Shown one piece after another: positions 1-64,000 of a stretch of 64,000 bases of DNA. Within the stretch, counting starts at the first letter, position 1, and each line of letters begins with the position of its first letter. The notes beneath the pieces are model-generated. The model was not told where the DNA came from and searched no databases. It worked only from the letters and a program-made list of their open reading frames with translations. The stretch covers positions 124,001 through 188,000 of the forward strand of contig CDMY01000047.1 in the NCBI GenBank assembly GCA_001179505.1. Reading direction: 5' to 3'. Source of the stretch: Vitrella brassicaformis CCMP3155. Lineage: Eukaryota; Protista; Chromerida. The translations under genes were made by a program, and so were the position numbers.

Positions 1-2
1 CA

Positions 3-2415
3 CGAGAAGAGCCGCCGATCGTCATCGCTGATGAGAGCAGGAACGCGGAGGAGCCGCCCGGGGAGCAGCAGCCTGAGGAGGGGCAGCAAGATGGAGAGAA
101 GGCTGCAGAGGGCGGGGAGGGGGCGGATCATGATGTGGACATGGAGGATCCGCGGCAAGGTGACGAGGAGCGGCCAGACAATGCAGATGTGGAGGACATA
201 GATGAGCCCGTCGATAGAGATCGATACCATGGCGACCATGACGACCATGACAACAACAACCGTGCATCCGGTGGCCCCCCCCCACACGACGACGAGCCCC
301 AAGGCATCAGCCCCATCCTGCGACGGCACCCACACCCGCCCCCAGACCGCCCTCCTCTCGTCAAGCGAGAAGACGAGGTCCTATCCATCGAGTCAAGCCC
401 ACCAGCGTCGAAACATCGGCCCCAGGCAAAGGCCCCTCCCTCTCGGCTGCCGGCACATGACCATGTGGAGGAGATAGAGGAGCCCGACACCCCGCCCAAG
501 CCGAACAGGCAGCCATGCGACAATTGGAAGTTCCCTCTCGGACGCGACCGTGGCTTCGTCAGACCTCCTGGGGCCAGGCTGGAGGGGCTGGGGCGCAAGG
601 GGATGGGAGAGAGACGGCATCTGGGGAGTGCTGTGAGGCCCCCACCACCACCTCCAGCTGCTGCTGCAGCTGCGGCTGCGGCTGCTGCGCCGCGGGTGGC
701 TTTGAGGCCGCCAGGTGGCGCTGGGATGATGTCGATGGATCTGTTTGGTGAGCGGGGGGAATCAGCCCCCGACCCTCCTGCGGGTGCGGCGGCGGCTGCA
801 GCAGCGGCCTTGCCCACTCCGTCCCCTCCCTCCCCGCCCCGCAAGAATCGCAAGACATTCGACTGGCGACACTCGGATGAAGGCGAGAGAAAAGAAGGCA
901 GCATCGCAAAAAGGGAGGAGGTCAAGGATGGGACACCTGCGGGTGATGGCGCCTGTCGGGGCAGTAGGGGCGGGGGTGGTGATGCGCTTGTGGCCGACGG
1001 GGAAAGGGAAAGGGGAAGGGCGGCGGGCGATGAGATGCAGATCGATATGGAGGTGGATATGGCTGTAGATAGAGCGCCTGTGGCGGTGCCGCCCGCCATC
1101 ACTGCGCCGGTGCGTGTGGTGCTGCTGGGCAGCAGCATCGACGAGGAGATGCTCAAGACCATGAAGCAAGCATGCGAGTGAGCGACGCGCACGCACACGT
1201 GCGTTCGAGTGCCGATAGTGATGCACACATATGTGATCCGTTCGTGCGTGTTGACGCGTCCAGGTTGATGCCAGGCACTGTCGTGATGCGATGGACGCCG
1301 AGCGTGACCCATCTGGTCGTGGCTGTCGACGATCAGCAGAGGGTCATCAATCGTACCATGAAGTACTTCATGGTACGTTCGCTCATACGCAGAGGCCAAG
1401 GCGCATGCTCATGTCTCTTTCCTGCTTCCCTTTCTCAGGCGCTGTTGGGCAGCCAGTGGATCGTGACGACTGAGTGGCTGGAGGCGTCGCTGCACAACAA
1501 GCGATGGATGCCCGAGGAGCCATTCGTAGCCTCAGGTGGGCCGGCCGGGTGACGACAAAGGAGAGACAAGGGGCCCCGTGCTCATGTGTCTCGCTCGTGT
1601 GTGCGGTGACAGGTGACCTGTTCGCCGAGGGGGGGCCGCGGAAATCCCGCCAGTGGAAAGACACCAACCACCCCAACTGCCCAAAACGGTATGTGACCAG
1701 ATAAATCGGACAGCCTCCCTCTCCCTCTATCGACCATCCGTCAGGTTGCTCAAGGGCCTGGCCATCTGCTGTGACTTCTACGAGCTGTCGTCCAGCGTCC
1801 CCAAGGCCGAGGACATCAACCAGGTCGCCCGACTCGCCGGCGCCATCATACTCAAACGACCCGCTGTAGCCAAGCGGAAAGCCAATGCGCCACCGCCCCC
1901 CGACAGCCCCTCCTCCCCCCGACCAAGGCCACTCCCTGACGGAGCGGCCCGCATTCTGCCGTCCCCCATTCGCAAAGCGAGAGGAGGCTCGTCCAGGCGG
2001 AGAGGCAGCGGGGCGGGGGGTGGTGGTACGCCAGATGGTGTTGTGAGGCCTCATGGGGCCCGGCTGTCGACGTCTGGCGGCAAGTCGGGGTCGCGTCGGA
2101 GGCGGGCGGGGGTGGTTGACGCTGCTGCACTGCCGAAGGAGTCGGTGGTGGTGCTCCTCGACCCAACAAAGAACAGGTAACTGACACACGTAGGCAAGGC
2201 TAGAGATGCCAAAGTGCACTTTGCTGGTATGTCTGTGGGTATCTGTGATTGTTCATTCGTTCAGTGTTGGTGTGGCTCGGTACGTGTCTGACGTGTTTCG
2301 GTGCCAGGTGGCCCCGGTGTCGTGGCTGCTGCTGTCCATATCGCACCTGCAGCAGCAGCCATTCGCCCCCCTGACTGATGCCTTCAAAGAAGAGGTGCCG
2401 CAGGCTCTTCCGTGA
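3..2415 (+). CDS. Tandem BRCT-domain protein (BRCA1/BARD1-like C-terminus), 5'-truncated by the window edge, multi-exon
   Basis: Reading frame is open from the window start through an acidic/Pro-rich region to about 1177. Spliced exons give WTPSVTHLVV...RTMKYFMALLGSQWIVTTEWLEASL (BRCT1 with its Trp motif), LLKGLAICC...VARLAGAIIL and VAPVSWLLLSISHLQQQPF (BRCT2). Stop at 2413-2415. Confidence 0.8.
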
Positions 2416-2866
2416 TGGCGTGTACGTTCCGTGGGGTGCGCGCAACAACGACGAGAATATGTACAAGAATTACTCAGTGACCATGGATGCTTGCATCCAT
2501 CCATGGGATGGACGAGCAAGTGTCTATCTGGGACATCCACGTATGTGCTCACGCATCAACATGTACGATCGAAGCAAGCTGCAAATGCATCACATCGCGG
2601 ACACAACCCACACCGACTCACTCATGGATTGCTCTCAGTGGCCATGAGCGAGGGCCGATGGGTGACCTGCGTGTCACTGATCGGCTCCCACTCACGGTCC
2701 TCGCAGAGCACGCTCCATGGGTGTATCGACGCCAATCCGTCATGCCGTGCACTGCACGCACCCCAACACACACCCCACTATGACACCAACGAGAGAAAAG
2801 CTGTTCGTGTTCCTCATCAGCCCCCCCAAGCGATCCGGCCCATCCATCCATCCATGTGTCACTCAT

Positions 2867-3349
2867 TCAAGTGGTCTTGTCGACGCCCATGTGCCGAAGG
2901 TCATCTTCTGTTGCGGGCGGTGCAGACGGAATCAGCATCCTCACCCTGTCCTCAGCCTCCTTCCGCCACCCAGGGAACAGAACCGCCACACAGATCAGCG
3001 CCATAACCGTCACCAGCACCAGAAACAACAGGATGGACAGCCCCGTCACCAGTGCCAGCAGCTCGGGATTGAGAAGCAGGGGCAGCAACAGACTCAGCAG
3101 CAGCAGGGCGCCGACAACCGCACAGGCGACGCAGCAGCACATGGCAGGCCGTCGGCTGTGCTGGGAGTGAGGAATCGTCGGAGCTGCATCCACAGGCACA
3201 CGCACACACACAGAGAGAAATCCGGGGATCATGCGCTGCTTGTTTTTGTCTGCTGCCTTACCGATGGCACGTTGGAATGCATCGACCTTCCAGTCTAGCT
3301 TTGCCTTCTCGCGGTAGCTCTCCAGCTGGAGAGCGACACTCTCGGCCAT
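2867..3349 (-). CDS. Small hypothetical membrane protein (about 2 TM helices); 3' end uncertain
   Basis: ORF 2867-3349 with an in-frame GT-AG intron (gtaagg...gatgcag) and a long hydrophobic run (CAVVGALLLLSLLLPLLL...LSILLFLVLVTVMALICVAVLF). No family recognised. Confidence 0.45.
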   Translation of the reverse strand: MAESVALQLESYREKAKLDWKVDAFQRAIGKAADKNKQRMIPGFLSVCVRVPVDAAPTIPHSQHSRRPAMCCCVACAVVGALLLLSLLLPLLLNPELLALVTGLSILLFLVLVTVMALICVAVLFPGWRKEAEDRVRMLIPSAPPATEDDLRHMGVDKTT

Positions 3350-3570
3350 GCCATCATGGGCTTGGGCGGCAAATTTCTATCAGGTCTTCCCTCCCTGTTT
3401 CTCGTGGCCTCAGATCTGCAGCCTTCGCTGTCAGGGGTCACTCTATAAGCTCGCAGCCACTTGCGAGCTTCGAGAGCTGAGAGGGAGGAAAAAAGACTGC
3501 GGAGCAGGAAAGAATCTCCCTTATCACCATTCACCCTTCAGCTGATCAGCTGGATTCAAAGATCTCAAAG

Positions 3571-5915
3571 ATGCCGAGGCTGACGATGGATGCAGAAGCG
3601 GCCTCAGATGATCCCTCGCCAGATCCACCGCAGCACCTGTCATCGTCAGCCGCCGCCCTGCCCTCGGCAGCGCCCCGCCTATCGGCTTCGTCTGACACGT
3701 CTATAGGCGTCCGAGGCTTGAACGATGTTGTGCGAGCAATGGTGCAGCGCAGGGGACTGACGTCAGTCTTCGAAGAGATGGAGACGCTCCGACGCGCGAG
3801 AGGAGAGGGCGCCCACAGGAAGGATCTCACAGTCAAGGATCTCACGATTGTGGTCAGCTGACCGATTGAGAGCAAGAGACGGGATCATGTGGAGGTCTCG
3901 TTGGGTTGGTTGTTTTGTTCCCTTTGGTGTGTTGGTTGTTCGTTCAGGGTGTGTCGTCTGTGGTGGGTGCGGGCCTATTTCTAACGCCAGGTCAAGCTGG
4001 GGCGTTTGCTGGTCCTGCCCTTCCGGTGGCCTACATGATGGGGAGCATCGTTTGCATTGCTCCCGCGCTGGCCATGGGTAAGTGGGTGGGTGAGAGATGG
4101 GTGGACACAGCATCCAGAAACAGCGGTTTTATGTGGAATATGCGCGTGTTGCAGGTGAGCTGAGCTCACAGTACCCGTCTGCTGGGGGTCTCTACACAGT
4201 TTGCTATATCCTTTTCGGCGAATTCATCGCATACCTGGTACGCCCCTGCTCACGAGTGTCTCTCTTCCCCTTTTCTCCTCGCTTTGTGGATGCGTTGATG
4301 CAGCTGGCGTTCTCCCAGGCCATCATGTATCTGTTCGCATCATGTGTGGCCGCGCGAGGCTGCGCCCAGTACCTCGCCGCATTGCTCAATATCATCGGCC
4401 TGCCGCAATCTGTGACATCGTATCTCTTCTTCGAGCCGCCGGCACCCTTCAACGATCTTTTCGAGGTCTCTTTCGTGGCGCCTCTGTTCCTCCTGGCCGT
4501 CACCACTATCAACAGCCTGGGCTCGCATCGCGTTGCTGTCTTTCTCAAGTGGAACTTCCTCTTCAACTACTCTTTGATTCTCTTCTTCATTGTGGCTGGG
4601 GCGGTGTTCTTCAATGCGGCCAATTTCGTACCCTTCGCCCCCAATGGCATGCAGGGAGTCCTGGCTGCCGCATCTGTGGCCATTTTCGCCTTCCCGGGGA
4701 GCGAGACGATTGCCAACCTGAGTGAAGACTGCGAGTCACCGTCCCGGCAGATTCCGCTGGCCATGGTCGCCACGCTCGCCATTGCAACAACGGTGAGCAA
4801 CCAAGCAAGCAATATGTTGACAGACTTGACTGACGTATGGACCCCTTAAGATGAACGCGCGCACAGGTTTACGTCTCGGTCAGCGGAGTGCTGATGGGTA
4901 TGGTGCCGTCGGGCTTGCTGGACCCCCGCGCTCCGCTGTCTGAGGCCTTTCGGTACCACCACTGGGCCTGGATGGGGGGGCTCGTGGCGGCGGGGACCAT
5001 GACAGTGCAGCTGCCCGTCATGTTCTCTATCGGCATGGCTAAGGTCAGCCACTTAACACGATAGGCGATGGATGTCTGAGACAGGTATGTGTTGTGTGTG
5101 TGTCACCAGGCCAGGATTATCCTGCAAATGTCCCGTGACGGATTGCTGCCCAGAGTAGGCAAGCCACTCGTGCGAAGGTGTGTTCTGCGTCTCATGTGTT
5201 CATGTCTTCCACGTGTGTGTAGGCGTTGAGCCGTATCGACCACCACGGCACACCTCAGTTTGGCGTGGCTCTCCTAGGTGGCATCGCCGCCGTCATGTCG
5301 GCTCTTCTGAGAATCGAGGCCTCAATGGCCCTTGCCGTGGCTCTAGTTATGACCAACTACGGTTTCAGCTGCTACTGCGTCCTTCTGAGGCGACTCGCGC
5401 CGGTCCATCGAAGCCGACAGGACGGCCGCGGGGAGTCCCCGAGATCGAGGGCGGGTGTGAAGAGAGAGGTGGTCATCACGCTTGGCGGGCTCTTTATGGT
5501 GGTGTCTCTGTGTTTCGGCTACACAATCCACGTGCCGGCGATGGGCAGAGCCATGCAGATAACTGCGGCTGTGTGCGTGCTGGTGCTCGCCGCGGCTGTC
5601 TGCGTCCTGACAGCTGTGACGAAGCCGCGCCGAGCCAATAAGGCGGTGATCGGCGTGGCGGGTGAGCCGCTGCTGGGCGAGAACAATGAGCACATGGACG
5701 ATGGGTCAGAGTCGGTGGCTACCGGGTTTCTGTGTCCGTTGTTTCCTGTGCTGCCTTTGGTGGGGATGTTTCTGACAATGTTGACGGTTGCCGGGTGTGG
5801 GTGGCGGGTGCTGCTTGAGGTGCTGGGTGTGTGGTGCTTTGTGTCGGTCTTCTACTTTCTTTATGGCATTCACTACAGCGCCATCAGACAGACTGCCGCT
5901 GCGCCGATCGAGTGA
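3571..5915 (+). CDS. APC-superfamily amino-acid permease, cationic amino-acid transporter (CAT/SLC7)-like
   Basis: Spliced exons give GVSSVVGAGLF (TM1), ELSSQYPSAGGLY, FAPNGMQGVLAAA..FAFPGSE..SEDCESPSRQIP, ARIILQMSRDGLLP, GTPQFGV and the C-terminal FLCPLFPVLPLVGMF...FYFLYGIHYS typical of CAT-family C-termini. Confidence 0.92.
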
Positions 5916-6178
5916 TCACTCACTTTGCTTCCCCGCAGTTTGTCTTATGGAGTGCATGAGTGAGTCGGGCCGTCCTTTCTGATGGCATGTCTGTATGTCT
6001 ATCTGTATGTCTGTTTGTGTGTGTGTTATTGTCTGTGCGCGACGTGCGTGTGATGTGTATAGATCGACCCTACCTTGACCAACCATGCCATACATGCCGT
6101 ACGTAAGTCTTCTTTGTTTGTCCACTCATGCCATGCACTCACCCCCCATCCACTCATCCACTCCACTTGTTCATTCAT

Positions 6179-6970
6179 TCATTCGACCTCTGCCGGTGGT
6201 GGGTCGGGGTCGCCCGCGTCGTTTCTGTCCAGCACATAGACGTGGCTGTGGCAGGCCAGCGGCGCCTGCACCCCGCCCACTGCCCCTCCATACACACCAG
6301 ACTGGTCACCACTGCCTCCCTCCTGCCCCCCCTCCCCCGCCTTAGCCTTGCTGGCCGCCTGATGCGCCCGCCTGTTGGGCACCGCCTCGATGCCCAGGTA
6401 GCAGTCTCTCAGCCGTCTCTCGTTGGGCAGCTCCTCCCCCTCGCAGATGAGTGTCTGGTTCTCCACTGCAATGGCCATGTGCTGCGACAGCTGCTGCTTG
6501 ACGTCGGCTATGGAGTCGTGGAAACACATCTCAAGGGCCACAGTCTGGGCCGTGTGGGCATTGGTGAGGAAGAGCACCAGGGGCGGCAGGGGGGGCGACT
6601 CCACTATGTAGAGGTGGACATGCGCGGCCCCGGGCGGCAGGCCGCTTTCCTTAATTTTGGCCTTGTTGGGCAGGAAGGTCCCGGCGCTTCCTTCCATCAG
6701 CACCAGACGCCCCTTCGGCACCTCAGGGGCGGGCGGGGCGTTCTGCTGCCACAAGGCCAGCAGCCGGCCCTTGAATGACAGGACGGTCTCCTCCAGCTCG
6801 GCTTCAAGGTCGATTTGCCGGCCGTCTCCAGGCAGGTGGACTGTCGCAGCGACGCTGGTCGCCGCGGCGGCTGCCACCTTTTGCCGAGTGTGCTGGCGGG
6901 AGAACGACTTGGAGAAGGACTTGGATGCACCGGCAGGCGGCACATCCGTGCCCTCCATTGACTTGTCCAT
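6179..6970 (-). CDS. Intronless protein with two tandem ubiquitin-like domains
   Basis: Single ORF from ATG at 6970. VHLPGDGRQIDLEAELEETVLSFKGRL and LFLTNAHTAQTVALEMCFHDSIADVKQQLSQHMAIAVENQTLICEGEELPNERRLRDC match the ubiquitin beta-grasp pattern. No terminal Gly-Gly. Confidence 0.75.
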   Translation of the reverse strand: MDKSMEGTDVPPAGASKSFSKSFSRQHTRQKVAAAAATSVAATVHLPGDGRQIDLEAELEETVLSFKGRLLALWQQNAPPAPEVPKGRLVLMEGSAGTFLPNKAKIKESGLPPGAAHVHLYIVESPPLPPLVLFLTNAHTAQTVALEMCFHDSIADVKQQLSQHMAIAVENQTLICEGEELPNERRLRDCYLGIEAVPNRRAHQAASKAKAGEGGQEGGSGDQSGVYGGAVGGVQAPLACHSHVYVLDRNDAGDPDPPPAEVE

Positions 6971-7148
6971 GGGGATTGTTAACGAACGGAGGGGGCGTAG
7001 GGAGACGGGAGAAGCCCGCGAGGCGCGGCGGGGAAGGTAAACGATCTCGATATTGGGGATATCAGCGCAAAGCACATGAAGGCAGGCCTGGGAATGACAG
7101 AACACAGCAGATCTGCCGTGCCACATTGTCCTTTCTCTGTTCTTGCAG

Positions 7149-8003
7149 ATGCAGGTCCTTCTTGGCGCCGTTGTCATTCTCTCTTTTGCATGGTTCAGCG
7201 AGTGCGTGAACGGCCGGAGTGGCCGTCTGCGGCATTCCCTTGCGCAGCCGAAGATTCCCTCTCCTCACTTTATGACCCAGATCTTCACTTTGAAGGGTAG
7301 TGAGCCCAGATCTGCTCGAAATATGGCTGCCTCCTTTGTTTTCTCCTCTGTCAATGGTACAGATTGCGGTTATGGCGGGGACGTGTTGAGGCTGACGGCG
7401 GATGACATGCACGAGGTCAAGGAGGGCGACGCCATCAAGCCCGTCTACAACCAGGAAGGTGTGCACATGCCCTTTGGAGCGGAGAACGATGGACACTTGC
7501 ATTCTCCTTCTTGTCTTTCTGTCTGTCTGTCTGTCTTTCTGTGCAGCCCCGTACGCTCACAACATCCACAGCGTCGAGGTCAGCCATCCTAAGATCGACC
7601 TACAGTGATTGTGAGTGTGTGGATGCGGGTGGATGTGTGGATGCGATGCAGCTGTGTGGTTTCGGTAAGGTGGAGCTCTTCGAGTTTGCCGACGGTGTGA
7701 CGCTCACGGAGGGGGTGAGCCGATGCAGGGGAAGCGCGTACGAGTGCCAGGTCAGTATGCAGGCAGGGCAACGCACCATACCAAGAGAGGATGGTGCTCT
7801 GCCTGCACTGCATGATGCGCATATATCAGTGTTTCCCAGTCGATGCCAACAAGGGCGTCCTCAGCCTCTCGCGAGGTGAGGATACTCATCCATATCCCAC
7901 ATCTCATCTCATCGTGCGATGGCGGCCCATTTCTGTCCTCTCATCTCATCTCCGTGTGTGTGTGTGTGTATGTGCAGTCCCCAATGCATGCCAGCAGGAG
8001 TAG
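7149..8003 (+). CDS. Small secreted Cys-containing hypothetical protein (about 150 aa, 5 exons)
   Basis: Signal-peptide-like start MQVLLGAVVILSFAWFSECVNG. Phase-consistent GT-AG splicing yields ...KDCGYGGDVL...APYAHNIHSVELCGFGKVELFEFADG...RCRGSAYECQCFPVDANKGVLSLSRVPNACQQE*. Confidence 0.6.
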
Positions 8004-8260
8004 CTCGTGCCGACGCCTGCTGCAGTGGGCTAGCCTTTAGACATATGTGGCTGCATGTGTGGATGCATGCCTCTGGTATACGATCGCAAATGAGAATGCG
8101 GGTGTGCACTGCACTGCACAGGACGGACGTCATTCAAGTAATGTCGGTCAACAAGCCACCATGCACCCATCTGAGCACAACAGCGAATACCATGGAGAGA
8201 CGTGTGAGAGAAGAAGACAGAGCAACGCACCATCCACACGAAAGTATGCCTCGACTTTTG

Positions 8261-9227
8261 TCACGAGGCGGTCGGCGCGTGAGAGACACGACGTGAGTGT
8301 TGTGAGACTCCCCGTGGGTAGCTGACGCCCTTCTTGGTGTTGCGCAACCTCGTCAGCCGCCGATCCACGCGAGCCAAATACTCTACACCACACACACATA
8401 CGCACATACACACATACACACGTGTGTCATGGAGAGCTCCTCCCCTTTTGATTGCCACTTCTGACTCTGAATGACCTGAGAAAGTGATTCTTTTCTCCTG
8501 TCCGTCGGGCCCCTTGTCCTCCTCGCCAAAGATGGCATGAATCTCCTGCAGACAGACAGACAGACAGACAGAAAGCCAGAAGGACAGAGACGTAAAGAGG
8601 CAGAAGGTTGACCGTCCAGTCTCTGTCTGTCTGCAGGATGCCACCGTCCGTTCCTGACCTGGTCGAGGAGCTCTCGTCCATAGCGGACGAATAGGATCTG
8701 CAGCGTCTGCTCGACGTTGATCCGGCCCTCGAAGTGCTTATCGTACATCAGAAACTGAACCAAGTGGAACAGCTTCCTCGGCTCAAGACCTAGAGACAGG
8801 CACCACCCACCCAGCCAGCCAGTCAGCCACAACGCATATGTGTGATGGTTGTCTCAGAGAGAGAGAAGGGAGGGAGAGAGACGGCGTCGACCTGCCTACC
8901 TGTTTTGTCGTTGATGCATCTTTGGTACATGATAAGGAACTCCTCCCAGCTGATGGAATGGTCGAGGTCGTCATCCACCTCCCACACCATCAACTCTATC
9001 TCCCTCTGCACGCACACACACACCCAAAGCCATCGTGGGGCTCCCACTCTCTCTTTGATTCGTCAGGCGCCGACCTTGTGCATGGGCGCCCCCAGTTTGT
9101 TGAGGACGTCAGCGAGTTCCTGCCAACTCAGCTTGCCGTCCCTGTCGGCGTCGATGATGGCAAACACCCTCTTGAGGGCCTCGTACTCGACCAGCGATAT
9201 CTGCTCCTCCTGTTGACCTTCACTCAT
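8261..9227 (-). CDS. Calmodulin-like EF-hand protein (type seen in flagellated protists)
   Basis: EF loops DADRDGKLSWQE and DDDLDHSISWEE, then degenerate DKHFEGRINVEQ. Exons LEPRKLFHLVQFLMYDK and TLQILFVRYGRELLDQEIHAIFG. Confidence 0.88.
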
Positions 9228-9457
9228 ACTCAGAGGCTGCGGCAGCCCCTGAGGACCCGCACGCTGGGTAGAAAGAGCCGAAGATGCCGTCGGACCTGCC
9301 ATCGCCTTTATCCTCAGAACAACCCTCAATCTAAGCTCGCAGAACGCGAGCTCTCGGCCGGGGGCAGCACCTGTGGTTCGAGATCTCAAGCAGATCTGTG
9401 GACGATGGATGGTGAAGAGCGACCACCCGTGAAATGTTGCTGAGCTGAACCAAAGAT

Positions 9458-12315
9458 ATGCTCAAACGAGCCAACAGCCTTCCCAGCAGCCGATTTTTGC
9501 GCCATGTGTGCCTTGCGCTCGCCCTCGGCCTCACAGGCAGCCTCACCGAGCCCGCCGCATTCGTCGCCCCGTCACCGAGGACTCCCTGGCTTCTGCAGCA
9601 GACCACCCGGAGTCGCCACATGCGTCTGCACAGCAGGTGGCGGCACAGCAGCAGAATGCCATCACGAGACCAGCCCGTGCACCCGAGAAGCGAGGCATCT
9701 GACGATGAAGGTGATGGAGAGGCGGGCTGGCCTGACCAGCTCATGAGGCGATTTCTGGAGACCAGCTCGTCCGTGATTGGGGATTTTTCACGCTCCGTGT
9801 GGGTGTTGGCTGCCCTGCCTCTGCTCTGGCTGATTGCTGATCCGAGCTGGATCACATCGCTCTCGTCCTCCGTCGGCCAAGTGCTGCAAACCAGCCACAC
9901 GACCACATCATCGACAGCAGCGGGAGGAGATGCCCGTCCTGTGTCCCTCTGGCCGCCCCCCGCGTATGCGGACGATGAGCTGCGGAAGTTTGCGGACAAC
10001 GGCAACCCGGTGGCTGTGGACCCGCTGTGCTTCGTGCGTCGGTGTCAGCTGCAGACCAAGGCGTGTGCTGCCGACCGGTCCTGCATGAAGGGGCTCACCT
10101 GCCTCGCCAGATGCAGGGGCGACTCCATGTGCTCTACCAGTGAGTGGATGATGGAGAGGCAGATCAGGGAGAAACAGATAGACGAGGAGGGTGTGTTGGT
10201 CGGTGTGTGTAGGTTGCTTTTCCCGTTTCGGGTCGAGCACATTGGATGCGTTTCTGACGTGCAGTGTGGAGAAGGAGGGGTGCGTCAATGTGCCGCGGGA
10301 CCTGGGGCCCGCCACGTGGACATCACCCAAGGAAGACCAGGCACCGTAGGCGACACAGACAGACAGACAGACAGACAAACCACACCACACCACACGGGCA
10401 CCGCATCTCTATCTACGCGGCGTTGTTCTGTGTGTGTGACGTATAGTGGCCCCGTTGATGATTTCGACGTCGCATCGATGGAGGGTACCTGGTACAAGGT
10501 GCTCGGCATGAACTCACGGTCAGCCAGCAAAGAGGGCGGAGGAAATGGACACAGAAAGACGTCACCGGCTGCCCTGCCCCACTTTCCTGTGCGGGTGTGG
10601 TGTGCAGGTACGACTGCTTCGACTGTCAGAAGAACACCTTCACGCCAGCTGAAGAGCCAAACAGTGAGGGAGCAGATATGTCAGTCTCTTTGGTGTCGAT
10701 GCATGTGTGACATGCAATCCTCGTTCGTGTCGTGTGTGTTGTCTGTCTGTCTGTCTGTCTGTGCAGAGCCGTGGCGTGTCGCTGTGGAGTTCAGTCTGCC
10801 TCGTCCGCGTGGCGGTGCGTGGAACAACCGCGTTAGCGAGGACATGTTCCCGGAGGCCACACCAGACATGCGCAAGCAGAGGAGCTACCGCACCAAAGGA
10901 GAAATGTTCGGACTCACTTTCTGGGAAAACTGGTGAGCTCAGCTCAGTGGACCCTCCCTCCCATCACCCACACCCACTCACCCACCCACCGCACACACAC
11001 GTGTGCTGACCGATCCATGTGGCCTCAGGTACATTATCGGCCAGCGTGACGAGGGCCCCGACCCCTACAAGTTCGTCTACTACACGGGCCACACGCTCCA
11101 GGGCAACTACCGCGGCGCGTTCGTCTATGTCCGCACTCCCACCTTACCCCAGAGCATCGTGCCAGAGCTCACCCAGGTGGCCGAGCGGGCCAAGCTCAAA
11201 CTGGCCGACTTCTGCGTCATCGATAACGACAAAGTCGGAAGGAGGCAAGACGGAGAGAGGGAAAGGGAGAGGGAGAGGGGGGGCATGCGGCTGGCGAGGA
11301 CCACCGGCAAGGCAGCCAAGGAAGACATTGATCGAGGTGGGTGGGTGGGAGATGAACCAGGCAGGCATTCTTTTGTGAACCGACCATCGATCCATCAATC
11401 TCTCCCTCCATCCATGTATGTGTGTGTCAGATGCGAACCTGCGTTGGTTCACGAGTCGGTCCATCCCGTTGTGGAACTACCGCTTCTTCGAGCTGACTCG
11501 ACTGCTGGCCGAGGAGTTCAGCGACTGGTTCGAAGACCCTTCCATCACCTCACAGTGGCTCGTCGAACAGCAAAGACGGTACGTGACACACTTCACTTCA
11601 TCCCCCAGAAACACCCACCACCCACACCCTCACCATAATTGCCCTCAAGATTACCCTCCGGTTTGTCTGTCCATCCAGGGTGATCCTGACTCAGCCCTTT
11701 GCCGTGTCGCCCTTCGCAGAGAACCCCTTGGGCACCGACGCGTCCGTCAACATCGACCCCACCGAGTATCTCCTCAGCTCCGGCAACGTCCGCAACGAGC
11801 AGCTCCGCGAGAAGGTCGAGACGCTCGAGGAAATCTTCGATGCCAAGGCCACTGTCGACCCCATGGACACCTCATCGGTGGAAGGGCTGCTTTCTCTCAA
11901 TGGTGAGGCGATGCCCGTGGAGGTGCTCAACACCAGAGGGCGCAGCAGCAGCCCCTTCACGACCACCCCAGCATCACGGCGGATGTCACTCATGCTGGCC
12001 AGGCGGGGAGCGGACGGATCGGCCGTGCGGCCTCCGTCGCAACTGGACATCCCCCCTCTCCCCGATGAGCTGGAGATGGAGGTCTTGCTTCCGCCAGCGC
12101 AGTTCCTCACCGCCGAGCAGCGGGCCTTCATCCGGCAGTACTCGAGGCGGCCCTGCCTCTACAGGCCGACCACACAACAGCAGCAGCAGCAGCAGCCGTC
12201 GACGGCTGCTGCGTCTGCGTCGAGGGTGCTGCCGGGATGGCTGGGCCGCATCACCAATGTCAACAACAGGGTGCCGACGGGCGGGCCGGGGATGGCCGAG
12301 GCCGCCATGCCCTGA
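9458..12315 (+). CDS. VDL: Violaxanthin de-epoxidase-like (VDL) lipocalin protein with a bipartite plastid-targeting leader
   Basis: Cys-rich N-domain CFVRRCQLQTKACAADRSCMKGLTCLARCRGDSMCST, lipocalin segments GTWYKVLGMNSRYDCFDCQKNTF and GEMFGLTFWENWYIIG...KFVYYTGHTLQGNYRGAFVY, and a C-terminal EEFSDWFEDP region. Leader CLALALGLTGSLTEPAAFVAPS. Confidence 0.88.
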
Positions 12316-12399
12316 CGGACATTGCCAGCCCACGTAGTTAGATACATCCTGTAGCTAATGGGCCACGCAGGCTGGCAGGGATTTTTAAGGCTTTCTCAT

Positions 12400-14324
12400 T
12401 ACCACTAGCTAGCTAGTATTATGATCCATCCATCCATACGCTGGTTGTTTGTGTTGCCTTTGCTGCTGATAAGGTGTGGTTTGTGTGGTGGGTGGTTTGT
12501 GTGGATGTACAGGGGGCAATACGGGCGGGGGGCAGCTGGTTGTGGATACACAGCACCCATCGCATCGCAGCGATCGAGGGAGGGCTGTGACTAGCGTAGA
12601 CAGAGAGAAACAGAGAGAGAGAGAGAGCCCTGAGTGTTGTGGATAGACAGACAGCGAGCGACAGGATCATACATGTTTGCTGCGGGCGTCATTTCGAGGC
12701 GAGAGTAGGCGAGAGTTCGGTTGACGAGTCGATTGATTGTACGAGAAAGGGGGCATTCATTCAAAACGGACGGACGGCTGCACGCATGCATCGATGGGCG
12801 TGGCATGCGCCGCTCGAGTCAGTCAGTCAGTCAGAGTTTGGACGGACACAAACCCATAAGTAGTACTGAATAGAATAGAAGGGTGCGGTGCGATCAACCA
12901 TGCCGCCACCACACCAGGACATGCACACATACATGCACACATGCCATGCCGTGCAGACGCCTGCCTTGTCTTGTCTGTCGACACACACTGTCTGTCAGCT
13001 GGTGCCGACGCGGGTGTCGGCCCGCCCGGACCGGATGCACCTCCCTCTCCAGCCAGCTCGGGCTGGGCTAGATCGGCGGCGGACATCACATCCACCTCCG
13101 CTGGCACACCAACACAGTCAACTCAGTCAGTCAACTAAACGCACGCACGCCTCACTCACCATTACGGCCGTCAGTCAGTCAACCTGCTCGTGCTGTCCAG
13201 CGATTCGCCGCCCAGGTTCTAGAAGACTGTCTGCTCAGCCAGCACCGGCTGCCACCATTATTCCGTAATGGCGCAACACGGTGCGGCCACCAGCGGCAGC
13301 ACACTCACCATGCCAATCACTGGCAGGCAGGCAGGCAGGCAGTCATCGACTCCACGAATCAGTCAGTCGGTCGGCTCACGGCGAGTCAGTTATCCAGCCA
13401 TCCATCCATCCAGCCATCCAGCCATGCAGGCGCACACACATGTGGAGGAGACAGGCGGAGGGCGTGTGGATGTGTCAGTGTGTCAATTAGTGAGTGAGTA
13501 GAGTGGGTGGGTGGGCGGTGCGGTGCATCCTATCCTTGCACACATGATGCATGATGCGATGGATGACTGGATGGGTAGCTGGGGTGGGTGGGTGGGTGGC
13601 TAGATGGCTACAGGGCAGGTCCTCGATCCGATCGAGGGCGGACAACACAAGACGGCCCACCCATCACGGACGGACCACATGCGTGTCTGTCTCTCTGGCT
13701 GCCGGTTCCTCCTTCACTCTCTCCCTCCCTCCCCGCCTGTCTGTCTGCAGGTCACTGTGTCTGTCAGGTGAGTGAGCACACACACACGCGCTCACGCACA
13801 CACACTCACACGCACGCTCGCAACCACACAAGACGACGACCGTTGCACATTGCCTTGATCCATAGTGGCTGAATAGGTCCGTAATCAGGCAGGCAGGCAG
13901 GCAGGCAGACACGCGCTCTCTGTCCTTCCGTCTGTTCCCTTCCCTTAACAAAACTCTGGGCTGTGTGTGTGTGTGTGGCTTAGCGGGTGGGTGGGTGTGA
14001 GTGAGGTGGGTAAAAAAATCATGAGCATGGCGTGGCGTGGGGTGGGATGTCATGTCATCAGCTGATGTGATGTGGTGGCATGGCATGGCATGTGTGTCAA
14101 TGAGCGACAAGGAAGGAATCGAATCCCCCGCCCTTTCCCCCCACTGCTCTTCGTGTGCAGACAGACAGACAGACAGACAGACAGAGAGAGAAGACGACCA
14201 GTCAGGGAAAAGGAAATCGGCCACACACCACACTCGTCCATTCATCCATCCATCCACTCAGGCAGGCAGGCAGGAAGTCGAACAGGCGGAAGGCATCCAC
14301 TCACACACGGACACACATACACCC

Positions 14325-14355
<31 letters not shown>

Positions 14356-14600
14356 AGCAGGCGACGGACATCCAGACACGCCAAGCGGCGCGTGGACACC
14401 AGCATTTACAGACAGGCAGACAGACAGACAGACAGACAGCGAGAGAGAGAGCCAACCAGCCAGCCAACCAACCAAGAAAGTAATGTAAGCAACCAGGGGT
14501 CCTTCCTTCTAGGTACAGTTACAACACTTACAAAACAGCCGGAGAAGACGAGACAAGAGAGGAAAAGTTGGATGGATGTCATCTGAGTGGGTGGTCTGTC
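12400..14600. repeat. Microsatellite-dense convergent intergenic/3'UTR region: (acag)n, (ac)n, (ggca)n, (ccat)n, (ag)n
   Basis: Directly visible simple repeats, e.g. (acag)n near 14160 and 14410, (ggca)n near 13321 and 13890, (ac)n near 14320. No coherent coding signal. Confidence 0.8.
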
Positions 14601-14647
14601 TATGAGTCTAGTATCGCCCGCCCAGCTGCGGCAGCCAGCGAATCCCC

Positions 14648-17385
14648 TCAGGGCGATGAGGATGACGAGGACGCCGAGGGCTCCTCGTTGAGGAGGGCGC
14701 GGGGCGCCATGTGGGGGCGGATGTCGACGGTGGCGTTGGTGTCGACGTAGTAGAGCATCATCGCTGTCCGCTGGCCCAGGTACTGACAGACAGACAGACA
14801 CCATCACACAACACAACACAACACCACACAGACACACACAGAGAGAGAGAGAGAGAGATCTATGTCTGACGGATGGTGTGTGTGGTTGGTTGATCTGATC
14901 TGTACCTACCTGGTCCTTGCGCAGCGGGTGTGGCGACACGCTCGTGTCGTTGAATTGGTACCTGAAGGAAAGGAAGGCCACACACGACACACACGACACA
15001 CAGCACACAGCACCGACCACAATGACACACGAACACATTGATGCCCGTCCATGGAGTGCGGTGCGCGTGTGTGATGTGTTGTGTGTGGTGCTTACCACTC
15101 GTTGTTGGCGCCATAGCGGCACATGGCGCGGTAGTGGCCCGAGTTGACACGCTGCCCGTCGTGGGCGATGAGGCCCACCAACTCGTAGGTCGGCACCTCG
15201 TACTTGGACAGAAACGACCTGCACGGACACACACACCACACACACACCACAGGCGACAGACAAATGCAAAAGTTGATGCGATGGATGGATGGATGAATGG
15301 ATGGATGGAGACCAGTCTGTGTGTGTGTGTGTGTGTGTGTGTCCTCCGTGATCCCACTCACTTGGTGAGCCACTTCTTGGAGATGACGAGTTTCTCCGGG
15401 TAGGCCACCATGTGCTCCAGCTGCCAGCACAGCACAGCACAACCAACCAACCACCACACCACAAAGTGTTCATTCTCCCTCCCTCCCTCCCTCTCTCTCT
15501 GTGTGTCTGTGTGTCTGTCTGTCTATCGTACCTTCTTGCTTGCGCCCGTGAATTTGTTGAAGCGGTATCGCTTCAGGTGCAGGATGAGGATCGGCCTCAG
15601 CTGGTCGAAGAGGCACTGCGTCTCGGCCGTCTTCTGACGGTGGCCGGAGTCGTCCTCATCCTACACACACACCACACACCACACGCGCACACGCCACACA
15701 CACAGACAGACATAATGAGAAACACACAATGGCTGGAGGGTGGATGTGTGTGCGTGTGTGTGTGTCTGTGTGTGTGTGTGTGCTTACGATGCACTCTTCA
15801 AAGGAGCACCAGGCGTCGAGTGCCTTGACCAGCGTGTCGTAGCCGTCCACCGGCACGTCGAGGATGTTGAAGTGCTCGATGACGGCCGACTCACGGTGCT
15901 GGCCCTTGAGCATGTAGCTGTCGCGCTGGTACGTGCCTCCAAACATCCTGCAGCCATCCACAGGACATGACATGACATGACACACAGCAGATGTGTGTGC
16001 GGGTGGGTGTGCGGACAGCACATACACTTGGTGCCCACCGGCGCACAGGCGAGTCGTAGTTGTCGACTCCCAGGCGGATGTCCTTCTTGCGGCCACGGCG
16101 GTCGGTCTGCATTAAGCGCACACACACACACACGCGCATTGGTAGGGTATGTGCGTCATGCTTGGCTAACTGCTTGTGTATGTGTGTTGGAGGGGGGGGG
16201 AGGGGTTTGGGTGGATGGCTTACGTGGCACCACCCGTCCTCATCGGCGCCCTTGACGTTTTTGGCCCGCTGCATGAACTTGCACTCCTCGTGCAAGTGCT
16301 CCAAGATGAAGAGGAAGAACTCAGCGGCGTCCTGCTGACGCCCTGCACACACAACAGACCACACACCACACAGCACACACCACACAGCACGCCAAGAAGG
16401 ATAAGACATCCACCGACCCACCCATCCCATCTGTCTGTCAGTGTGTGTGTGTGTGGTGTGGCGTACCGTGTTTCGGCTCGGTGATGAACTTGAGCCATTT
16501 GTCGAGGACCACGCCCGCCACGTCCTTGGTGTCGAAGGGGTTGCTGTTGGCCTTGCGAGTGGTCGTCACGCCAGCGCCGCCCCACGCAGCTGCATTGCAC
16601 ACATCACATCACATCACATCACACACACATGACATTGCACACTGTGCGTGTGATGTGGTGTGTGTCGTGGAGGGTGGGTGGCTGACCCTTTGACGTGTCG
16701 ATGGGCTTTGGCTTCTTCCAGTCTTGGAAGAAGTTCTCGCACAACGCCCGGATGGCCCGGTGGAAGGTGCGGCCACCCCGCCGCTCTTCAGCCTGAGTGA
16801 TGCGAGGGAGGAAGAAAGATATCAGAGATGAGCAGGGTGGCCAACACACACGAGGGTGGAAGCGATGGAAGCGATGCACTCACTGGTGTGTGTGTGCATG
16901 GTGTGTGGTGGGCAGCATACCACGTCGCACTGCTTGAGGAACTCGACGAAGAGGCTCAAGGGGCAAATGTTCTGGACCACCTGCACAGCACATTCGCGCA
17001 GCACAGCAGGGGCATGCGCGTTCATATGCATGTGTGTGGCTGGGTGGGGTGGTTTCTGTCCATGTTTGTGTGTGGGGGGGGNNNNNNNNNNNNNNNNNNN
17101 NNNNNNNNNNNNNNNNNNNNNNNNNNNNNNNNNNNNNNNNNNNNNNNNNNNNNNNNNNNNNNNNNNNNNNNNNNNNNNNNNNNNNNNNNNNNNNNNNNNN
17201 NNNNNNNNNNNNNNNNNNNNNNNNNNNNNNNNNNNNNNNNNNNNNNNNNNNNNNNNNNNNNNNNNNNNNNNNNNNNNNNNNNNNNNNNNNNNNNNNNNNN
17301 NNNNNNNNNNNNNNNNNNNNNNNNNNNNNNNNNNNNNNNNNNNNNNNNNNNNNNNNNNNNNNNNNNNNNNNNNNNNNNNNNGGGT

Positions 17386-17416
<31 letters not shown>

Positions 17417-20400
17417 ACCGAGTTGGAGTAGCAGAGGTTGGCATTGTTGACGAGGCCACGACGCACCCACTCAGTCGGTACCTGCACACAACCAACCAAC
17501 CAACCAGCGACACACACACACGAGTGACAGACAGAGTGAGATCGCCACGCTCTCGCCCACTGTGCTGTGGATGGGATGTCACATCACATCACATGACGTC
17601 ACCTACGTATGTGAAGACGAAAACGTGGTCAGTGATCTTGGCGCCGCCCGACTCACGGAGGTCCTTGAGGTAGGGGTAGGCCTCCATCAACTCGTGACGC
17701 TCCCACAACGCAACATACTGACACAACACAACACAACACAGACAATGGGTGCCCACACATTCCCTCTGTCCTCCTTGCCCACCGAGCCACCAACCCACCT
17801 CCTTGATTTTCTTGTCCGCCCGCTCACGACAGTGCTCCATCTCCGCCGTCAACACGTACGCCAAAGCAAGAGTCTGCGGCGCACCAGGGGGGATGTTGAG
17901 CTTGGCCAAAAACGCCAACAGCAACGTCTCGTCAACAATCGACACCAACTTGCCGTCCGCCAGCAACGACGCCTGCTGGCCACCCGACCCCCCACCAGCA
18001 GCGTCTGCTCCACGAGCCTCGTTGACCACCTCAGTGGTCTCCTCGCCCTCGCCCTCGGCCTCCTTGCCGTCGTCTGTGGTCTGGGGCTGTCGCGCGCTGC
18101 TGGCCTTGGGTGACGCCTCACTGGCCGGCGCAGATGAGACGGATGGGGCTGAGGGTGGCGGGGCAGCACTGGGAGGCTTCGGTGAGGACTCCGACGGGGC
18201 CGACTCGTCCTCGTGAGATGGTGGCTTGTCGTGGGTGCTGGCGGCCTTCTTGCCCTTCTTGCCCTTCTTGCCGTGGGTCACCTCCACCCACCCGTCATCA
18301 AACGGCGTGGGCTTCTCATCAGCCTTGACCTCCTCCTCCTTCTCCTTGCCCTCTGCCACCACTGCCGCAGGAGTGACCTCTGCTGGCGCGGCGTCCTCAG
18401 CAGCAGCAGCAGCCGTGTTGGGCGTCGGCACATCGACTGGCGGCTTGGTCTCGTCGGCGGACGGCTCGGCGTCGGCCTCGTGGGCAAGTGCAGGTGGGGG
18501 AGCAGGGGAGGTGTCGTCTTGGGCAGGGGCGGGGGTGGGGGAGGCACCGTCGTGGGTGGGTGATTCGGTGCTAGCGTTGGTCTTCTTCTTCTTGTTCTTG
18601 CGCTTCTTCTTCTTGCCCCCGCACCCCTCCTGCTGGTTGTCCTTTGAGTCCTCCTCGGCCTTCTCCTCAGTCACGGCTTCCTCCCCTTCCTCCTTGGTGC
18701 CGTCGATAGCGGCCGCCCCATCACCCTCAGCACTCTTGCCCTCGCCGCCTGGGCCATCCTCCTTAGACCCCTCGGTCACGACCTCTTCACGCACTGCTGC
18801 AGCTGCGTCGTCGTCCCCCTCGGCCTCATTGGTCTCCTCGACACGGGGCGACGCCTCCTCCTTCTCGACGACCGGCTCAGGGGCAGCCTCGGCCTCGCCC
18901 TCAGGGGAAGCAGCAGCGGGCTCGCGGGCCTGGTCGGCAGTAGTGACCTCTGCTGGCGCTGGTGCGGCTGATGCAGCTGCTGGTGCAGGGGCGTCGTCAG
19001 CGTCTCCGGTGGCTGGGGTTTCCTGCTGTCCAGCTGCCGCTTCCGCCTCCTTGCGGGCTTTCTTCTTCGCCCGGCGCCTCGCCGACTTGGACGGCGTCGA
19101 AGCGGCAGCTGCCGCAGCGGCAGGGGCCGCGGGGGATTCGCCGACCTCGCCCATCCCAGCCTCTCCCTCTCCCTCTCCCCCTCCCTCTCCCTCTCCCTTG
19201 TTGGCCTCTTGCTCCTCGACCGTTGGCTGCGATGGTGCGGCAGCGTCCTGCACGATCTCATGTGTGGCTGCGCGGGTAGATGACACTGGCATTGAGGGAG
19301 ATGACTGGACTGTGCTTGGCTGAGCGGCCGCAGCAGCCGCAGCAGCCGGGGAGGGATCAGCGTCGGCAGCTGGTGGGGCCGTGTCTTGAGTCGATGTCTT
19401 GTCGCCCTTGCCCTTCTTGCTCTTCTTCTTGTTCTTCTTCTTGCCGCCAGCCTCGGTCCAGCCCGGCTCTCCTGCCGTGGCTGCTGAGCTTTTGGGGTCC
19501 TGGTTGGCGGCCGAGGGCGGCTGAGGGTCCGCTGGGGGCGTGACGGGCGGCTCGATCGACGGCTGCTGTGAGGGGGGTGACGGTGATGGGGATGGTGAGG
19601 GAGGCTGCGACTCCGGCTGGGGCGATGACGGAGGCTTCTCGAGGTGGGCGCCCTTCCTCTCGTCAACTCGCCGCAGCACCTCCTGGCGCGCCTCGGGCGT
19701 CCGGTCACCTCTCGACTTGTCGTTGGCGACATCGCCCGCCCCACCAGACGACGCCTCGCTCTCGCTGTCTGACTTGTCGCTGTCGATGAAGCCCGAGAAG
19801 GGGTTATCCGCCAGTTTCTTCTTGGCGCCCTTGGTGGGTGACGCTGACGAGGTGAAGCGCACGGGAGGTGACTGGCATCTGGCCTTGCGCCGCAGCGACG
19901 ACACGTCCACCCAGCCGTCAGCATTCGTGGCACGCTCACGCTGGGTGGCGCGGGCCGGCAGCTGCAACTGGGTAGACGTAGGGGGTGACTCAACCTGACG
20001 GACGGACAAAGGGGAGATGGAAGAAAAGAGAAACAGTGAGAGGAATCAGCAAAGCGTGTCGGTCTGCACGGTGTGCATGTGTGTGTGTGTATGTGTGTGT
20101 CCGTACTTGCTCTTCCTCTTGTTCAGCCTCTTCGGCTTGCTCCTCGTCCACATGGCCATGGCCGCTATCCTCCTCCAGTCCTCCCTCGGTCTGATCCTGG
20201 GGCTCCTCGACACCGACCTGTCTCTCCTCGACGCCCTCTCCAACCTCTTCAGCAGCCTGCTCGCCGTCAGCACCATCCCTGGCCTCTCCTTGGCCCCCTG
20301 CCACCTCATTCGAGCCAGGACTCGCCGACACGACCACCTCTTCAATCGGCCCCTCATCGGCAGCCGCCTCCTCCCCTGGGGCACACGACTCAGCCGCTGT

Positions 20401-23400
20401 GGCGTCGACAGCCTCGGGTACGGGTGGGGGCTGGGTGTCAGCGGCCTCTATCGGGGCCGCTTCTGTGTCGGTATTGTCCTGGGATGGTGCAGCAGGCGGC
20501 GCAGCGGGTGGGCTGGCAGCAGGTGGGTTTGTGGCTCCGTCGTCCGCAGGGGGAAGCATCCACGATGATGGGCGCTGGGAGTTGTTGTTGGTGTGGCTGT
20601 TTGCGGGGGGAACCGACGACCCGACAGACCGACCTGCAGCGCAGCAAGGAAGACACACCCACACATGGATGGATGAATGGATGAGCAGGTCGTTCAGTCA
20701 AAGCCTGCTCACCTTGAGTACTAGCAGACGCGCGCTGCTGGGGGGGCACCGATCGCATGCCACCTTCAGAGCGGGCGCACTCGCGGGCCAGGGCGGCCTC
20801 CGCAACACCGTCCCCACCATCAGCCACCCCCCGTCCGCGGCCTCGATTTCTCCTTCGGCCGCGCCCGCCGCCAGGCCCAGTGCTCGAGGTGCCCGCACTG
20901 ACCGCCACACGCGCACGAGTCGAGCACACATTCCCAAGCGCGTCGATCTGACAATACACAGACAGGCACAGACATACCACACCACACACGACACATGAGA
21001 CGGACTGACATGCCCACCATCCTCCCTCCCATCCATCCATCCATCCATCCGCTCCTCTCACTCACCTCGTCAAATTGCCCGGTCCGATCCACGGTGGCCT
21101 TGACGCCCACAGGCGGGGTGGGGGCGTTGGAGGCCGAGGCTCCGTTGGCGCTGTCGCCGCTGCCCTTCTGCAACAGATGCATCGACGACCCCTGGGACAT
21201 TGTCTCAGACGACGCAGCCGGGCTGGGCTCGGGTGACCTCGCTGGCGGCACGCGTACCTCGGGCGGTGTCGTCGTCAGCCCACCCTCCTCGACGCGACCC
21301 GCGGGGCGACCGGTGGCTGTCGTGGTGTCCCGAACAGAGATGGGGCCGGGGGATGGCTCATACCCCGGTGCTGCGGCTGCTGGGGCTGCTGAAGCTGCAG
21401 CTGCAGCTGCGGCAGGCTGTGCCTCGGACTCTGCCGATTGGGACTGCGATGGCGGGGTGGGTGTCTGCTGGGGCTGCTTGGTGGGCTTGGGGTCCTTGTC
21501 TTTCTTCTTCCAACGCAGTGGGCTCTCGCCGCCGTGGCCGTTGTGCGGTGGTTGGTGATGCTGACCGCCACGGCTGTGTGTGGGGTGGAAGTAGTTGTTG
21601 TCGCGGCCGCCCCTGCTGCCCCGATAGGGATTCCAGTGCCCCCCTCTGCCGCCGCCGTGAAAGCCCCTGTAGTCGCCATAGCCGCCGTGGCGATCGTTGA
21701 ACGCACCCTGACAACAAACAGGCCAACCAACCAACCAACCAGCCAACCAACCAACCAACCACACACATAAGCACATCCATGCCATGCCATGCATCATGTC
21801 CCATGGTGTGGGGGTGGGTGCGTGTGTGCAGCTGTTCTTTGCCGTACGTACCTGCTGCTGCTGGTGGTGGTAGTGGTTGTATTGATATTGCCTATTGAAG
21901 TAGTTGAAGTTCTCTGGCGACTGGCGTCCCCGGTAGGGCGGGGCGTCCCCCTCCCGCTGGTGCTGCCCATCCCGCCTGTTGCCGTGACCACCGCCCTCGT
22001 GCCACTGATGCTGTCGGCCCATACCCCCACCTCCAGCACCACCTCGACGAAACACCGGCCCTCGCTCCGGCTCACGGACGGGGCGAAATTGGGCTGGCCC
22101 TAGCTCCAACTCACGGTTCATCCCCGCCGCCACAGGGGCGTCACCCTCCCCAGGGATGGGGTACGCCGGGCGGTAGGCCGACACATTTTGATAGCCACCA
22201 TAGCCCGGATACTGTGGCTGTGGCAGCAACTGATGCTGAGAAGTTGCCGTGTAGCTGGTGTAGTGCTGCTGATGCTGCTGCTGCTGCTGATGTTGGTGTT
22301 GGTGCCGCTGGTGTGGGTGGGGCTGCAGCTGCTGGTGGGCCGGGCTGGGAGCGCCGTAGATGTTGTTGGCTGGCAGGTGTGGCTGCGGGCTGTGCTTGTT
22401 GGCCTGGTTGTTGGCGGCGGCACCGTTCAACACTTGTGGGCCGAAGGGGGGAGGGCACGCCGGCGGGACGAGCGCGTCGTTGCGGAGGCCGTGCTGCGAG
22501 TGGTGCGGTGCACCCATGTTGCCCTGGTAGCCATTCATGCCACTGAAGCCGCCCTTCTGGACCATAGATGGGTTCTGCAGCATCCCCATCTGCATGGCGT
22601 ATGGGTCGGCCGGCTGGGGAGGGGGCGGTGGGGGAGGGGGAGGCGACGCCATCGGCTGCTGATACAGCTGCGCATTCGACCCCCGGGCGCCCATCATGGC
22701 GGATTTGTTGTGGCGCGACGCGTCATGGATTGGTGGCGAGGGGACGAACTGTCCGTGAGGGCCGGGGAGGGGGCTGGGCGGCTGGAAGAAGTTCCCCTGT
22801 CCTCCTCTGAACGCCGTGGAGCCCATCATCTCCAGCGGCGGCTGCGCAAACCCGTTGAGGTTGGTCTNNNNNNNNNNNNNNNNNNNNNNNNNNNNNNNNN
22901 NNNNNNNNNNNNNNNNNNNNNNNNNNNNNNNNNNNNNNNNNNNNNNNNNNNNNNNNNNNNNNNNNNNNNNNNNNNNNNNNNNNNNNNNNNNNNNNNNNNN
23001 NNNNNNNNNNNNNNNNNNNNNNNNNNNNNNNNNNNNNNNNNNNNNNNNNNNNNNNNNNNNNNNNNNNNNNNNNNNNNNNNNNNNNNNNNNNNNNNNNNNN
23101 NNNNNNNNNNNNNNNNNNNNNNNNNNNNNNNNNNNNNNNNNNNNNNNNNNNNNNNNNNNNNNNNNNNGGGGGGGGGGGGAGGCTGCCACATGCCATCGCG
23201 ACCACCTTGTCCGGCCTGACAGGACAGGACACACAGACACCATGGGATGAGCGAAGTGGGTCCTTCTGACACCCCATGGATGACTGAGAGGCACTCCCTC
23301 CCCACCTCCCCATTCGGTGCATGAGCTTCGTGCGTGCGGTGTTCACCCACCCCCTCACCATCATGTGGGCGCCATGAGGCAGCTGTGCAGCTCCTGAGGG

Positions 23401-23427
23401 AGGTCCCTGACCTCCGTGGGCATGCAT
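14648..23427 (-). CDS. USP10: Ubiquitin-specific protease (peptidase C19), USP10/Ubp3-like, with a very long low-complexity N-terminus; spans two gaps
   Basis: Cys box RGLVNNANLCYSNSV, QQDAAEFFLFILEHLHEEC, DEDGW...SPVRRMFGG...ESAVIEHFNIL (USP10-like segment), LILHLKRYRF, His box YELVGLIAHDGQRVNSGHYRA and YQFNDTSV. Stop at 14648-14650. Joining the Q/P-rich and acidic upstream exons (17589-23427) to the catalytic part is inferred. Confidence 0.8.
17082..17381. other. Assembly gap (300 N)
   Basis: N run flanked by poly-G on both sides, apparently inside an intron of the USP gene. Confidence 0.99.
22868..23167. other. Assembly gap (300 N)
   Basis: N run followed by a poly-G tract. Confidence 0.99.
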
Positions 23428-23938
23428 GGGATGCGATGCCCTCGACAAACCGGACTACACGACACTTACTGTCGGTGTCTATTCAACTGAACGAGCCAGG
23501 TGGGTCACGGGGGGAGGAGGGGAAGAAAAAGGGGGAGGAAAGTGAGGAAAACACTTCTAAGCTCGCATTTCTGCGAGCTGGAGGATGCGCTCGTCTCTTT
23601 CTGATGGCTTAGACGTCGTCAGACCTGTCGTCCGATGATAGATCTCATGCCGGAAGCAGCCCGCTTTCAGCAGCGGGCAGATCTTGTTCATCCCTCATCG
23701 CCGCGCCGCATTGCATCGCTGCTGCTGGCGACAGGTGAGGACAGACAGACGGCCACGGAATCGCAGCATGAGCAGATTCATCTCATTGCAGCTGCGTGCG
23801 TGTGTGTTGCGTATTTGATCACCTGCAGTCGCATGTGGCCTCGTCGCCGCGTCAGCGTCGGACCATCGCCGCCCTGCCTTTGCGGTCCCCTCCCTCCCCC
23901 TCCAAAATGCACGCTCCGCCCGTCCCCGCCTCACCGCG

Positions 23939-25839
23939 ATGTCATCTTCCCCCAAGCAGCACACGGCCACATCGGGCCAGCAGCAGCAGCAGCAGCAAGA
24001 TGCATCGCTTTCCTTCAAGACCTCCTCCTCCTCAGCTGAGCCGAGTGACTTCCCCCTCCCCCGCGACCGCATGTTGGTGGACCCCGACGAGCAGTTCAAC
24101 GCGAGGCTGGCGCCCCCGCCCTCTCGCGGCGGAGTGGGCAAGGGGATTCTGGACCTGGACGGCTTCTTCCTCGAGATGGTGCGGCTGTCCCGGGCGGAGG
24201 TCAAGTTCCCCGAGTGGTTCCAGGTGCCGCTCATGCGCAATGCCTGGTCCAACTGCTCACAGCTCACCATACGGTCAGGCAGTGCAGTGCAGTAGGAGGG
24301 GGAGAGAGGGAGGAGGGGGAGGGGTATGTATCTTCGGGATTGATTGATGGATTGTGCGTGTCGTGTCGTGTGGTGTCGTGTATCTCGTGTATCAGGGCTG
24401 GTTTCATCCTGTTGTTCTTCAACGAGCTACTGGCGCGGAACTGGACCTTCCTCGCATCGTAAGTAGTTCGTTCGGGGGACTCAAATCAATCCTGCACACA
24501 CAGGCAATTCGTACGCCGTCCACTCATTTCATTCATCCCCTGGCTTTGGTTGTCTGTGTGTGTGTGTGTTTAGGTTTTGCGGTCTGCTTGTCTTCAGCCG
24601 CCGTGTGGGGGCGCCAGACTACGCATCGGCACTCGGAGGTAGGGGGGTCACCCCTCCATCCCATCACCCACAGCAGGCAGCAAAGGAAATGTATGAGCTA
24701 TGTCTGTGTGTGTCCGGTCAGCGATACTGGTGAGTGCGATCTTCCAGCCGCTGATAAGCGACTGCGCGGGTTTCGAGATCATCCTGCCGGCATCGCTCAT
24801 CGCACTGCCCTTCATCGTCTCGTTCGAGCGAATCATCGAGGGCGAACTGGAACTCAGAGGTGGGTCGGTCGCAGAGGAAGGAGGGAACCACACCATGGAG
24901 CTCTCTCTCTCTCTCTCTCTCTGCGTGTGTGTGTGTGTATAGAGGGTCGCCCGAACGAGCCCCGCAAGAAGGACGACCCGTGGGACATATGGCGGTATCT
25001 GCCCGTCACCAGAGAATCCACCATGACCGAACTCAGGAACTTCGTCAAGTCAGTCAGACAAGACACACAGCACACGGACACACACACCACCCATCCACTC
25101 ACCACCTCACCTGTGTGTCGTTGGCACCGCCCGGCTGCTTTGTTTTGCTTTGCAGGGCGAGCGGTATGGACGTCAAGACGGGCGGCAAGGGCCGGACCAA
25201 GCAGATGGTCTACAAGGACATACTCCAGAGCTACAATGCACAAGTCGCCGCCGCAAGGGCAGAAAACGAAAAGGTCACACACACCAGACAACGGACGGCA
25301 TCCTACCCACGAAAGCCGGCCCTCTTCCACTTCACAAGTTTGATTGATGTCTGCTGTGCAGGCGATGGAGGCGGATCGTCGCGCGAAGGTCGAGCGGCGC
25401 CAGTTTGAGCTGCAGCGACTGCGACAGGACTTCGATGAGCCGCCTCCCGTCACCACCACCACCGACACCACCACCATAGACACCGACACAATACACGAGC
25501 AGGAGCAGACCACCAACGCCGTATACGACCCTTCTTACCGGTGTGGTATACACAGCACCGGCAGACAGCACAAGGACCACACGGTTGGCGCACACGAGTG
25601 AGTAGTGTGGCTGTGCTGTGTGCATCAGCGATTGGGACAAGCGGTTCGTCCAGTCGGCCCCCAAGACACAAGCAAAGAAGAGCAGCAGCAGCAGCAAGAA
25701 GGGCCCGTCCAAGGATGCCCCCCCACCCTCCCTCCTGCAGCAAGACCAGCAGACGACCGTACTCACCCCCAACGACGCACCGGTTGTCGACCTGAGGTCG
25801 TCGACAGACAAGGGCTCGGAGGGCACACACATGGGGTGA
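23939..25839 (+). CDS. Hypothetical protein with hydrophobic segments and a small helix-extension-helix (SAP/HeH-like) motif
   Basis: Phase-consistent exons: ...AGFILLFFNELLARNWTFLASRRVGAPDYASALGAILVSAIFQPLI...; TMTELRNFVKASGMDVKTGGKGRTKQMVYKDIL; then a coiled/low-complexity tail. Stop at 25837-25839. Confidence 0.6.
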
Positions 25840-27059
25840 CAGCACAGCACAGCCTCGGTCTGCTGGGTCTGGCGCGTTTGTTTAGCTCCTAGCTCTGGCC
25901 GTCAGTGTGTCGGCCGATAGATGGTAGGACAGTCCGTGTGTGGTGTGTCGGTCGTGTGTGGGGCGTGTCGGTCGTCTCTGTTTAGACGGCAGAACACACA
26001 GATAGATAGATGCTGACGTGTGTTCGGCCTTTTATCAGTCTTGTGCAGCACTCACTGACGGAGAGAGAGAGGGAGAGGGGTCCCCGAGGAGGGGAGGGGA
26101 GGAGGTTTGGCGAACGAAGTGCGGGGCGGCGACCCTGCGTGGGGGTGGTTGGTGGTTGCAGCTGTGTACAGTCTTCCGAGGATCGCTGTCTGTCTGTCTG
26201 TCTGACTGTTCGTCTGTGTTTGAGTGATCGAGGAAGGAATGACAAAGTGCAGCGATGGGTAGCCGCAATCTATTGCAGTCAGTCAGTCGGTCGGTCGGTC
26301 GGTCGGCTGGTCTTAGAGGCAGAGTAGAGAGACAGACACTTACACATGTGCAGACAGTCGACGCGATGGACGGACGGATCAATGGGCGTGCCTGAGCTCA
26401 TGACACGGTCTTCATCGAGCTGAAGAATTTCGTTTGCAATGTCAGTTGATTCGTCCACACACATGGTGCGATAGATAGATAAGATGCACCACGTCCACAC
26501 CCACACATCCATACATCCATCCATCCATACACACACGCACTTCACCCACAAGACCGGGCCGGCCACGCACGCTAAGGATCTCTCTGTCGGTCTGTGTGTC
26601 AACGGCATCACAGAGAGAGAGAGAGAGAGAGAGAGACGGAGTAGAGCGCTGGGTGGGGCAAAGCGGGTCAGCGGGGTAGCGGGTGGGTCATTCATTGGTC
26701 TCTCTCTGTGGCCGGCCGGCCACGGGCGGTGCGGCAGTGGGTGCATGCCATGCAGACGCATCCACGCAGGGGCACTGGATGGAACGGTCAGAAGAAAAGC
26801 CACCACACAGACATGACATGCGCACACTCGCGCGAGCTATGCACAGAGACGAGGGGCGAAAAAGCTGGGGGGCTGTACAATCAAGGGAAACACACACACA
26901 TACATGCATGAAGACACACGAGCGGTCTGTCTGTCTGTCTGTCTCGCGTAAGGATCGGAGGCCATGCCATGCGGCCATCCGTCCATCACATCCGTCCATC
27001 TACTCTCCAGCCGGCCAGTAAGTGAGGCAGCCAGCCGTCCGATCTGCACACAGACAAGC

Positions 27060-27177
27060 GGCATGGATGGATGGCGTCAGCAGTTGACGCAAGGCTGTTC
27101 AGAGTGGTCTGTGCGCATGTGGACGCCGAGACCGCTCTGAGAGAGACCCGAGGCTACTGCTGACGCCCATCCATGCC
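27060..27177 (+). other. Long imperfect inverted repeat (about 118-nt hairpin)
   Basis: 27060-27069 pairs with 27168-27177, 27073-27084 pairs with 27156-27167 (12 bp perfect), and 27099-27110 pairs with 27129-27140 (one G-U). Confidence 0.6.
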
Positions 27178-27632
27178 CTGCACCCGTCCGGCCGTCTTCT
27201 TTCTGTGGGGTCAAAAAGGGGAGCTACTTAGGCATACATACGTGCAGACAGACACGGAGAGACCAATCGAGACCTCCCTCCCTCAGGCAGTCAATCACAT
27301 CGGTCCACACACACTCACACACACACACACGGACAGTCAGATGAACAAACAGGTAGAGAGGAGAGTAGGTAGGCAGGCAGGTGTCAGTGTGCATGAGCCA
27401 ACCCATCCATCCATCCGTCCATCGGGAGAGGCAACGCACCCGACATCAGTCAGTGTGTCTTGTCTCTGACTGACTGCCCACCTGCCGTGGCTGCCTCCCG
27501 CCTCGATCCCTCCACTCATTGCAATGCATCCATCTACCCACCCATGTGTGTGTGTAGGTACGGTGAGATTCATTGATCACTAGGACAAGGACAACAAAAG
27601 ACAGAAGAGGAAGAAGAATGGCGACGGATTGA

Positions 27633-29216
27633 TCACTCGTCGTCATTCTTTTTCTTCTGTTGTTTGTTGTCCTTGTCCTTGATCTCCTTGGTGACGCCCT
27701 CGTCGGTGATGGCGAATTTGGCGTCGATGTTGTCGGGCATGGAGGGCGAGTCGTAGATCTTGGCCACGCGGTTCTGGCCCTTGCCCTTTCTGAGGTAGAG
27801 GCGGGTCTGCGATGCGTGGGCCATGATGTGCCCCCCGATGGGCTTCTTGTCCTCCCCCCCGCGGAACACCGCCATGGGGTCCACCGTCGCCACCACCTGG
27901 TTCGTGTACACCACTGCATCCAGCCATCAATCCATCCATCCATCCACCCACACACGCAGACACACAGACACACACACAGATGCCTGGGGTGGGTGCAGTG
28001 TCGTCACCTCCTCTCTCTCTCTCTCTCTCGTTGGCCACTGACCAGCGACGCCAAACTCATCGGCCATCCTCTGCAGCTTTCTGAGGAACTGGCAGAGGTG
28101 CCCCTGACGGTCAGCCAACTGAACACACAACACACACACACACACAATTGTGTGGATGAGTGACATGACAGGTGGTTTGGCGTGTGGATGGATCGCTGGC
28201 TGGCCGTCCCGTCACACACGCACCCACCTACCTGTCCGCGTCCCTGGTATTCTGATCTGTAGAGTGCGGTGACGGAGTCTACGATGAGGAGTGCGAATCT
28301 TGTCTCGATCATGAGGGCCGCCGCCTGCACCAGCAGCTCCGTCTGGTGCTCCACATTGTACGCACGCGCATACGTGATGTTCTCCAACACCTGCTCAGCG
28401 TCCAAACCTGACACACCACAATGGACCACAATGGACCACACACCACACCAATGAGAACACGCAGATGGACACACGCTGCACACACCGTGTGTGCAATGCA
28501 CCCACTTTTTCAGCCGCTCACTCACCGAAACCTTCGGCTATCTTTGTGATGCGCTCCGGGCGGAAGGTGCCCTCTGAGTCGATCCATGCCACCCTGCCCT
28601 CGGCCCCGCCCTGCTCCACCGGCAGCTGAGCCGTCACCGCCAACGTGTGGCACAGCTGCGTCTTGCCCGAACGGAACTCGCCAAACACCTCAGTCAACAT
28701 ACCTACACCACACATCACAAAGCGCACACACCACACCACACCACACCACACCACACACATGCGCGCAGTTGCTTCCCTGCGCACCGCCCACCCTCCCTCC
28801 CGGTGACGCACGTACGTACCGGTTTCCATGCCGCCGCCGAGTAGCGCGTCGAGGTCAGCGGCGCCTGTGTGGAGTCTGACGATCTGTTGGCGCATGAGGT
28901 TGATCTCGGTGGCGGACGAGAAGCCCATGTGCACCAGCCCCTTGACGGCCTCCTTGAGCTTCGCAACCTTCTGCTCCGATATGCCCTTGACCTGCTGCAG
29001 CTGACGCGACGACGCGTACGCCACCGCCTCGATCGTCGCGTACCCAGCCTCCTTCAAGCACGTCAAGCCCTTGGCCGTGAAGCCGTGCGCATGCAGGTGC
29101 TCCAGCGGGGTGATGACGCCATGGCCACCATCCTCCCCCTCACCCTCAGCCAACTCGGCCTGCTGGGCGTCGCGCTTGTTGTTGTGCTCCGCCAACTGCC
29201 CTGCCGCTGCTGCCAT
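27633..29216 (-). CDS. RAD51: RAD51-family recombinase
   Basis: Hh[12 protein letters not shown], FxxA motif GFSSA, Walker A GEFRSGKT, Walker [52 protein letters not shown] and [15 protein letters not shown]. Five exons. Confidence 0.93.
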
Positions 29217-29744
29217 GTGTGTTGACGGACGGATGTGCTGGCGATGGATGGACGGATGGGTCAAGGGAGCGTTGTGCGTTGCGCTGCGAGAAGAGCGAAA
29301 GGGAAGCCTACCGGGCGGCCTGCCTTTAGCGATGGATGCAAAAGCCGGACAGAAGCTGCGTGCGGATAGGCCTCGAAAACGGGAGAAAAGGTCACGAAAA
29401 GTCCAAGCCAACACCAGAACTGCTCTGCGTTTCACAGAAAGCTCGCACGGTGCAGATCTCGAGCACGTTTTGCGTGTGTCGGTGCGGTGTGCGGCTGTGC
29501 GGACTCCTCATTCTATTCCAATCCTCCAAGAGCCTCTCGAAGAAGTTCGGCGTCGCATCTTTCCATCTCAAGTGGCGCATCTGAGGAGGAAGACGGTCAA
29601 AGATGGACGGGGCTGCACGGTGAGCCGCCTGCTCATCCCCTCACGAGCCACTACTTCTTTCTGATGGTTGGACCCGGTGGCCGCTGCTGCTGCTGAGTGA
29701 CGGCTTCGGCTCCATCTAACCACATCCAGTTAGTTGCATTCGTC

Positions 29745-30044
29745 NNNNNNNNNNNNNNNNNNNNNNNNNNNNNNNNNNNNNNNNNNNNNNNNNNNNNNNN
29801 NNNNNNNNNNNNNNNNNNNNNNNNNNNNNNNNNNNNNNNNNNNNNNNNNNNNNNNNNNNNNNNNNNNNNNNNNNNNNNNNNNNNNNNNNNNNNNNNNNNN
29901 NNNNNNNNNNNNNNNNNNNNNNNNNNNNNNNNNNNNNNNNNNNNNNNNNNNNNNNNNNNNNNNNNNNNNNNNNNNNNNNNNNNNNNNNNNNNNNNNNNNN
30001 NNNNNNNNNNNNNNNNNNNNNNNNNNNNNNNNNNNNNNNNNNNN
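29745..30044. other. Assembly gap (300 N), possibly spurious
   Basis: The 8-mer cattcgtc lies on both sides of the gap, suggesting overlapping contig ends. Confidence 0.95.
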
Positions 30045-30108
30045 CATTCGTCCCCCCCCCCCCCCCCCCCTCCCCAGTCCATCCCGTCCATCGTCGGTGT
30101 CACTATTT

Positions 30109-30414
30109 ATGGCTGAAGCAACTGGTGGGATGGCTCCGCCCAGCGGCAACATCATCTGGCAGTGCGTGTGCTGGGTGGTGGTGGTGGTCTACTGTGTGCT
30201 GCTGGTGCCCGCGACGGTGCTGGCCAAGAGGGTGCTGCCCATGTACCACACGGAGCACTACGTCAAGACGGCGCGTGACTTTGTGGCCTGGTTCAACCTG
30301 GTGCTGCTGCCCGTCAACATTGCGGTCTTCACCCTCGTCAGCATTGTGTGGTCCTGGTGGTGCCTCATACTCCCGGTGGTCTTCATCGTCATCGCAGTCG
30401 TCACGCGCAGATGA
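30109..30414 (+). CDS. Small (101 aa) hydrophobic membrane protein, 2-3 TM; may have upstream exons near the gap
   Basis: Uninterrupted ORF with GC3-rich codons: MAEATGG...CVCWVVVVVYCVLLVPATVLA...FVAWFNLVLLPVNIAVFTLVSIVWSWWCLILPVVFIVIAVVTRR*. Confidence 0.6.
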   Translation: MAEATGGMAPPSGNIIWQCVCWVVVVVYCVLLVPATVLAKRVLPMYHTEHYVKTARDFVAWFNLVLLPVNIAVFTLVSIVWSWWCLILPVVFIVIAVVTRR

Positions 30415-31083
30415 CAGAGGGAGGGAAAGAGGGGCGCTGTTTGTCTGTCTGTGTACATAATAGCGTGTGTGGGTTTCTCTGTGCGGGGGTGTGGTTGCTT
30501 GCTTGTTGATGTGTGGTGCGTGTGTTGTTGCGTTGCCACTGAGGGAATGGATGACTGTCTGCACAGACGTGTGAATCCGACTGACTGACTGCATTGCTGC
30601 CCACATGCCTGTCTGTCATGGGCACGTTTCCTGGATTTTGCCCTCGTCGACACGGTGACAAGGTCTGTCCCTCTCGTAGTCCTTCGATCTCTCGTCGTTA
30701 CTCTTCCATCCCACACGTGGCATCGTGTGTGGTGGGTCGGTGGCGGGGCGGCGGCCGGAGGACACGGAGGACAGACCAAAGGAAGGAGGAAAGACCACAT
30801 CACACCACATGACACCAGACAGACAGAGAGCGGCCCTGTGTATCTGCTCGACATGAGACCCTCAGTCAGTCTGTCATCTCGTTGTTACATTGGACACACC
30901 TCCCGGCAGCTCACTGGCCTGCCTTCTGTCTACTACGCCCACCATCACCACCGTCATTCTGTGCCGTGTTAGTGCACTGTGGGACTGAGGTGGTGGCGGG
31001 GGTGATAGGCAAAGCGGGACAGAGAGCCCAAACGCATCGGTGAGTACAGGTAGAAACTCAATTCATTGCAGATGATTCATCGA

Positions 31084-31157
31084 CTGTTCTTGTATAGCTA
31101 GCCTTAGCGAAGGACACCATCTGTTCTTGTATAGCTAGCCTTAGGGAAGGACACCAT
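31084..31157. repeat. Tandem duplication, 2 x 37 bp with 1 mismatch
   Basis: ctgttcttgtatagctagccttag[c/g]gaaggacaccat occurs at 31084-31120 and 31121-31157. Confidence 0.95.
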
Positions 31158-31463
31158 CTGCATCACCCATCTACAGCACCTGACCTGAAGCATCTCGTTG
31201 GTTGGATCCGTCCACCTTTTCCAATGAACGTACACACACCCCGACAGACACAGATATGCACCCTCCTCTCTCTGTCTTCCTCGCCCATCGACACACACAC
31301 ACACCGCACCACGTTTGTGCTCCATACCTCAGACCACACCCACCCTCGTACACACATGTGCCCACAAGAGATACATGCATGGGGCTTGCACACCCTCCCC
31401 TCCCCTCCCTGCTTCGCTTCATTCAACACACAACAACAACAGCAACACCATCCACACGATTCG

Positions 31464-32003
31464 TCATTTCTTGGCTGGGGCCTTGGCAGGTTCCGCTGGC
31501 TGTGTTTTGCGTTGATAGGGCGTCTTGCCGGTCATCTGGATGTACGCCGTGGCGTAGTTGACAATGTCGCACTGGTGCAGCGGATGACGCCACTTGGCCG
31601 CGCGGTGCCGCTGCTCTGCCTGAACCAACACACCACACCACACCGCCAACAAACGCCTGATGATGCACCCACCCGTCTCTGCCTGCATCCTTTCGGTCTC
31701 TGTGGCGTGCCGGTGTGTCTCTCAGCGTCTGTCTGTGTGTGTGTGTCCCCTCCCCCCCTCCCTCCCTCCCTCCCTGACCCTGACCGTCTGTTTGTCGAGC
31801 CACCATCCGTACTCTTGGCTGGACACCAGTGGCTCGGTGTACTTGTCCTTGGGGCTCAGATACCTGGCCTTCAACGTACGCGTCAGCTCCCCGTCATCCT
31901 CCACACACCGGGTCCCGCCAGACGCACTCAATGACACGGGGGGTGGGGGGCTGTCGTGGCCCTCCCCTGCTGCCGCGAGGTTGAGGGCCTTGACTGTGGA
32001 CAT
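31464..32003 (-). CDS. FAM183/CFAP144-like small axonemal (microtubule inner) protein
   Basis: Two exons: ...SPKDKYTEPLVSSQEYGWWL and WRHPLHQCDIVNYATAYIQMTGKTPY. The P..KY..P..SSQEYGW motif is characteristic of this ciliary family as I recall it. Confidence 0.65.
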
Positions 32004-32430
32004 TTGTGAGGCGGGCAGGGAGGCCGGGGGGGAGTGGTGCGGCCTGGAGTTGACCTTGTCGGCCACGAACGCCACTGCAAACAACACACACAACCTTTGT
32101 CATAAGAAGGATTCCGTCGTGGTTCTTCGCACGTTTCCGTGGGTTCAGCTGGAATCTTGGGCTAGACATAGCGACAGAGGGAGGAAGGGAGGGAAGGGGA
32201 AAGACTGGGGGGGTCCCTGTGGGCCAGTCTCATCCAAGCTCGCAGGCCCAAAATTGTGCATGTTTCCGCTGCTTCTGTGTGCTGGCGCTGCATCAGTGCC
32301 ACGCACATTCGGCTGGCAGCCGCTCATCAGACCTTTCCCTCACCTGCGACTCATCGCACGACGACCAGATCTGCCCCTCCTCTCATTCGCGCACGTGCGT
32401 TGCCCTTTCTTGACCCTCACCTACAGCAAC

Positions 32431-33373
32431 ATGGCACCGAGTGAGCAACGGGCACAGCGCACCACTCATCCATAGAGATCACCTGCCTGCTGCCGCTGCC
32501 TCTGTCTGTTGTGTGTCTGTGTTGACTGACTGTTCAGAGAAAGCCCAGCGGAAGAAGGGTCGTGCCCGCGATGAGGATGAAGATGAGGAGCAGGATGAGC
32601 ACGGTGAGGAGCAAGAAGACACAGACGAGCCGCCCAAGAAGAAGACCAAGCAGTCTGGCGGTGCTGGCGGTCATCTGGAGGGCAAGGAGTGGAAGTGGGT
32701 GGTCTCCACCAGGAAGCCCAAGGCGCCCCTATACCTCACAGTGCACAAGGTCAGCCAGGCCAGGCAGGGGAGAGAGGCCACGGTGCACATGATGCGTGAA
32801 GACCTATCACCACATTACTTACCGTCTGTCTGTCTATTTGACGTGGTGCTGTTTTGTGGTGTGGTTGTCTGCAATGAATGCGTCATTGCATTTCAGTACA
32901 AGGAAAAGACATACGTCTCAATACGGGAGTGAGTATGCGTGTGTGGCTAAGCTTGCTGTCCCATACCTGCCTGCCACCAGTGCACTGCCTGCCTCTCTCT
33001 GTATGTGTGTGTTGTCATGCACAACCCAGGTACTACGTTGATGATGCCAACAACCACAAGCCGGGCAAGAAGGGTATCATCGTGGTTGTCGATCGCTCAG
33101 ACAGACAGGCAGAAGGACATTTGAACAGCTGAAGTGATTGATGTCTGAGAGGGTGGATCGCTTTCTCTTTGCCCTCTCCCTCTCTCCCTCTCTCCATCCC
33201 TGTCTGTGTGGGACTTGCAGGTATCACTCTCGATGTGGACGACTTCAAAAAGATCCAGGTAGCAAGAGGAAGGATGTCAGCTGGACGTGACACATGTGTG
33301 CACGTGTGTGTGTGGTCTGCAGGAGTGGGGCAAGCTGGACGAGGCCATCGATGGGGTGTCGGGCGCAGAATAG
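32431..33373 (+). CDS. SUB1: Transcriptional coactivator PC4/Sub1 ssDNA-binding protein
   Basis: Basic/acidic N-terminus, then spliced YLTVHKYKEKTYVSIREYYVDDANNHKPGKK.GITLDVDDFKKIQEWGKLDEAI, matching the PC4 C-terminal domain (DIREYW...KPGRKGISL). Confidence 0.88.
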
Positions 33374-33574
33374 ATAGATGGGCAGATAGCTGGGGCACGT
33401 GCTGGATTCTCCCCCGCCCACCCCACCCACTTGCCTTCCACTGCCTCGGCCGACCATACGTAGACAGACCGAGCAGACGACGACTTGTACTCACGTGTGG
33501 TGTGTAGATGAGGGAGGGTGTGCCGAATGGCCAGCTGCGTTGCGTTCCTTGTCACGTCGAACTCATGGCTTCGG

Positions 33575-33628
33575 TGTGATGGTCGAGTGCCGCGCGCGTG
33601 TACATGCGTGTGGCACTCTTCCATCGCA
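33575..33628 (+). other. 54-nt near-perfect hairpin in the PC4 3' flank
   Basis: tgtgatgg/ccatcgca, gagtgcc/ggcactc and gcgcgcgt/atgcgtgt stems close a gtac loop; 23 pairs including 4 G-U. Confidence 0.55.
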
Positions 33629-33915
33629 TTCCCAGGACTCTGAGATCGGCGTGGGTGAGAATGCACACCGACATTCGCGGATGCAGGCAGGGATTGAGCG
33701 TTGTGGTCCGAGCGGCCGGGGTGTGTGTTGTGTGTCTAGCACTTATACAGAACAGTAGGGAGGGGAGGGGGCAGGCTTCAGTTTCTGTTTTTACTTGGTC
33801 GTGATGAGTAGCTAGCTGTAGGTGCATGAGGGAACATGACCGACCGACTTAGCTGACACACCACTACCATGCATGAGGCCTACGTGCATATATCAACCAA
33901 CCCACAGTCAGTGAA

Positions 33916-36900
33916 TCAGTCCTGTTCACTTCCCTCAGCGTTTGTCTTCCTCTCCCTCTCCTCCTCGGCTCCTGCGAGTATCTTGGCCACCTCTTGCTGG
34001 CTGGCTGCCCTCCTGCCTCTCATCTCGTCTACTATACCGCCCGGCAGCTCACTCAGCCGCGCCTTGGACAGCACCAGACACACGGCATTCACTGACAAGA
34101 CCTCACACCGATACAGTGAGGGTAGAGACAGACCAGCGCCGCCGAAGAGCGCCTCGTCGCACAGACAGCACCTGAACACACAGACCAGAGACACGGACGG
34201 TGTCTGTTTGTCGGTGTGCTTCGTGGGGGTGTGGGGGTGTGTGACCGCGGTGGAATGATTGCGGCGATCCGCCAGCTCTGTCGGTGTGGCTGAAAGACAC
34301 CCCCACCACTGCTCCCGATGCCACCGGTGTCTCTCTTGTCCTCCTCCTTCTTGGCAGGCCCCTTCTCCAGCAACTGCAGTGTCCCCGACCGCACCACAAT
34401 CAGCCCGGGGGCCTCGACGGGCGGCGAGGCGAAGGCGTCGAAGAGCACCTGTGAGAAGTGGAGGGTGTTTATGTCCAACATCTCCTCGAAAATCATCGAC
34501 AGCGAGTGGGTCTCGATGCCCGAGAAGAGGGACACGGACCGCAGGAAGCTGATCTCACACTTGTAGGAATCTGCAGACAGACAAGACAGAGTGTGTTGCA
34601 AACCTTGCTCGGCAGCCCATCGGTGTGTTGCAAACCTTGCTCGGCGGCCTCAGCGAGGCGCCGGAACACGTGTGAGGGCAGGATAAGAACCTCAGTCTGG
34701 TCAGTATCATGGCCCCCCACCCACCACACCTCATCGGCCGCAGCAAGGTCTTCCGCGCTGCAATCGACGTCTCTCTTGTCTCTGTTGCTGCGGCTCAGCA
34801 GAGCCTTCATGGATTGCTTCCTACTACTGGGTGGCTCGTTGTGCACCCAGTCGCCCGCAGAGAGGGTCTTGACAGACACAAGAGAAGTCTCGAACTCTCC
34901 CAACACGTCAAGCGCCTGACGGCACAGCTCCTCTGTATCATGCAAGACACACATGGCGTCCGTCTGGAAGGCGCATTTGACCTCCATTCCATGTACCTGA
35001 GACTCGCTTCATCTCGGCTCGGTCAGGCAAGCCGCCTCTCCTCGACGACGACGCCTTCTTCTTGTGTTTGTAGCTGCTGGTCGAGGAATCGTCGCCCAGA
35101 GCCATGTTGGCCTTAGAGAACGCCCTGCTCAGCACATGCCTTGATGGCCGCCGAGACGCATCGCGGGACGAGGCGGCCTCGGCCGCGCTGGAGCTGGCTG
35201 TACGCGAGCGGCCGGGCGGCTCCCCAATGGCTGATCCCGATGCCGATGCAGCGGAGGGGGTGCGGGAGACGCTGTGCGATCCGCCTTCCTCTGCTGTGCC
35301 TGACGGCGATCTTGTGCGGTGGATGGCGCGTGTGAGCTCGAGCATGCGGGTGCTGACGGTGGTCGACCGCTCTGGCACATAGCTCTCCGCATCCACCCTG
35401 GATGAGTGGATGGATCAATGGGTGCGGGAGGTGTGTGTGTGTTCTGTGGTCGTGCATTTGAGTCACTTGATTTGTGTCGGCATGGTGAACCGCTTGACGT
35501 CGATCGATCCGAACAACACAGCGAAGAAGACATCACCCGGCAGAAACAGCACACTCCTGATCGAGACACGAGCATACATACAGCCACTTCGGCTCCTTCC
35601 TTCCTTCCACCCACCCATCCATGCATTCCCACCTGGGCACCACTCGGATGGTGAAGTAGTCGAGCGCCGCGAGCAGCTCCTCCCGCGGCACATACTGCAG
35701 CGGCCTTATCCGCCTGAGATTGCGCATGCAGTGCTTCCGCTCCATGTCACTGAAGTGGCGACAGGCGACAGGCAGCTGCCCGGGTTTGGTAGAGGGGCGC
35801 GACGAGATGCGACAGGAGACGGTCGAGACCACCGACAGGAAGCGAGAGCCACCGCTACCGCCGGCGCGGGAGGAGGGGCTGTAGGTGTTGAGGCGACTGC
35901 AGCAGCCGTGCAGGACAAGCATGAAATCGCCTTGGCATGAGCGGATGGATGGATGGACGTTTGCTTACGTTCTGGCGGGTGGACATTTGGTCATGATGGT
36001 TGACAGGTAGTGGTGGTAGGCCTGGTGGGGATCTCCAGCCGAGAATGACGCAAGGAAGACAGCCAGGCCGCCAGTCAGGCTGATGCGATTCCTGCGAGAC
36101 GCAACCAAATTGGTTAGTTAGGCCAGACGTCCGTCCCTTGATTGGCTGTTTGTTTCCTCACTTGATAAGTGTGGGTCTGACGAGTGGGTTTGGATGGCTC
36201 CGGCATCTTGCCAGCTCGAAGTCCGTCCACACCTCATTGGCCAGTGCACCCACATGCACACCGGACAGCGCCCGACACACCAGCAGGTCCGTAGGAATCA
36301 CCTGCGACCTGCGTGTACGATACCACCTCACACATGTGGATGTCGATCTGTGTGTGTGCGCGCTAACGATTGCAGGCAGGCGAACTTGACTGCATGACTC
36401 AAGTCACCGTGGGCATCCTCCCATCGCCCCAGCTTCATCAGACAGACGCCCCTGCACATCCATCCATCCACACAGGGGCGTCTCCATGGCGCGGTGCGGT
36501 GGTGTGTGCTGCATGGCATGTGTGCCCTCGCTCACCTGTTGTAGAAGTGGAGACTGCAGGAGGGGTCGGACTTGACGCACCGAGAGAAGAACACAATCGC
36601 ACTTGCCAGCTGAATTAGCCACGGAGAGAGACAAACAAATGCGCCCCGCGTGCCAAGTCATGTCACTGCCTCACCCACCATGTTGAGCCGATCGAGGCAG
36701 CACCCACACACAGAGAGGAGCACCGTGTCGGTAGACAGGTCGACTTCGGTGCTCCGCAAGAGGTCTCTGCATGAGATGACGCAGCTGCGCCACTCGCCCG
36801 CCTGGAACTGACGACGGATGATCGATGGCGGCAGGAGGGGCGGCTGCGTCAGCCGCTGGCATAGCTGCTGGTCTGCGGGAGCCGGCATGTCGGGCGGCAG

Positions 36901-38681
36901 CAGGGGGATGATGTGATGCGCGAACTCGGGATAGTACCCTGAGAGACACACGGTGGAAAGTCCAATTGTGAACAGACGTCTGGCTGGCTGGCTGGCTGAC
37001 CTGGCGCGCTTCTGCATCGTGTGGGCAACCGCTTCTCCGCAGCAGCTTGAGCCCCCTGTGCAGCGGCGTCTCTCTCGCCATGCCAACTCAAGCTCCGTGT
37101 GGGCAGCTGCGCGCACCCTCCTCGCCACTTGAGGATGCGACTAACTGATTCGGCCAGCTGGCTGGCGCCACCCTTGCCATAGCTGACAGTGATGTGTGTT
37201 CTGCGGAAGGTGGAGACGGCCTTGACCTTCTTAAATGTCGCCCCTCTCATCAGCCCCTTCCTCACCGAGTGCATCGACCGCTGTGTCTGCAGCCGACTCA
37301 GAGGACGCCTGGCGGCGCGTGAAGAGGACAGTTCTTCCTCCTCCTCGTCTGTCTGCACGGGTGTCTCCCCGTCGACGGGCTGCCACCCCGTCGCCACTCG
37401 CCGAAGATGAGCGGCACGAGTGGAGGGGATGGGCCCGCGCTTGGCCTTGAATGACATCATGAAGCTCGGCATCAGGTCGCTCCCCAACGGTGACTGCTCC
37501 TCGGTTTCTTCAAGCACAGGAGGCCAGACGGGTGCCGTGCGGGGGATGACAGGAGGCTCTGGTTCCTCCTGGCCTGCTGCCTTCTCCTCCTCATGGCCTG
37601 CTGCCTTCTCCTCATCGTGGGTCGCCGCTGTTGGCTCTCTGCTGCTGGGGGCACTCGCCTCTGCTCCTTCTTTCCCTTCTTCTTCAGTCTCTTCAATCGT
37701 GAAGGTGACTTTGGACCTGAGCGCATAGATGGGCGGCCGTGGCGGCAGCGGCTTCGTCTCCGCTGCCAAATTCTCGGCGCTCTCCTGCCGGAATGTCCCT
37801 AGTCTCCCTATCGCCCTGCCGATCGTCTCAAAGGTCCGGTCAAGCCCCGGTGTCGTGGGCGCGTCGGCAGTGAGCGAAGCGGAGGACGAGCTGTATGATA
37901 GCGTGTGAATGGAGCTCTCGGGGTGAAGAGCCGAGTCGTCGTGCGGCACATTTGACACGTTTGAGAAGAAGGCCGACTCGCTGCGGATGTCCAGGACTGC
38001 TGATCCGCTGGAGATGTAGTCTATCACCTTCTTGTTACCAGTCTCCTCATCAGCCTGTGCAGGTGGGGCACCTTCACCATCCTCGCCGCCAATCTTTTGC
38101 CCGTCCTCGGCCGATGGGACTTCAGTCTCAGCGGGTTCTGCTTCTTCAGCCCCTTCTGCACTGACAGGTGCGACCAGGCCCTCCTCTCGATCTTCAGTGA
38201 CACCTCTTTCTGCCTCCCCGAGAGACTCCCCCTTAGGCGTCTTGTAGGCCCTGGGCCACCCACCAGCCTTCCGGGCCTTCTCAGCAGCGGCGGACAGGCC
38301 CAACAATGGAAGCTCGAGCGGCGTGAACCGAGGTCCTGGGAACGTCGTGGAGCGTCCCCCAACCCAACAACTATCAGTTCGGAGTCCGACCCCTTTTGAG
38401 CCCGGCTCGATCTTCGGGAGCTGAGCTGCCTCGGGCAGGGGCTGCGGCTCTCTCTGAGGCGGCTGTGCAGGTGCTGGGGACACTTGTGCTCTTCCCAGGA
38501 TCTTCGAGAGCTTGGCGGAAGTGTACACGTATGATGACGGGGCAGTCTTGCGGTAGGAGCGGCGCTTCCGCTTTCCTCCTTCCCCGGGCCTTCCGATGAG
38601 CAGCGAGCGGACTGTATCATGGTCATCGCGTGCGCTGGAGTAATCCAACCGTGAGCGTTTCATCTGCACTGCAACATTCAT
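33916..38681 (-). CDS. Large protein with a disordered N-terminus, TPR repeats and two cyclic-nucleotide-binding-like domains
   Basis: TPR: AIVFFSRCVKSDPSCSLHFYNRGVCLMKLGRWEDAHGDLSHAVK. cNMP-like: IRPLQYVPREELLAALDYFTIRV...FFAVLFGSIDV and FLRSVSLFSGIETHSLSMIF...GLIVVRSGTLQL. A phase-consistent linking exon (about 35969-36091) joins the two parts. Confidence 0.7.
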
Positions 38682-38838
38682 TCGAGCTCGCACTCGGCCC
38701 CCGTCCCCACCCCCCTCTCTTTCGAAAAAGAAGCATCATGATCGCACGTCGAGAGCTGATTGTTGTAGCGTCGTGAGAAATGGCAGGAGATATCTGACGT
38801 TCTTTGAATTCCGTCTTGCCGTCTCGGTTGCCGGCGCG

Positions 38839-41800
38839 ATGTTTGGGTGGGGCAGCGGCAGCAAGAAGGACAAGGATGACGGGAAGGGGAGTCAGCAGGA
38901 GGAGGTCATGGCGGAGCTCATGCAGAAGTGCGCCGACTACGAGCTGGAGGTGTCAAGTCTCAAGCAGCGCATCATGAAGATGGACGCCGCCATGGAGGAC
39001 AGGGACGAAACCATACAGCAACTCAAGTGACCATAGGACAGACAGACAGACAGTGGGACACGGCGATGATATCTAACTCTGTGTGAGTGAGTGTATGCAT
39101 GCAGGACGTCTCTGGGTGTGGCCACTTCCCTGAACACCCGGGGCAGCAATGCCCAGCTCGAGGAGGCCAGAGAGGTCGGTGTGTCGGCAAGAGTGCATGT
39201 GCGTCAGTCAATTCAATGTGCGTGCCTTTTCACTTCACGTGGGTCGGTGCACATCATATCCCGTGTGCAGCAAGTCAAGGTGCTTCAGAGGGAGGTGGCG
39301 TCCATCTCTGAGGAGAAGGGACACCAAAAGGCCAGGGAGGTGAGCGACAAAGGCCGCAGGGATCAAAAGAGAAAGGCGGGCGTCTCCTCTCCTCCCTCTG
39401 CACCCTCCCCTTTCTGTATGGGATCTCTATGGTTGGCTTCAGAAGGAGCTCTCGGACCGTGTGTCAGCTCTCTTGCAAGACCTGAAAGACGCGCACGAGG
39501 AGAGAGACACCATCAGACAGAACCTGGTACTGTCGACAAAAACGGGATACACGATGCTCGGCTGATTCATGCCGTTTGGTATTCTTCCTTTCATCAGGAT
39601 GCTACACTGAGATCGCAGGAGGGTGCCGAAGCTGAGTTGGCGGCACTGCGAAAGACGAGCAAGGACATGGAGGTGATGAAAGGTGCTCATTAGCAGGCTC
39701 TATCTGCAGTGTGCCGATCGTGATGCATCCGTGCAGGGGCAGTTGAGCGCCCTTCAAGTGGCGAAAGCCGCGCTTGAGAAGGGGCGGCATGAGGCCACGG
39801 ACACCACTGAGCGGCTGCAGATGGAGCATTCAGAAGTGCTGAAAGAGAAGGTACGTATCTGCAGACCAGGATGATGTGTCGAAAGAGTCCGTTGCCATTG
39901 ATCGCACATCGCTTCAGGAGGAGCTCTCGGACCGTGTGTCTGCTCTGCTGCAAGATCTCAAGGATGCACACGAGGAGAGAGACACCATCAGACAGAGCCT
40001 GGTACTTTCGGCGGACAGCTGGGCGCTCCGCTCGGTCATGCCGTCGGGGATTCTTTGACTCTTCCATGGTCATCAGGATGCTGCACTCAAATCGCAGGAG
40101 GGCGCCGAAGCTGAGTTGGCGGCACTGCGAAAGACAAACAAAGACATGGAGGTACGATAGATAGCGGCTGAGGAACAAAGACCGTGCTGTGCTCATCCGC
40201 CGTGAATCCATGTGTGCAGGGGCAGTTGAGCGCTCTTCAAGTCGCCAAGTCTGCCTTTGAGAAGGGGCAGCATGAGACCGCTGAGGCCGCTGAGCGGCTG
40301 CAGAGGCAGCACTCAGACGTGCTTAAAGAGAAGGTAGGCACCGACCGGCCAAGATGCGTTTCCATTGGTTCAACTCACATCTGCTTGCATCCCGTACGTG
40401 TCTGCAGGAGGCACTGGCTGAGCGTGTGCACGAGCTAGAGGTATCCAGCCAAACTCGTCTGTCTCCCCTGCCACCCGTCCATTCCATCCATGTGGCTGCT
40501 TGCTTTAATGAATGAATTGTGTGTATGCAGGAGGAGAGCAGGAGCTCCGTTCAGGCGCGTGAGGAGTTGGTGCGTGTGCGTCGTGAGCTGGACGAGGCGA
40601 TGCAGCAGAAGATGCAGCTGGGCCAGCAGCTGGAGGACCGTGACAGACAGCTCACCCAACTCAAGGGACTACAGGTCTCTAAGCGTGGCTTGTAGTCCGC
40701 ATCCACCCACTTTGTATGCCTGTGGGTGGCTGTGGGTGGGTGCTTGGATGGCTGCAGGACGTGCATGCAGAGGAGACTCAGCGGCTGACCAACGACCTCA
40801 TTCAAGAGAGGGAGGCGCGCCGGCACAAAGAGGTGACACACAAGACTATCACTCTTTCTACCCGCTACGCTGTGCTTTGCGTCATCCACACACATGCACT
40901 GCACACACGTGTATATGTATGTGGATTGATTGCAGGAGGAGTTGACGGCGGAGGTCAAGTCGCTCCAGGATGCGGACCGAGGTCTCCGCGCAGAGCTTGA
41001 GGTGTATAGGAAACAGACCGAGGGCCAGGGGGAGGAGTTGCAGCACCTCTCCCAACTCATCACAGAGAATGCACGACTCAAGGTAGGTATGCACGTGTCA
41101 GTATGTGTGTGCCACCACACAATCAAACCAACACCCACCCTCCTCATATATATCTCTCTCCGAAAAGGCCCAGGTGGAGACTCTTTCAGCGGACAAGGGC
41201 GCCCTGGAGGGTGAGCTTCAGCGGCTCAAGGCGGGTGAGAGTGAGCTGCAGAAGGAGAAGGACGAGCTGCAGGACAAGTACAACACGCGACTCGCCACAC
41301 TGCAGGTGGCCATGGCCACCAAGAATGCACTCGAGGTGGGTGGGTTGGGGGGTGGATGGGCACACACCAAGGTCTACGATTAGGAAGATACACCGTCCTC
41401 ATGCAGGAGAGCAGCAACGAGGCTCTGCAGCAGAAGGATGAGCTAATCAAGAGCATGGAGGATGACAAGGTAGGTAGGTGCACTGGCCGGCCGATAGATA
41501 CCCGAGGAGCCATCAATGTTGCATCCATCTCTCTGTCTTGTGCCTCAGAGCGCTGTCGAGAAAGAGTGTGAAGCCCTTCGCCAGGAAAACGTATACAATC
41601 ATCCCTCATATGGGAGCCCATTCATACCTGCATTTGTGTGCCTGCCTGTGTGCTTCTTCAGGCCACCCTCAAGTCTGATTTGTCCGAGGCCGAGTCGCAG
41701 TCTAACGAGCTGCTGGCACAGCTCAACGAGGCGCGATGGGCCAAGGATGAGGCAGAGGAGAAGGCCAGACAAGCCGAGGTACCGCCATTGACCACGACAG

Positions 41801-43882
41801 CACACAGGCAGCTTCTGTGAATGTGTGTACTCTGTATGGTGACGCCCAAACAGGCCGCCATGAAGGAAGCTGAGGCGACGCGATCTGCAGCAAAAGAGAC
41901 ACAAGAGGAGAAAAAGAGGGAGCTAGTCGCTCTGCGGCAGCAGGTGGACGACCTCAGGCAGCAGAACGTGAGAAGATCAAGGAACGACCTTATCTATTCA
42001 CCGCAGCCAGCGACTGTCCTATTTTCCTGTGTCTACCCACGCAGTCGTCTCTGCAAGACACGGCAGAGAAGAGCTCGCATAAGGCGGAGATCATGCGCAA
42101 ACAGGTCGAGAGCATCACAGCGGAAAAGGCCGTGATCCTCAGCCAAAAGGTCAGCAACCACTCCCCCACCGCTCAGCCCTGTCTGTCCATCTATCCACCC
42201 TCTGTTTGTTCAGGTAGCCTTGAGTGAGCGTGTGGATGCAGCCGAGCATGAGATAGAGAGGCTGAGGTCCGAGCATCAGCTGTCGATGAACGAGAGGGCG
42301 AGGCAGCGCGAGACCGAGCTCCAGGGCGAGATTGAGGGGCTCATGAAGAGCCTACAGGAGAGCGAGCAGAACAGACTCCAGCTGCAGAATGACCTGGTAC
42401 ACTCGTGCGCGTGTGCCCTCTAAAAGGTGACAGCTGTCTCCGTGTGTGTGTGTGTGTGTGTGTTTGTGTGTTCGTCAGGATGAGGCCCAGCAGGCAATCA
42501 AGGACCTCCGAGTGAGCACAGTTCAGGGCACACCTTGATGAACCATGTGCACGTTCGGTTGTGTATCGCATAATACATGCAGGAGCAGCTGACATTCTCC
42601 CAGGAGGAGAGGAAGACCGTGCAGGATGAGAGAGATGCCCTGCTGGAGCAGCAGGTAGGTGTAGCACGTACCTTCTCTCAAACGAGTCGCCTATTCTCCC
42701 TCTCTCCATGCCTGATCCCTCAGGCCGTGTTGAGCACCCAAGTTGCGGACAAACAGCAGCAAATCGAGGAAATCGAACACGAAAAGGTACCTACATACCA
42801 AAGAAGGGCGATTGGTCCCCTCCTGCCACAAACACACTCCGACACACTATTCCTTCCCTCTGCAGGCATCCCAAGCAAGAAAATACGAGTCTCTCGAGGG
42901 AGAATTCAACGCCAAAAGCGTAGGCAGACAGAAAGCTTATCATCCCTTATCTATCTAACCGCGCATTAGCTGCTTGTTCGGTCGGCATGCATCGATCAGG
43001 ATGCACTTGGGCTGCTGCAGAGTGACTTCGATCGCATCAACAAGGAGAACGGACAGCTCCTGCAGGACAAGGTGCGTCGGACAAAGGAGACACGAGACAG
43101 CCCGGAGCACCCCTTGCCTGCACGTTATGTTTGGCTGCAGGCTGGCATGAGTGAGCAGCTGGCAGAGATCGAGACACACTCGGTGAGACAGACAGACTGA
43201 TGGAGCTCACCTCACGCCTCCTCTCATTGTCTGCCGCTCCTGTCCTCTGTTCGTTCGCAGCGCAATAAAGAAGAGGAGACCCAGAAGTTGCAGGGGGAGG
43301 TCCAGGAACTGATCCAACAAAAGGTCCAACCAACGCCAGTCGACAAAAGCGTGTCGCTCGTATTGCCAAGTCTGTTTGTTCCGTCTGTCTCGCTTGCAGG
43401 TTGCCTTGGTAGAGCAGTTGGGTCAGCGGTCGCGCGCGGCACCGGCAGAGGCTGAGTCACGGGTCGAGGATCTGCAGGAGAAGGCTCGACAGCGGGAGGC
43501 CGAGCTGCAGGGACAGATCGAGGGCCTGTTGGAAGGCATGCAGGAGAGCGAGAAGTCCCGCATAGCGCTCGTGGAGGAGCTCGACGCCACCAAACAGTCT
43601 GAACAGACACTCAGGGAGGAGCTGCAGACACTCAGACGGAAAAGCCGCGAGGAGGTACCTCCCACCTTCACACGCCGAGTGCTGACAGTGAGTGACATGC
43701 ACACGTGTGTCTGTGTGTGTGTGCGTGTGTGGGATTCTCAGGAGGGTTTGCGCACATTCGCCGCCTCGACCCTAGCAGCAGAGCAAGCCAAGGAGCTGGA
43801 GACCCTCAAACAAGAAAACACCACACTGCTGCAGCAACAGGTGGACCGACTGACACCAATAACAAGCCACTTGAAAAGAGGT

Positions 43883-43916
<34 letters not shown>

Positions 43917-46230
43917 TGTATGTGTGGCTGTCAGACCTTGTTGAGCACCAAGCTCAATGAGGCCGACAAGGAGCGAGATGCGCTGAGCAGCATTCAGCAG
44001 GATCTCAACGAGGTGGCGGCTGAGCTCGAGCAGAAGGCCATCGACTTGGAGCGCGATGTCAAGGACAAAGACGACATCATCCAGCAGAGGGAAGCCGAGA
44101 TCCTCGCCCTTCGCGACACTGCTGCTGTGTCGACACAGCAGGAGCAGCGCATTCGCGATCTGGAGGAGGAGAGGGCATCTCTGGTCACGGCCAACCAACA
44201 GCTCCAAGGCGATAAGGTGCCCGCTTCAGCAGCCAATAAACATTGACGAACATACATCATCGATCCCTTTCTGGCTGGGCTGTGTCAGGAGGGACTGGTG
44301 CAGAGAGTGCAGGCTCTCCAATCTGACCTTGCTGCCGTCAGGACACGCCGCATCGCACACCCCGACCTCCCTGCCGCCGACTGGGAGTCCACTGCCGATG
44401 TGCCTGCAGCCCGGCGGCCGGACACTGCTGTGATGGAGACACAGACCGACACTGTGGGTGATGAGCAGCGACACATCGAGAGGGTAGGGGAAAAGCTCAC
44501 ACCCACCAAAGGGACACCATATATATGGTGAGAATGCAGGTCGTGTATGTGTATGTGTGGGTTTCTTGGTCAGGTTGAGGGTGGGGGCATTGTTGTCGAG
44601 GCTCTGCAGGCAGAGATTGAGCAACTCACTGAAGAAAAGGTATCGACAACACACAACCAACCTACGCCTACCTGACGCAAAACAAATACACACATACACA
44701 TGTATGTCTGCAGTCATCGCTGCAGTCGGAGCTGATGGAGAGCATCCGACAGATAGACGAGCTCAAAGCGCAAGAGACCGAGCTATCGGCGAATCTGCAG
44801 CAGGAGCATGACGAGCGCAGGGCCGAAACCGACCGCTGGGTGCAACAATTCGCTTCCCTGCGGGAAGAGAAGGTGAATAGGGGATGGATGCGACAGACAG
44901 TCAACCATGTCAGATGGGAGGGATCGGGATGGATGCTGGTCTGCGGCAGGCCGCGATGCTCCAGTCTCTGTTTGAGAAGTGCACCGCACTGGGCGACGAG
45001 CACCACCGGCTTAAAGCATGGGTCCAGACAGAGGTACACACACATTAAGGACAGTGCAACCCACGGATGCGCACCTCTCCCCGACGCACACAGGTCCAGC
45101 GAACATACAGGGTCCTGGCGAGCATGATCGCGTCATCTGCGGCGTCGCTTGTGCCGGCCACCGGTGTTTCTGTGGCCCTCGAGCATCCTGTGCAGACGGA
45201 GGACAAGGGGCAGGAGACCGACGTCGCACCCGAGTACGAGACGCCGCCCCTCGAGGAGATCGTGGAAAAGACCGAACGGGTTGGACGAACGAAGTGCGCT
45301 GTGTCTACAACGGCGCCTGTGTCTGTCTATGTGTCTCTCTCTCATCAGGATGTGATGAAGGTGTTGGGTGATCTGACTGTGGCAATGGATGGCCTCAAGA
45401 CGGAACAGCTGATTGAGGTGCAGGGAGGACAGACAGCCACGCCACCAGTGACAGCAGGAGCCACCACCGCACAAGAGGTAGAAAGACAAAGAAGATCCGC
45501 AGACAGACCGCCTTGTCGACCATGTCTCTCTCCATGGCTTTTTGTTTCTGTGTGTGCGTCTCGTCTCCTCTATGTGTCAGCTGGACCGTCACAAGCATCT
45601 GCAGCACCTTCACCGCCACCTGGCCGAGATCTTCATGCATCAAATCGCAAAGGACAGAGCCGCCACCGGTCCTCAATACGCTGTCGCCCGCCCCTCTCAC
45701 ACGCGGCATTCGAATGCGCGGCAGCTGCGGAGCCGCCTCAAGCACCTGAGGAGCCGGGTGGAGAGCAACATCGAGAGGGCCAAGGTACACCAAAAAAAGC
45801 GATAGACAGACCGCCGAGCTCATTAATCAACATGCCTTCTGTGTCTCCATGGCACCAGGTGTGGATCGGCACGTACGAGTCGCCTCATGGCGCACCGCCC
45901 CTCCCCCCGTCGTATGTGTACCCCAGCAGCATCAACTTCTCTTCCTTTGCTCAGCCACAGAGGAAGGACGGCGGACGGATCGCAGCATACACACCGCAGC
46001 CAAGGAGAAATGTCCCCGAGAGACGCCAGTCCGACATTTTGGATGAGCAGCCTAGAAGTCGCGTGGGGTTCGAAGGCAGAAGGTACGATTGCATGCGCTT
46101 TCGCTCGTCACACGAGACCCATGTCATGTTGGTGTCACTGTGTTGTGCATGCAGCTTTGGGGCGGCTGTGCGGGATGCGAGAGGCGTCGGCCGTCCCATC
46201 ACTGGTGTGCTCATCGATCCGAGCCTTTGA
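38839..46230 (+). CDS. Large coiled-coil protein built from many short exons, with an internal exon-cassette duplication
   Basis: About 30 short GT-AG exons encoding E/Q/K/L/A heptad-rich sequence, starting MFGWGSGSKKDKDD and ending GVLIDPSL*. No globular family recognised. Confidence 0.75.
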
Positions 46231-46536
46231 TTGAGACACAAATGTGCGTTTGACTGTCACGCGGGGGGCATTACTCTCCTTACTGTTCGGACCATCGTGG
46301 GTGTACGTCTACATGGAATCTGTCGAAGGTGCAGTGCATCGCACGCATCCTGTCTGTCTGTCTATCTGCGTGGGGTCGTTGACGTACGTACGTACGTATG
46401 ATATGCACAAGATCCAGCCACAGTGACTGACTCGCTCGCCATGCCATCCCATCCATGATGTGAGAATAATGTCAACACTTATATTCCATAGCTACGTCTA
46501 CTGCGCACAGACGACGAACTACAAATTGGTCTCACC

Positions 46537-49500
46537 TCACCCGCTCACGGACGTCCTGGTGCTACGAATCTGCTTGGCCAGGGAAGTGGTTTCCTCGATG
46601 TCTCCCTCCTCCAGATGTGGTGGCTCGTCGATGTCCTGCAGCCCACCAGGGGACATGGGCCACCAATCAGCCACAACAGATGCGCGAGATGTGCCCCGCG
46701 ACCACAGCAGCGGCACGGCATCGCTCCGGCGCCTCTCGTGTTTTCCCCTGGTGGCCTTGTCATCTGCTGCCGTCTGGCCGCTAGCTGCTGCTGCTGCTGC
46801 TGTTGCTGGGCGAGGACTGGCGGTGGGCTGCTGCGCTGATGATGGTGCTGGGGGGCGGGCCGCATCGCCAATGCCTTCGACCGGATGTGTGTCGACCGTT
46901 CCGCTAGCAGTGGCATCAGTACGATTGATGCGAATGAGTTCTCGCTGCATGGCCCGCCTGAATGCCCCCTCGTCGACGTTGAGCCCTCCTTCCCTTGAGT
47001 CCATGACCTGCATTAGGGCTGGGGAGAAACTGTCCTGCTGTCGCGTGTCCTCCATCAGACACTCAGCATTCCTCTGGAAGGCCTGGCACCCTTGCTGCAG
47101 CTCCGCCAGCTCCTTTATCTTTGTTTCAAGGTTTTTCTCCTGCAGCCATATGTACTGGCTCAACGTGGCCTGCAGGAAATAAAGAGGGACATAAGTTACA
47201 CGATGCTTGTGTGTGTGGTGGGGGTCGTCTGCCTGCCTGTCTGTCTGCCGGAACTCACCTGGTCGTCGATGTATGCTGGTTCGTAGTGTTGTGTTTGCAA
47301 GTGCATGTCCCTCTCTGTCTGCTCCAGCCGCCTTGTCAAGGCCGCGTATGAGCTGCACACATAGACAGATGCAGACAGACGCATAGAGACACTGATTAAC
47401 TAACTCATTGGCTTGTCTTTGCAAAAGGCAGGCTGTGTGTACTCGTCGATGGCACTCTCGAGGTCTTCAAAGTAAGTCTGCAGCTTCTTCGGGTCGCGGC
47501 CCTTCCTGATTTGCACGCAAGAGACATAGCGGCAAATGAACTAAGTGGCTTAGTGTGCAATCGGTACACCACACCATCCACTGACAGACGAACCTGTCTT
47601 TAAGCCTCTCCAGCAGTTTGAGTGCGAAAGCATGTGCCTCGTCGCTTGCCCACTGCTGCACGGCCACCATCTCGCTGCCAAACCTCAGAAGACGCGCATC
47701 GCTGGAGTCGCGACGGCTGCACCACCGCACACACAAGGACAACATGGACGGACGATTACAATCACCAGCACCGTACCGTATCCCCCGACTCACCCACCCA
47801 CCTGTGTCTCCTCACGTCCCGCGCCAGTGTGTCCATGACATTCTCTGTCTTGGCAGCCCGACGGTGCAACATCCTCTGCTTACGAGGATTCGCAGGCAGC
47901 TTGTGCGGATCGGACTGCGTAGAGAATGTTATGGGTCCAATTTTCCGCACTATGTATTATAAGGTCTGTGAGTGTTTGTTGTTCACCTCTCCCGGGGGCA
48001 CTTCGAAGACGTAGTCCTCCTCCCAGAGTATGCACCGCATCCAGCCGCAGTAGGGCTTTATGCATCGCTTCCAGTTGATGGGTGGCGCCTGAAGGATCGA
48101 AACAGTCAGTGATGGGGACCATACATATTATACATTTGTGCAGACATGTGCTCACGCAGTGCTCACGCACGTTGACGTCGATGAAGTGCCGATCGATGAT
48201 GGCCAGGAAGATGTTGAGAGCGACGTAGTAGAACAGCAGGCAGTATGAGAAGAAGAATATCGGCGCCATGAGAGAGTCGGCCTCCTGCAGCTCAAAGAAG
48301 TCCAGGTCGCCCAGGATGATCTCCACACACCGCCGCATCGTCGAGAAGAACGTGCTGAAAGCCTCCAGCTGGTGGCCGAACGAGATGTGGGCGAAAGAGG
48401 CGAATCCAAAGAGAACCACAAATAGCACCACCACGAACCATCCGATGGAGGCCGCGGCGGTGGACAGAGTTCTGAAGATCATTGACCCTCGCACACTCCC
48501 CCGGAAGAACTTGAGGAGACGCAGACATATCACCAACACGTTGAGGGACGATATCTGGCGATACAGGCGCACTGAGAGGATATACATACAAGGGCGGGTA
48601 AGCAGAAGGCGCCCGCCGACTTGCGTCACTCACTCGGCTCACCTGACTCTGCGATTGCGTTGATTTCGACGAAGAAGGTGTCTGATGTGTCGATGAGTTT
48701 GAGGGTGGAGGGGATGCTGTTGAGCCACAGAGCGATGGACAGCAACGACATGACTATCGACATGACATCTGCAGCACACACAACACACAACACACAACCA
48801 CCGAATGCACACCAACACAGACAGACAGACAGACAAGCAGACCGACCAAGGATGTTGAATGGGTCGTCAGTGTAGTGGCGGAGTATGACAGCGAAGAGGT
48901 TGTTGTGCTGAGAGCGGCCTCCTCGCCTGGTGGTGGTGTCGCTGCTCATGAGGATGAACTCCATCCGGATGTTGTGCACCTCCAGGTAGATGTAGTACAG
49001 CACCATAATCGCGTATATGCAAAATGGGCCGAGGGAGAACACCTGCCCAGGCGTCTTGAAAGGTTCGAACTTCAGCGGAATCAACACACGACGCTGCATC
49101 AGATCAGACAAACACACGCACATCATCGACCTAAATGACCTGGGCGGAAGGTCACCTTGGTGACGGCCCCCGAGGATTGCACGATGAAAGACCATGCCGT
49201 GTAGAGGAACGTGTCCGCGTTGCCATTATACAGGACGAACTCCAGTGTCACTGAGCTGGTGAGAGGGCTCAGGTATTCAACGCCGCCGAGCTGTTGCAGC
49301 CGCGCAGTGGCCTCGTCGATGTCAGGGCCGAAGAGACACAAATGGCCTGGCTTGTCCTCGTACCCGCCCTTGTCGCTGAAGGAGCAGATAGGCTGCAGCA
49401 AATCCTTGGTCGTGTCCTCACTCGTGTCCAGCGCGTCTCCTGGACTGATCGTCTGCACACCAGTGCGGCAAGGCAACACCCATGTAATGTAGGAGGGTGG

Positions 49501-52500
49501 CCGCTTCCCGCGTCTCTGGTGTCTGTCACCCACTTTATCGGGCCTGACTCGGGCGATAACTTTCCTTCCCTTGGTGTCCTCATTCTGCTGCTCTTTGAGG
49601 CGTCTAACAGTCAGCTTGAGCATAGGGTCGCCGATGAAGCAGTTCCACAAGTGCACGCAGGACCGGCTGGGCAGAACATCGGAGTCTGCTTCGCCGGACA
49701 GGGCGGGGACTGTGGCAATGAGCTGCGGCAGGCCGACGCTAATCCACTGTCTCAGGTCCTCGAGGCTCCCGATGTCCTTGTATGACCGGTTGTCGGCGTA
49801 TTCGGCTTGCTCAAGGGCACTCGAGACAGAGGAAGACAGGATGAATGTGGTCTGCGACACACAGCAGCGTGTTAGTGTCAACGAACCATGAGGTAGGTGC
49901 TCCTACATGACTGTCGATGTTGAATGCGAGGAAGGTCATGTAGGAGATGCCAAACAGCAGGAACAGAAGCTTCTCACGCAACGAGTCGCTGGATTTCTGC
50001 AAACAAACAACAGACAGATGAACAAGTGCTCCCTGCTCCTTCATCCGGTCCTCGCCTGCCTGCCTGCCTGCCTGCCTGAATGCCTGACCTTCTTGTCCTT
50101 GTTCAGATACTCGTCGACCTTCTTCCGTGTCTCCGAGTCCAAATCGTCATCATCACGGCTCGCTGTGACTTTTCCTGCCTTGCAAGCCATCTCGTCTCCT
50201 TCACTGTCGGGGTCCACATCATCATCCTCGTTAGTGTTCTCCCGTGTGGCCGAAGCCTTCCTCGTGTGTGCGTCATGCGCTGCGATGAACTCCCTGTCCA
50301 GCCGCTTGCCGTCGTCGGGCGACGGAAGGCGGACGTTGAGGAAGTGCAGGAGGCTGCGGAGGACGAGGGTGCCGATGTCGACTTTCTCCAGCCTGGCGAT
50401 GGGTTTCTGCAGGTCATTTTCCTTCTTGTTGGCTGCCTCTTGGCTCATGTGAATGTCAGATTGTTTGTTGTAGGACATGTTGATGATGGCGTTGATCATG
50501 TTGATGTTGATGAAGAAGAAAAACAGCAAAAAGGCGACGAGGAACACGGGGCCCACGGGATGATCCTGACGTCCGTCGACAGACAGCATATACACACACA
50601 CACACCCACGCCACTGTGCCACTACTGTCGTGTACCTTGATGTGGTCATATGCCTTGATGTTGCCGAGCATCATGGCTATGTTGGTGACGATGGCGTTGC
50701 CCATCGAGAAATAATTGATGTTGGTCTCGCCAAAGGCCATCGTCTGCAATGATCCAGCCCGCCACATCAACACCTGCACGCCGTCCCTGTTTGTCTGTGC
50801 AGCCATACCTACCGAGATGTTGACAAACCCAGCGAATACGACAGAGACGAGCATCACAAAGAAGAGGATCGGAGAGACGGCGTTGTAAATGGCGTCCTGC
50901 ACGACCTTGATGCTGCCATTAACATCGCCCAGATACTTAAGGAACCGCAGCAGGATCATCAGAAGCGCAGCAGCAGACGCCCGCACATAGACTCGGTATA
51001 TCTGTGCCATCCTGTGGGCCTCCCACCCGAAAACGGCCGAGGGGTCGATGTTGGGCTGCACCACATACCACAGGGCCAGGGAGAGCAGCGACACGAAGCA
51101 GTTGACGAACGATATTATGCAGCCGGGGCGGGTCAAGTAGGCGCAACATCCCATGCGGAAGAGGTACCAGCACTCCCAACCGAGGTAATACACCGTCAGC
51201 AGCAGATACAACACCTCCATCGCCTGGAGAAAGTCGTTCCTCCTGCATGTATGAGACGAAGGCGACACACATGGGTTTGGCCTGATGCATGCCCGTGTGT
51301 GTCTTTGTGTTTGTGGTTGGTTATGTGCCTGTGCAATGCATACGTGCATACGTGTTGACTTTGAGGGTCCATGTGTCGATCTTGCCGGCCACCCCGCCAG
51401 ACGGCCGCCAGGTGAAGGACACTTCCACTACGGCAAGAGTGTTCATGTTGCCATTGTACACCAAAAAATCCGTCAGTAGGATCACATGCGGTGCCGGAGC
51501 ATCTTCATAGGATGGATTAAAGAAGCCGCTGTCCATGAGAAGGCCCTCCATGACCTCTCGGCACGTGCTGAAACTTGCGGTGAGGCACTCCGAATCGTCG
51601 AGCGGCACGTGCACAGCATAGCCGCCCACACGAGTGTATCCATCAGTCGCACCGTATCGCCACTCGCTCTGCTGGCCGCTGTTGGGTGACGCTGCCTTGT
51701 CCCTGCTCCTGAACGCATTGGGCAGGTCGATTGACGCATTGCGGGGAAAGGGGTCGGTCAATTCATAGGCAGGGTTCTTCCTCAGGGGCAAAGCGGGCTG
51801 CTGCCACGCCAGCGGATACCTGCACACACCACATACATGTACACACATATCAAGGCATACGCGCTGGTGAAACCTGTGTGTGTGTCTGTGGTGTGTCTTG
51901 CAGTGTGTGTACCGGCTTCTGAATCTGTCGGTGGGGTTTTCCCCGTGCAGCTTCATCCGCCGCTGTGTGATGCGCATACTGCCACCGATGACCTTGTTGA
52001 AGGTCTGCAGCCCGAGACTCCCCTCCCTCTGCTGGGCCTGCGGCAAGAGCACCCTGGTCATCCACAGGCGGATGTCATCGAGCGTCCTGATGTCCCCAAA
52101 GTACAGGGTGCGGCCGCCGTCGGTTGCGGCTTGGGTGAAGGGCACCGTGACAAGCGGCCTCTCGATGCTCTGGTTCATGCTGCGGCAATTTAAAGACGAA
52201 GAGGTGAGTTTGACAGTCCAATTCAGTGTGTGGACTGTGGTCGAGAGCACCCACCTGTAGACTCTGTGCATGTCGTTACGCCCAAAGATGACAATCACCG
52301 CCACCGTCATGAAAAGCATGAACCCCACAGTGTCTCGAATGCTGCAGTGCACATGCCAGTGGCCGGCGATTGGCAACAGCAGGTGAGACGATAACAGAGA
52401 GAGGCGCCCCTATCGTCCCTTACTTACCTGTACTCGTGCGAGTAGGGAGGCGGCGCGCGCTGCTTGCCCAGGTATTCCCCCATCAGCCGTTGTCTATTCC

Positions 52501-52531
52501 GACGCTTCTCATCAGCTTCAAGTTGCTCCAT
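46537..52531 (-). CDS. PKD2: Polycystin-2/TRPP-like cation channel with two tandem channel modules
   Basis: Module 1: FLVYNGNMNTLAVVEVSF, LLRFLKYL, MAFGETNINYFSMGNAI, GPVFLVAFLLFFFFININMINAII. Module 2: FVLYNGNADTFLY, LRLLKFF, FAHISFGHQLEAFSTF, MAPIFFFSYCLLFYYVALNIFLAIIDRHF. Coiled-coil tail. Start codon uncertain. Confidence 0.85.
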
Positions 52532-52748
52532 GATCAACGAAGCCGAACCGCGCGTCTCGCTGTGGCCCCCAGCGCAATCCTGTAAATTTTCGGGCTCCTC
52601 TGGCAGCTTTTGCGCGAACCACGGCACCCTGTGGGACGTCTATAGCCCTCCCTCGACAGTCACCGGCCTATGAAGCGTCTGTCGGGGGGAAACTACGGTG
52701 AAACAGCTCAGTCGCCCTTGCCAAGAATGCGGCGTCACAGGTGCATCG

Positions 52749-55700
52749 ATGGAGACCGCCAACCGAGGAGCTGAGCCATCGCCCCGTAGCATCGGCATGT
52801 GTGAGTCAGACAGGCTCGTCCCGCCCTCCTGGCTCGGCCATCGGAAGGCTAAGCACACCCGCTCCCAGGTGCTGCCCGAGTGGCTGCGAGCGATCAAAGC
52901 CAAGCTCGAGGATGCATCGCTGGCGACCTCTGGAGGGAAGCGGCAGGTCGTGTGCGAGCCGCTGGGGGGCAGTGGCGCCCCGCTGCCCCTCTGCACCTGG
53001 CGGTGCTTGGCTGACAGAGTCACAGATGTGGTCGACAAGGGCACTGTGGACGGCCGAGTGAGGCCTGTGCAGCTGCCGCAGGAGCCAGACGATGGGCTGA
53101 GGTCTGGTGGTGATGGTGCGGGTGGTGTCAGGTGGGGTCTTATCTATGTAGGCGAGAAGCCGCTTTACTGTGATGCACACCAGGTGCGCAGCGAGCACAG
53201 GGAGAAGGAAGGGATGGGAAATGATTGACGTGTATCACGTGAACACGTGTGTGTGTGTGTGTGTGTGTGTGTGGTGAATGCTGTGCGGATGTGTCAATCA
53301 GGACGTGACAGTGCTGGGGGAGTTTGTGGGAAAGCTGGTGTCATCCGCGTCAGTGCCAACATCCGAGCGCCACTTGTGCCAAGACCTCCGCTTCCTGCAC
53401 AAACCAAATATGCCATCGTCAGACGGTATGTATGCGGACACATCAGCACAGCACGCCATTCAGGCATTCACATGAATGCGTTTGTTGTCATGCAAGCAAT
53501 GTCAGATGGGTGTGAGGTGCCGGGGGATGGTGAGGTGGTGGTGTCTGCGACGAGGCACTGCAACGAGATGGCCCTGGTTATCCCTGCACGCCGAGAGGTC
53601 CGGGGGAAGGTCACTCGTTGGACGCCAAACACACAGTGGCACACGGTAGGTAAATCAACGGGTGGGCACTTCAGCCCCATCTGTCTGTCCGTCTGTCCTT
53701 TCACCCACATCTGTGTGTGTGGTGTGTGTTCCCTCCATCAGGTGTACGTCAACGGCTGGCCACACATAGTGTTGACGACCATACCTGGAGTCGGCATCAA
53801 GACAGGGGTATGTATGTCAGCACCCTCATGCCACGCGGGATGCATCTCGTTGGCACGTTCTCTCTTGTCTGCCTCAAACAACATGTGATCAGGACATCTT
53901 AGTAGCGGATTTCGGCGATGCGTGGCTGCAGAGGTCCAGCCGGGCGGCCAGCGAGATACTCGTCCCTCGACTCGTCCAGAGCCGTGTCGCCACCCGGAGC
54001 GGCGATGGGCCTGGCCAACCGGCAGCATCCGCCTCTGCCTCCGCAGACGCCCCGTGTGTTCCCGCATCGCTGTGTGGAGTTAACTCAGCCCACCCCCCAT
54101 CAGCCAACGGCGCTCCAACAGGGGTCCCAAACATCAAAGCGCACAGGATGCTCCGGGTACGCCAATGCACACACAGAGAGCATCGCGCAGCCCATCCCCC
54201 TCCCTCCGTCCCTGTGAATGGTGTGTGTGCCAGGCCGCCACGGCTGATCGTAGTGCCCGCACCGGCGACCGTCTGCTGGACGGTGATGAAGCTGACCTGA
54301 CGGGGACAGCCTTCGAGGGCAGTGTGGGGGGGTTGGTGGCGCAGGGCGGGTCGATCGTTGAGCCAGTCGAGGTGGCCGCCAAGACCATACTCAGATCACG
54401 TAAGCTAAGCACTTTCTGTGAACAAGCGACGGACGATTTGCTCCATGCTTGTGTGCGTGTGCGCTTTGTGGTTGGCTGGTGGGTTGGCTGCAGTGTGCGG
54501 CTCCTCTGAGGTGTACAGGGACGTGCTGCCCGTGTTTGAGGAGCACGTCAGATGCATGCGCAAAGAACCGAACCGACGGCGACAGACAAACCACAACACA
54601 GCGGGTCAGTCTGGCAGCGTCACCACACCCCATTCCATGCATCCCACAACACAACAAAAGATCCCTAGCATCTCTCTCTGCGGCCGTGCCGTGGTGTGCA
54701 GGGCTGGTCCCAGGCGGCTATGTCCCGCTGGCCGGCGTGCAGCCAGGCAACACAAGACTCGGAAAGGTACGCAGATCACACACAGTGCATGCATGCAGAC
54801 CGACCGGCCAGCAGCTGTGCGTGTGAATGTCTATCGCTCCCCTCTCTCCCTCCCTTGCAGGGCTTGATAACGCGTTACGAGGGCGGGCACTTCACCGTCG
54901 AGTACCCTGACAACACCCGGCGTCGCCTCTCTGTGGAGGAGATGGCCACGGAGATCATGCAGCTCATCGACGAACAGCCCAAGAGTAAGCCACAGAACCA
55001 CCAGCACACCCACGGAGCCTGTCACATGGCATGGGTGAATCGTGCGTGTGTGTCTACTCTCCAGGGGCGGCCGCCTCCCTCATCCCAGACGCCGAAATCG
55101 ACTTCCCCGACCAGGGGCGATCGGACTCACCCTCCCGCGCAGGCCGTTCCCCAAGGTCCCTCAAGGCCAAAGCACACGCCCTCATCGCACAGGCCGCCCT
55201 CGCCGATAGCCAGGGCGTCGATATCACCTGGAACGACGCCCAGACGCAGTTCGAGGTGACTGTCCGTGGCCACCCTGCGCACCAACACCAGTGCTTCCCC
55301 GTGACGTCCTCCACGCCCGTCGATGCCGCGTGGAAGAGCGTGCTGCTCTACTGCAGTCGCCACCTCCAGCAACGGCACAACGGCGCGGCACAGGGAAGGG
55401 GAGAGGCGAGGGCCTCAGCGGGTGCTGACAAGGACCGGCCGGCATCGCGGTCGCAGGTCGGCATCCAGCTCCCCACTGTGTATGGCGTCACTTGGCGAGA
55501 CATGGGCTTCGACGCGCGCATCGGCGACGCCAGCCAGCGCTTCAGGGCCCCCACCGCCAGCGACAGCGATCGGCTGACGGCCTACATCTCTGCCGTCACA
55601 TTCGTCAAGAACTACGCCAGCCAGCCGGTCAAGGCCATGGATGAGGGCCAGCGCACACGCATCCTGGCGACCTACTCGAGTGCGCTGGAGACGGCCCTGC

Positions 55701-56991
55701 GGCAGCTGACCGATCTGGCCAGCGAGCAGCTGCCCCAGCACCTCTCGCCCATCAACCCTTTGGCACTGCCCCTGTGCGACAACGAGACGGTGCAGCGCAA
55801 GATGCACCAGCTGGCCGAGAAGGACCGGCTCAGCAAGAGCCAGCGGTCGAGGACGGACGAGTCGCTCATTCAGGAGGCTGCGCAGATGGCGCCCGAGCCG
55901 GGCTGCAAATTCGTGTGGCTGTCCCGCGGGTGGATTGCCAACGTTGGCAACGAGCACCACGCCTTCTTCTCGATGGAGGAGTATGGAGGTCTAGCGGCAT
56001 CTCAGCAGGCCGCCGCCAAGTGGAGGCGCCACGTCATCAACCAGCAGCAGCGGCAGGAGGACGGCAACGACTCGGGCAGTGAGGAGGAGGAGGAGGAGGA
56101 GGAGGACTCTCAGGCCCCCGACCACCAGCCCGTGAAGCGGTCGTCCCGCCGCCCCCGTCGCCAGGTCTCGGCCAACATCAAGGACTATTCGTCCATCGCC
56201 GACGCCAATCGCGGTGACAGACCAGCCAGGGGGGCCGACAAAGACGACCCACAGGTCCTCCAGCAGCAGGCGGCGAGCCTTCCGCCGGTGCCGGGGGTGT
56301 GGTGGAGCCACAACCGCGGGCCGGGGTTCGCCACCAACCGCGACGGGGAGTTGTTTGCGGTCAAGAGGTATGGCAGTGTTGTGGAGGCGTACCGTGCGGC
56401 GGTCGCATGCGTCAAGAGGATCGACGTGGCAGAGGTCCAGATACCCGGCCAGGAGGACAAACAAGGTCGGCGGGNNNNNNNNNNNNNNNNNNNNNNNNNN
56501 NNNNNNNNNNNNNNNNNNNNNNNNNNNNNNNNNNNNNNNNNNNNNNNNNNNNNNNNNNNNNNNNNNNNNNNNNNNNNNNNNNNNNNNNNNNNNNNNNNNN
56601 NNNNNNNNNNNNNNNNNNNNNNNNNNNNNNNNNNNNNNNNNNNNNNNNNNNNNNNNNNNNNNNNNNNNNNNNNNNNNNNNNNNNNNNNNNNNNNNNNNNN
56701 NNNNNNNNNNNNNNNNNNNNNNNNNNNNNNNNNNNNNNNNNNNNNNNNNNNNNNNNNNNNNNNNNNNNNNNNNNGGGGAAGGGGGAGAGAGAGAGGAGGA
56801 ATGGATAGCTGATCGTTTGTTGTGTGTTGTGTGTTGCCCGTCTCTTCTCAGCGGCCAAGGATGAGGGGGAGAGGGAGGATTCTGTGCCGCAAAGCGCCTC
56901 AGGACGCAATGAGCGCACCACCACAAAACGTAAGCCGCCAAACGCGACAAGGCAGCCAGCTGCAAAGGAAAGAGCCTCACTGTTGTGCTCT

Positions 56992-57022
<31 letters not shown>

Positions 57023-59021
57023 GGTCTCCGTCCGCCCGCCTACGTCCCTCCGCGCAACAAGGAGGGCAGGTTCTGCAGCCGCAGCATCGAAGACCAAGAC
57101 AAGGGCGACAAACACGAGAGGGACAAGGAGACCAAGGACAACAACAAGACACCGAAACAACAGCCGCACCGAGACCCCTTGCCGCCGTGTCGCGGCCCCG
57201 GCCTCTGGCACGACAGCAGGGGCATCTTTGCGCGCCTGGGGGGTCGCGTGGAGTTCTTCGCATTCAGCAGCCACGAGGGGTCGGCTGACGACCGGCGGCG
57301 GGCTGCCTTTGGGGCAGCGAGTGAGGCGATGAAGCGTGCGATCGAGGTAGAGACGGAGGAGAGAGAGGAGGCGGCGGCCAGACGGGCTGCCGAGGTACAG
57401 GAGGAAAACAGGCGGCAGATGGCGCAGCGGCAAGAGCAGGCCAAGAAGAAAAACACGACCAGGGCCAAAGAAACACGTGAGTGTCCAGTCCCCACGCAGG
57501 GAGGGATCCACTCCACCGGCTGTCATGTCATCCGCCCGCCCATATGTCCCCGTGTGTGTGTCCATCCAACACAAACAGGTGCATTGCAGGAGGATCTGCG
57601 CAAGTGCCTGAAGGGTCCGAGGGACAAGATGCCGCTGGACGAGAACGAGTTCGGCCGGGGCCGCCGCGTCCGGCGAGGCGCAGAAGACTCCCAGTTCGTC
57701 TACGACCACTCGGCCGCCCTCTGCTCCAACGGCACACACAGCCCCACGCCAGACAGCGGCGATGACGAGTACAACGACCGCAGTGTGGTGCAGGTGGTGG
57801 TCCCTCCAGCTCGCGGCAAAAAGAGGAAGCCGCCGCCCCTTAATGACCTGGACATGCTCAACAAGAACACCGTGCAGATCATGGACCAGTCGGAGGAGGC
57901 ACATGGTGGGGCCGGGAGCGCCGAAGGGGGGAGGGGGGTGGGGTGATGGGACGCACCCGCACGTGTGTGCATTTGATTTGATTTGATTTGATTGTGTGTG
58001 TGTGTGCGTGTGCAGAGGAGTATATGATGACCCTCTTCCTGACGGCCGTCAGCAGCATCGAAGGGCCCAGCTTTGTGGTGAGTCAGTGACACCCACAGCA
58101 ACTACGCACACACACAGCTCACACCAGCGCTACCTGTGTGTGTGTCCCTCCCCCCGTCTGCAGTCTGACGTTCACCGTCGTCGCAAGGCCCGCCGGATGT
58201 CCATCGAGCAGCACTCCGCACACAGCCAGCCCCACACATTCCGCGGGCCCGCACACAGCCACCACCACCAGCCACCCAAGCGCCAGAGACGCACCCCCCT
58301 CGCCGCCAAGCCCCCTCCACCTCCACCAAATCGCAGGAGGCGCCGTCGTCGCCGTGACTCTGAGGAGGACTACGACGTCGAGGAGGAGGAGGAGGAGGAC
58401 GAAGAAGCGGAAATGGACGATGACGACGAGACGGAATCGCCGGAGATGGAGCTGGACGACCGCATCGACGAGCTCGCACACTGGCACCTGCTGCAGGAGG
58501 CATATCGGAGGGGCTTAAAGCATGGCGGGGCGCGGCCGCCCTTCGTGCCACCTCCCCTGCTCTTCCGAGGGCCGGTGCGGCTACCCTCCCACCCACCCTC
58601 GGGCATCCGCCCGCTCATCCCGCAATGGCGCGATCTCTACCCAAGACAGCAGGACGCCACCAACCCCGCCGCCCTACTGCCCGTCAAGGCGTTCCACAGC
58701 GGCAGCTCGCCGTGGGGACTGTCCACCTTCACCGTCGTCAAGCGGCAGGGCGGCACAGATGAGGCGGAGGGGTCCGCCGATCACACCCCATCGCAGCGGT
58801 TGTTCCCCTCCTCAGGCCCATCAGGTCTGTTCAGGCCGCCCATGCCGCCCGGCAATGGAGGCGGTGGGTCATCGCACTTTGTGGAATTGCGTCCGATGGC
58901 GGGTATGGGGTTGCGTCAGATGGCGGCGTGGCCGTCCTTCAGGGGCATCGGCATGAGAGGGAGGGAGGAGCGTCTGGAGAGCCTTCCCAAGCTGGCCGCC
59001 CCAAACCAGTGGGACAGGTAG
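52749..59021 (+). CDS. Multidomain nuclear protein: degenerate SET domain, Tudor-like barrel and about 5 AP2 (ApiAP2-like) repeats; spans a gap
   Basis: SET-like: RWGLIY...VLGEFVGKLV...HCNEMALV...PNTQWHTVYVNGWPHIVLTT...IKTGDILVADFGDAW. Tudor-like: GLITRYEGGHFTVEYPDNTRRRL. AP2-like: LPTVYGVTW, APEPGCKFVWLSRGWIA...FFSMEEYGGLAASQQAAAKWR, LPPVPGVWW...FAVKRYGSVVEAYRAAV and LPPCRGPGLW...FAFSSH...AFGAA. Confidence 0.75.
56475..56774. other. Assembly gap (300 N)
   Basis: N run between G-rich flanks inside the SET/AP2 gene. Confidence 0.99.
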
Positions 59022-61136
59022 CGTAGCGGGCCTTTGCTGTGTGTGTTATGTGCGTGCGTGTGCGTGGCGTAGATTTGCCGGCCAGGCCAGTGCTGGGACG
59101 CTCTTGCTTGCGTCCATCCCATCCATCGACCCGACCATTGATTGGGATATCTTGCTGACAGACTTACTGGTGCCTGCAATGCCTGGCCATGTGTTCCTTG
59201 CTACTCACTCACCTCACTCATGCTCGAGTTCGTGTCGTGTTGTGGGAGGATGGAAACACTCATTGATTGGATTGGATTGGATGGCAGGCAACCCGAGTCG
59301 AGCTCCCGAGCAGAGCAGAGTTCGGTTTGTGATGTGCTGACTGACTGACTGACTGACCGGCACGTACCTATAGCATAGCTAGCTGTAGCTGTAGCGATAT
59401 GATACGATGGATAGTGAGGTTGCGATGGGATGCCATGCGATGACACACGCATCCATCGGCTGCGCAACGGCAAGTGGGCTGGGCGGCACAGCTCACCTCA
59501 CCCTGTGTGTGAATACGTGGAAGGAAGGTGTGCGTGTGTAGTGCTTGTGTGGGTGAGGGGGTGGGGGGTGTGGGGGTGGGGATTAGACACATGACTGACG
59601 CCAACCTGACTGATGAGGGAGGGAGGGAGGGAGGGGGTGTACAGACAAGATGGACACACAGAAAGAAAGAAAGAAAGAAGGAAAGACAGACAGACAGCTG
59701 CCTGGTCGAGAGACCGACCGGCCGGCCGGACCCACTGGCTCGCTTGTGTGTAGAAGACAGCAGCAGCAGCTGCTGCTGCTGCGTAGAAGGCGATGAACAT
59801 GCATGATGTGATGAACACACCAACAAACCGCCAAAACAGTCGGGACCGATCATCCTTTGTATTCACAACCGCAGGCAGCGGCCACAGCTCATACACACAC
59901 AACAACACAATCAATGCTCACAAAGGGCAGCCCTCGCGGCCGACTCTCGTGTCTCGTCTGTCTCCCACTTCTGGCCCGATGGCTCCCGCATCGATGACCC
60001 GCGTTGTCCTGCTGACGGGGCGGGCAGCCTCAAAGAGCCTTGACAAATCGTTGCCACAATCCAGAGCCAGAGAACACAATGTCTGAGTCTAATGGCTGGG
60101 CCGAGCATGTGTATGAGAAGAAGCGTATGTACTGCAAGTACTGCAAACACGACCAGGTGACGACTCAATATTGGTGTATGGGACCTCGGGTCCGGCCGCT
60201 GCCATTGATTTATTGAGTGCTCTCACGCCCATGAATGCCGTGTGTCTCGCCCGCCCCCTCATGAATGCAATGCACCCAATGCACCCACACAGGTCTGCCT
60301 GTCTGTCTGTCCGTCTGTCTGTGTGCCTGCCGACCGGTGAGCACCTCACACGCTTTTGTGGAGCGCACTTGACCGCTCGGCAGGCAGGCAGTCACACCCA
60401 ACGCAACGCAACGCAACGCAACGCAACGCACACATGAGTACGTGTCCACGGATGAAGGTCTACGTCGGTGTCTCTCGCAGCCAAATCAAATCGCTCAGCT
60501 CTGTCAGTGTAGATGACGTGTTCGCTGAGCGGTTCGTGAGGCCGAGAGAGAGAGAGAGAGAGAGACATGCAGCCCATGAACGAAGGAACAAGAACTCACG
60601 GCGATGTTCCTCAAATCACTCAGTCAAATCACTGGTGCACACACACACACAGAGGGCCGCGAAAGTAAGCGGCGCCTGTACGTCTTGTTGAAGTGCAGTG
60701 TGTGCGGGCGCCGCGCACCCCACACTCTCGACACGAAGGAAACAGCACATGGACAAATACACATGGGAAATCAATAATCGATACACGCTCGTCCTCGCTG
60801 CCTGCCAGTGCTGTCTGTCTGTCTGTGTGTCCTCGTGTGTCTGTCTGTCGGCGACCATGGGAGCAGCCAGCTTCACCGTTCACACAGGCGCCAGCCAACG
60901 AATTTTGTGTATGTATGTAGTGACATAGACAAATGAATCAATCGGCAGGTACAGTGAGAATGTACGTATGCAGTGAGTGAGACAAATGAATCAACACAAC
61001 GAACGAGAACTGACTGACACATCAACGAATGAATCGTCTGTCTGTGTGTATGTATGTGGGTACAGTGTGTGTGGCGGTTCGTTCGTGTGCATCCCCAATC
61101 CCAATCCCTCCCTCCCTCGATGGATGGACCGATTGA

Positions 61137-61845
61137 TCAGCACCAGCCACATGAACAGCAGCAGCCACAGCAGCCCCAGCACTGGTACTGCCACCGGCAG
61201 CCACAGCAGCCACACACCTGCTGCCACCCGCACCTGCATCTCGTAGACGCCTGCTCGTCGGCCGCGCCATCTGATAAGCCACACACACACACACAGACAG
61301 ACAGACAGACAGTATGGATGCTTGTGGGTCAGTCAGGTGAGGCAGGCCCTTCATCCGTACCGTCCGTAGCGGTCAGGTTGGCGGGTGTCTTCCAGAGAGT
61401 GTGCACGATGCCTTTGCTGACGTGGTAGTTGCGCTTCTCCATGCCCTCGATGTCGTCGCCCTTGACGACGCTGGCGAGGACCTCACTGGCCTCCTCGGTC
61501 GCCGGGTCCTGCGTCCACTTCACCTCGCCGAACTCCAACTCGAGCAGCGTCTTGAGGAGACGCTCGCCCTCCTCTCGGGTCATGTTGGCCGGGACTTCCA
61601 CTGTGCCGGCTGCAGTCACTGAACCGCCTGCAAAGGAGACAGGCCAAGCTTGTGCAAAACAGTGAGTGTATCAACCAACAGTCGTGTGTCCGCAAGCAAC
61701 TCAATGGCCATCGCGGGTGTGTGAGTGTGTGATGTGATGTATACGCACCGGCAGGCGACACGGGCGACAGCTGGCGCTTGAGGAGCTGGCAGTTGGCGAC
61801 GCCAACCAAGGCGACAAGAAGAAGCAGGCCCAGGACACGGGACAT
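61137..61845 (-). CDS. Secreted prepro-protein (about 165 aa) with a C-terminal 14-cysteine peptide
   Basis: Exons 61845-61749, 61627-61361 and 61270-61137, both introns GT-AG and phase 1. Signal peptide MSRVLGLLLLVALVGVANC, acidic pro-region, then R|CRCGWQQVCGCCGCRWQYQCWGCCGCCCSCGWC*. Confidence 0.75.
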
Positions 61846-62178
61846 CTTCGGTGGAGCGATAGTGGTAGTGCAAAGAGGAGGAGAGAGGGAGTTGAGTGAC
61901 GGAGGGCTGCGCTGCTTCGAGATAAGTCCGCGAGATGAAACGAAGGCAAGACGCGGTGGTAGACGAGACAGGCTGCCGGCCCGAAATCATGTTTGTTCTC
62001 CCTGCCGCTCTCCTGTGCGAAATCTCTCTGCGTTTCGGTGACAGGAACCCTAAGCCACGCACCGCGTCAGATGGATGTCTCCGGCTGGAAACACCTTAAT
62101 GCCCTATGGATACTAGTGTGTTGGGTCGTGGGGGAGCCTTGACTATCTCCCTAGGAGGGCTTCCTGTGAGACAATCCG

Positions 62179-62201
62179 AAACCCTAACCCTAAACCCTAA
62201 A
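62179..62201. promoter_or_regulatory. Short interstitial telomere-type repeat (telo-box-like) in a divergent promoter
   Basis: aaaccctaaccctaaaccctaaa at 62179-62201, plus aaccctaa at 62046-62053. The sequence is seen directly; a regulatory role is inference. Confidence 0.45.
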
Positions 62202-62319
62202 GGTTTCGACGAGCTTCTAGCGAGAGAATCTTCCACTTGCCTTTTTCCTCCTCTCTCCCTCCCCGGCCTTAACCGGAGCAGCGATCTGCCTGAGATCTGT
62301 GGTTTCGTGCTCTCTCGCC

Positions 62320-63473
62320 ATGAGAGTACTGCGAGCGACAACGTTTCCGTCTCTGCTGCTGGCGTGCTGTGCCTTCGGCCCTCGGTGTGTCAGCGGACAG
62401 AGGTGGGAGCCAGGACAGACGGCTCTCAAGTTCCGGAGTCAGTTTGGCAGCTCACAATTTGTGTTCGGTACGAAAGGCAATTAGGCAACAATAACGCATC
62501 TTGTCCTCGTCCTCACCAAGAGTGTCTTATGTGTATGTTGACAGACTTGGCTCGAATGAGTCCTGTCGACGCGGGCAAGGGCGGCGAACTGCGGAAAGCT
62601 GATGTGGGGTCAATGCCGTCCCTCGCCGGCAACGGCGTCTCGCAGGTCCTCTACAGGCTGTATCCCTGTGGCATGAACAGGTCAGAAACACACACACATA
62701 GACAGACGCACTCAATGAATGCTCGAGGCACACTGACTGACACGTATGGTTCTCTCTCTGTGTGTCATCCATCAGTGTGCAGATGCATCCCCGCGCCAGT
62801 GAGCTGTTCTACGTGATCAACGCGACGGAGCTGGTCGTCGGCTTTGTGGAGGAAAACGGTGGCCGCACCGTCGAGAACACCCTCAAGACGGGCCAGCTGT
62901 CCTTCGTGCCAAAAGGCCTCATGCACTGGCACTACAACGCCGGTAGGAGCGGCGCACCGGACCGACAGCCAAGCTAGATAGAATTCCTTTATGTGTTGGT
63001 TAATCGACCTTCTTCTGTGATCACTGTAGGATGCGAGGACGCTGTCTTTTTGTCGACATTTAATCACGAGGACCCCGGTGTGGTGACGATTGTCAACGCC
63101 TTGTTCGACATCAACGCGACGTCCCTGCAGGCGGCACTCAACGTCGACCGCGCGCTGGTCGCCGACCTCAAAACGAGTGTACCCCCGTCACCCGTCCCAG
63201 GCATCGCAGAGTGCCTCAGGAGATGCGGGCTGGAAGGTAGGCATTCCATTCAGCATTCAGCAGTCACTCTCACTCTCACCGTCCGCCGTGCAAGTGTGTG
63301 TGTCTGTGTGTGTGTGTCATATAGCTGTGGATCCGTGTGAGCTCAAGCGGTGCGGCAACCATGAGCGTTGCAGGGTCAACGACGAGGGCAAGGCGGTGTG
63401 CGAGTGCAGGGACCAATACGCGAGGGACGAAAACGGCGACTGCAGACACGTCGGGGGCTGGGGCGAGGGGTAG
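62320..63473 (+). CDS. Secreted spherulin/germin-like cupin with a C-terminal EGF-like domain
   Basis: Signal peptide, SQFVFDL, PCGMNSVQMHPRASE (germin box 1), FVPKGLMHWHYNAGCEDAVFLSTFNHEDPG (box 2), GIAECLRRCGL, then DPCELKRCGNHERCRVNDEGKAVCECRDQYARDENGDC (6-Cys EGF spacing). Confidence 0.88.
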
Positions 63474-64000
63474 ATATGATATGTATCGAGATACACACAC
63501 ACTATCCATCCATCCATCCAGCCATCCATCCATTGTGCAGTGCATCCTCTCACTGACTCAGTCACTCCTTCATCGTCGGCTGCCTATGTATAGGTGTCAC
63601 GTAGAGGGGTGTTAGGTAGGCTAGGGGGAGACAGACAGAGGGCGGCGGGACGGGACGGTACGGGAAAGGACAGCTGGACGCTTCTTTTTTACGTGTGTGC
63701 TGTATTGTGACATGGTCATGGGCCGTCCACCCAGCTCAGCCGCCTTCATACATACGTCCATCCATCCATCCATGGCCCTTCGTCTCTTATTTGTAGTGAG
63801 TGAATCGGTGTGTATCCTTTATCTATCGCTGTGTGTGTGTGTGTGTGTGTGTGAGTCACTGACACAACGAACGCGGGCAGGCAGGCAGGAAACCACGCCA
63901 CGCCCTCTGGCCTGGCCGCCTGGGTGGCGGCCGGCCGCGTGTGGACTGCCTGCCTGCCTGCCTGATTGTTTGCCGTTTACTGTTGGCCATCCATCCATCT

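Follow-up and report, generated by a model that had tools for sequence, protein, structure and literature searches.

Does the locus at positions 61137 to 61845 of the window (the whole 64,000-nucleotide stretch of Vitrella brassicaformis CCMP3155 DNA analyzed here) encode a secreted precursor that ends in, and releases, an extremely cysteine-rich peptide? A preliminary description had proposed a hidden gene for a prepropeptide of this kind. Defense and venom systems of animals, plants, and fungi characteristically use gene-encoded cysteine-framework peptides in which the prepro part is conserved and the mature region hypervariable. To our knowledge, such peptides are essentially undescribed in alveolate algae, and we know of no literature on chromerid peptides of this type.

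Gene structure and transcript support

The focal gene lies on the minus strand and contains three exons and two phase-1 GT-AG introns (Table 1), giving a coding sequence of 498 nt that translates to 165 amino acids. The introns and terminal exon previously read from the DNA proved correct in coordinates and phase. Transcript evidence was drawn from the contigs of four public runs over positions 60300 to 62700, a sample that leaves room for rare forms retaining intron 2. All four runs were taken as RNA because the intron of a neighboring plus-strand gene (62467 to 62543) was spliced in each. Single contigs from three different studies (X1 record 4, X6 record 13, and X7 record 18) read 61748|61626...61361|61270 with consecutive record positions and 0 mismatches. 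The second of these joints is the junction at 61360/61271 for which transcripts had been sought: contigs from three studies join 61361 to 61270, none retained intron 2, and 0 contigs covered 61272 to 61352 in the four runs. Retention of intron 2 would give a protein ending in GPASPD, based on translation of the unspliced reading. The intron 1 joint was recorded as CT..AC on the plus strand, which is GT..AG on the minus strand; the intron 2 joint was missing from the table of joints because of a (TG)n/(CTGT)n repeat in the intron and was explicit in the contig pieces. The focal gene is thus confirmed as real, expressed, and spliced as predicted.

Table 1. Features of the focal gene, in window coordinates
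Feature	Positions	Strand	Description
Exon 1	61845-61749	minus	ATG at 61845, signal peptide, ends in phase 1
Intron 1	61748-61628	minus	121 nt, GT..AG, phase 1; 121-nt joint listed in X1, X6, and X7
Exon 2	61627-61361	minus	acidic central domain, residues 33-121; no Pfam match
Intron 2	61360-61271	minus	90 nt, GT..AG, phase 1; 3' end (TG)n-GGCTTATCAG
Exon 3	61270-61137	minus	linker DGAADEQASTR, 33-residue Cys-rich tail, and stop codon at 61139-61137
33-residue tail, 14 Cys	61238-61140	minus	overlaps a degenerate period-9/18 repeat and three partial 23-nt copies
5' UTR	61846-62023	minus	contigs end at 62023 (X1), 61978 (X6), and 61975 (X7)
3' UTR, ~700 nt	60438-61136	minus	X6 and X7 contigs unbroken from 61270 to 60438

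The spliced product was not hidden, because the identical 165-amino-acid model is already public in NCBI, UniProt, and MMETSP. The stop-free frame surrounding exon 2, used as a database query, retrieved this model (P0001), which is CEL92131.1, or UniProt A0A0G4EA65, annotated as "uncharacterized" in Vitrella brassicaformis CCMP3155, and which is also called on MMETSP Transcript_28816. No mention of either accession was found in the literature searched. Gene models of the published Vitrella assembly drew on intron evidence from stranded RNA-seq (PMC4501334).

In an ORF scan of the spliced transcript, a uORF of 128 codons was found to begin at an ATG at 61990, out of frame with the main start, and to overlap that start. 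The position of the transcription start matters, because the X1 contig includes this ATG and the 5' ends of the X6 and X7 contigs lie downstream of it; where it is transcribed, as in some transcript contigs, the uORF could depress translation of the main ORF. Short (CTGT)n and other low-complexity patches in the 3' UTR drew unrelated contigs.

Signal peptide, central domain, and tail

The focal protein begins with a putative signal peptide, MSRVLGLLLLVALVGVANC, that is likely cleaved before Q20, and exon 1 continues with QLLKRQLSPVSPA. The leader has a basic n-region, a 14-residue hydrophobic core, and small residues at positions -3 and -1; signal-peptide features are conserved across the members of the family described below, in which the conserved QL is preceded by A-H-C and G-H-G in paralogues and by A-H-G in the member found in the European Nucleotide Archive (ENA). 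On these features, the protein is predicted to enter the secretory pathway. Residues 20 to 132 are acidic (pI 4.8; 19 D+E versus 12 K+R). The central domain contains the family motifs KGDDI and HTLWK, N-glycosylation sequons (N-x-T) at N47 and N116, two predicted helices, and a predicted beta-hairpin, and it has no cysteine. KR pairs are located at residues 23 and 24 and at residues 96 and 97.

The C-terminal 33 residues, CRCGWQQVCGCCGCRWQYQCWGCCGCCCSCGWC, include 14 Cys, 6 Gly, 4 Trp, 4 Gln, and 1 Tyr, with the cysteines arranged as C-C-C-CC-C-C-CC-CCC-C-C. Cysteine thus makes up 42% of the tail, in 6 C-x-C, 4 CC, and 7 C-x-x-C motifs, and is encoded by a mixture of codons (9 TGC and 5 TGT). 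The 14 cysteines in 33 residues, the signal peptide, the acidic pro-region, and the two KR sites that had been reported for this locus are all present in the sequence. Structure prediction with AF2 gave a pLDDT of 45 for the protein alone and 53 with a five-sequence family alignment. The models were of poor confidence and informative only in showing a helix at residues 2 to 24 (the signal), two helices, and a hairpin at residues 96 to 112; with the family alignment, strands at residues 134 to 142 and 145 to 153 formed a beta-hairpin in the tail, likewise of low confidence.

Several other readings of the two ends of the protein were rejected. C-terminal palmitoylation, CaaX or CXC prenylation, and a GPI signal were dropped because the signal peptide would put the tail in the lumen; the tail also contains Arg and Gln and has no long hydrophobic stretch. 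A bipartite plastid leader was dismissed given the acidic region that follows the signal peptide.

Searches for known families were negative. No Pfam match was obtained at an E value of ≤10 for the whole protein or its exons, including exon 3 alone, and hmmscan of the focal protein and of P0003, P0005, and P0007 gave no match at the same threshold to the metallothionein, BRICHOS, or cathelicidin families. Neither the focal protein nor its tail matched PDB sequences. The ESM Atlas yielded no feature match, and its structure matches all had TM values of <0.5 on a model with a pLDDT of 0.42. An exhaustive phmmer search of 1.84 billion representative proteins returned two other proteins, P0002 and P0003, and no match to the focal tail. 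P0003 is the only true relative of the two; P0002 (5,680 amino acids) is spurious, with a short SPATGEITIAGTTTVP repeat that matches a low-complexity stretch 13 times. Membership in an already characterized family such as the metallothioneins, which would have undercut the preliminary description, therefore found no match in Pfam, PDB, or the phmmer search. We know of no reported cysteine framework that matches C-C-C-CC-C-C-CC-CCC-C-C.

Very high cysteine content and C-x-C, CC, and C-x-x-C motifs are features that the focal tail shares with metallothioneins, and they are the grounds for reading it as a secreted metallothionein-like module, binding metal (Zn, Cu, or Cd) or acting as a redox-active thiol, outside the cell or in a secretory compartment. 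Metallothioneins have few or no aromatic residues and are typically cytosolic proteins that lack a signal peptide, whereas 4 Trp and 1 Tyr in 33 residues are atypical of them and the focal signal peptide would route the tail to an oxidizing compartment, where thiols are normally disulfides. With the absence of a metallothionein match in Pfam, or of any match in PDB or the 1.84-billion-protein search, and with paralogue tails of only 4 and 8 cysteines in hairpin-type spacing, a metal-binding or redox module is considered very unlikely.

Ultra-high-sulfur keratin-associated proteins offer a second comparison. In common with the tail, they contain >30% Cys with Gly spacers and low-complexity CCG/CGC repeats of slippage origin; they are thought to act as intermolecular disulfide cross-linkers. 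Their repeats extend through the entire protein, and they are animal proteins located inside the cell. The cysteine-rich part of the Vitrella protein is, in contrast, a 33-residue C-terminal tail of a secreted protein, and phmmer found no similarity.

Vitrella relatives and divergence of the tail

P0003 (CEL93010.1, 176 amino acids) is a paralogue encoded on contig C130, with an E value against the focal protein of 4.7e-4 in the exhaustive search and 8e-12 in a pairwise comparison over the full length. It has the leader MSRVLCLLLLLALAGVGHGQL, the motifs KGDNI and HTVWK, and the tail DCWPCDEVCYEEWLCAGAYCYYEWVCWCDC with 8 Cys. When the focal exon 2 and tail were searched against the Vitrella genome, only the focal gene itself was matched; a genome search with P0003 uncovered a further member on contig C253. 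In the model of this member, two introns, both of phase 1, divide the gene into three exons at the positions seen in the other members, intron 2 again interrupts an Asp codon, and the protein ends in DELPVARPCGFVCRRWYCYFGCW, with 4 Cys. Its exon 2/3 junction and tail were confirmed by a spliced JGI contig (P0005/L033). The intron 1 junction of that contig is noncanonical and out of frame and is aberrant or misassembled there. A distant member on contig C500 (P0007, 272 amino acids) has the central domain followed by a spliced intron and DVPDPEQYYYD, with no Cys.

The leader, the motifs, the intron positions and phases, and the core of the tail were all found in the focal, C130, and C253 members, which have an exon plan in common: a signal peptide, an acidic domain of ~100 amino acids, and a short linker with a cysteine-aromatic tail. 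The alignment contains the motifs G-[DN]-D and HT[LV][WY]K and invariant G89, G94, Y100, H108, T109, and K112. Although the three tails carry 14 (focal), 8 (C130), and 4 (C253) cysteines, they have a common core, C-x(3/5)-C-x4-C-x(3/5)-C-W. The focal core is C135-x5-C141-x4-C146-x5-C152-W153, the C130 core is likewise C-x5-C-x4-C-x5-C, and the C253 core is C-x3-C-x4-C-x3-C. In the phmmer and contig searches, relatives were confined to Vitrella and Vitrella-like environmental contigs; a scan of JGI metagenome contigs turned up no relative of the focal protein, and the database protein search and JGI contig scan revealed no orthologue of the focal gene. The family is thus small, with three to four members, and all of its known sequences come from Vitrella and one similar organism in environmental DNA. 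Because the exon plan is family-wide and the tail is variable, a precursor-like architecture is supported at the level of the family.

Divergence of the tail was compared with ENA metagenome ERZ893784, which contains an organism whose DNA is ~90% identical to that of Vitrella. The orthologue of the C253 member lies on contig L034 of that metagenome, and the comparison is therefore of one orthologue pair and of a paralogue rather than of the focal gene. The 5' flank, exons 1 and 2, introns, linker, and 3' UTR of this pair differ at 0 to 10% of sites, and exon 2, which encodes the body, has a pN of 0.04 and a pS of 0.17. Between the C253 tail, CGFVCRRWYCYFGCW, and the ENA tail, CRLECGWFYCYFVCY, 4 of 4 cysteines and the length are kept, and 3 of the 11 other residues are identical. 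Within the 15-codon tail, 17 of 45 nucleotides differ (38%), versus 26 of 446 (6%) in flanking noncoding DNA (Fisher's test, 8e-9; roughly ten-fold). The elevation extends to synonymous changes in this patch (6 of about 7.5 sites), so that the cause could be gene conversion or a mutational process acting locally rather than positive selection. Whichever cause applies, the C253 tail combines a constrained cysteine framework with free loops, the signature of cysteine-framework effector peptides. Paralogues with a conserved pro-region and a variable core had been anticipated for this gene, and that pattern was borne out, with cysteines fixed, in the C253 pair, a paralogue and not the focal gene. 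The C130 member also has an ENA orthologue (L032), but a deletion of ~350 bp has taken out all of its tail exon along with some of exon 2, which leaves no tail to compare and indicates that members of the family turn over and are dispensable.

Three groups of animal peptides have precursors of similar layout. Capitellacin is the C-terminal 20 residues of a precursor with a signal peptide and a BRICHOS domain, with a putative Lys-Arg site, disulfides 5-18 and 9-14, and Trp19 following Cys5, Cys9, Cys14, and Cys18 (PMC7761999). It was the best PDB match of the C253 tail, a nonsignificant one (E value, 1.1) with 9 of 17 residues identical, and capitellacin RVCIRVCRNGVCYRRCW and the C253 tail RPCGFVCRRWYCYFGCW have the same C-x3-C-x4-C-x3-C-W framework. 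Like the BRICHOS-type precursors of polychaetes (capitellacin, arenicins, and alvinellacin), the Vitrella members have a signal peptide, a putative carrier of ~100 amino acids, and a short C-terminal segment that would be cysteine-stabilized. They differ in lacking a BRICHOS domain and a Lys-Arg before the tail, in tails that range from strongly acidic to weakly basic, and in their host, an alveolate alga rather than an animal; the focal tail differs further, with 33 amino acids, 14 Cys, and x5 loops. In the precursors of protegrins, a conserved prepro region that contains the cathelin domain is followed by a highly variable two-disulfide peptide, which is released from the C-terminus (PMC4410394). 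The Vitrella family resembles cathelicidins in this succession of conserved prepro region and highly variable C-terminal peptide, but it has no cathelin-domain match, the focal prodomain lacks the four conserved cysteines of cathelin, and the taxa are unrelated. Any likeness of the Vitrella family to BRICHOS or cathelicidin precursors would be convergent architecture.

Conotoxin precursors are built in three parts on three exons, with the signal peptide most conserved and a hypervariable mature region that has a fixed cysteine framework and elevated substitution. The signal peptide, pro-region, and cysteine-rich tail of the three Vitrella paralogues are likewise on separate exons, and the conotoxin pattern of a conserved prepro region and a hypervariable tail was seen for the C253 member versus its ENA orthologue only. 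The Vitrella pro-region differs in being long (~113 amino acids), with its own motifs and predicted secondary structure and no conserved basic site. Sequence similarity to conotoxins was absent in phmmer searches, and the host is a chromerid alga, not a venom gland.

By analogy with these systems, the focal gene could encode a true prepropeptide, in which cleavage after Arg132 or in the linker would release a free peptide of ~3.7 kDa with up to seven disulfides and a role in defense, toxicity, or signaling. In favor of this reading, the tail is on a separate exon, the signal peptide is the best-conserved part of the family and the tail the most variable with its cysteines fixed, an Arg directly precedes the first tail cysteine in the focal gene, the C253 tail resembles capitellacin in framework, and capitellacin and protegrins are likewise C-terminal to conserved precursor domains (PMC7761999, PMC4410394). 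The boundary between body and tail argues against release by a basic-site protease. The residues before the first tail cysteine are STR in the focal protein and EQD and ARP in the paralogues, so that no basic residue is conserved there, and none of the three aligned members has a furin- or Kex2-type dibasic site at the boundary. K96-R97 aligns with KK and EK in the paralogues and is unconserved; a conserved basic pair (KR, RK, and RK) does follow the signal peptide closely but is far from the tail. The tails are not consistently cationic either: the charge is +2 in the focal tail, about -7 in the C130 tail, and about 0 in the ENA orthologue of the C253 tail, and because it spans about -7 to +2, no single physicochemical mode is conserved. 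Release could still occur, because cathelicidins are cleaved by elastase at non-basic sites (PMC4410394). Given this boundary and the nonsignificance of the capitellacin match, a true prepropeptide is judged unlikely. Of the prepropeptide layout first proposed, the signal peptide, the acidic middle, and a transcribed cysteine tail on its own exon, with the same introns in two paralogues, were upheld; the release of a peptide, and specifically of a free 33-residue peptide cut at a basic site, gained no support.

The explanation considered somewhat probable is that the focal gene encodes a lineage-specific secreted protein whose variable functional end is a C-terminal disulfide hairpin, the focal member being a version inflated by slippage to 14 cysteines. 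In the oxidizing secretory pathway, the core of the tail would fold into a small, disulfide-laddered beta-hairpin, probably with one bond between the two outer cysteines and one between the two inner ones, the arrangement of two-disulfide hairpin peptides. The conserved acidic domain may serve as a carrier or chaperone, and the hairpin would be the fast-evolving end that contacts something extracellular, such as microbes, the wall, or partner cells. The focal core is embedded in ten extra cysteines, which might be used for additional disulfides within the molecule, for cross-links between molecules, or for thiolate metal sites.

A more far-reaching form of this explanation, which we regard as improbable, is that Vitrella independently evolved secreted precursors with fast-diversifying disulfide beta-hairpins that are released against reef bacteria or other cells, the focal gene encoding a new 14-Cys knot. 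If this were true, the family would be a protist counterpart of the animal cathelicidin, BRICHOS, and conotoxin systems in a free-living, coral-reef relative of apicomplexan parasites. Should the family work in this way, it could help to explain how an alga associated with corals copes with surrounding microbes, and it would supply a small disulfide scaffold that is new. A tail that turned out to be a cross-linker or a product of slippage would make the protein one more lineage-specific secreted orphan. The analysis so far provides a confirmed gene model and a family defined by three to four members, and the single clear signature of hypervariability in a tail opens the hypothesis to testing.

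Low-complexity DNA beneath the focal tail

Tandem Repeats Finder (TRF) detected degenerate period-9/18 arrays with 63% matches over positions 61134 to 61214, and three partial 23-nt copies also overlap the tail. A clean three-unit repeat was rejected, as the in-frame self-similarity at 33 to 36 nt (0.57) was reached by 51% of codon shuffles. DNA that could encode CCGCCC occurs at 160 sites in the genome, versus 5 for the reversed control; the majority are ordinary CTG/GCT repeats, in which a Cys reading is improbable. A cysteine-rich frame is therefore cheap in this genome. In mononucleotide shuffles of the 99-nt tail, 0 of 100,000 reached 14 Cys (maximum, 9), a null that is weak because of the 160 sites versus 5 in the control; stronger evidence than the shuffle test comes from the tails of the paralogues and from splicing in frame to an exon that encodes a signal peptide. 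Genome-wide patterns for CCGCCC and two cysteine frameworks were swamped by CTG/TG low-complexity DNA, and the Cys/Trp-rich open frames recovered (L046, L060, L062, and L042) had no family-type leader or body nearby.

These repeats, the 160-to-5 excess, and the openness of all three frames across the tail are what would be expected of a slippage by-product, in which a 4-Cys family tail was inherited and a TGC/TGT/GGC microsatellite expanded in frame, leaving extra cysteines with little specific function and a protein that works, if at all, through its central domain. The lack of a Cys tail in P0007 and the loss of the tail exon from the C130 orthologue point the same way. Against it, the repeat is degenerate, and its mixed TGC and TGT codons, interspersed with Trp, Gln, Arg, and Tyr codons, do not resemble a fresh, pure repeat. 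The C-x5-C-x4-C-x5-C-W core is kept in register with the C130 paralogue, and the C253 tail keeps every cysteine under heavy substitution. A tail that is mainly a by-product is judged quite unlikely. Under the explanation of a secreted protein with a variable disulfide hairpin, slippage would account for the inflation of the focal tail: part of its ten extra cysteines appears to have arisen by local duplication of TGC/TGT/GGC-rich DNA, and because the tail lies on low-complexity DNA that is common in the genome, these cysteines could represent a recent, weakly selected expansion.

Leader-like exons and Cys/Trp-rich frames elsewhere in the genome

About ten further loci in the Vitrella genome were found to carry leader (signal peptide) exons resembling MSRVLGLLLL.AL.GVA.CQL, with 58 to 72% identity and E values of 1e-4 to 0.03. 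These leader exons may represent a signal-peptide exon type that is shared or duplicated in Vitrella. The head-to-head neighbor of the paralogue on genome contig C130 begins MFARVLGLLFLV...LRKLAPEG, and this arrangement is kept in L032, a contig of the ENA environmental assembly ERZ893784.

Four open frames ending in Cys/Trp-rich sequence were also identified, with stretches such as ...RPLCSSCRHCRCWWCWRFWRCWCE* and CGWREWCGSFWCQYAAHCW. A leader or body (acidic domain) of the family type was not found in their vicinity, and they may therefore be chance frames of TG-rich DNA or unrelated genes with Cys tails.

Locations of leader-like exons, Cys/Trp-rich open frames (both on Vitrella genome [G000] contigs), and the divergent neighbor gene (window positions)
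Feature	Location	Strand	Remark
Leader-like exon	C253:124129
Leader-like exon	C212:54457
Leader-like exon	C212:57929
Leader-like exon	C698:113819
Leader-like exon	C227:647134
Leader-like exon	C644:17956
Leader-like exon	C277:106045
Leader-like exon	C553:294396
Leader-like exon	C40:160855
Cys/Trp-rich-ending open frame L046	C182:160628
Cys/Trp-rich-ending open frame L060	C275:548778
Cys/Trp-rich-ending open frame L062	C283:106864
Cys/Trp-rich-ending open frame L042	C113:108492
Divergent neighbor gene	62207-64000	+	extends past window end

Upstream region and divergent neighbor

The focal gene and its divergent neighbor lie approximately 185 bp apart at their 5' ends, and this gap contains an interstitial telomere-type repeat, (TTTAGGG)2-3 on the minus strand (62179 to 62201). 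This site is the sole one of its type in the 64-kb window (chance expectation, 0) and could serve a bidirectional promoter as a telo-box-like element. An upstream ATG on the minus strand at 61990, in a frame different from that of the main ORF, opens an upstream ORF of 128 codons in the spliced transcript, which overlaps the main start of the focal gene (61845). Among the public transcript contigs, this ATG falls within that of run X1 and beyond those of X6 and X7. The neighbor gene contains a GT..AG intron (62467 to 62543) that was spliced in all four runs, and a frame further downstream (63090 to 63473) carries an EGF-like Cys pattern (CELKRCGNHERCRVNDEGKAVCECRDQYARDENGDC).

Paralogues in transcript and environmental contigs, and base composition

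In L033, a transcript contig of the C253 paralogue (JGI 3300017148), genomic position 1366 is joined to 1508 at contig positions 211/212. This junction is noncanonical, breaks the frame, and falls within the signal-peptide exon; it may reflect an assembly artifact, a reverse-transcription artifact, or an unproductive isoform. The intron 2 junction of the same contig is canonical. The organism represented in ERZ893784 (L032 and L034) shares approximately 90% DNA identity with Vitrella, and its orthologue of the C130 member lacks part of exon 2 and the entire tail exon owing to deletions.

Within the window, GC content falls abruptly to 0.16 to 0.32 at 56400 to 56999, in surroundings of 55 to 68% GC.
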